Shown here one piece after another: positions 1 to 64,000 of a stretch of DNA of 64,000 nucleotides (its first letter is position 1; every line of letters begins with the position of its first letter). The notes below the pieces were generated by a model. That model had not been told where the DNA came from. It saw nothing but the letters and a program-made list of their open reading frames with translations, and did no database searches. The stretch is from Sphyrna mokarran. Lineage: Eukaryota. The stretch is taken from positions 3,224,001 through 3,288,000 of the forward strand of contig JAGIQG010000030.1 of the NCBI GenBank assembly GCA_024679065.1, read 5' to 3'. A program made the position numbers and the translations under genes.

Positions 1-3000
1 CTGCAGTGGGCTACTAGCTACTAAAATGTTTTCCATAATCCTTAGTCTTGTCAACATTCCACCTCCATAAATTGCCCTGGCCCCCAGATTTGAGTGGAAC
101 CATCGTTCAATGATGATGGGTGCCCCCTGTTAAGCCTGGTGTTTCCCCCTATGTTGCAGAGCCATTCTGAGTACTGTGCTCATCTTCAGCTTTCCCTCGG
201 AGGTGTACTCAGCAGATGCATGTCTTTTGAAGCAAGTCATGATTTGCGCATTCTGACCGCTTACTGATCTGAATGGATTTTTTGACAGAGAGGTATGATT
301 CCAGCATTAATGAAATGCAAATGTTCCTAAGGTTTAACACAGGGAAACGCGGTCTGCTACTGATAGGGGAGGGAATGATTGCGGCAAGATTTGACACTTG
401 GTGTGATATTTTCAGTTCTGCTGAGCCCATAAACAAAAGCAGAAAATCCTGGCCAATAGATTTTTCAGTTTGTCTCTGAACCCAGTGGATAGTGAGCACA
501 TTGCATTAGTTATACATGTGGAGCGCTGACCAGTAGGAAATTAAATACTGTACAAAGTTGTAAGGCACTTAAAATATCTCCCCTTCACACTGTTTTAACT
601 CATTTTTGAACCTTACTGTCAATCTCCATGAGACAGAGAGCTTTTTTACACTCCAGTCCCTTCACCTGAAAATGTTTCTTCGCTTATGTCCTTACAAATG
701 TGCATTCCCCTCATCTAATGAAACTAACTTTCGTCTATTACATGTAGATGTCATCACACCTGCTGTGGGATCAATTTTGAGAATTCAGTTTTCCTATGTC
801 ATCTCAACAATTACAACTTCTGACACCTTTTATCTTCTTACTGCAAAAGATAGACCATAAAAAATATGAGAGACTAATGACATGGTGGAAACCAAATTTT
901 GATGTTAAGTCTGTGTGGCTTAAGCCTGAAGAAGGTATCCTTGGAAAGGAGTGATGACTATATGGGAGATAGCAAGTACGACAGCACTCACAATCTCATC
1001 ATTTTCAGCCTGTTTCCTAAATAATCTAATGTTAAAAAACACTTCTATGCAGTGAAAAGGCTGCTCAGTAGAACAGTAGTAATCTGTTTTGTTTTCTCTA
1101 CGAACTAGATAAGTTAGCCTCCAAGATATACCACCACTTTACATTATATTTTATCATCTTTTCCCCTTTCCATGGCATTAGGAGGGATTCATTCATGCTC
1201 AGAGATAATGAGCTAGAGGAATCTAGATATTTATGAATTGGATGCTTTGCTAAGTGTGCTGCAGATGGCAACTTGATTGGCCAAGTTTGTACAGCATTGT
1301 CTGAAGATTGTACAATGAACGGTGGCTATTGCAGGAACATCAGCAGTTATACCACCCATGCCAGAAACCGAGGGCAGCAAAATGCTCAGACTGAAGAAGC
1401 GTAAAGCAGCAGGAATTTTATTGCTTTTTACCTCAACAAAATTACTTAAAACTTTGAATTTAGAGAGAGCTTCACATATCACAGGGACCATTCAGTCTAT
1501 GTTCATGCCATTCTGTGGCCATGATTAAGCAGTGGTAATAGCATGTCTAAAATGCATCTTGGTACAGTCTGTCAGAACTTTATCCTTCCCGAACCCGTGT
1601 AGTTGACTAGAAAACATGGAAGTCAGGGAATTTGCAGAGTGGCCTATATCAGGGATCAGGTGCCAGAAGGCAGTTTCAAAGCCATAATGTTGCTATTAAC
1701 ACATAATAAGAAACTTGCACACTCCTTCAACTGAGGTGGCATCTCAAAGAAAAATCATACCAGGATTTAGAGCACTTGCAGCAGTGCTTCAACATGGTAC
1801 AAATGTGTTCAATGATTACTTACTGAATACACCTTTTAATACTTCAGGTTCAGGAGGTCTTGGATACTGCAGAGATGTTTGGAGGTATGACATCAGAGGT
1901 TTCCTTGAAAGCCCAAGAGCTACTTCGTCTAGCTTTACTGTGTTAAATATTGGTAATGTGAACTGCCTTGACATGTTTTAGGGAGTTCAGGATTGCAAGT
2001 AAACAGAAAATTACATGGTGCATTCTTGCACGTTATGCCATTTTTCAGGGATCTTGGAGAGTTATGTATTGCAATACATAATTTTCAGGGAGCTTGTCAC
2101 TCTAAAGTTGGTCTGCCCCCTCACCCTGATGCCTTTTGTGTAGAGAATGTTATTAACTGGGAAGTTCAAGCTGTATATACTTGATTTGCTTCAAACATTA
2201 TGCACTCCTAATTGGTTTCTTATTTGCGATATTCCAGTAGCAGCTGGAAATAATCCCAATGAATACAATCTAGTGCTGTTGTGACTTTTATAGCCACTGG
2301 CATTACCATATTTACTGTGGAATTTGACTGCAGATCTGCTTTTACCGTGTGACATAATATCACAGCTTCCTTGGTATGTTGAAGTCTTTACAGCTATTGT
2401 TTTCTGAACAACTGTATATAAAGACATTACTGCCTGTATATACTAGCTGATGCGGATAGGCATATCTTCCCCATAATGTTTAAACTATTGGTCTCTGTCG
2501 AACTCAGATCCCAGTAATTCTGACTGCCCAGGTTATAGGGGCAACTTTTAGGTTGATATAAATTACTGAACATCACGTGAATTATATCATTGTGCACAAA
2601 TTTATATCCATCCAACCCCACCCTCCAGAATGGCATGCTTCAAGAAGCTATTAATAACTCCAATCTCAATGATCAAGGCAAACATGAATAGAAAAGGAAC
2701 AATATTGATTGCCTAATTTCACAGATGATCAAAATTATCTTTGAGTTTCAGTGCTTCAACATGACACTTCTGGAAACTAGGATACGTAGGAGATTTATTA
2801 GAATAGCATCAGGGATAAGGTACCTCAGTTGAGTATAGTATCAATTCCTATAGCATATAACTAGATTAGAATTTATAGTACTATAACACCTACCAGTTTC
2901 AGATATCAAATCAGTTTTTCTCCTTTGCCAGGAAACAACTCACATAATCTAAAACATTGTACTTTGAAGTCATGGAGATACGACATTATTATTAAATAAG

Positions 3001-3135
3001 GTTTAAATAAATTTTAGAGAAACGAGTAGTGAAAGTTCTAAAAAAAAAGACACGCAAATAGATGTTTTCCAGGAAGACAGGTTTCAAGCCTTTTGAAAAA
3101 GGAGTAACTTTCATGAAACTGCCTCAAGTAAGAAC

Positions 3136-3378
3136 TGTAAGAAGTCTCACAACACCAGGTTTATTTGATATCACAGGCTTTCACCTGATGAAGCAGCAAT
3201 GTTCCAAAAGCTTGTGACTCATCTCATGAGGGAGCAGCACTCTGAAAGCTTGTGACTCACCTATTGAAAGAGTAGTGCTCTGAAAATTCATGATACCAAA
3301 TAAACCTGTTGGACTTTAACCTGGTGTTGTGAGACTTCTTACTGTGCCCACCCAGTCCAATGCTGGCATCTCCACATT
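3136..3378 (+). mobile_element. Penelope-like palindromic non-autonomous element with three tandem hammerhead motifs
   Basis: Inverted arms gtaagaagtctcacaacaccaggtt / aacctggtgttgtgagacttcttac, ~40-nt unique tail, TSD aagtaagaac (3126-3135, 3379-3388). Confidence 0.75.
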
Positions 3379-3477
3379 AAGTAAGAACCAACATCATCTA
3401 TTTGATACCAATGTGTTGAATCTCTGCTCCTGACAATAGAATGCTCCTCCTTGACCTTTTATACAAAATTCTTTACC

Positions 3478-4406
3478 CTATTTTATAAATGACCTAGATG
3501 AGGGTGTAGAGGGTTGGATTAGTAAATTTGCTGACGATACCAAAGTGGGGGGAGTTGTAGACAGCGAGGATGGATGTTACAGTTTGCAGAGGGACGTAGG
3601 TTGCAGAGCTGGGCCGTGAGGTGGCAAATGGAATTCAATACTGATAAGTGTGAGGAGATTCACTTTGGTAGGAATAACAGGCATATGAAATATAGGGCTA
3701 ATGGAAGGACCCTTAATAGTGTTGTCGAGCAGAGGGATCTTGGGGTACAAGTACATAGCTCTTTGAAAGTTGGCACCCAGGTTGATAAAGTTGTTAAGAA
3801 GGCGTACGGTGTGTTAGCTTTTATTGGTAGAGGGATTGAATTTAGGAGCCGTGAGATTATGTTACAACTGTACAAAACTCTGGTGCGGCCGCACTTGGAG
3901 TATTGCGTACAGTTCTGGTCGCCGCATTATAAGAAAGATGTGGAAGCATTGGAAAGGGTGCAGAGGAGGTTTACCAGGATGTTGCCTGGTATGGTGGGAA
4001 GGCCTTATGAGGAAAGGCTGAGGGACCTGAGGTTATTTTCATTAGAGAGAAGAAGGTTATGCGGTGACCTAATTGAGGCGTATAAGATGATCAAAGGATT
4101 GGATAGGGTGGATAGTGAGAGCCTTTTTCCTCGGATGGTGATGATCAACACGAGGGGACATAACTTTAAATTAAGAGGTGGTAGTTATAGGACGGATGTC
4201 AGAGGCAGGCTCTTCACACAGAGGGTGGTGAGGGCGTGGAATGCCCTGCCTACAGCAGATGTGGACTCGCCTACTTTGGGGGCATTCAAATGTTCGGTGG
4301 ATAGGCATATGGATGATATTGGAATAGTTTAGGTTAGAGGGTCCACTGGCCGGCGCAACATTGAGGGCCGAAGGGCCTGTACTGCGCTGTTATGTTCTAT
4401 GTTCTA
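3478..4406 (+). mobile_element. CR1-clade (HER1-like) LINE, 5'-truncated, RT C-terminus
   Basis: KFADDTKVGG, then the 252-aa ORF with LYKTLVRPHLEYCVQFWSP and FTQRVVRAWNALP. 3' tail gggccgaagggcctgt..(gttctat)n. Confidence 0.95.
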
Positions 4407-4872
4407 TTGGAACTGGCAAAAACATGACCAAATCTTGAGGGAGGCAACCAAAGTAATCTTATGACTTCAGGTCTAGAGGGTCCAAGCTCTGACAATGCCA
4501 AATTTGATAGGAATTGGGATGGATTTTGGAAAACTTCCTATTCACAGCAATTTACTAAGGTTTGCCTCAGACTTTTCCAGATTGCCCTGGACACTTAAAC
4601 ATGTGTTTAATTGCAAGTAGAGATTTCTAAACTTTAGTTAGAAGAGATAGCGGCATTTAGTGAAGTTACAGGTGCAGGCAGTGATTTTTTTAACATGGAA
4701 GATACAGGTCAAAGAGCAGCATTTTAGAGAAAGTAATGGTGTAAGTGATGAACTTTTTCCTCTACTTGATGACTTGCCTATTTTTTTTATATTTTCAAAA
4801 TGTGTATGTAGTAACCGTTGCTTAAGTAGTTTGAAGTGTTTCCATGTGCACTTGTAATTCTGACAAAGTCTA

Positions 4873-5188
4873 GGGGTAGTGCAATGATTAGCACTGCTGC
4901 CTCACAACGCCAGGCACACGGGTTTGATTCCTGCCATAGGTAACTGTATAGTATTTGCATGTTTTCCCCATGCCTGCGAGGGTTTCCTCCAGGCATTCTG
5001 GTTTTGTCCCACTCTCCAAAGATGTGCAGGGAAGGTGGATTGGCCTTGTTAAATTGCCCCTTAGTGTCAGGTGGATCAGCAGGGTAAATACACAGAGTTA
5101 CAGTGCTAAGGCCTACGTGGGATTGTTGTTGGTGCAGATTTGATGAACCGAATGGTGTCTCTGCACTTTAGGGATTCTTTGGATTCTA
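4873..5188 (+). mobile_element. HE1-type V-SINE, CR1-type tail (A)
   Basis: tRNA-like A/B box head, V-domain, ggattct tail. Confidence 0.85.
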
Positions 5189-7863
5189 AGTGATTGTGTT
5201 GCAAGGTCAGGTGATGTCATGAAGTCCAGCACACTTTTTTTCACTGATAATTTGAGGCTGGAGATCAGAAAGTGATTTTATCTATCTGAATAGTGTATAA
5301 GATGAAACAGGATGTTATCTAAGATTTATGTGGTACTGCGGTTGACCTGACTACCATACATAGCTCTGAGACAATATTCAGTGATGTGACAACCTGGTGT
5401 TGCACATTACACATGCTTACAAATGTGTAGAGAAGATTATGCTGAACCAAATGGTATGCAACATGTCAGACTTCTATTAAATCTGCTCTTACACCAATTA
5501 TATAAATAGTTAATCTGTAATGAAAAGAACCATTCTTGCCAATAGCACGTCTTTTGCAAATTAGTCATCTGTGGGTATCTTCTAACATCCTTTTTTGGAG
5601 TGTGTTCTCAACATTAACAGGACTATAAAGAGTATTTCTGTTCTAACGATGAGTTGATGGCCTCATTAAGGGTATTAGCTTGGAGTAGTCACTGAGCCTG
5701 ACAGCATGAGATAGATTGCATTAACATCAGTGGAGGCCTTTGTTAACCCAAGGGGCACTTCAGTGATCTTGTGAATGTTCAATTCCCTCACAATATTAGA
5801 CACTGTAATGCTCCAAAATCAGTCCCCTTGTTGCTAACATCAGGATTTGCCATTTCACAAAGAAAATGTTTTTAAAGAGCTTGAATGAGGTGGGGGGGGG
5901 GGGAAAGCAGAACCAGATAAAATACCAGATGTAGCCCATGCTTATGCAGCTACTTTCTCTTACATTGACAAAGTTATTTATAACATGCATAAATCCAAAA
6001 GTGGTAATATAATAGTTCTTAGTACAGTAAAACCAGAACACAGGTTTTTTCATCATTCTTTCATTGCACATTTTGTCCTTCTTCAGCTGGGTGAATATAG
6101 ATGCAGTTCAGCTCACTGGAAGTCCATGTTACCTGTCAGCATCAGGAGCTCTGAATTTAATCCCAGTATTGGAGAAGCATTTTCAAACTTAGCCAAGTGC
6201 TGAATAATGTTTGCATGAACAGATTAGCTTCACTTTAACTATTGTGATCTACATTTTGTGACTTTGCATCGCAGACTGTTAAGTGTGCTGCACACATGGA
6301 TATTCAGCATGCAAGTGTCACGACACAATTGTCTCTTACAAGCATGCACACCAAAACCAAAGTAGGTGGACAGTTTAATCCTCAGTACATCTGATTATTG
6401 TGCACTCAAACACACCAAGCTCAGATTAGCATTTGCAGTATAACTGCAGCCTCCTTTTTGGTGCTGTTAGAATTGCCTCATAAATATCTACACAGAATGA
6501 AATTTTAACCTATCATTATAAAATGTGATGCAACCGTTAACTCCAGCCATTTAACTGTCAGTTTTCCTAATTTTACAAAAGTGGATGTGGGTAAACAATC
6601 TTAAAATTACATGGGATTTATCCCCAACACTATTATACTGCCTTTCTTGAAGTTAATGTAAGCCAATCCTCTACAACCTTTATTTAATTATCTGGAGTTT
6701 TTTGTGGGATTAAGTGTACTTACTTGACGTTTTATATGTAGATAATACATTAATAATTGTGATAGCTAAAAAAAGCTAGGCTGTCCTACATGGTTTTTAT
6801 TTTGTAACTAATCATTTGCTGCAGTGCTTTCTGGAAATACTGAATTGATTGTAGACTTACTGAGGGCATGTATACTATTTTGATTGCCTGTTACTACTTT
6901 AACACCTAAAAAGCTTTGTGACCTGTGAAATAATGTTAAAATGCGCTTAATTTTCTGTGCATAGTGATGCAAAAATGAATGAAAAATGTTCATCATTTAC
7001 CATTTCCAGAATGTATTGCATAGGTTTCCAGTTAGTGTTTGAAGTGCAGTATTTGGCTTTCTCCACACTATAAATGTGCATACCAAACTCTCACATCATA
7101 TTAGAATTGTGATTATCACTAAATTGTAAAATTGTGTCCTCATGTATTGTGGATTTTGCCTTCTTCCTCTGTCTACTTGTTTTGTGATTTATAGAAAAAA
7201 AACTGTTACTGATGTTTTACCTATTTGAATATTGCTGCATTGTGATGGAAAATGGAAATTCTGTTACAAGTTTTTTTTGGATTAGTGTATTGTAAAAATT
7301 ATTGCTATACAGTTGTATACTCTTCATTGCTGCTGTTGTATTCAAGAACCTAAACATTTCTATTTATCTCAACTTTAATTTGAAAATTAGTAATGTCTAG
7401 TATTGATACTATATATAATTGTAATATTTGGTTTGTTTTAAGTTTTACAAATTTAAGTGAAGAAGAAATTTGTGAAGTTAGTGTAACTAACTTTAGAGGG
7501 AAGCTGGAGTTCCATTTGGATAAATTAGTTTCATTTCTTCAAGGTTAAGAAAAGTGTATTATCTTCCAATACTTTCACAAATAATGTAACACATTGTATG
7601 CTGTTACAGTTATAGCTGTAAACTATTTCTCAAGGTTGGAACATTTATGAGTTAATTGGTGTCAGCATCTTCAGTGTACCTTACTTTAACAGTGTTAAAT
7701 TGTGCAGTAACATGTTTAAGTTTCTTTGTGTAATAAGCAAACTACAGTTTTAAAATTCATATCTTGATTTTTCAGTCTGTCTAGTTCCAAGTACAGTATT
7801 CCTCTATAGTGACTATGTGGTGTCAGCAAAATCTCATTCATTAAGATTCACTACTTGCATAAA

Positions 7864-7869
7864 AATAAA
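7864..7869 (+). terminator. Candidate polyadenylation signal
   Basis: AATAAA with upstream TGTA motifs and a downstream G/T-rich tract (gagtgttgcctatttt). Confidence 0.4.
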
Positions 7870-8530
7870 TGCACGAGTGTTGCCTATTTTACGGGTTCTG
7901 ATAGCTGTGTGGAGCTATTTTATCTTTCTCATGTGCAACCGATTAAACTAAAGTTGCCAGTGTACTGCATTTAAAAATGACCAGCTCTTTTGGTTATTGC
8001 AGATAATTCCATGCCTTTATGACACCTACAGCGTGGTATTTCATTATTCTCTTATTCATCTCATCATCCTGTTTGTGGGGGGCGGGGGAAATGAAGTAAT
8101 CGCTTCTGTAGTTGAAGGGGTTCCATTCATGATTTTGTGGGTGGAAGCTGTATGTGAGTGAACAGAATGCCAATTTACAGATGTTGAAGGAAAACCTCAT
8201 AACTGACCATAGGTTAAAAATGTATAATTCATGCATTAAAATAAAATCCTTAGTGCAAAAAAAAATGAATTTGACCATTATTTATCTTTCTAATGGATCT
8301 GTTTTTTTCCCCCACTTTATACAGTTTCCTGACACGTACAGCTGAAACCAAGGAAAAGATTGCATGACTAATTCAATGAATAACCAAACACATTTAAGCT
8401 AAAAAAAAAAAATGTATTGATAGGTTAAAACTAGAACTTCAGGAGGATTTTCTCTATTTCAATGCTTTAATACTGTTGTGAGTATGTGAATAAGTACAAA
8501 GAAATAGCTGACCCAGCATGAAGCACATTT

Positions 8531-8655
8531 GGTGGGATTTTACAGCCTCACTTGTCCCGAATCTGTAAGATCCCATCCAAGGTCAATGGACCTTCCATGG
8601 TCCGCCCACCGCCCACTCCGATTCCCATAGCGGATGGGACGGTAAAATTCCGGCC
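8531..8655. mobile_element. Short MITE, GGGCRGRATTTTC-type TIR
   Basis: ggtgggattttac ... gtaaaattccggcc. Confidence 0.6.
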
Positions 8656-9254
8656 ATTAAATCTTTGAACTAAAAATGTTCTGCTAACTAATTATGGTCT
8701 TATAATAGCTTAATTTAAATCTGGATGCACACAATTGGTTAGCATCTCTGAGCAGATGATGTGTAATCTCATTGGAATAAACAAGAAACATACAAAATTC
8801 AGGGCAGTTAATTTCTGTTATGATCAGGATTGTTAATTTGGAAGAGGAAAATAGATTTATTTCCAAGCGGAAGAGTTAATTGCCACTAATTTCTGTGGGC
8901 CTTCTTGCTAACATCGTACATTAGATGGAAAATGTATAGAAGTGCTGAAGAAATGGAGGCTGGGGAAAATTCCTGTAGAAACTCTAACTCATCAGGCAAG
9001 CTAATGGTTTGCTCCCGCGACTTTGTACCCTAGGCATTGCCGCTCATCTTGTCCCAAGGATTTTGAATTCATTCTGAAATGAAAGTTTTAAGTGCATGGA
9101 TTCACTGCATATTATTCAGGTGTTGTATCTTGAATATTTTGGTTCAGGATTTTTGAAAAAACTACAGGAAATAAAATGCACTACAAATGTTAGATCACAG
9201 AATTTTTACCGTGCAGAAATAGGCCATTTGGCCCACAGTGTCTGCACCAGCTCT

Positions 9255-9535
9255 TAAAGTTTATTAGTGTCATAAGTAGGCTTATCTTAAAACTGCAATG
9301 AAGGTAAAGTGAAAATCCCCAGTCGCCACACTCTGGCGCCAGCTCAGATACACTGAAGGAGAATTTAGCATGGCCAATGCAGTCAACCAGCACATCTACA
9401 GACTGTGTGAGGAAACCAGAGTTCCCAGAGGAAACCCACACCGACACAGAGAACATACAAGCTGCACAGGCGGTGACCCAAGCTGGGAATCAAACCCGAG
9501 TCTCTGGCCCTATGAGGCAGCAGTGCTAACCACTA
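9255..9535 (-). mobile_element. V-SINE, alternative tail (B)
   Basis: V-domain with ttcattgcag..taataaacttt tail, inserted in a CR1 3' fragment. Confidence 0.85.
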
Positions 9536-10737
9536 ATAAACACAGTGCTGCCATCATGAGCATTGAGACTTGGTGGCATTTCCCGCATTTTCTCCGTACC
9601 CTTGCATGTTGTTTCTATTCAAGTAATCATCTAATGCCGTCTTTAATGCATTGATTGAACTATCTTGTTTGAATTTTGCTTCAGTATCAATGTTTACAAT
9701 GTGGCTAATTGCTATACAGACTTACTGTATGCTCTTATTTGTTGGGTCACCAAGCTTCCCTCAAGACTGCACACCTACTCAGCAATAAGTTAACTAGGAA
9801 TGCTGACCTCACATATTAGCAGGGTTCTCCCATAGAACTAATGTATAATCTACATTTCAGGCTCTGGTTTCAGACAGTAATGGGTGTGCATGAGATCGCT
9901 ACATTGCTTTTTCATCACCTTGAGCATGAATCATACAAATGGGAATAAGATTTATTTCTGTTGTAAGTAGAAGCTGTATCTGAAATGTCTCATTCCATTA
10001 CACAGTGGATATAAACTCCATATAATACTACTTAAAATTGCATAGTTCACTTATCTAAATCAGAAAGGCTGGTCCATTTGCAATGCTGTTCTAATATCGT
10101 GACTAAACCATTAAGAAATAGATTCTCTGGTAGCTAACCTAGAAGTACTTGAAGCTATCTATGTTCCAGAAATAGCAAAATTCTCATCTTGCACTGACCC
10201 TTTGATAAGCACACAATCCAACAATTTTTGGACCAGTGGGTACTATTTCACTACTACCAGCCTAATTCAGCATAATTAGATTAAATCTCCCCCATTCCAA
10301 GCAAGAGGTAGGATTCAGACTTGTTAAATATATGTCCTGACAGTGTTATGAATAGGCTTCTTCATGACACAATTCATAAAGAAACCTATGAATAGTATCA
10401 TGGCTTCTATGCATGAATTGATCCTGGAGATGTGCATTGTGTTCCAGAACTTGCTCCTAGCCAAGCTGTTCCAGTACAGCTACAATACTGACATCTACCT
10501 GGCAATGTGGTGAATTGCCCAGATATGACTTGTACACAAGAAACCGGACAATTCCAATCTGGTCAGTTACCACCCATTCAGTTTACTCTTGAACATCAGC
10601 TAAGTTCTGAAAGGGGTTAATAACAGCATGACAAAGCAGTACTCAACAATAACCTGCTCACTGATGCTCCCTTGAATTCTACCAGAGCCATTCAGCACCT
10701 GACCTCATTAATAGCCTGAGTTCAAACATGAACAAAA

Positions 10738-11345
10738 GACATTGATAGGATACAGAGCTGGGCTGAAAAGTGGCAGATGGAGTTTAACCCTGATAAGTGT
10801 GAGGTGATTTATTTTGGTAGGACAAACTTGAATGCGGATTGCAGGGTTTCGAGGAATGTGGAGGAACAGAGATTTAAGGATTCATATCCACAGATCTCTG
10901 AAGGTGGCCACTCAAGTAGATAGAGCCATGAAGAAGGCTTATTGTGTGTTAGCGTTTATTAACAGGGGGTTTGAGTTATGGGGTTATGCTGCAATTCTAC
11001 AGGACCTTGATGAGACTCACTTGGAATAGTGTGGACAATTCTTGTTACCTCACTCTTAGGAGGATGTGGAAGTATTGGAGAGAGTGCAGGAGAGATTTAT
11101 CAGGATGCTGCCTAGTTTGGAGAATAGGTCTTATGAGGAAAGGTTGAGGGAGCTGGGACTTTTTAGAGCAGAAGAGGTTGAGACACAACTTAATAGAAGT
11201 TTATAAGATGATGGGGGGGGGGGGTATAGATAGTCTCTGAACGTCCACTCAATTTCCTCAGTTGGATATAGTGGTACTAGGGGGCATAACTTTAAGGTTC
11301 ATGGTGGGAGATAAAGGTAGATTCTTTACTCAGAGTGGTTGGGTG
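10738..11345 (+). mobile_element. Decayed CR1 LINE fragment
   Basis: Homologous to 3600-4230, with frameshifts. Confidence 0.9.
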
Positions 11346-11615
11346 AGCAGGTTATTGCTGAGTACTGCTTTGTCAAATTGCATCACACAAATGCCAGACA
11401 ATATCCAATGAGAGAGAATCTAACAATTGACGCTTGATATTTAATGACATTGCCATCACTAAATCCTGCACTGTTAACATCCTGGGGGTTACCATTGACA
11501 CAAACTGAACTGTACTAGCCATATAGCTACAAAAGTAAGTCAGATGCTAGCAATCCTGAGTTGAGTAATTCACCTCCTTATTCTCCAAAGTTGTCCACCT
11601 GTCTACAAAGCACAA

Positions 11616-12014
11616 TAAGAAGTCTCACAACACCAGGTTAAAGTCCAACAGATTTATTTGGTAGTCACAAGCTTTCAGAGCGCTGCTCCTTTATCAGATG
11701 AGTGGGAGTCATGTTCACAAACAGGGCATATAAAGACACAAACTCAATTTACAAGATGTTAGAATGAGAGCCTTTACAGGTAGTCAAAACTTGATTACCT
11801 ATAAAGACACGCATTCCAACCATTATCTTGTAAATTGAGTTTGTGTCTTTATATGCCTTGTTTGTGAACATGACTCCCACTCATCTGATAAAGGAGCAGC
11901 GCTCTGAAAGCTTGTGGCTTGTGATACCAAATAAATCTGTTGGACCTTAACCTGGTATTGTAAGACTTATTACTGTGCTTACTCTAGTCCAATGCTGGCA
12001 TCACCATATCATGG
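11616..12014 (+). mobile_element. Penelope-like palindromic element (~360-bp hairpin plus tail) with a hammerhead motif in each arm
   Basis: Near-perfect inverted repeat centred at ~11789. 13-bp TSD ctacaaagcacaa (11603-11615, 12015-12027). Inserted in an older LINE. Confidence 0.8.
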
Positions 12015-12097
12015 CTACAAAGCACAAGTCAGGAATGTGATAGACCTGACTGGATAAGTGCAATTCCAACAACACTGAAGAAGCTCAACAGCAAGTA

Positions 12098-12398
12098 ATG
12101 CACAAGGAGGCATTTGGCCTATCAAGCCTACACTGACAACAATCTCATCCACATTCTGTCCTATCCCTGTAATCCCATGTATTTACCCTCCTAAACCCCC
12201 TGACATTAAGGGTCAATTTAGCGTGACCAATCTGCCTAACTTGCACATCATTGGACTGTAGAAGGAAACGAGCACCCAGAGGAAACCCACAGAGACATAG
12301 GGAGAATGTGCAAACACCACACAGACAGTGACCCGAAGCTAGAATTGAACTCAGGTCCCTGATGCTGTGAGGCAGCAATGCTAACCACTGTGCCACCC
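12098..12398 (-). mobile_element. V-SINE tail A
   Basis: Family homology within window. Confidence 0.85.
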
Positions 12399-12473
12399 AT
12401 TCTGCATTAGATTTGTCAGTTTCAGTTGCAGAATAATTCCTCTACATCTATCGTTGCTAATCTGACTTAACAG

Positions 12474-12880
12474 ATCATAGTGTCATAGAACTTTACAGCA
12501 TAGCGCAACAGTTGTGCTTTACAGATTGGCGCAACTTGTGGACCGAAGGCCTGTTTGTGTGGTAGTGTTATATGGAAACAGGTCCGTCAGCCCAACTTGT
12601 CCATGCTATCCTTTTTTTTAACCACTAGGCTAATTCCAATTGCCCGTGTTTGTCCCATATCCCTCTATACTCATCTTAACCACCTAAGTGTCTAAACACT
12701 TTTTAAAAGACAAAATTGTATCCGCCTCTACTATTACCACTGGCAGCTTGTTCCAGACATTCTCCACTCTCTGTGTGAAGAAATTCCTCCTCTGACCCTT
12801 TTCTATTTCTCCCTCTCACCATAAGCCTGTACCCTCTGGTTTTAGACTCCCCTACCTTTAGTAAAAGATATTGACTAGCT
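12474..12880 (-). mobile_element. CR1 LINE 3' end
   Basis: Minus strand VGESKTRGY.L, then EFLHTESG, 3' UTR and tail. Confidence 0.8.
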
Positions 12881-13277
12881 GGTCCTCTTTTTTTTTTGTC
12901 ACACACTAATGAATAATCATTGGAAACTGACCATTTTGGCACTGAAATCTCTCGGTAATCTCTGAACAATCTTGGTTCTTTGTCTCAGCACAATACTTTC
13001 TTTCGTCCAGTGAAATGGCTAAACCAACCAGTTGTTGCTCTAAAAACTTGGCTGAATTTAAAGAGGTTGATTTGTCTCACATAAATGTGTGTATCCACAG
13101 TGCATTTAAGATGATGATTTGTTACCATTCCAAAAATGTTCAATATTTCTGACATGCTTCCCCAGGTCAGTCCAGTGGCTGGTGCCTATTTTCGTGGTAC
13201 ATTTGGTCATGGCAACTTCCTCAGGTCAGGGTTTTTTTTCTTCCAATATTGCACCATTTTTCCACCAACACTGAATT

Positions 13278-13563
13278 AAAAGTTTGTTTATTTATTACTC
13301 ACAAATAGCTTACTGTAATGAAGTTGCCATGAAAATCCCCTGGTTGTCACACTCTGGCACTTTTTCAAGTACACGGAAGGAGAATTTGGTATGGCCAATG
13401 CACCTAACCAGCACATCTTTCAGACTGAGAGAGGAAATTGGAGCACCCGAGGGAACCCATACAGACATGAGGAGAACATGCAGATTCTGCACAATGACCC
13501 AAGCCAGGAATTGAACCCAGGTCTCTGGTGCTGTGAGGCAGCAATGCTAACCAGTATGCCACA
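13278..13563 (-). mobile_element. V-SINE tail B
   Basis: Family homology within window. Confidence 0.85.
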
Positions 13564-13732
13564 AATTCCCTCACTACACGGCTATTTGATGACTTAGAAA
13601 CGTTAGGACTTTTAGCTTGAAACCAGCTTCAGACCTCATTTGCTTTGTTGCAATACTCATTTCTCTTTGCTTGCCACACGGGGTTTACTCTGTATGGACG
13701 TGGTTTAAACACTGTTGGTTTTTTGTACACAG

Positions 13733-13899
13733 AGTAAGAAGTCTGACAACATCAGGTTTAAATCCAACCGATTTATTTGATAGTAAAATTTACTATCAAA
13801 GATAGAGTTTACTGTCAAATAAATCAGTTGTATTTAAATCTGGTGTTGTCAGACTTCTTACTGTGTTTACCCCAATCCAACGCCGGCATCTCTACATCA
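13733..13899 (+). mobile_element. Penelope-like palindromic element, short version lacking the hammerhead
   Basis: Same arm ends and tail as the other copies. ~17-bp imperfect TSD tggttttttgta(a)cacag. Confidence 0.75.
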
Positions 13900-14332
13900 T
13901 GGTTTTTTGTAACACAGCCCTGACTGATCCTTTATATCCAGTTATAATGTGCTCGTTATTAAATGTTATTAATAACATTTGTGGGCTGAAAAATTGAGGC
14001 TGACTCCTAATGTGAGTACAGTTTATTGTGGCTGGAAAGGGGATCATCTTGCATGCTAAATATGTGCAAAAGTAGAAAATGGGGTTCTCTTATAGGCCAA
14101 GATGACCTGTTTGCTGTAATCTATGGTAAATATAGTTTTCACGCTGCTCAGAATGGATGTGGTTATAGCCTAATCTGGATCTTTAGTAGGAAATTCAATG
14201 CGTCAATGTCCAATAGGGTCAGGATTCAAGTTGGGTAAATTCAAAATGTATAGAGGTTAACATACCTCTAGATTCATAACCTTACATTCAAAAGGATTAT
14301 ATTGGATTGATTTCCAGTTATGAACTTGTGTG

Positions 14333-14655
14333 GTGGCATGGTGTCACAGTAGTTAGCATTACTGCCTTGCAGTGCAAGGAACCTGGGTTCAGTTCCAGCC
14401 TTGTGTTACTGTGTGGAGGTCATCATGGGTTCCCTCCACTTGCTCCAGTTTCCTCCCACAATCCAAAATGTGTGGGTTAGGTGGATTGGTGATGTGAACT
14501 TTCCCCTTAATGTCCCAAGATGTGTGGGTTGGGAGGATTAGTGGAGTAAATGAACAAGGTTACGGGTCCCTGTGAAAGATGCTCTTTCAGGGAGTCAGTG
14601 CAGGCACGATGGGCTGAATGGCCTCCTTCTGGACTGTAGGGATTCTATGCTTCTA
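14333..14655 (+). mobile_element. V-SINE tail A
   Basis: Family homology within window. Confidence 0.85.
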
Positions 14656-15737
14656 CGATGATCTTGGTGTATTTTCCTTGTTTGACCTCTCTGAAACCTT
14701 TAATGTGTTTTTGATGGCAGAACTTTAAAAGGAGAGGATCTAATTGGTGATCCATTGGGGAAAATGTCCAATTTGTGTGAATGTGCTGTCATCACGAATA
14801 ATCAAGGACTTGGCTGAGTCTGAAGGACACTTCAATAAGTATCAATAATTAATTAATTTGGTCTTGTACAGCTTATTTGTAAAAATCTAGACTTCTCAAA
14901 CTGCATGTAATCATAGTCTCCAATCTTTTAAATGACTTTGGTGTACTTGGTACAATTTGGAACAATGCTTGCAACTCGCGGGCTCCATGAATTTGTAATT
15001 GGGGGAGGGGGGTGGGAACATGCCAAGAATGTACTGTATCATACCCCCTTTCCCCATCCCTGACACTTCCTGAAGTCCCCTGGTAAGTATTGCCCAGCAA
15101 TTGCCTGCTCAAACTTTTGTTGGGCAGTTGTCCTACATTCAAAACCATCTAAAATTGCAAACTTCAAATAGTTTCAAGTGTCTTGCAGTATTAGCTACTC
15201 AGTAAATATTAGCAGAGTGCAAGATTTAAAACCACTTCTAATCCATGGGGAAACTGTACAATTGACCCACATCATCTGCCCCCACCCTCCCTCCCACATC
15301 CAAGACTTCCCCCCAACCCAGATGCCACCCTAGCCACTTACCCATCTACCTACTCCCTTACATACATTCACAGACATACACTAAAACATTGAGATACTTG
15401 GGAACATTCGAGCACTTAACATAACTAGTGCCATAAAAGGGGGGCATGAATTCTACACAGGTTCGCTTCACTGGTCTCGGTGAATGCCTATATGATCTTT
15501 CTCCGGATGTTCGGACAGAAAAATCTTATATGTGTAAGTAGGTTGTTTTTTTTTGTCTGATGAGCACTGGATACAAGAGTTCCAACTTTCAGCTAAATCT
15601 TCCTATCAATATAATTACAGTTGCAGGATTAGTGAATGCTAGTACAAAAATGAGAAGACTCAAATGCAACTCAGATTGGAAATTCACACCCTAGAACCCT
15701 ACCAACATTTATTGGGATAGACACTCACTAAATAGAT

Positions 15738-16090
15738 GGCACGGTGGCACAGTGATTAGCACTTCCGCCTCATAGTGCCAGGGATCTGGGTTCAATTCCT
15801 TGGGTGACTGTGGAGTTTTCATATTCTCCTCCATGTCTCCCAGGGTTTCCTGCAGGTGCTCTGGTTTCCTCTCTCCATCCAAAGATGTGTGGGTTGGGTG
15901 GATTGGCCATGTTAAAATTGCCCCTTAGTGTCCCAAGTTGTGTAGGTTATATGGATTAGCCATAGTAAATGTGTGGGGTTACAAACATAGAGTGGGGAGA
16001 GGGCCTGGTTAAGATATTCTGTCAGAGAATTGGTGCAGGCTTGATGGACCGAATGGTCTCCTTTTGCACTGCAGGGATTCTATGATTCTA
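15738..16090 (+). mobile_element. V-SINE tail A
   Basis: Family homology within window. Confidence 0.85.
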
Positions 16091-16417
16091 AATTGAAATA
16101 ACAGTACGATGTGCCTAATAATTATTTCTGGTTCAGTATTTACCACTTTCCACATCTGGAAACTCAACTCCAATCTAACCCAGACAGAAAATCCCACTCA
16201 AACAAATAGTAGAATGAATGAGGTTATCTTCACATGCAGCCTGGATAAATTGGGTAAATGTCTTCTCTTTATATAGATCCCCACATTAAAATAATCTTAA
16301 TCCAATCCCTTATTGGTTCAATCAGCTCCAAAATACTACCAAATATAATTATTACCCAGGAGTGTCACAAATGTCATAAAAATGTCACAATTGTGCAGTA
16401 GGGTCTTTATTTAAATT

Positions 16418-19350
16418 ATTCATGGGATGAGAACATTGCTGGCATAGCCAGCACTTATTGTCCATCCCCAACTATCCTTGAGAAGGTGGTGACACAGTGT
16501 TCTTGAACTGCTGCAATCATTATGGTATAGGTACATCCAGAGTACATTAAGAGTGGGCATTCCATGATCCTGATCCAGTGGGATTGAAGCAATGATGACG
16601 CTCCAAGTCAGGATGATGCCTGACTTGGAGGGAACTTCCAAACAATGGGGTTCCTATCCACCTACTGCTCTTTTCTAGGTGGCTATCAACAGAACTTTGG
16701 AGAGTGACAGTGGTGCATCCTGTAGTTGGTACACACTGCTGCCACTGGTGGTGGATGGGATGAATGGTTAAAATGTTAGATGGACAGTCAATCTTTATCC
16801 TGGATGGTGCTGAGCTTCTTGTGCTGTTTGAGCAGCACTCAACCAGGCAAATGTGAAATATTCCATCACACTCCAGCCTTCTAGCTGATAGATAGGCTTT
16901 AGGGACCTGGGAGATCAATTAGATGCCAAAGAATTCCCTACCTCTGCCCTGATCTTGTAGACACAGACTTTAAATGACTGATCTGGTTAAATTTTTAGTC
17001 AGTGATTACTCCCGAGATATTGATAATGGGAGTTTTAGCAAAGGTAAAACCATTAAATATCAGTGGGAGGTGGATCGATTCCCTCTTGTTGGAGTTGGTC
17101 ATTGTCTGGTATTTGTGTGGTGCAAGTGTTCTTCTTGCCGCTTATCTGCTGAAGTATGATTTTTCCAGGTCGTGCATTGAAGCGTGGACTGTTTCTGTGT
17201 CTGAGGAGTTATGATTGGGAATGTACAAACATCCCCACTTTTGAACTTATGATGGAGGGAAGGTCATTGGTGAAGCAGGTGATTATCGTTGGGTCTATCT
17301 TGAGGAACTCCTGCAGCAAGACTTTCCATTACTTTGCTGATGATTGTGAGTTTGAATTTGCCCTGGTTTTTGTGTATAGTAGATGCCTGAACTATTTGCC
17401 ATTATGTTGTGTAGATTTGCATGTTGAACTGTAACAGAACAGCTTGGATAGGGGTGTAGCTAGTTTCAGAACAATAGCCTACAACACTGTAAATGGGATG
17501 TTACTGAGGTCCAGGGCTCTCACTGTATCCAATAGGTTCAGCCTTTTCTTGATATTGCATGGAGTCAATCGAACAGATTGAAGTCTGGCATCTCTTGTGG
17601 GGGGGCCTCCAGCACAGGCTGAGATGGACTGACACCTCTGGCTAATAACGCTTCAGTCTTTTCTTTTCACTGACAGGTTGGGCCTTGCCATTCCTCATTC
17701 CTTCACTACTCATCACGTCACTCACAATCATCAGCAAAGTGATGAAAAGTCTTGTCATCAAATAGCACATAGCAATAATCTCTTCACCAATGCTTAATTT
17801 GGAATCCACCAGGATAACTCAGCTCCAGATGTCATTATAACTCTGGTTCCAAACATGGACAAGAGAGGTGAGATGTGAGTGACTCCCTTTGACAATCGAT
17901 TTGATTTATTATTGTCACATGTATATTGGCAAATTGCGTTAGCTTAGATGGGCATTTTGGTGGCCACAGACCTGTTTGGGCTGAAGGGCCTGTCTCCATG
18001 CCATAGGTTCTATATATTGGATTACAGTGAAAAGTATTATTTTTTGCATGCTATACAGACAAAACAAACCGTTCGTAGAGTACATAGGGAAGAAGGACAG
18101 GAGAGGGTGCAGAATACAATGTTACAGTTACAGATAGGGTGTAGAGAAAGATCAGTTTAATAGGCACATTCAAAACCCTGATGGCAGCAGGGAAGAAGCT
18201 GTTCTTGAGCTGGTTGGTATGTGATTTCAGACTTTTATTTCTTTTTCCTGACAGAAGAAGGTGGAAGAGTGTGTGCCCAGAGTGCATGGGGTCCTCGATT
18301 ACGCTGGCCGCTTTTCCGAGGCTGTGGGAAGTGTAGGTGGATGGGAGGCTGATTTGCGTGATGATTGGGCTGCATTTATGACCCTTTGTAGTTTCTTGCG
18401 CTCTTGGTCAGAACAGCATTTGACCAAGTGTGGCATCAAAGAACCCTAGCAAAATTAACATCAATGGGAATCGGAGGCAGTCTGAAGAGTGGCAAATCCT
18501 TCAAGATGGGGATATTCATGGAGCCTCCTTCTCCAGTTAGTATTTTAATTGCCCACTGACATTCATGCTGGATACAGGAGGATGACAGAGCTTTGTTATG
18601 ATTCACTGATTGTGGGATTGCTGAGCTCCGTCTACAGCTTACTGTTTCAACAGATGGATCTGTGACTGCTCGGATTGGTGATGCCGGAGTCAAGTTTGTT
18701 TGTCCCTCTTGTTGGCTCCCTCACCACCTGCTACAGACCCAATCTGTCAGACATGTTCTTCAGGACTCAGCTAGCTTAGTCAGCAGTGGTGTTACTGGGT
18801 CACTTTTGGTGATAGACTTTGAAGCTTTTGATTAGAGGAAAATATGTGCTCTTGCTATCCTCAGTGTCTTTCCAAGAAGTGTTCAACATGGAGGAAATCC
18901 AATTTACTAGTTGAGGGGATGGGGCAGTACCTGGTAATCAGAAAGCTCCCTTGCTGATACTTGCCCTAATGCCTTGACATATCTTGAGGTGCAGAGTCAA
19001 TGTTGAGATAACCATGGTGACTCTCTCCCAGCTATAAACCACAGTGCCACCACCTTATTCAATCAGCTCTACTGATGATCCAGGGGTGACGATGGGGTGT
19101 CTGAGAAATTGGGCTGGTGAGTATGTCTATTGCTTGATTAATCTGTGGGACAGCTCTCTCACTTTTGCACAAGTCCCCAGATGTTAATGAGGGGAGCATT
19201 GCAGGATTAGCTGGGCAGGGTATATTTTTGTTGTGACCATTGCCTGGGTTGATGCCAAGTAATCCACCCTGTTTTATTCTTATTTGACTTATCTGTAGTG
19301 ATCTGATACAACTGTGTAGCTTGCTAATGAACCTCAGTGCTATCACTTGG
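16418..19350 (-). mobile_element. Fragmented older second-family CR1-like LINE with internal inversion and nested inserts
   Basis: 3' end at 16418 is homologous to 54190-54630. Decayed RT similarity to 10420-12090. Confidence 0.6.
17897..18415 (-). mobile_element. Rex1/Babar-like LINE 3' end
   Basis: HSGHTLFHLLLSGKRNKSLKSHTNQLKNSFFPAAIRVLN is a typical Rex1 C-terminus. (aaatc)n tail. Confidence 0.75.
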
Positions 19351-19353
19351 AAG

Positions 19354-19657
19354 TATAGAATCCCTACAATGCAGAAAGAGGCCATTGGGTCCATCAAGCC
19401 TGCACTGGCAACAATCTCACCAGGGCCCTATCTCTGTAACCGAACATATTTTCCTACTAGTCCCCCTGACCGTAAGAGGCAATTTATCAAGGCTAATCAA
19501 CCTAAAACATGTATCTGGAGTGTGGGAGGAAACCCATGCAGAAACAGGGAGAACATGCAAACTCCACACAGACAATCACCCAAGACCAAGGCTGGAATTG
19601 AACATGGCTCCCCGGCATTGCGAGGCAGCAGTGCTAATCACTATGTCACCATGTTGC
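19354..19657 (-). mobile_element. V-SINE tail A
   Basis: Family homology within window. Confidence 0.85.
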
Positions 19658-19659
19658 CT

Positions 19660-19870
19660 TTAGGTCAGACCAGAGTTCCTTCCTTAAAGGATTTTAGCGA
19701 GCCTAGTGACTTCTATAAAAATCCCACAGATTCAAGGTCAGTGGTTATCCTGACTAGCTTTCCAATCTGAATTTTATTAATTGATTGAATTTAAATTCCA
19801 CCAGCTGTCATGGTGGGATTTGAATGTTAGTTCCAACCTCTTGGGTTATGTTCCAATAATATTATCACAG
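19660..19870 (-). mobile_element. Same SINE family as 45875-46465
   Basis: Shared ccagctgtcatggtgggatttgaa. Confidence 0.5.
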
Positions 19871-19984
19871 CCAGTGTAAAATTGGAATTGAAATACATTG
19901 CTTAGGGAGAGGAGAAGGAGTTTTATTGGCATCTGACCTCAGTTGTTTAATGTATATCGAGAGAGTTACTATTTAAATAAAAGA

Positions 19985-20108
19985 AAGATACTGTGACACT
20001 GGAGATCTGAAATACAAACAGAAAGTGCTGGAAAAGCTCAACAGGTCAAGCAGCATCTGTGGAGGAAGAAACTGAGTCAAAGCTTTGAGTCCAATTTGAC
20101 TCTTTGGA
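19985..20108 (-). mobile_element. Second Penelope-like family terminal fragment
   Basis: Homologous to 20160-20258 and 27146-27258. Retains stem II GAGTC/GACTC. Confidence 0.55.
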
Positions 20109-20159
20109 GAGTTATTCTATATGTTTAATCTCCCTGGAGCTATTTATCCTCAAATTAGC

Positions 20160-20258
20160 AAAAACTGAAAATACTGGAAAATCTCAGCAGGTTTGATAGC
20201 ATCTGTGAAGAGAGAATAGAGCCAACATTTGGATCCTGGATGATCCTTCATCAAAGCT
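20160..20258 (-). mobile_element. Second Penelope-like family terminal fragment with decayed hammerhead
   Basis: Minus strand gctTTGATGAaggatcatccaggatccAAAtgttggc, followed by tctattctctc..cacagatgct..acctgctgagattttccag. Confidence 0.6.
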
Positions 20259-20287
20259 GCAAACAATTGGAAATAGGATATGATTTA

Positions 20288-20433
20288 TACTGTGTTGATG
20301 GGGGAGTTGCTGTGGTGGTGAGGGAGGTGAGTGGGTGACTAAAAGTGGGTGCTGTGTTTGGAAGGGGGTGCTATATTGGTGAGGGGGTGCTGTGATAGTG
20401 AGAGGGATGCTGCATTGGTGAGAGAATGCTGCA
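20288..20433. repeat. Degenerate ~19-20 bp minisatellite
   Basis: Units such as gctatattggtgagggggt, gctgtgatagtgagagggat and gctgcattggtgagagaat. Confidence 0.75.
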
Positions 20434-20545
20434 CCCTCTTCTTTCCTCTTTTCCTATGTACTTTATGAATGGTATACATTTGTGTAGCACAAAAAACAAT
20501 TCTTTTCACTTATCCCAATGCATGTGACAATAATAAATCAAATCA
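20432..20545 (+). mobile_element. Rex1-like 3' UTR fragment
   Basis: Homologous to 17897-18110 in reverse. Confidence 0.65.
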
Positions 20546-20706
20546 TAGAATCCCTACAGTACAGACGGAGGCCATTTGTCCCATTGAGTCTGTACCACCC
20601 ACAATCCCACATTCCTCCAACTCCACACATCTACTCTGCTAATCGCCCTGAAACTATGGTCAGTTTAGCATTGCCAATGAACCTAACCTGTATATCCTTG
20701 GACTCC
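20546..20706 (-). mobile_element. Truncated V-SINE tail A in Rex1 tail
   Basis: Flanked by aaatcaaatca duplication. Confidence 0.7.
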
Positions 20707-21091
20707 AAAATCAAATCAACTTAACAAACGCTGGAATAGTAGAGTGTGTGGAACAGCAGAAAACTGGCTTATTGTGTAGCTCAGTATTCTGTAACATTTA
20801 AAAACATAATTGTATCTTAAGCATTTTATAATCGATGCAACTAAGGTCCAATAAAATGAATATTCTAAGTCCTAGTATAGCTGGATTATAGCTCTGCCTA
20901 AAATATATTTACATTTCACAATTTACATCTACTGATTGTCATTCCAGAAATAAAATTTGTTCTAATCGCTTCCAAACTCTCCCTTCTGGAAGCTGAAAGG
21001 TGGGATTTGAAAGTTCGGAATTAGTTTAGGGTTGAATTCCAGAACAGAAAAGGGACCAATTCAGAAAGCTGGGAGATTAGAATAAGATACA

Positions 21092-21250
21092 AAGTCTCAC
21101 AACATCAGGTTAAAGTCCAACCAATTTGTTTGATATTAATCCCACAAGCTTTCGGAAATGATGTTCCTTCGTCAGGTGTGTGAAAGGCATATAAAGACAC
21201 ACACAGTTTACAGAACACTGATTTGAATGCAAGTCTTTACAGCTAACCTG
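21092..21250 (-). mobile_element. Penelope-like element, single arm
   Basis: Homologous to 11620-11785. Confidence 0.7.
21143..21178 (-). ncRNA. Minimal type I hammerhead ribozyme motif, intact core
   Basis: Minus strand reads CAC-CTGACGA-A-GGAA-catcat-TTCC-GAAA-GCT-T-GTG: stem I CAC/GTG, stem II GGAA/TTCC, palindromic AGCT in place of stem III. Confidence 0.6.
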
Positions 21251-21618
21251 GTTACTCAAAATAGACCAGCACCGTCTCTCGATTCAAGTAAAACCCACTT
21301 GAGTTTATATAGCGCCTTATCTCGTCCACTCTCACATTCCAAAGCTCTCCATTGATAGGCAGGGAAAGCGTCCTTCTGTTGTTAAATAGCTTTTGTCAAG
21401 CCTTTAACTGAATGATGTAATGATTAGGGTTGAGCCCTGCCAGGGTTTGCAGCAGTGGGTCAATGGGAACTTTCCCAGGCACCCGCAGTTCTGGGTGTGA
21501 CTCCCTACCCCCGGTAAAGTGGCTACTGCCTCCCCTCGACAAAGCTGCTGGGGGGGGGGGGGGGGGGGGCATCAGAGTGCATGTCGGACAAAACAACTGC
21601 ACAGGGAGTCCCGACAGG

Positions 21619-21862
21619 ATGTGTGAGTGTGTGTATGTGTGTATTTGAGTGAGAGTGTGAGAAAATAAGTGTGTGGAGTGTATGTGAGAGAGAGTGTAAG
21701 TGAAAGTGTTATGTGTGTGAGTGAGAGTATGTGAGAATGAGTGTGAGATGTGTGTGAATGAGTGTATGTGAGAATGAGTGTGAGGTGTGAACGAGTGTGT
21801 GTGTGTGTGACTGTGAGAAAGTGTGTGAGAGAGTGGGTGTGTACGAGAAAGAGAGAGAGAGA
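21619..21862. repeat. Compound (GT)/(GA) microsatellite
   Basis: Directly visible. Confidence 0.95.
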
Positions 21863-21926
21863 GCGCGGGGAGAGGCTGACAGTCTGATAGATGAGTATTG
21901 GACATGCTGTAAGCAGGTCCAGCCTC

Positions 21927-21972
21927 CCCTCTCTCTCTCTCTCACACTCTCTCTCTCTCTCACACTCACTCT
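21927..21972. repeat. (CT)/(CA) microsatellite
   Basis: Directly visible. Confidence 0.9.
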
Positions 21973-21984
21973 GTGTCCTGCACC

Positions 21985-22020
21985 ATGACTGCCGGAGTGC
22001 TGCTGGCTGCAGGATTTTAA
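21985..22020 (+). other. Upstream ORF MTAGVLLAAGF*
   Basis: caccATGa start, TAA at 22018-22020, 11 nt before the main ATG and out of frame with it. Confidence 0.55.
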
Positions 22021-22031
22021 ACTGAGAAGTA

Positions 22032-22098
22032 ATGGCGTTTTGGAGGTCGCCTGTACCCCGCTGCTGTTTGTTGGGTTCTCTCCTGGTGGCTCTCGGGG
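22032..22098 (+). CDS. IGDCC3: IGDCC3 (Punc) coding exon 1, signal peptide MAFWRSPVPRCCLLGSLLVALG(D)
   Basis: ATG in gtaATGG context with an in-frame TGA at 22023-22025. Hydrophobic signal-like peptide. Donor G|gtgagt at 22099 is phase 1 and joins exon 2 in frame (G+AC=Asp). Lies in a CpG-richer region. Confidence 0.8.
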
Positions 22099-24139
22099 GT
22101 GAGTACCGCTTTGTTACCGTTTACAAAGTTCCGTTTTCCGCTCCTTGTCCCTAGCACCAAAAAAACACCCACCCACCACCCCCTTCCCTTCCTCTCTCCT
22201 TTTGTCTGCGCTGCAATTTCGCCCACTGATCCCGGGGGCAAGTTGGCCGCAAAAGAAAAAGCCCAGGAGCGGGCTGGCGAGAATTGCAGAGCCCTTTCGC
22301 TGCTGAAATCTCACCTTTCAAAAAGCAAGAACCCCAAATGGTTCTCTCTGTCTCTTGATGTTTGACAGATGGAGGATGCGGAGTCGGGAACCATCTGCTC
22401 AGATGGAGATTGCAACCCTCACTCTGTGTCTCTCTCAGACCCTGGGGTAGGGCTCTGTACCCCTGGGGTTCAACCGAGTGCTCGGGGGCTCTAGGCTGGG
22501 AGTGGGGAGGGGGAGATAAAGGGACCAAGTGACCACAAGCGCCCCCACCCCCTCCCCCCGGGTCTGGAGCCTGGAGGAGACAGGAACCCTGGAGAATAGG
22601 GACCAGAATGAACCCCTGAAAGCGCATCATTTCCCAGGGAGTGAAACCTCCCAGAAACTCTGTCTTGTTTATTTGGCTGCTGGTTTGACCTGAGGCTGAT
22701 TCTTTAACACAACAAAATGAGTGTGTCAAGCAGCAGGGTTTGGAAATAGTGGGAGCTCATCGTGTTTATATTTCTGGCATTTGGAGGATGGAGCTGTAAC
22801 GTGTGAGTTTGAGGGTGTGTGTGTGTGTGTGTAAACAAGAGGGAGCTCTGAAGCTTTAATACACTGACCACTTCTAAGAGCTTACTCTTAGGGATGAGAA
22901 TACGCAGCAATAACCTTTCCCCCCCCCTCCTTTTTGGACAGCCACCATGAGGAATTACCCCCCCCCAACCCATCCATTTTTTAAAGATTGACTGCCAGAA
23001 ATGTTTCCAGGACACGTTTCAGAAATACAAATGCAGAGTAACGCCCCTTCAGCGTTACATTTTTTTCTTCCCAAGTTGCTATGGATACACACATATAGTT
23101 TCAACTCAGATCCTCAAAGGCGAAAGAAAGGGGGTCTGGCTGTGAGAGATTCCGCACATTTGGTGCACTCAGTTCCTATCCTTGGTCAACTTCACACTGC
23201 TGTCCTGTGCTGTGAACCGAGCTGTGTTGTTTACAAACGCTTCTTTGTCCCGGCTGCTCCCTGGATGTGTGGCCGGCGTTCAGAGTCAGCAGTCCCGCAG
23301 GATTTAGAGGCAGGAGTCGGGGTTTGCGTGGGGAAGGGGAGATTCCGCACGATGTGAGATTTGGAAAGGTGGGGGTGGCGGTGGAACCGGAGACTCCAGT
23401 CATGGGGAGAGGGCTTCCCTTGTGGGAAGCGAGGAGTGCACACGGTCGAATGGAAATCGATGAGGATTTAATTTTATCCCCCCTCCCATACACACCTCAC
23501 CAGAGACAGCAGCCTCCCCAGGAAGGGAGCTGAACAGGGTTTAGGAAGCACGGATGGGGGACGCCTGTTCTCTTTCAGCCTTTGCCGGACAGTCAGACGC
23601 ATGGTCGGTTTTACCCCTTTGTTACACCACATGGTGCTCTCTCTCTCTCTCTCTGCCTGCCCAGCACTGCCCTCTCTCCCCCAGCACCCAGAACTCCAGC
23701 CAACCCTCCCCTCGCCCCCAACACACACAAAAAAACTACTCCCTAACCACAGTACTGTCCCAAATTCTGTCAACTAATCCAACCCAAGTTGCCGGAGTCC
23801 TCAATTTCATATAGAATCCCCACAGTGCAGGAGGAGGTCATTTCAGCCATCGCAGGCTGCACCGACTCTCTGGACAGAATATCTTGCCTTATCCCCATGA
23901 ACCCCAGCCCATTCGCTCATGAACCCACCCCAACTAGGACTGGCAAAGAGTAGATTTATCTCAGTCCCCGAAGCAACAACTGAGCAGTTGTACGTTGTAA
24001 AAGTAACCTCCCCCCACCATGCAAAAAGCATGCCATTGACTGGAAAAGCCTCCCTGAAACCTGCTGAGGAGATGGCAGGTGCTATATAAATGTAGCTGCT
24101 TGTTAATACAATTCAGTGATCAGTAAGTGGTACAGCAGC

Positions 24140-24260
24140 AGTCCTACTTGAAAAGTTAACTCCACTGTTCCCTCCACAGAGGCTGCCTGATCCCCTGGGT
24201 TTTCCCAGCTTTGTTTTTGGTGTCATTTAGGTTCAGATTTCTGGCGTGTAGGGATTTTGA
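24140..24260 (+). mobile_element. Degenerate copy of second Penelope-like family
   Basis: ttgaaaagttaactc..ctccacagaggctgcctga..tttcccagc..ttcagatttc. Confidence 0.4.
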
Positions 24261-25729
24261 CCTTTGATTTAGGAGATTTGATATCCTTTTTTACACAAGC
24301 AATCTTGGAAGGGACAGTAAGTGTCCTACAGAAATGCACGGATTACCCATTTTCACAATTGTTGCAGCGTTCATGTAAGCCTATTTGTGACACTAATAAA
24401 TAAACTTCAAACTTAACCTGTGCTGAAATCATGAAGGGGCAGGCTCCCAATCCTAATGTACAATCTGTCATGGGTAATAATGAGTCCTCTTCTGTACTGT
24501 ATGAGAACTCTGCTTGTGAATGTGTAATTCAGATTGGAAAGAGGTTTGGAGATCATTCCGAACTGTACGGCCTTGTGCTCCGTGACATTAACAGAATCCC
24601 TTAATTGATCTATCACTCTGCACTCTCCTCCCATCTATCTGTTATTGAATATGTTTTCTGTAGATTGTAACTTTCGCACTCCCTGTCAGTTTCTGCCTCT
24701 GGGCAGGAGGGGGAGGAAAATATTTCCTAGAATCTAGGAGCTATTCTGGTAAATTGAGCTGTGTTATGTCCAGGAGAATGCGACATTATCATTGTAGAGC
24801 CTTACCTGGAGTTAGAAACAGCACCTAAACGTTGATACTGTTGTATACGAGAGAGGCTTCGAGAGAATGTATCGTTTTACAGCTGGTTGTTAATGCCTTA
24901 AGTTTAAAATGTATTTGCCCGATGTGCTAAGATTAAACGACTCATGCGTACCTGGAGTCTCGATACTTTATGGAGAGAATTTTAGAAAGGGGTAGGGTTG
25001 ATAGCTGTTGTATATATCTCTTAATGCGTGTACCTCTGCATGTGACTAATGCAGAGCTAACACTGCTGTGTTAACGTGTACACGTGCACATCAGCGTGGC
25101 TGAAGACGCCTGTGAATGAAGTTGTGGAGTTTGTAGCCTGGTGTTGGGGGTGTATTTATGAATGTGTCTGATGTGCCTGTATTAAAGCACAGTGGCCTTG
25201 TCCAAGCTAAACTATTTTTTATCAATAACGATCATCTCCTGAATGTCAGTGGGTGTTAAAATGTACCCCAAAGGCTTGAATAACGGTCTTAAAGATAAAT
25301 GTTTTAGGCTGAACCCTGAAATTAAAGCGATTGTGGAGCAGCCGTGTCTAACACGGAGAGTGGGGTTGGAAAGGGATACATTCTATTGATATTGAATGGT
25401 GTGAACAGCAGAGTTGTGTGTACACTAACTTTACTGTCCAATTATTATCAGGAAAAGTGTTACACTTTGGGTGTTAAACGTCCTTGAGTGGTGTTAATGC
25501 CACTTTCCACATTCTGATACTCTTTTAACAGGATGGTGAATAATTACCATCAGTGAACTAGGTTTAACTAGGTTCCCTTTGGGCGGGGTGGTGAGAGGTG
25601 GGGGTCAGATCCAATTAACTTAAATCATGTTGCGCATTCCACCATTTGTAAACCCGTTCACCACGGGCACTGTCAGTCATATCTGAACCCATTTTTATAG
25701 TCACTGGCCAGAATAAAACTATATTTAAA

Positions 25730-25842
25730 GGGCGGGATTCTCCCGTAAAACTGGAGAATCCCGACCGAGATTAGTGGACATTGGCGTGATCCACCCGTCC
25801 CGCCCGCTACCATCCCCTGGCGGGCGGGACGGGAGAATTGTC
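25730..25842. mobile_element. Short MITE
   Basis: gggcgggattctccc ... gggagaattgtc, interior homologous to 8531-8655. Confidence 0.6.
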
Positions 25843-26334
25843 ATTTGTAATGTGAAAGGAGTTGAGATATTAACGTGCCCGCAGCACAGACCCTTTTTCA
25901 GCACCGGTGCCCAGTTGGATGCACACTTAGGAAAAGATTACTGGAAAAGTATTCCATGGAAAATCCAGGTATTGTTCCAGATCCCATCTTCTGCACAGGT
26001 ATGCCACCTGAACCAGAAACCAGATGATCCCAACTCAGAACACCTGAGAGAGGTTTTGAAAACTGAGACAGCACTAATGGCAACATAATGCACGTTTCAA
26101 AACTCTATATGAAGTGAGAATGTAGAACTAGCTTGGAGGACAATAGAGGACACTGGAGCCCAGGACATGTAACAGAATAGGAGCCTGTTTTATTTTGCAT
26201 CACTGATATCTCGGGCTGATGATCAAGATCTTACCCTGAAGGAAGTTTAAAGAAAGATATTGCAGGAGAAGCAGCCAGAGACTCAAAGAATTTAGTGCCA
26301 TGTCCCTCACCTAGGAGATTAAAATTATACAATT

Positions 26335-26630
26335 GTAGAATCCTTACGGTACAGAAAGAGGCCATTCGGCCCATCAAGTTTGCACCAACCACAACCACAG
26401 GCTCTATTTCTGTAACCCCACATATTTATCCTGTGAATCCCCTGACACTCTGGTCAATTTATCATGGCCAATTAACTCACTTGCACATCTTTGGACTGTG
26501 GGAGCAGCCAGAGGAAACCCATGCAGACACAGGGAGAATGTGCAAACTCCACATAGTGAGCAGAGGCCGGAATTGAACCCGGGTCCCTGACGCTGTGAGG
26601 CAGCAGTGCTAACCACTGTGTCACCATGCC
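26335..26630 (-). mobile_element. V-SINE tail A
   Basis: Family homology within window. Confidence 0.85.
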
Positions 26631-26832
26631 ACTGATAAATGTTTCCTTAACACTTTAGTGGCCTTGGTAACAGAGATGGCCAATATCAATACAATCACTG
26701 CTTACTGAATAATGCAAATTTAAAGAAGTTCTTCAGTATTCCAGCCTCCTTCCCTCCTATTCATACTGTTGTAGTAAATCATAATCAGCTATGTAGGTGA
26801 ACTTTCAGTCATATTCGAACCAATTTTTATTG

Positions 26833-27085
26833 TTTAAAGTTTATTTATTATTAGTCACAAGTAAAGCTTACATTAACACGGCAATGAAGTTACCGTGAAA
26901 TTCCCACAGTCAGCACAGTCTGGCTACTGTTCGGGTCAATGCACCTAATAGAACACCTTTCAGAATGTGGGAGTAAATCAGAGCACCTGGAGGAAACCTA
27001 CACAGATATGGGGAGAACGCGCAAATTCCACACAAACTCCAAACTCCCTGGCGCTGTGAGACAGCAGTGCTAACCGCTGTGCAAC
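26833..27085 (-). mobile_element. V-SINE tail B
   Basis: Family homology within window. Confidence 0.85.
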
Positions 27086-27145
27086 TGTATTGTCAGAATA
27101 AAACAATATGGTTCCTTTTCTCAAATGTGGGATTCTCCGGCCAAA

Positions 27146-27258
27146 TGGTGATCTAGACTCGAAATATTGGCTCTATTCTCTCCCCACAGGTGCTGTCAGA
27201 CCTGCTGAGATTTTCCAGCATTTTTCTGTTTTTGCTTCAGTATCCACAGTATTTTGCA
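27146..27258 (+). mobile_element. Second Penelope-like family terminal fragment
   Basis: gactcGAAAtattggctctattctctccccacaggtgctgtcagacctgctgagattttccagc, the reverse-orientation homologue of 20160-20258. Confidence 0.6.
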
Positions 27259-28819
27259 TTTATCTTATGTAGGTGAACTGGCTCATTGTTGCTTATTGTG
27301 TTTGAAGAATTTAAGATTAAAAACTGCAGAAATTGAGTTCAGATTATGCAGCATTAATGCTGTAAACACTGTATCGCAGGGTTTAATAGCAGCCACATCA
27401 GACACACTCATAAATATAGCCAACACCAGACTACAAGCTCCACAACTTCATTCAACCACACTGATGTTCACGTGAACACGTTAACACAACAGTATTGGCC
27501 CTGCATGAGTTACATACAGAGGTACACACATCAGGCACACTCACAACAGCGATAAGCCCTACCCCTTTCTAAACTTTAAGCTAAAGCACTTTGCACAATT
27601 ACCAGCGGAAAGCTGTCTCAATTGTCTTTACACGCTGTCTGAAAGCAAGCCCCTGAAGCTCTTACTTGGACCTCACTGTCAGATCCATCAGACCTTATTG
27701 TAGAAACATTGCCATTTGATAAAGCAAGTTTCAGCATTGCAAGTGGAATGCCTGCTCTTGCGTCAAAGGGATTTAAACATCAAGCATATTGTAAATATTG
27801 AAAGCAATCCCTGGGATTCCAATTTCAACCAGGAAAATGTGGAGAGTATTTTCTTTCAAAGGAATGTTGAGCAGATTAGATTCTGCCCAGTTAATTGGAA
27901 GAGGAAGTTCCTCTTGTACAGGCAGCAAGAATGCAAAAATGCTGCTTACGGCCAACCCTTAGTCTGTTTATAAGAACTGCTGTCATTGAACAACCTTGTC
28001 CACCATTATTCAGGTACAGAGTATTTCTTTATTGATTGCTTCAGCACTTAATGCAGAGAAAGTTACAGTGTAACTGTGTGATTTCACTTCACTCCAGTTA
28101 TGATGGTGGATTTTTGACATTTATCTTCAAACGTTTCCCTTGGAAAATTAATAATCAGATTTTAAGTGTGCATATTAACTTTAAAGAAAAGACTAGCATA
28201 TATCTATATCCATTCATACATGTGATTGCAATTGTGTGGGCGCTATAGATTGTTTAGATTTACGATTGTGGCTACATAGGGTTAGTTATGACCCTGCATC
28301 TAAGATAATAAGGATTTATGCCACAATTTGCATGCAGTCCAAGAACACCAAGCAGTATTCGCACAGGTAAGTATCAAATTTGCCTATTGTACCGATTCAG
28401 ACTCATGCTCATAACTACTGGTATATGTGTGGATATCAGCACTTAATATTACCTGTGCCATCTCCAATACAGAATATATCCTTTTCTTGCATATAATGGT
28501 GTACACTCAGGTGATATCTTTGTGATCACTTATGCACTCTTGTCAAAGCGCACAGATTAATTCATGTGGGTTTCATCTGATAGATAAAGATACAAGCGCA
28601 TCTTATTATTGCAGATGATGTTGTTAATGTTACAGTATGTGCAGCAACCTTACCTGTGTCATAGTCTCCTCATAGTTTAGTTGCAGACATATGTCCTCAA
28701 TGTAGGTGAAATTACCAGAAAAAAATGTAAACTATACGCAGTTCTCGTGCAAGTAAAATTGCAGACAACCCTCCCAATGGTTGTGCCATTGTGGGACTGA
28801 GTCATAAATCTCTGGTTTT

Positions 28820-29098
28820 ATAGAACCCCTAAAGTGCAGAAGAGGCCATTCAGCCAGCCCTTTGATGGATTATCAAACTCTTTGTCCGCTCTATCCCTGT
28901 GACCCAACATATTTCCCATGGTCAATCCGTTTGAGGACACTAAGAGGCAATTTGATACGGACAATCTGCCTAACTTGCAAATCTTTTGAGTGTGGGAGGA
29001 AACCAGAGCACCTGGAGGAAACCCACTCAGACCTGGGGAGAACGTGCAAACTCCACACAGACAGTCACCCAAAGCTGGAATTGAATCCTGGCGCTGGG
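28820..29098 (-). mobile_element. V-SINE tail A
   Basis: Family homology within window. Confidence 0.85.
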
Positions 29099-29313
29099 TG
29101 CTCTCTGTAATGTTCTGATGTAACTAAGCTCAGATCAGAGGGGCAGCAGGGTGCAGTTAGCTTCAGATTGTATTTGGATTGGTGGGAACATGGTTCAAAG
29201 TTTTCATAGGGCCACAAAGCTTGACAAAATGACCATATAGATCCCTTAATGGTCATGTCATGCTGGATTGTAAGTATTATTGTAAACTTTGCTCTAAATC
29301 TAAAACTTATGTT

Positions 29314-29850
29314 TGGTGGCATGATGTCAGAGTGGTAAGCACTGCTACCTCACAGCGCCAGGGACCAGAGTTCGATTCCCAGCTTGGGCTATTGTCTGTA
29401 TAGAGTCTGCATCTTCTCCCCGTGACTACGTAGGTTTCTTCCGGATTCTCTGGTTTCCTGCCACAGTCTGAAAGATATGTTGGTTAAGTGCATTAGTCTT
29501 ACTAAAGTCTCCCTGACTGTACCCGAACAGGCATCAGAGTGTGGTGACTAGGGGATTTTCACAGTAGCTTCATTGCAGCATTAATGTAGCCATGACATGT
29601 AGATGCTGGCATTGGACTGAGGCGGACACTGTAAGAACTCTCATAACACTCAACTAAAGTCCAATTGATTTATTTGGAATCGTGAGCTGCTCCTTCATCA
29701 ATTGAGTGGCTACTCACCTGATGAAGGAGCAGTGCCCTGAATGTTCGTGATTCCAGATAGACCTCTTGGAATTTAGCCTGGCGTTGTGAGACTTCTTATA
29801 GTTTATGTTTATGAAAACCTACTTTGACAATAATAGATAAACTTGAAACT
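29314..29850 (+). mobile_element. V-SINE tail B interrupted by Penelope-like element
   Basis: Tail resumes at ~29805 (cctactttgacaataatagataaac). Confidence 0.8.
29592..29799 (-). mobile_element. Penelope-like palindromic element inserted in a SINE tail
   Basis: Tail on the left, degenerate inverted arms. Plus-strand hammerhead remnant tcacCTGATGAaggagcagtgccctGAAt at 29714-29750. Confidence 0.7.
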
Positions 29851-29900
29851 TAGAGAAGTTCAGTGCATTTTCTGTTAATGTGTGTGGTAATTGCAACTAA

Positions 29901-30266
<366 letters not shown>

Positions 30267-30356
30267 TGAATCGGACTTTTCTCTGAGAAAGAAGGCTCAT
30301 ACAGAACCAGGCACCATTCTGATAAGATGATTATAGAACCACAGATACTTTGATAC

Positions 30357-30838
30357 ACAAGGAACACTGAAAGGCCTGGATAGAATGGATGTGAGGAAGA
30401 GCTTTCCATTAGTTGGAGAGACTAGGATCCAAGGGCATAGTCTTAGAATAAAAGGACGATCCTTTAACACAGAAACATGAAAAATAGGTGCAGGATTAGG
30501 CTGTTCAGCCCTTTGAGCCTATACCCATCATTCAGTATCATCACAGCTGATCCCACTTCCTCTTTCTCTCCATTCCCCTTAGAACTGAGATGAGGAGGAA
30601 TTTCTTCAGCCAGAGAGTGGTGAAACTATGGAATTCATTGCCACATAAGACTGTGGAAGTCAGGTCACTGCGTGTATTTAAGACAGAGATAGATAGGTTC
30701 TTGATTGGTAAGGAGATGAAAGGTTACAGGGAAAAGGCGGCAGAATGGGTTTGAGAGACCTATTAGCCATGGCTGAATGGTGGAGCACTCTCGATGGGCT
30801 GATTGGCCTAATTCTGCTCCTTTAGCTTATGATCTTAT
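30357..30838 (+). mobile_element. CR1 LINE 3' end with an embedded inverted tail piece
   Basis: GLDRMDV..RRNFFSQRVVKLWNSLP and cttatgatcttat tail. Confidence 0.8.
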
Positions 30839-31230
30839 AAAATCACCCGACCTTTTGTCCACATCCTTGTGCTAGCTCCTTCACCAGGGCCATCCACTCT
30901 AACCCTACTTCCTTGCTGACATTTTGTCTGTCTTTTATTCTTTCTCAAGTGTTCACTCAATTCCTGTGGGGAAACTTTTATTTTATATCAATAAGTTCTT
31001 CACTAACTGCGCTGCGTGCTTTGAATTCTAATGTTTGCAGCAACGGCTGGAGCTAAAGTAAAGCTTCAGCACAGTGCCAAATATGCTAATCTCCTCACAA
31101 GGTTCTGAAAGCTGCTATTAGTCAGCAGTGACCTACTTCAGAGCTGCTCTTGCATTGAGCAGACAGAGACATGATGGGCCAAGTGGCCTTCCTCTGTGCT
31201 GTAATTATTCTGTGACGGCACCTAACACAT

Positions 31231-31612
31231 GGCAGCACGGTGGCACAGTGGTTAGCACTGCTGCCTCACTGCGTCAGGGACCTGGGGTTCAATTCTGGCC
31301 ATTGAATTGAAGTGGGCACGGGCAGACAATGGGAATTTCCATTGACCTCATGGGATTTTCCGCTCTCGGATTCAGTGTCTGTGAGGAGTCTGCACGTTCT
31401 CCCTGTTTCTGTATAGGTTTTTTCCTGGTGCTCCAGTTTCCTCCCACAGCCCAAAGATGTGCGGGTTAGTGGATTGGCCATGTTAGATTGATCCTGGTGT
31501 CAGGGGGAACTAGCTAGAGTAAATGCACGGGGTTGGGGGATAAGGCCTGGGTGGGATTGTGATTGGTCAGGCTCATCAGGCCATATGACCTCCTTCTGCG
31601 CTGTAGGATCCT
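31231..31612 (+). mobile_element. V-SINE tail A with foreign insert
   Basis: Family homology. Insert at ~31305-31369. Confidence 0.85.
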
Positions 31613-32231
31613 TTGATAAAGCAAATGCAAAATCTGCCTGAGGGAGTGAAATGCTCTTATTGGGTAATGGGAAGATTATTGGATTTCATCCCTGCTCTAT
31701 AATAGAAACACAATGCATAACAATCTTTGCAAGTCATTGGGAAGGTTCTGTCACTGGCCAAGTCAGATCTAGAAGATATTGTAACTTGGTACCAAGTAGT
31801 GTCAGAGATTGGTAGGGCATCACATGAGTTTTTAATTTTCCCTGTAGTAAGTCCTCGTCATGTTATGAGAGGAATTGGCAAAGGAGTTCCCAAGTGTTTT
31901 TACACCTTCGTCAAAGGTAGAAAAAGTAGTTGGGGAGTGGGATGGATTAAAATGGGAAAGCCACACGTTATCAGGAATTGTAGAGCAACTTTGTAAAACA
32001 GGATTTGGAGTGAAAGTGAAGCTCTAGCAGATTCTCAATGCCAGTGAAGCTACATGATCTGAAAGAAGAGATTAAAAAAGTTCAAAGTAAAATTTACAAG
32101 AGATAAATTGTAGCCGAGGGCTTTCTCTTAATGGGTGCACTAGAGAGCAGCTATGGAAGAAGACCCTTAGTTAAAATGTCTCAAACTTCTGAGCACCATA
32201 GCTTTATTTTTGGATAATGGGTTACTTGCTA

Positions 32232-32543
32232 TCATAAAATCCTATAGTGCAGAAGGAGGCTATTTGGCCCATCGAATCTGCAACAACCACAATTCCATCC
32301 AGACCCTACCCCCGTGCATTTACCCTGGCTAGTCCCCCTGACATTAAGGGGCAATTTAGCATGGCTAATCCACCTAACTTGCATGTCGTTGGACTGTGGA
32401 AGGAAACCAGAGCACCTGGAGGAAACCCACACAGACATGGGGAGAATGTGCAAACTCCACATAGACAGTCACCTGAGGCTGGGAATCAAATCTGGGTCCC
32501 CGGCACTGTGAAGTAGCAATACTATCTGCTGTGCCACTGTGCT
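32232..32543 (-). mobile_element. V-SINE tail A
   Basis: Family homology within window. Confidence 0.85.
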
Positions 32544-32981
32544 GTGAATATTGCTGCTTTGAGTTTCATCTTGAGGAATGGGAAATGAGAATCTGGCTCT
32601 GCCTGTGCAGTTGTGTTTAGCCTGTTATTGATTTCATATGGACTGGATTGTTATTACCATAGTACAGACAGTATTAAAGCTTATTTTTCCAAATTCACCA
32701 TGCGCTGACACTAAAGTATGAAAACCATTAAGTGAATGATCAGTTCCTGAATGGAGTGACACCTGTCAAAGTCAGCAGTGAGCTGCTGATTATTTAAACC
32801 TGACCTGAAGTGAGCAGAGCCACTAGAAGAAGCCCAGTGTATTGACATCTCTTTGGCCATAACTTCATTGGATTCATTATGTTCTATTTGTGGAAACAAA
32901 TTGACTTCATTGCATTTATTTGTAAGAATTTAGGTACTTCAATTTCCAGGGAATTGTCTGGCCAAGTTGAACTTTGTATAA

Positions 32982-33112
32982 CAGGAGAATTCTACTCCCT
33001 CATCTGCCATGTAATTGAAGTGGGCACGGGGCAGACAATGGAAATTTCCATTGACCTCATGGGACTTTCCGGTCTTGGGTTGAGTGAGGCTGTACGATCC
33101 CGGTTTGTCATT
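32982..33112. mobile_element. Short MITE
   Basis: Interior is the reverse homologue of 8531-8655 (tccattgacct..ggga). Confidence 0.55.
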
Positions 33113-35501
33113 ATTAGTGATGGCCAATTCTGATAATAGGGCTACCTGCTGTGGACCTTTGTTTAGATGGAATTATCAATAGGTCATTACTTCCTGGTTG
33201 CCTGAGCCATACGCTCAGAGTTAGGGTTGGATTGGAATCAGATCTTTGTCTTCATTGGATTTGTTCCATGGTATGTATTGCTTCTTAGTACATTTTTCCT
33301 CAAGCTTCCTTCTAGATTTCAGTTCACTTCCCTTACCTAGTGGCACACCAAGGCAGACTTTCCCCTTTTTCCATTGCTGGGAATTCCTGGAATCGGTCAC
33401 TAGTCTGTTGCCAGAGGCTTATAGCTTGAGGGGTGCCACTCTGCATCAAGTGTGGCTGGTCAGGAGTCCCTCCCACTGTTACCAGCAACTGTTTGCATTT
33501 TTTGGATGAATTTGCAGATTAACACACTCGGCCTATTGGCCACATTATGACCACACCATCCTTTGCTGTCAAGTCTTGGAGTGAAGCTTGAACCCGGAGC
33601 TTCTGGCTCAGTTAGGGGCGCTAACTACTGTGCCACAAGGCCCCACTCTTTCTAGATTGCAGCATAATGTGTTGGTTAATAGAGACTACTTTTGATCAAC
33701 CCTCTCCAGTCACATTAATTTTTTATAATTTATAAAGCTGCATTCTAGCCATTATAAAGAGGGTATAGATTGACCGTGGCCCAAGGGTATAGTACAACGA
33801 AGATAATGTCATGAGCAAGCCAAGTGAAGCTCATCCATAGCTCAGCACAAGGTCTACTGGCATTCTAAGCCCACAGGTCATGGCACTTTATCTAATTCCT
33901 AATTTTTAAAAAAATCTTGGCGAATTCATTTGGCAATGCAACAGTGGGTGATACCCAGAGCACAGCTAGGAAGCAGCCTAGCATCAGTTAGCTAGCCGGT
34001 TCAACTCAGCCGCTGGGAATCAGATTAAAAAAAAACAGAGCTTAACCTTGGAACAATACAATTTGGTGGAACCTTCTATTTTCCCACGTCCTAAGGAACC
34101 CAGACCGCAATGCAACAATGCTGCACCCAGTTGCCTAGTTTTGATTATTATGCTACACTATGAACATCCTTGGGTTTCATGGAGGGATGCATTACTACGC
34201 AAGCAAGCTGCATTAAGAGTCTTCCCCATTCCACCACTTTCTGTTTAATAAATTAAACATCGGGTCACAAGGAATGATATCATGTTCAACACTCTGCAGA
34301 TAACATCTTAAACAATATCCAAAAAAGACCAAAGAGGTCGGCTCTTGCCCTGAGAACCCTTGGGGAAAATAAATATGTAATTGAGATGCTGCCTCACAAA
34401 AATATTCAGCACATTACCAGAGAGAGAGATGGACATTGTGGGTGAATAATAGAGGAATGTCTTTGGAAAATCTCTGGAATGAGAAAACAATTAGTAGACA
34501 GAATAGAACTCAAAATTCACAATGAAATCCAAGCAAATTTCTGCAAAGAAGGAATTTATTTTTGAAAAATTATTGGATCATAAACTTTATTAGACCAGGG
34601 AGATACTGGGTGCTGATTGAAGCCACCAGTTCTAGTTTGTCAGTCTGGGAGAGGCTTGATAATGGGTTAACAGATCGTGGATAATTGTGGTTCTGCTGAA
34701 GCTACACTTTGTGCTTCAAGTTTTGCAAAAGATGTTCCAAAGTGAGGTGAAGATCTTAACTGAGATGGCACGTGTTTTCTGACTGAGTTAAAGACTAACT
34801 CTGGACCTGAGGAAGCCACGTTGCATTTTTGTGCTTTTAAATGAAGTAACTATCTCGAAAACCCATCTCCCGATCTGTACAAAGGCTTGTGTATTCTGAA
34901 CCGATTGGTAATCTAATTCCTTTGGAATTGGTTGGACAATTCGCTGCTTGTGTAATTTGATGAAACTGTCGGCTAGGTTTGTAAATCACAACGTGACCCC
35001 TGGAACACTCCCCTGATGAAGACCATTGATTGTATCACTCAATAAGGAGGATTTATCACTGGCAGGATGCACTATCCTTCTGTCTGTCTTCAGACAAGGC
35101 TGCATATCTTCTGGTGCGGCTGCTGGTTTTTGGTGTTTCCTTTGTGTTCTGAGTGCTGATGGACCATTCTCTCTGATGGGACTTTGAGCACATACTAAGC
35201 CCTCACAACCATGTCTTGCAAACTCTTTTCCATTCTTTTAGTGTTACCATTGGCCAATTCTGCATGGGTTCTCGTTTCATCTGTGTGTGTCCCTGTCCTC
35301 TGAAGGTATAGAGAAAGTGGTCAGTTAGATACTTGCAGGGACAGTGTTGCAGTTTGATTGAATTCCATTGTGTTAGTTAGTGCTGGTTGTGAATTTCAAA
35401 GCCAGGCCACAGTTGTTCTTTTGCAATACCATCTCTTTCATTTGTTGATCTTGTTTCTAGTGATGGGATTGGATAAACCCTTTTGTCATTTAACCACACA
35501 A

Positions 35502-36105
35502 CAGCAGTTCCCAACCTTTCATGTGTCAAGGTACATCTTTGTACTATGTAAAAAAAAATTCAGACACACCTCCCTGTTTTCTTCCCTTACTGGGAACTTT
35601 GTTTTCAACCTCTCCATGTCCTCTCACCGTGCGTGTTTCTCCTGGGGCTTTATGGCTATTTTGGAGTTTTCATTTTTTGTGCAGGTGCAATGGGGCTTTT
35701 GTTGCCAGCTCCAAGTCCCGTTGGTGAGGTATCTGGGCTTGACCAACGAAGAAAATCTAAACCACACATGTGTGGCTCTTTCCCAGCTAGTGCATGTGGG
35801 TCAGGTGGATCGGCTGTGTTAGATTGCCCCTTACTGTTGGGGGGATTAGCAGGATAAATACGTAGGATCACCTAGATAGTGCCTGGGTGGGGTGGTTGTT
35901 GGTGTGGACTCAATGGGCCCCCTGCCTGTAGGAATTCTATGGTTCCACACGCGAGAGGCCCAAGATGCATTGGGTCTTGAAATTTCCGATCACAACATTG
36001 AAGATAAAGGTTAGTTTTAATTTAATTAACTGAATTGGAATCATTTTGAATCTGTTTTTGTGGCACACTCGGAGATCGTCACAGTACACTCTTTGGGAAC
36101 CATAA
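35502..36105. mobile_element. Old hAT/Charlie-like non-autonomous DNA transposon
   Basis: Ends cagcagttcccaacc ... ttgggaacca with subterminal ggcacac motifs. No clear TSD. Confidence 0.4.
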
Positions 36106-36298
36106 TCATATAGTACTGCACTGCATATTCACTGCTTTACACTGTGTTAAGACATTCCTAAATGATAAAGACGTATATAAACACAAGTATTAGTTTAGTT
36201 GTAATTTTGTTACAATAATAATGCAAATTTATATAATTGCAGTCTGAAGGACAAGGAGTACTCATTGTCCCGGCCAACATTTGGGCCTTACCCAATCC

Positions 36299-36670
36299 CA
36301 GTAACTTCATTGCAGTGTTAATGTAACCCTACTTGTGACACTAATAAATAAACTTTTAAAAAAAGATCTTGTTGTGTGCTAGCATTTGCCCATCCCTGTA
36401 TGTGGGCACATATGTTAATGTGTGTGTGTACATGTGGCTGTGTATGTGTATGTATGTACAAATTTATGTGCACTTGTGTATGTACGTGTATTAACGTGTG
36501 TTTGCATATGTGTGTGCAAATATATGTGCACACATGTGTGCATGTGTGTATGTATGCATGTGTGTTAATGTTTGTGTATGGTGTGTAGACGTGTACACGT
36601 CTGTGCGTGTACAAATGTGTGTGCACACCTGTGTGTACAAATATGTGTAACATGTGTACACAAAGTGGCT
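36299..36670 (+). repeat. Local duplication copy 1 (SINE tail plus TG-rich tract)
   Basis: Near-identical to 37672-38063. Confidence 0.9.
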
Positions 36671-36687
36671 TGCATTTATATTAATTT

Positions 36688-36962
36688 ATTTTATTTATTT
36701 ATTAGTGTCACAAGTAGACTTACATTAACACTGCAATGAAGTTACTGTGAAAACCCCCACACTCTGGCACCTGTTCGGGTACTCTGAGGGAGAATTTAGC
36801 ATGGCCAATGCACTTAACCAGCATATCTTAAGGACTGTAGGAAGAAACTGGAGCACCCGGAGGAAACCCATGCAGACACAGGAAGAATGTGCAGATTCCT
36901 CACTGACAGTGACCCAGGCCGGGATTTGAACCCAGGTCCCTGGCACTGAGAGGCAGCAATGC
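36688..36962 (-). mobile_element. V-SINE tail B
   Basis: Family homology within window. Confidence 0.85.
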
Positions 36963-37390
36963 TTAAATGTAATAAAATATGCCAAGATGGTTAATAGGAG
37001 CATTATAAAAGTAATATTTGACAGAGCCATTTAAGGAGACATTATGGGCAGCTGATCAAAAGCTTAGACAGAGGGCTAGGTGCTAAGGAGCATCTGAAAG
37101 GAGGAGAGAGAAGCAGAGAGGTGTAGGGAGGGAGCTGCAGAGATGAGGGTCCAGGCAACTGAAATCATGGTGCCCAGTAGTTGAATAGTTACAACTGGGA
37201 CTGCTCAAGAGGCCTGAATGGAAATGGGTGCAGACACCATGAAAGGTCATGGAGCTGGAGGAGATGACGGAGATGTGGAATGGTAAGGCCATGGAGCGAT
37301 CGGAAAAGAAAGACCAGAATTTTAAACTTGAGGCATTGCTCAGTATAGAGGTAGTTTGTCTCAGTGAGCACAAGGATGATTGGGGCTTAT
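36962..37390 (-). mobile_element. L2-clade LINE 3' fragment
   Basis: LKFKILVFLFRSLHGL resembles the L2 FKILxLxFKxLHGLAP motif. Confidence 0.6.
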
Positions 37391-37425
37391 CAAATCACCA
37401 GATAGTCATCCATCTCATTTGTGAG

Positions 37426-37730
37426 GGGCAGCACAGTGGCACAGTCATTAGCACTGCTGCCTCACAGTGCCAGGGATGCAGGTTTGATTGCTGGTTTGGA
37501 TCAGTATCTGCGGAGTTTGCACATTTTCCCCGTGTCTGTGTGGGCTCCTTCCTGGTGCTCCGGTTTCCTTCCACAGTCTGAATGCTGTGTGGGTTGGGTG
37601 CATTGGCTATGCTGAATTCTCACTCAGTGTACCCAAACAGGTGCCAGAATGTGGCAACCAGGGGCTTTTCACAGTAACTTCATTGCAGTGTTAATGTAAC
37701 CCTACTTGTGACACTAATAAATAAACTTTT
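37426..37730 (+). mobile_element. V-SINE tail B
   Basis: Family homology within window. Confidence 0.85.
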
Positions 37731-50250: not shown

Positions 50251-50479
50251 CAACTGTGAAAAAGGGATGGACTCAGTGCCTCTCATAGACTTTTACATGT
50301 TAAGAAAAAATATTTCTAAAATACTGGTTACCACAAAATGACATAAAACAGTGTAAAATGGGAATGCATTGTTCAGTTATAATGAGATTCAAGAAAATTT
50401 GAATAATAGAACGCTACAGGAAGTTTCTATATAAATAAATGGGTAGTCTCTGTAAATTTAGATAATATTGGAACAAAAC

Positions 50480-50940
50480 AAACATCTTGAATTTTTGAAG
50501 CACTTTTCATAATCACTGGCTGTCCCGAAACATTTTTCAGTCAACAAGGTATTTTTGAGATGTAGTCATTATTGTCGCGTAGGAAAGATGACAGTCAATG
50601 TGTGCACAGCAAGATCCCACAAACAGCAATCTGATAATAACCAGGTGATTTATTTTTTATGCGATAATGATTGAGCCAATTTTTGCTTCGGACACTGTGG
50701 GGGTAACCAACCCCCTCTGTCTGCTCTTCTTCACATTAGTACCATGAGATCCTTTACTCCCATCCAGCAGACCCTTTGTTTAACATGTGATCTGAAAGGT
50801 GGCACCTCCAACAGTGTAGCACACTCTCAGTACTGCACTGAGTGTCAGCCTGGATTTTTGTGCTTTAGTCCTGGAGTGGAATGCGAACCCTGAACCTTGT
50901 GACTCAGAGGTGAATGTGTTCCCAATGAGCCACAGCGGAT
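50480..50940 (-). mobile_element. Deu-domain SINE (SacSINE1-like), near full length
   Basis: tRNA-like head. Deu-like core, read on the minus strand: gtactgagagtgtgctacactgttggaggtgccacctttcagat..aaaggatctcatggtactaatgtgaagaagagcag. L2-type tail. Confidence 0.7.
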
Positions 50941-51058
50941 ACACCTATTGGATGTTTACAATATGAGTTATCTTCTTTGATTCTCTGCCCAAAGGCAGAA
51001 TGTTGGTGATTTTTAACTGAACCCCAACAAAGGGTAGGATCCTCCAGGCATTCATGCT

Positions 51059-51167
51059 GGCAGGATTCCCTGGTCCGGGCGCAGTGAATGGATACTTGGC
51101 TGAGTGCCACATTCTTTATCCTCACTGACAGCAGTGACAGGATGTGAACGGCTGGAGAATTCCTGCC
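51059..51167. mobile_element. Short MITE
   Basis: ggcaggattc ... gaattcctgcc. Confidence 0.6.
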
Positions 51168-52689
51168 AGTGTGTTGCGATTTTGTTTTTACTGTCGGTAG
51201 CCAAGGAGATAGGAGCCTAATCTGCCAGAGCGGCAACCCCAATCCACTTCACACGTTAGCCGTCTCACCAACGGAGCTAACCACCTCTCCCCACCCCCAC
51301 CAATATAGCTGTGTATTATGGGAGGTGTATGAGCTATTTCTGTGTAATGGGGATGAACATGTGCTTATTGGGCATGGTGTTCTGGGATGTTGTATTTGGG
51401 GTTACTGTTCATTTCGTAGAAACATTCTGCAAACTATTTTTTTGGGGGGAAAATGAAAACATGAAAATCACAGCCATTACTGCCTTCTTAAATGAGAAAG
51501 AACATAGGAACTGCGATTGGCCATTTAGCCCCTCGAGTCTGTTCCATCACTCGGTGAGCTGAGACCTCAAATGTCGCCCATCTCTCTGTTATTTTGTGTG
51601 TCCCACAAGGGGATAGCTGTTGTGTACTCTATCCTAACTTGATAATTCATGGAGATGATGTCACTTGTATCTTGTATTGAAAGTGATATCACCCCAGAGA
51701 ATCACTCAGGGTGAAATCATTGTAATGTTGAGTAAACCCCAAATAGACAGATACTGCCCAGGTAATTGGCCCAGCGAGCTATGCTTTCATCAAATGAAAC
51801 TTTTCCTTTTTTGGCCAAGAGTAAGCAGACAGAGTTGCATTCTGAAAAAAATGTATTAAAGTAAAGTCTGTGTATTACTCATAGTACATCAACACTGCAA
51901 TGAAGTTACTGTGAAAATCCCCACTCTGGCCTACATCTAACCCCAGACCCACAGCAGTGCGGTTGTCTCTTATCTATCCTGTGAAATAGCCAATCAAGCT
52001 GTTCAATTCAAGGGCAGTTAGAGACAGGGAATGAATGCTGCCCTTACCAGTGACACCTATATCCCAGGAAAGAATTTTTAAATGTCCAAATAGAGATGGA
52101 AGCTTTTGTCACACTTTATTTCATTTGTGGGAACAACATTCATCCGTAAGGCCACTTTTCCACATAACGTCTTTCCACGTAATGTAATAATGTCTTTCCA
52201 CATCTCAGGTGCAGCTATTGAGCCACTTGAGACCCGTACAAATGATGGGGAATGTATTGAATCCAGCTGCAATGAGGCAGGGGTGTACCAAACTGAAATG
52301 TTTAAGTTGACAAGACAAGACATTTGGCAATTTCAATTTACAGTTGCGTGAGGAGGTGATAGAGGGTGAAATTACGCAGAGAATCACACAATGAATTTCA
52401 ACTAGTGGCACATGACGCTACTGTTTACATGAGAGGCTGGAAGACATTTGATAGAAATGAATTTGCAAAACTTGTTCTTGCAGAATTATTGTCCACTTCG
52501 ATACTTCGTTTTTATTGAAAATGTAAAATTAGTAATAATTTTCTTCAAATAAATTTTTACTTTTATAGGTTCCTGGTGTCACCGTAAATAAATGCTGTCT
52601 GCATAATGAAATATTGGGTGTGTGCCTTTTGCTGTTTCTCTTGGTTCAGTGACATTACATCACGATCCAGGAGTTGTTGGAAGAATTTG

Positions 52690-52962
52690 TGACACAATGG
52701 TTAGCACTGTTTCTTCACAGCGCCAAAGATCTGGGTTCAATTCCAGCATGTTCTCCTCATACCTGCATGGGTTTTTTCCAGGTGCTGCAGTTTTTTCCCA
52801 TGGTCCAAAGATGTGCTGGTTAGGTGGATTGTCCCAAGATGTGTAAGTTAGCAGGGTAAATATGTGGAGTGTGGGGATAGGGGCTGGGAAAGATGCCACA
52901 TCGGAGAGGTGGTGCAGACTGAGTGGGCTGAATGGTATCCTTCTGCACTGTAGAGATGCTTT
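52690..52962 (+). mobile_element. V-SINE tail A
   Basis: Family homology within window. Confidence 0.8.
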
Positions 52963-53236
52963 GAATTAATTATTGTCCAGTAGGTAAGTACAAGGTTAAT
53001 GGGAAGTTGATGGATTAACCTAGTTTGTTATCTTGAGCCCTCAGGGTGAGTTCCAGCTTGAAATTCTATCTGAGGCTGATGTGAACAGTGAAAGCTCCTG
53101 GCCAGAGGTACAAAAACTAGTACATTAGTGCTAACAGACAAATAGCAGGTGATCTCTCAAGAAGCAGGTTGCATTATCTTACCAGCCAGCTCTTTCATGG
53201 AGACATTGTTCAGTTCTTTATTGTTGGTAACTATTG

Positions 53237-53540
53237 TTTTAAAGTTTATTTATTATTGTCATAGGTAAGCTTATATTAATACTGCAATGAAGTTACTGTC
53301 CCCTAATTGCGTGCAATGAATCCCCTAGTCGCCACACTCTTGCACCTGTTCGGGTACGCTGAAGGAGAATTTAACATGGTCAGTGCACCTAACCAGTACG
53401 GCTGTGGGAGAAACCGGAGCATCTGGAGGAAACCCGCATAGACACAGGGAGAATGTGAAGACTGCGCATAGACAGTGACCCAAAGCTGAAATCGACTCTG
53501 GTGCTGTGAGGCAGCAGTGTTAACCACTGTGCCACCGTGT
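53237..53540 (-). mobile_element. V-SINE tail B
   Basis: Family homology within window. Confidence 0.85.
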
Positions 53541-53548
53541 CTGTTCTT

Positions 53549-53877
53549 TATAGATCATAGAAATCATAGAACCCCTACAGCGCAGAAGGAGGCCATCCAG
53601 CCCATTGAAGCACTCCCAACCACAACTCCACCAAACCCTATTCCCATAACCTCTCATATTTACCCTGCTAATCTCCCTGACACCAAGGTTAATTTAGCAT
53701 AGCTAATCAACCCAACCCGCACATCTCTGGGAGGAAACTGGAGCACGGGGAGGAAACCCACACAGACATGGGGAGAATGTGCAGATGCACACAGACAGTG
53801 ACCCAAGCTGGGAATTGAACCTGGATCCCTGGTGCTGTGAAGCAGCAGCGCCAACCGCTGTGCTAGCGTGCCGCCCC
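53549..53877 (-). mobile_element. V-SINE tail A
   Basis: Family homology within window. Confidence 0.85.
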
Positions 53878-54189
53878 AAACAAAGGGAAGAGGACAAACA
53901 TAATATTTCGAAGGAGAAGTTAGCAAAACCTTTTGTGTTATTCTCACACCAGTATCATAACAGGCCAGAGCTACTGAATTATTAAAGTTTGGGAACTTGT
54001 GAACGGGAATCTGCATCAGGCCAACTAGTTTTCTGTCACTTTGAAGATCTGTGCTGAGTGTTAATACATTATTAGAGGGTGAGCTGCAGGCATATTGAGA
54101 CTAACAAGTCAGCAGGTTGGCTGTTTCAGGCAGAAAGATGGGACAACTGTTAGAATCAGATTCATATGCACCAGGGAGTTTAGAGTTGT

Positions 54190-54630
54190 AACACTGTCCT
54201 CACTGAAAGTCCTTGCAACATTGGCTCCTATTCACTCTCCTGCCATGTTATCTCTCCCACCATCCAGAAACATTTATTCCCTTCACCACTGATACACAGT
54301 GGCAGCTGTGTGCACTACAGGCACTCACCAAGGCTTCTAAGGCAGCACCTTTCAGACCCATGACCACTACCATCTAGCAGGGGAAGGGCAGCAGATGTCT
54401 GGGAACACCACTACTCAGAGATTCTCCTCCAAATCACTCACCATTCTGACTTGGAAATATATCACTGTTGCTTTAGTGTCGCTGGGTCAAAATCCTGGAC
54501 CTCCCTGTCTAACAGCATTGTGGATGTACCTACACCATATGGACCTCAGCAGTTAATGAAGGCAGTTCACCAACCCCCTTCTTGAGGGTAATAAATGGCC
54601 TACTCAGTGAATTCCAGGTGTCTTGAATGA
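54190..54630 (+). mobile_element. Older second-family CR1-like LINE 3' end
   Basis: Reverse homologue of 16418-16800. Confidence 0.65.
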
Positions 54631-55284
54631 ATTTTGGAAATCCTCTAGGTTTATGGGCCATGAGAGACACATCCCAACTCCAGGATTCCCGACCCCATTC
54701 CTGAATTAGCTGATTTTTGAAGTGCCTTTAAAGGTGCTGGATTGTTCCTGTCGAAAGCTCGCATCTGGCTCTCCAGATGTGGCCAGCTCCATTGCGGAGA
54801 GAGGCAAATCCTACTCCTCTTCAATTTTCTTGGAGTTGTATTTAAAGGGCCATGGTCCAATGCCCTTTTGAGGAATCATACGCCATACTGTGTATGAGGG
54901 GTCCTTTAAAACTATAATTCAAAAGGTCCTCCTTATGCCGTTATGCCATGGCTCCATGGCCCCTTATGTCCTCTAATGCCAATCTCTTCCATTCCACCCA
55001 CTCCCATGACCTCTCATGTCCCGTGTATCAAGCTATGGCACTGTCATGCCCATCAATTTACAATGTGCTATAAAGAACTAATGACCCTATAGTGACATTT
55101 GGATATGCAAAATAAAACTTTGAAAAAGTAATAAATTCATAACTTTTCATGATGTTAAGAAAATCATTTTACTAGAAGGCAATAAAAGTGTCAATCATCC
55201 AGATACAGTAACAAAAGCCACATCCCTTGAAACCACTTAACCTGTGTAAACCTTGGGCTTTGAGTAAACCTTGTGTAATCTTAG

Positions 55285-55580
55285 GTGGCATAATGGTTAG
55301 CACTGCTGTTTCAGAGCGCCGGGTTCAATTCTGGTCTCAGGTGACTGTCTGTGTGGAGTTTGCATGTTCTTCCCGTGTCTGCGTGAGTTTCCTCTGGGTG
55401 GTCTGGTTTCCTCCCACAGTCCAGAGATGTGTAGGTTAGCTTGATTTAGCCATACTAAATTGCCCTTAGTGTCAGGGGGCTAACAGCGTAAATATGTGGT
55501 GTTGCAGAGATGGGGGCCTGGGTAGGATTATTGTCGGTGAAGCCTCGATGGGCTGAATGGCCTCCCCCTAAGAATTCTAC
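55285..55580 (+). mobile_element. V-SINE tail A
   Basis: Family homology within window. Confidence 0.85.
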
Positions 55581-56178
55581 AAAGAAATTGACTGCAGAGA
55601 TCAGAAAGCGTGAACTGTCAATCAAGCGATGTTTTCTCAGGAGTGCAGATGTTTGAATATCAGTAACAGTTGTCTGATCAAGCATACATAATGATCACAC
55701 ATTGGACTTAGCAGCCATTTCAGAGCCCATTGAACTGGAATAGAAGCAAGTCATCCTCGATCACAAGAACTGTGAAAGAAAAAGAAGATAACTGCAAGTT
55801 ATTTTAATTATCATGAGAACTTGTTGCTGGACAGTTTCTTTGGGAGGGACACTGTCTAATGTAGCATTGAGCTTTAGTGTGCATTGGCAGACTACCTGGA
55901 CAATATGAATCAGCTGAAGTCAGCTGGAGAAATAGTTGGTGATACCAGTTGGGTTGAGAAGGGGCAAATCCGGTGATTGCTGCTGGAATGTAGACACGTA
56001 CAGGATAAGGTTAGGATGGGGTTGAACTCAGCTGCTATGTCTGATCCTATTAAATAGTTTCCCAGACTTGCTGATAGAGATGCAAGACCATTCACTGAGT
56101 CAAATAGAACAGGAGCACCATGAAATAGTGGGATATGACACAATACTCTATCTGCACTGATGCTATTAAAATCGTACA

Positions 56179-56475
56179 ATCATAGAAACCCTACAGTACA
56201 GTCCCACCCTGACCCTATCCACACAATTCCACATATTTACCCCACTAATCCCTCCGACCTAATATCCTGGGACACTAAGAGGCAATTTAGCATGATGACT
56301 CAACTTTATATGTATATCTTTGGATTATGGGAAGGAACGAAGCACATGGAGGAAACCCTTGCATTCACAGGGAAAAGGTGCAAGCTCCACACAGACAATG
56401 ACCCAAGCCGGGAATCGAACCCAGGTTCCTGGATCTGTGAGGCAGCAGTGCAAACCACTGTGCCAGTGTGCCACC
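56179..56475 (-). mobile_element. V-SINE tail A
   Basis: Family homology within window. Confidence 0.85.
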
Positions 56476-56550
56476 CGTGAGTACCAAGAGTTTGCTGCTG
56501 GAATGTCCACCACAAGGTAGGCTCTTCTTAATATTGAAAACAGAGTCCTT

Positions 56551-56737
56551 GGGTGGAAATTTCCATCCCTTCCCAATGGCGGGATATTCCAGTCCCGCTG
56601 GAGTTGACCCCTACCACGGGTACACCAGCGGCTGAGGGGCGTGCCAGGTAGGTTGCCACTGAGTTTGGCAGGAGTTGAAGACCTCATCATTGGCCAATTG
56701 TGAGCCGTCTCTGCTGTGAGGCTGGAAAATTCTGACT
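56551..56737. mobile_element. MITE, longer variant
   Basis: gggtggaaatttcca ... tggaaaattctgac. Confidence 0.55.
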
Positions 56738-56893
56738 GCTAATGTAGGACAGGATTGAGCGAGTAATTCATAGTGGAGTTTCTGCAGAGGTTTAACTGGT
56801 GATCCAACCAAAAAGAAGCCTAAAGGTATATTTTAATTCAGTTTAGTGGGATCAGGGGAGCAAGAATACTCCTCTTCACTTCACAGAAACAAT

Positions 56894-57007
56894 GGGGTAA
56901 ATTTTCCTGTCCACCAGGGGAATCGTCGCGTGCGAGGGGAGGACCATGGAAAAGTTTGTTGACCTTAGGCAGGGTTTCAGGGCGACTGCGGCTGGAAAAT
57001 CCTGCCC
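56894..57007. mobile_element. Short MITE with 3-bp flanking duplication aat
   Basis: aat-ggggtaaattttcc ... ggaaaatcctgccc-aat. Confidence 0.65.
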
Positions 57008-57468
57008 AATGGGTGGAATCTTGTCAGGTCTATTGGAGGTTGTACTGGAAGTTTTTAATGCCGCATTTTGCTCCCAAAGCCATTCCAACCTCCCTGCAAT
57101 TTTACAGGAAACAGGATCAGCGTGGCAATTGCTACCTGCTCCAGCAGCAGGGGGCAACCAATGGACCAATTAATGGATCACTCGGGCGGATAGCTGATGC
57201 AGCCACATCTTCCTGAAGGGGAGGGAGCTCCTGGTGGGTGGTCTTGGGTTCATCGGTGCCTCAATTCCCCCGTCATAAATCAGATGGGATGAAAAGGCCA
57301 GAGCCATGAATACAAGGAGCCTCCCCTCCACAATAATAACCTGTCAACCATGGTTATTAAATAGGAGACCCCTTATTTTTAAACTACGCCCCCAAGATTT
57401 ATTCCCTTCCCAAAGGGAAACTTCCTTTCAGTATCCACTCTGTCATGCCTCCTCAGGATCTTAGATGT

Positions 57469-57675
57469 TGGGTGCTCCAGTTTTCTCTCATAGTCCAAAG
57501 ATGTGCTCGGCCATTGTCCCTGAGTATCCCAAGATGGATGGGTTAGCTGTGGGAATGTGTGCGGGAGGTGCAGGGATAGGGCAGGGGAGAGGGCCTGGGT
57601 TAAGATGTTCTGTTGGAGAGTCAGTGCAGACTTGATGGACCCAATGGCCACTTGTGCACTGTAGGGATTCTAGGA
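57469..57675 (+). mobile_element. V-SINE tail A, 5'-truncated
   Basis: Family homology within window. Confidence 0.8.
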
Positions 57676-57731
57676 TGTGCTGGAAGGATCTAATGGCTAT
57701 GTTGGAAGTGAAGAGGCCAGAAGTAAAATAA

Positions 57732-57995
57732 AAGTAAAGTTTATTCATTAGTCACAAGTAAGGCTTACATTAACACTGCAATGAAGCTATTGTGAAATTC
57801 CCTTAGTTGCCACACTCCGGTGCCTGTTCGGGTCAATGCACCTAACCAGCACGTCTTTCAGACTGTGGGAAGAAACTGGAGCAAACACATGCAGACATGG
57901 GGAGAACATGCAAACTCCACAAGACAGTGGCCCAAGCTGGGAATCAGTCCCAGGAACTGAACCCGGGTCTCTGGTGCTGTGAGGCAGCAGTGCCG
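57732..57995 (-). mobile_element. V-SINE tail B
   Basis: Family homology within window. Confidence 0.85.
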
Positions 57996-59794
57996 TTATG
58001 CTGTCCACAAGGCAGGGCCCCATTTAAGGAGAACCAGTGGGTCCCCAGTCACATGGCTGGGATCAATCTGCTCAGCTACGAGGTGAGGGGCCTCAGGGAG
58101 GCAGTTGCCCTTCAATTTTTATATGAATCAGACGTTGTGGGCCTTTAAATGGAAGGAACTACACCTTTAAGGGCCAGCTGAAACACACGGTGGAATTACC
58201 TTGCTTTGATGCCAACTTTAGTGAAGTTTGGAACTCCTTCCCCAGCTCCCCCCCTTTTGCAACACTACAAGAAGGATGCATGTTTTGGAGAAGGGGAGTG
58301 CTTAAAAGGGCAAAATCAAAACCCTGTGTCAATAAAACAAACGCATTTTTAAAGGTCACTTTGTTGTTCGCGCTGCCTGAACTCAGTGAAGAATTTGAAG
58401 CATTTGTTTGAAACTTAATGCTACTGAGGATCAGGTAGGGGTCTGTGGAGGGAGTGGGATAGATCAGCATCACCCTGGCTGAATTCAGACCACCCTGACT
58501 AGCACAAACAGATGAATAAGAGAGGCACAGAATTCCAGTTCTGTTTTCAAGGCTCCTCTGGGGAATTCCTGAATAATGGAGGGCAAAGGTCACCAAGACT
58601 AGGACAGAATAAATCCTCCCGTCAGCTTCAAGCAGCCATGTCAGCTTTGGTTTAAGAATCGCAGCGGAATGCTGGGCCATAGCCTGCCGTTCGGGGGCAC
58701 ATCCATCCCCAGGGGAGACGCCCCATCAGCCGAAAACGACCTGGATTGTTACCAGTAGCAATGTGGGCTCTTCAAGATGGTGACAGGCGGCCCTCTCGAA
58801 GAGGCCCTGTCTCTTGAATTGTCTGGCAGTCTCCTTCCTCTGGCTGGAAGGTTCTCGCCTGTGGCTGGAAACACGAAGGCATAAAAGAGACTGCAAGGGT
58901 TTCACACTCTGTGCTGAGGTCTTTGGGAGAGTCCGCGTAGTCTGTTTGTTTACACCTGTGAATTTATGGGGAGCAAGCTGCAATTTCCTGTGAACTATAT
59001 GGCTTTCAGAGCTGCACAGTACAGTGCTATAGTCATGAAACTATTGAGTTTAGCACAGGCTTTGCCCTAAGGAGACAGGAATTCACAGACTATTAATCTG
59101 ACTTGGGTGTAAAGCCCCTTTGACTGACATTAGGGAATTCTTTGCATTCAACTTGGGTGTGAATTGCCACTAATGATTTTTAACCACCTTCAGCTTTTTA
59201 TCCAAAGTGTCCATCATATATCTCATTTATGTTGGACAGAAGCTGTTTTTCTCCACTGGGCGAGTAATATTTTGGAATCTGCCACACCCACGTTGCCCGG
59301 GCCTCCTCCTTCGACACAGGTAGAGACCACGGACTGGCCGTGCTCGCCCCAAAACCAGAAAATCCCACCTGAGATCAACGGACCTTTCCATGGTCCACCA
59401 CTGATTCCCGTGGCGAGCGGAACAGCAAGCTTCTCTCTCCCCCATTTGTGCCACCATCCAACACGGAGGTTTCAGAAGGCAAAAAACACCGTGCCGTAGT
59501 GTAGCGCCTGATGCACTGTGCCTGGCTGTACCAAGTGACATGACTCCTACACATTACTGGTACACAGTTTTGTGGCCTAGCTTCACCAGTGGGCATCACT
59601 GCCCCATGCCACAGATTGATGACATTGCCCACTGGGGCACTGAGCTCACTGGAGACTGCTCAGTTTCAAAACATCACAAAGTGTGGGTGGTGTGGGGGAT
59701 GGGAGGGGGAAGGTTGTGGGGTGTCGGTGAGTGGTGGGGCAGGTTGCAGATCTGGAGAGAACATTTCCCCTTGTGTGGAAGAGCAATAATGAGT

Positions 59795-59923
59795 GATCAT
59801 CAACACAACATAGTCACCAAGAAATCCCGTAGAGAATTCAGAAAAAAAAACTCTTTCCTCTTAAAGCGTGGAGAGAATGTGGTGGAATGCGCTACCCCAG
59901 GGAGTGATTAAAGCAATTTGGGG
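59795..59923 (+). mobile_element. Older CR1 3' fragment interrupted by the younger LINE
   Basis: ttcagaaaaaaa..ctctttc..gtggagagaatgtgg..gctacccc pattern (RxFF..RV..WN.LP), resuming at ~61666. Confidence 0.5.
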
Positions 59924-61665
59924 ATAGAACATAGAACATAGAACATAGAACATTACAGCGCAGAACAGGCCCTTCGGCCTTCGATGTTGCGCCGACCATT
60001 ATAAAAAGCAATGACCCTCCAAACTAATCCATTCCCTTCTCTTCCATAAACTTATCAACTAACCTCTTAAACGCCACCAAACTTGGCGCATCTACAACTG
60101 CCGCAGGCAGGGCATTCCACTCCCTAACCACCCTCTGGGTAAAGAACCTACATCTGATATCCGTCCTATAACTATCACCCTTTAATTTAAAGCTGTGTCC
60201 CCTCGTGCTAGCTTTCTCCATCCTAGGAAAAAGGCTATCACTGTCCACCCTATCTAAACCTCTAATCATCTTATATGTTTCAATAAGGTCTCCTCTTAGC
60301 CGCCTTCTTTCTAACGAAACAACCTCAAATCTCTCAGCCTCTCTTCATAAGACCTGCCCTCCATACCAGGCAACATCCTGGTAAACCTCCTCTGTACCCT
60401 CTCCAATGCCTCGACATCTTTCTTATAATGTGGCGACCAGAACTGCACACAATACTCCAAGTGCGGCCGCACTAGAGTTTTGTACAGTTGCAACATGACG
60501 TTGCGGCTCCGAAATTCAATCCCCCTACCAATAAAAGCAAAGACTCCGTATGCCTTCTTAACAACCTTATCGACTTGACTGCCTACTTTCAGGGATCTAT
60601 GCACAAATACACCAAGATGCCTCTGTTCATCAACACTATTAAGAATCCTACCATTAGCCCTATACTCTACACATTTATTATTCCTGCCAAAGTGCATTAC
60701 CTCACACTTTTCCACATTAAACTCCATTTGCCACCTCTCGGCCCAGCTCTGCAACTTGTCCAAGTCACTCTGTAAACTAAAACACCCCTCTTCACTATCT
60801 ACAACTCCACCAACTTTAGTGTCATCTGCAAATTTACTGATCCATCCCTCAATACCCTCATCCAGAGCATTTATAAAAATTACAAACAGCAGGGGCCCCA
60901 AAACAGACCCCTGAGGCACACCACTCGTCACCGAACTCCACGATGAATATCTCCCATCAACCACCCCCCTCTGTCTTCTAGCTGCTAGCCAATTCCTAAC
61001 CCAATTAGCTAAATCACCCTCTATCCCATACATCTGCATTTTCTGCAGAAGTCTTCCATGGGCCACCTTATCAAACGCCTTACTAAAGACCATATATACC
61101 ACATCAACTGCCTTACCCCCATCCACCTCTTTGGTCACTTTTTCAAAAAACTCAATAAGGTTAGTAAGGCACGACCTACCCTTCACAAAACCATGCTGAC
61201 TATCCCAATCAATTCATTTCTCTCTAAATAACTATAAATCCTATCCCTAATAATTCTCTCCAATACCTTGCCCACAACAGAAGTACGACTCACTGGCCTA
61301 TAATTCCCTGGAAGGTCTCTCTTCCCCTTCTTAAACAATGGGACCACATGCGCTATCCTCCAGTCCTCCGGAACCACACCCGTAACCAACGACGACCTGA
61401 AGATCAGAGCCAGAGGCTCTGCAATCGCCTCTCTTGCCTCCCAGAAAATCCTAGGGTAAATCCTATCCGGCCCAGGGGACTTATCCAACTTCAAACCCTC
61501 AAGAATATCTAGCACATCCTCCCTATCTACTTCAATACCTTCCAGTTTGCAACCCTGTACCTCAGTGTTCTCCACAACTACATTTACATCTCCCTGCGTG
61601 AATACCGAAGAGAAATATTTATTCAGTGCCTCTCCAATCTCTTCAGGCTCCACGCACAACTTCAT
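59924..61665 (-). mobile_element. CR1-clade (HER1-like) LINE, 5'-truncated, frameshifted ORF2
   Basis: ORF pieces with KSPGPD, NYRPVS, KAFDKV, VPQGSVLGP and FADDTK. (atagaac)n tail at ~59924-59952. Confidence 0.95.
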
Positions 61666-61716
61666 AGTTGATGAAGGAGGAGGGAATACATGGTAGGTTT
61701 AGATGAGAAAAGATAG

Positions 61717-61972
61717 GGTGGCACAGTGGTTAGCACTGCTATATCGCAGTGCCAGGGATCTGGGTTCAGGTCCTGGCTTGGGTCACTGTCTGTGCAGAAT
61801 CTGCATGTTCTCCCCATGTCAGTGTGGGTTTCTTCTGGTGCTCCGGTTTCATCCCATAGTCTGAAAGACGTGCTGGTTAGTATTGGCCGGAGTGTGGCGA
61901 CTAGGGAATTTTCACAGTAACTTCATTGCAGTGTTAATGTAAGCCTACTTGTGACACTAATAAATAAACTTT
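61717..61972 (+). mobile_element. V-SINE tail B
   Basis: Family homology within window. Confidence 0.85.
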
Positions 61973-62540
61973 GAAGGAGGACCAATTGAGCTAGCGGCAG
62001 ATTTCTGTGCCATCTATCCGGTGTAAAAGGGCAGCGTCCGTGAAGATTGTGTGATTTCTTTGTACCAGCTCTGCTGAGTAAGGCACAGCTTGGAGCTTCC
62101 TCTGAAACCCACTTTTTAAAAGAATTTCAAATAGGGAACTTTCTGAAATTGCTGTTGGATAATCCTTCCCTTTCATTCCTTCCCTGTTTCTCATTAACAG
62201 ACTGAATGTTCTGCTGCATCTGGGAGCCCTCGGAGGCCCCTCTTTATCGCACTTTTTTACAAAAAATCATGGGAGCTAAAAGGGTTTGGGGCGGGACTGA
62301 AAGCGGGTGACCTCGCTCACAGCAGCAACAGAGCAGCAGGTCATGGTCTCTCCTCCCAGATATTCTCTCAGAGCCTGGGGGGAAGGGACATTGACTTCTG
62401 CTTAACCAAAAAGGCCAGAACCCTGTAACCATAGTGGTGACCTGGCCTTCAGGCTCCTCATTGTCACTCTGCGGCAGCTGATAAACAAGTCTCAAACAAA
62501 ATGAAGTTAAATGAAAGCATTTTAATGCAGAGCCCAGTCA

Positions 62541-62606
62541 TGTGTGTGCGTGCGTGTGAGTGTGTGTGTATGTGTATGCTTTGTGTGTGTGTGCATATGT
62601 GTGTGT
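62541..62606. repeat. (TG)n microsatellite
   Basis: Directly visible. Confidence 0.9.
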
Positions 62607-63629
62607 TGAAATGCTTTCCCTCCTTGATATGACAAATAATTTAAGATGTAATGCACACTAGTTTGGGGGGGAGGGGGGAGTGAAGGAACTATATTTGAAT
62701 TAAGAGCAAGGTTTAACTTGGAGACCATCAAATGCTCCTGTGAATTTTAGGATACAAAAGCTTAAACTGAAAACAATTATGTTCAATGTTGCCTTATGTG
62801 TTTGTGAGCTCCTGAAAGCAGTTTTAATTTGTGAATCAGTGAGAGGAATACATCTTCATTTTTTTCTGCTTTGATCTTGTGAAATTCTATCCTGCAAGTG
62901 TTCTGTTTCCCCGTTCTTAATTGGTAGCCAGTGTGGCGATGTTATTTCCTACCTTGGGACCCCCGTGTTTCCACCCCCCGCCTTCCCCGAACTTGCTTTC
63001 TCCATTCTCCAGGGAATGGTCATCGTTACTCTCTCAGTCAGTTCCCTTTCAGGAGTACAGGGCAGTCTGTGTCAAGGCGACTCCCCTTACTGCACATCAC
63101 CCATCTGGAAGCACGAGGTATTTCAGCTCGTTGAATTGATGCGATTTCACCATCTGCTTCCTCCCCCAGCACCCCACCTACAGCCCCAGCTTGACATCTG
63201 AGCCTATATGCAGTTCCTGCCTGGTACAGGAACCTTTACCAGTCTGGTCTGATTGGTAATATAAATCTCAGCCTGGAATGGGAAATGGTACTAGTGTGTT
63301 TGCCTCTACCTGTCCCAGCCTGGTGAATCAGGTTCAGGTCTGGCACCATGTGCTCTCATGAACAATGCGGCTGTCTTTATAAATCCCACCCCAGTAAGGT
63401 CTGTACTAACTTAGTTAATGTGACAGCTTCTACTAGCTCCGGTTCTGCTCTGCTGTGGCGATCTATCCCAGCTTGGTGTTGCAGTCTGCAGCAGAAATAC
63501 TTTAATGGCCCAACAGATTAGTGAGGGCATCTTTTTAAATGACCATTTCCAGTGTCTCTCTCAATGTTCCTTTAATTGCTACGTTGACCTGTTTTGTTAG
63601 CCACTTCTAATCAGTCTCACCGTGACACA

Positions 63630-63885
63630 CTGACTCCATACATTGCAGGAAGAGGCCATTCAGCTTGCACCACCAGCAATCCCCTGTAATCCCACATATT
63701 TATCCTGCTAACCCCCAAAAGATTAAGGAGCAATTTAGCATGGCCAATCCAGCTATTCCGCACATTTTTGGAGTGCGGGAGGGAACCAGAGCATCCAGAG
63801 GAAACCCACGCAGGCACGGGGACAATATGCAAACTCCACATGGAGAGGGTCCCAAGCAGGGAATTGAACCCAGGTCCCTGGAGCT
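63630..63885 (-). mobile_element. V-SINE tail A
   Basis: Family homology within window. Confidence 0.8.
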
Positions 63886-64000
63886 GAAACCATGCTGCAC
63901 CAAACTCCTGGTGTGGAGTTCAGTCCATGTGCTCCCACTCAGGGACTTGCCATTGCTGAACGAAACAGAACTGGACACCCCCAGAAAAGGTGCCAGGTGT

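What the first reader, a model, noticed from the sequence alone, without database searches (positions are those of the whole stretch)
11616..12014. Small non-coding palindromic retroelements carrying minimal hammerhead ribozymes (retrozyme-like, Penelope-derived)
Seen: five related copies (3136, 11616, 13733, 21092, 29592). Four share one layout: an inverted arm, a direct arm and a ~40-nt unique tail (actgtg..cccagtccaa(c/t)gc(c/t)ggcatctccacat). Three have clear TSDs of different lengths (10, 13 and ~17 bp). The arms carry TCAY-CTGANGA-A-GGAGC-agc-GCTCY-GAAA-GCT-T-GTGA. Known: variable TSDs indicate target-primed retrotransposition rather than cut-and-paste. Penelope-like elements have inverted pseudo-LTRs, short 3' tails and minimal type I hammerheads whose palindromic stem III works as a dimer. 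Inference: an abundant, protein-free shark family mobilised in trans, leaving long dsRNA hairpins with ribozyme motifs on both strands. This copy's cores read CTGATAA (G8 lost) and are probably inactive. I cannot tell whether this particular family has already been described.
Basis: partly seen in the sequence, partly recalled or inferred. Interest (0 to 1): 0.75.

Follow-up and report, generated by a model that had tools for sequence, protein, structure and literature searches.

The report
Truncated shark Penelope-like retrotransposon ends
These short palindromic repeats are real, but they are the decayed, folded-back end pieces of an ordinary protein-coding shark retrotransposon that carries a small self-cutting RNA motif, a known kind of product rather than a new protein-free element.

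Summary
The five repeats exist. Four have an inverted arm, a direct arm, a ~42-nt tail and 10-17-bp target duplications. The majority of the units is a perfect minimal type I hammerhead, but only copy 21092 keeps an intact core, and copy 13733 has no hammerhead. They do not look like a stand-alone retrozyme. Lengths and fold-back points differ, and the layout is the published 5'-truncated, inverted Penelope-like (PLE) insertion. Protein searches link the tail to a coding PLE: its translation runs into the start Met of a shark ORF family with PLE-type DKG and RT motifs. The GIY-YIG endonuclease was not reached. In copy 11616 a 93-nt tract looks homogenised between the arms (1 difference in 92 versus 11 in 79, p=0.0014), which explains the shared G8 loss. 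The hairpin would bury the ribozyme. One lead remains: the fold-back points fall near a predicted transcription start and the predicted cleavage site (n=5, post hoc). Verdict: new member of a known kind, interest 0.3.

The parts
11603..11615 (+). Copy B left target-site duplication (13 bp exact)
   Evidence: repeated at 12015-12027
11616..11787 (-). Copy B inverted, tailless pseudo-LTR arm
11664..11701 (-). Minimal type I hammerhead in the inverted arm, G8 lost
11784..11794 (.). Fold-back centre of B (3-nt loop at 11788-11790)
11791..11972 (+). Copy B direct pseudo-LTR arm
11825..11919 (+). Tract nearly identical to 11663-11757 (1 difference in 92 aligned columns); inferred arm-to-arm homogenisation
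11848..11855 (+). TATA-like motif, 163 nt before the ATG (promoter role inferred, not tested)
11881..11918 (+). Minimal type I hammerhead in the direct arm, G8 lost; predicted cleavage after 11913 in an intact version
11973..12014 (+). PLE 'tail' (42 nt), with a 3'-splice-site-like AG at 11986-11987 and an ATG at 12011 inferred to be the start codon of the PLE ORF
12015..12027 (+). Copy B right target-site duplication
3136..3378 (+). Copy A: short inverted arm, three tandem 38-nt hammerhead units (3181-3294), direct arm, tail; 10-bp TSD at 3126-3135 and 3379-3388
13733..13899 (+). Copy C: short palindrome plus tail, no hammerhead; TSD at 13716-13732 and 13900-13917
21092..21250 (-). Copy D: single tailless arm with the only intact hammerhead core (C3 at 21175); partner arm, tail and TSD not found
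29592..29805 (-). Copy E: palindrome plus tail inserted in a SINE 3' end; decayed ~14-bp TSD at 29579-29591 and 29806-29819

Best explanation
The five repeats are dead, 5'-truncated insertions of the pseudo-LTR of a protein-coding, endonuclease-type Penelope-like retrotransposon of sharks. SHOWN: nested arms that share outer ends; a tail at one end only; variable TSDs; a hammerhead majority sequence; tail translation in frame with the start of a shark PLE-type ORF. INFERRED: the element's own RT/endonuclease makes a staggered cut (10-17 bp). It starts reverse transcription inside its RNA at two sites about 42 nt apart, the tail end and the tail start, as measured in vitro for the anole PLE. 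Synthesis stops after 60-220 nt. The products join head to head, by fold-back self-priming or by joining two cDNAs, so the inverted arm lacks the tail. The hammerhead belongs to the parent's pseudo-LTR, needs a second copy to form helix III, and has no role in the inserted copies: they decay neutrally, and in a read-through RNA the long hairpin buries the motif. In copy B, later arm-to-arm homogenisation put the G8 mutation in both arms.
For: Layout, tail and TSDs match passages in PMC8557442 (inverted 5'-truncated copy, 30-40-bp tail at one end), PMC3846280 (8-10-bp TSDs, junction palindromes, tail covering the ORF start), PMC2377424 and PMC4209133 (paired minimal hammerheads 100-700 bp apart on opposite strands, attributed to truncated PLEs). 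A profile of the repeat's translation found 7 unnamed proteins. Three of 7 stop matching at the tail start, two of them running into LINE RT; 4 of 7 enter or cross the tail. P0009 joins the tail to an ORF fragment whose relatives are NCBI Mustelus asterias and Heptranchias perlo proteins. In P0011, the 8 residues before the Met that aligns with P0010's first Met match the tail translation: 6 of 8 for P0009 and P0003 (P=7e-7), 4 of 8 for each of window copies B, C and E (P=1e-4 to 6e-4). P0010 has a DKG motif (a PLE motif per PMC8557442). P0012 shares 78% over 107 aa with P0010 and has an RT region (RVT_1 E=0.012; Atlas 0.96 to HTH_animal clusters). Core lesions differ among A1, A2, A3, B and E. 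All 9 hammerhead stem pairs have probability 0.000 in the whole palindrome.
Against: No PLE ORF remnant lies in the window, so the link rests on proteins from other records. None of them reaches a GIY-YIG domain, and the RT match is weak: Pfam E=0.012, no PDB hit, unusable model with pLDDT 32. No single record shows hammerhead, tail and RT together. The two longest copies end within 2 nt of each other, which a short master or a fixed template end would also give. Covariation is not detectable. The junctions show 2-7-nt matches between target and element (read), whereas the anole PLE primed without homology in vitro.
Confidence: 0.8

Rival explanations
1. A short non-autonomous PLE derivative (solo pseudo-LTR, internally deleted element or palindromic master of about 220 nt per arm) is the transcribed source and is mobilised in trans by a PLE protein; the shorter copies are its truncations.
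For: B and D, the longest copies, end at -220 and -218 and may share centre sequence (757 of 20000 random 30-mers score as well, so weak). P0009 looks internally deleted. PLE trans-mobilisation and non-autonomous families are reported. No ORF-containing copy occurs among the 5.
Against: Inner ends and centres differ in A, C and E. Copies fall into at least two sequence types (C resembles P0003: 23 of 30 residues). B and E continue past the ATG as M-A-T, like the ORF's M-T-T start, though this overlaps the TSD.
Confidence: 0.14
2. A true non-LTR retrozyme: RNA is cut by paired hammerheads, circularised and reverse-transcribed by rolling circle.
For: Copy A has three head-to-tail 38-nt hammerhead units, each with different lesions, so they were probably intact when triplicated. 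Retrozymes derive from PLE pseudo-LTRs and were counted in one chondrichthyan genome.
Against: 4 of 5 copies have no tandem hammerheads. The 38-nt unit is below the 51-972-bp range reported. The motif is the minimal PLE type rather than the canonical type. The triplet sits inside an ordinary PLE-type insertion and is explained by slippage.
Confidence: 0.04
3. A MITE or fold-back DNA transposon with a chance hammerhead look-alike.
For: Short, non-coding, long inverted arms.
Against: TSDs of 10, 13, ~14 and ~17 bp; a 42-nt tail outside the inverted repeat at one end only; chance rate of the descriptor about 5e-5 per 230-nt element; in-frame link to an RT-bearing ORF family.
Confidence: 0.02

Closest known systems
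5'-truncated, inverted insertions of endonuclease-bearing Penelope-like elements (Penelope/Poseidon, Neptune; PMC8557442, PMC3846280, PMC2377424)
   Same: Inverted tailless copy beside a direct copy, one-sided tail at the ORF start, palindromic junction, variable TSD, hammerhead in the pseudo-LTR.
   Different: These copies keep no ORF. The tail is 42 nt and ends at the ATG rather than inside the ORF. TSDs reach 17 bp versus 8-10 bp in the rotifer passages read. I found no paper on this shark family; Dfam and Repbase could not be checked.
PLE minimal type I hammerheads (Cervera and de la Pena 2014, PMC4209133)
   Same: Short helix I, unpaired nucleotide before stem II, G10.1-C11.1 pair (seen in A1 and D), palindromic 15.2-16.2, opposite-strand pairs 100-700 bp apart.
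   Different: Stem II is 5 bp rather than 7-8. The parts read name fishes, coelacanth, frog and reptiles but no shark; one supplementary file could not be searched.
Poseidon of Anolis carolinensis (Frangieh et al. 2024, PMC11167929)
   Same: Tail bounded by two ends that fit two internal RT start sites; C/A-rich tail downstream of the hammerhead.
   Different: There the ORF begins at hammerhead stem II and priming needed no homology. Here the ATG lies about 97 nt after the cleavage site, and the junctions show short matches.
Non-LTR retrozymes (PMC7229834; bioRxiv 10.64898/2026.07.22.740005)
   Same: Non-coding, PLE pseudo-LTR-derived, type I hammerhead, larger TSDs.
   Different: Retrozymes are head-to-tail arrays with a hammerhead in each unit and are expressed as circles. 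These copies are head-to-head, of variable length and nearly all core-mutant.

Membership tests
Penelope-like element (EN+) insertion | 5'-truncated direct copy with adjacent inverted copy | tested here: met
   4 of 5 copies; D has one arm
Penelope-like element (EN+) insertion | 30-40-bp tail at one end only | tested here: met
   About 42 nt in 4 of 4 two-armed copies
Penelope-like element (EN+) insertion | Variable target-site duplication | tested here: met
   10, 13, ~17 and a decayed ~14 bp; none found for D
Penelope-like element (EN+) insertion | Hammerhead motif in the pseudo-LTR | tested here: met
   Majority unit perfect; intact core in 1 of 7 units; 4 hits in 300 shuffles
Penelope-like element (EN+) insertion | Pseudo-LTR and tail adjoin the start of a PLE RT ORF | tested here: met
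   Indirect, through P0009-P0012 from other records; no ORF in the window
Penelope-like element (EN+) insertion | C-terminal GIY-YIG endonuclease in the parent | tested here: inconclusive
   The fetched proteins end before it; no Pfam hit
Neptune clade of PLEs | CX2-5CxxC linker between RT and endonuclease; RT phylogeny | tested here: inconclusive
   P0012 ends with a CxxC but lacks the first Cys; no tree was built
PLE minimal type I hammerhead | Covariation in stems I and II | tested here: inconclusive
   90.5% of cells paired; 1 double-sided change; not above shuffles; only 7 decayed units
PLE minimal type I hammerhead | Self-cleavage as a dimer or with protein help | not testable with these tools
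   Needs an in vitro assay
Rfam hammerhead families | Covariance-model match | tested here: not met
   No hammerhead hit
Non-LTR retrozyme | Head-to-tail repeats of about 150-450 bp, each with a complete hammerhead | tested here: not met
   Head-to-head; the only tandem is 3 x 38 nt in A, all core-mutant
Non-LTR retrozyme | Constant monomer length | tested here: not met
   Inner ends from -220 to about -98
Non-LTR retrozyme | Expression as circular RNA | not testable with these tools
   No RNA data
MITE / DNA transposon | Inverted repeats at both termini and fixed-length TSD | tested here: not met
   One-sided tail; TSDs of 10-17 bp

The most novel reading that the evidence does not exclude
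The fold-back points are not random truncations but mark 5' ends of the template RNA. RT would prime at the tail beside the ORF start of ordinary PLE mRNA and run off either the transcription start (E -134, A -130; TATA-like motif at -163) or the end made by hammerhead cleavage (C, about -98 to -92; predicted cut at -97), with a third class at the pseudo-LTR boundary (B -220, D -218). Shark genomes would then hold many thousands of fossil records of in vivo cleavage by a PLE ribozyme and of how inverted PLE ends form, both open questions in the papers read. Support is five copies, post hoc: P=0.036 for two close pairs under uniform ends, and C's start depends on gap placement.
Probability: 0.17. 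Interest if true: 0.7.

Novelty: new member of a known kind. Interest (0 to 1): 0.3.

Why it matters
As it stands, this is annotation: a shark PLE pseudo-LTR with a textbook minimal hammerhead, at one copy per ~13 kb and 1.9% of this window. It extends the PLE-hammerhead link to sharks, for which my searches found no description. Its value is as material. Many short copies with readable TSDs, two fixed outer ends and countable fold-back points could test how PLE inverted ends form and whether the ribozyme cuts in vivo. The palindromes also record arm-to-arm homogenisation.

Tried and rejected
Rfam scans gave no hammerhead model hit; the miRNA-type hits at B reflect only the long hairpin. Pfam on 27 of 35 stop-free frames of 110 aa or more and on 118 of 167 frames of 70-109 aa (those left out mostly overlap SINE copies) found only an Ig exon and a LINE-type RT. 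tblastn of P0010-P0012 over all six frames found nothing at E up to 0.05. A motif scan for PLE protein signatures (recalled patterns) gave only scattered chance matches. A single-sequence protein search with copy B's translation scored 0 of 4 candidates. P0012 had no PDB sequence hit, and its single-sequence model was unusable, so no fold search was run. Searches for three window motifs in papers found 0; supplement searches found 0. I first read C's variants shared by both arms as conversion, then rejected this, because at least one recurs in P0003-type relatives and points to a subfamily. The divergence figures include flanks and misaligned ends and are not used for dating. No partner arm, tail or TSD was found for D. 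Accessions for P0009-P0012 could not be looked up. No eukaryotic DNA collection, Dfam or Repbase was available, and the bacterial, phage and plasmid collections were not searched as they do not bear on the question.

Full report
OBSERVATION. Permissive BLAST of the focal copy found five loci and no more (ungapped probes agree): A 3136-3378, B 11616-12014, C 13733-13899, D 21092-~21250 and E 29592-~29805. Over the shared 48-column outer arm, the nine arms are 67-98% identical. A, B, C and E have an inverted arm without tail, a direct arm and a ~42-nt tail. TSDs are 10 bp (A), 13 bp (B) and 12 exact or 17/18 with an indel (C). One of 400 random flank pairs reached 12 bp or more with one mismatch. 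E interrupts a SINE 3' end. Of 11 other SINE ends printed, 10 show the intact site, and 14 nt of it appear, decayed, on both sides of E. D has one arm; no tail or TSD was found.

HAMMERHEAD. The majority of five units gives a 4-bp stem I, CUGAUGA, an unpaired A, a 5-bp stem II, GAAA, palindromic AGCU and UH. This is the minimal PLE type described in PMC4209133 (parts 1-2 of 4 read). Six of 7 full-length units carry core lesions, different in each copy (A1 G12, A2 G5, A3 G5 and A6, both B arms G8, E A15.1); only D is intact. A strict descriptor hits D alone, against 4 hits in 300 shuffled windows, so the motif is not chance. Against the reading: Rfam gave no hammerhead hit, and covariation is not above shuffles. 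Seven decaying units have little power for that test. C has no hammerhead. B folds as a -271 kcal/mol hairpin in which all 9 hammerhead stem pairs have probability 0.000. In the isolated arm, stem II forms at 0.53-0.62 and stem I at about 0.01. The palindrome therefore buries the motif rather than pairing two ribozymes.

LINK TO A CODING ELEMENT. The window has no PLE ORF. I aligned translations of the repeat, with X at stops, and searched protein sets for records that happen to read through it. Six unnamed proteins matched and a seventh on the second pass. P0004, P0005 and P0007 stop matching at the tail start, two of them continuing into LINE RT. P0003, P0006, P0008 and P0009 enter or cross the tail. 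The same two outer ends thus recur outside this window. P0009 joins the tail to a fragment of a real ORF. That fragment found 3 proteins among 25 candidates: Mustelus asterias P0010, Heptranchias perlo P0011 and EukProt P0012. P0011 carries the tail translation directly before the Met that aligns with P0010's first residue. The match is 6 of 8 residues for P0009 and P0003 (P=7e-7) and 4 of 8 for each of B, C and E (P=1e-4 to 6e-4). P0010 has a DKG motif, named as a PLE motif in PMC8557442 (passages). P0012 is 78% identical to P0010 over 107 aa and continues into an RT (RVT_1 E=0.012; weak bacterial RT matches; Atlas 0.96 to HTH_animal clusters). That its motif spacing is PLE-like is my recall, not a call result. 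No record reaches a GIY-YIG domain, so endonuclease type and clade are open. The window's species was not determined; the named relatives are sharks.

MECHANISM. PMC8557442 describes PLE insertions as highly 5'-truncated, often with an adjacent inverted truncated copy and a 30-40-bp tail at one end. PMC3846280 (passages) adds 8-10-bp TSDs, junction palindromes read as self-priming, and a tail covering the ORF start. PMC2377424 (passages) notes inverted repeats that vary in size by copy. PMC11167929 (parts 1-2 of 4) shows cleavage of both strands, two internal RT start sites that bound the tail, and insertion in vitro that does not need hammerhead activity. These fit: a staggered cut, priming at the tail end and tail start, short cDNAs and a head-to-head join. 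These steps are inferred. B, C and E have arms that start at the same point with 0-4-nt loops; A's arms are unequal and meet at a 3-nt overlap. Fold-back and twin priming cannot be separated here. Junction matches of 2-7 nt between target and element, read by eye and not tested against chance, differ from the in vitro result.

COPY B. Its arms differ at 1 of 92 columns in the middle but at 6 of 29 inside and 5 of 50 outside (Fisher p=0.0014 with the tract chosen from the data; run test P=0.006). The tract holds three variants found in both B arms and not in the majority of other copies, including the G8 change. Arm-to-arm homogenisation after insertion is the simplest reading. A source that already carried the variants would not explain the uneven divergence.

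RETROZYME? Animal retrozymes are head-to-tail repeats with a hammerhead in each unit, expressed as circles (PMC7229834, passages; bioRxiv 10.64898/2026.07.22.740005, parts 1-3 of 5). The two structural features that can be tested fail. Only A's 3 x 38-nt run resembles them. That preprint counts retrozymes in one chondrichthyan; its supplements could not be seen and may list this family. The dimer study by Lunse et al. is recalled, not read.

THE LEAD. Relative to the ATG, the inner ends lie at -220 (B), -218 (D), -134 (E), -130 (A direct; -103 inverted) and about -98 (C; -92 with another gap placement). Landmarks are a TATA-like motif at -163, the predicted cut at -97, a branch-point-like motif at -41 and an AG at -25. 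Two close pairs have P=0.036 under uniform ends, post hoc, and the similarity of the B and D centres is weak (757 of 20000). If genome-wide peaks exist, the copies record RNA 5' ends, including ribozyme-cut ones. I give this 0.17.

NOVELTY. Paper searches for PLE, hammerhead and shark (1 paper, PMC6155905, whose passages use 'shark' only for the fold's shape), Neptune with shark (0), shark genomes with Penelope (listing only), solo pLTR and three sequence motifs (0) found no description of this family. Dfam, Repbase and subscription papers were not available, so it may be catalogued. Every structural feature is known. Verdict: real feature, new member of a known kind, interest 0.3.

Noticed in passing
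window 22035-22097 and 29955-30261 (+): Probable first exons of a host gene: a signal-peptide-like exon and an Ig-domain exon (Pfam I-set; best whole-domain PDB matches are DCC). IGDCC3/punc is my recalled guess. Copy D lies ~0.8 kb upstream of the first exon and copy E ~150 bp upstream of the Ig exon.
   Followed up: partly
window 3181-3294: Three tandem 38-nt units that each span exactly one hammerhead, with 5-9 differences each from the majority, while the same copy's outer arm is 47 of 48 identical to B's inverted arm; CpG decay explains only part.
   Followed up: partly
window 11914-11987: Possible ~70-nt intron: a GT directly after the predicted hammerhead cut, a branch-like motif at the tailless end, and an AG in the tail. 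P0011's similarity to the tail begins at that AG, as a splice there would give. The donor is untested.
   Followed up: partly
window 29628-29681 versus 29749-29802: E's arms are only 74% complementary, and B's arms differ by a 6-nt indel whose long form also occurs in D and in P0003-type relatives. The two arms of one insertion might come from different template RNAs.
   Followed up: no
window 11300-11615 and 12015-12095: B's flanks read as one continuous, decayed frame across the TSD and look like an old LINE (recalled resemblance; no second full copy in the window).
   Followed up: partly
window 3481-4407, 10746-11212, 59938-61400: LINE fragments with an RT domain (RVT_1 at 60314-61213); CR1-like by recall.
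   Followed up: partly
window-wide, e.g. 12096-12400, 37431-37736, 49955-50250: About 30 copies of one or two SINE families dominate the self-comparison; not identified.
   Followed up: no
protein P0008: Carries an arm in one orientation and, about 25 residues later, the tail in the opposite orientation (14 of 14 identical to copy C's reverse translation): a tail-to-tail arrangement not seen in the window.
   Followed up: no
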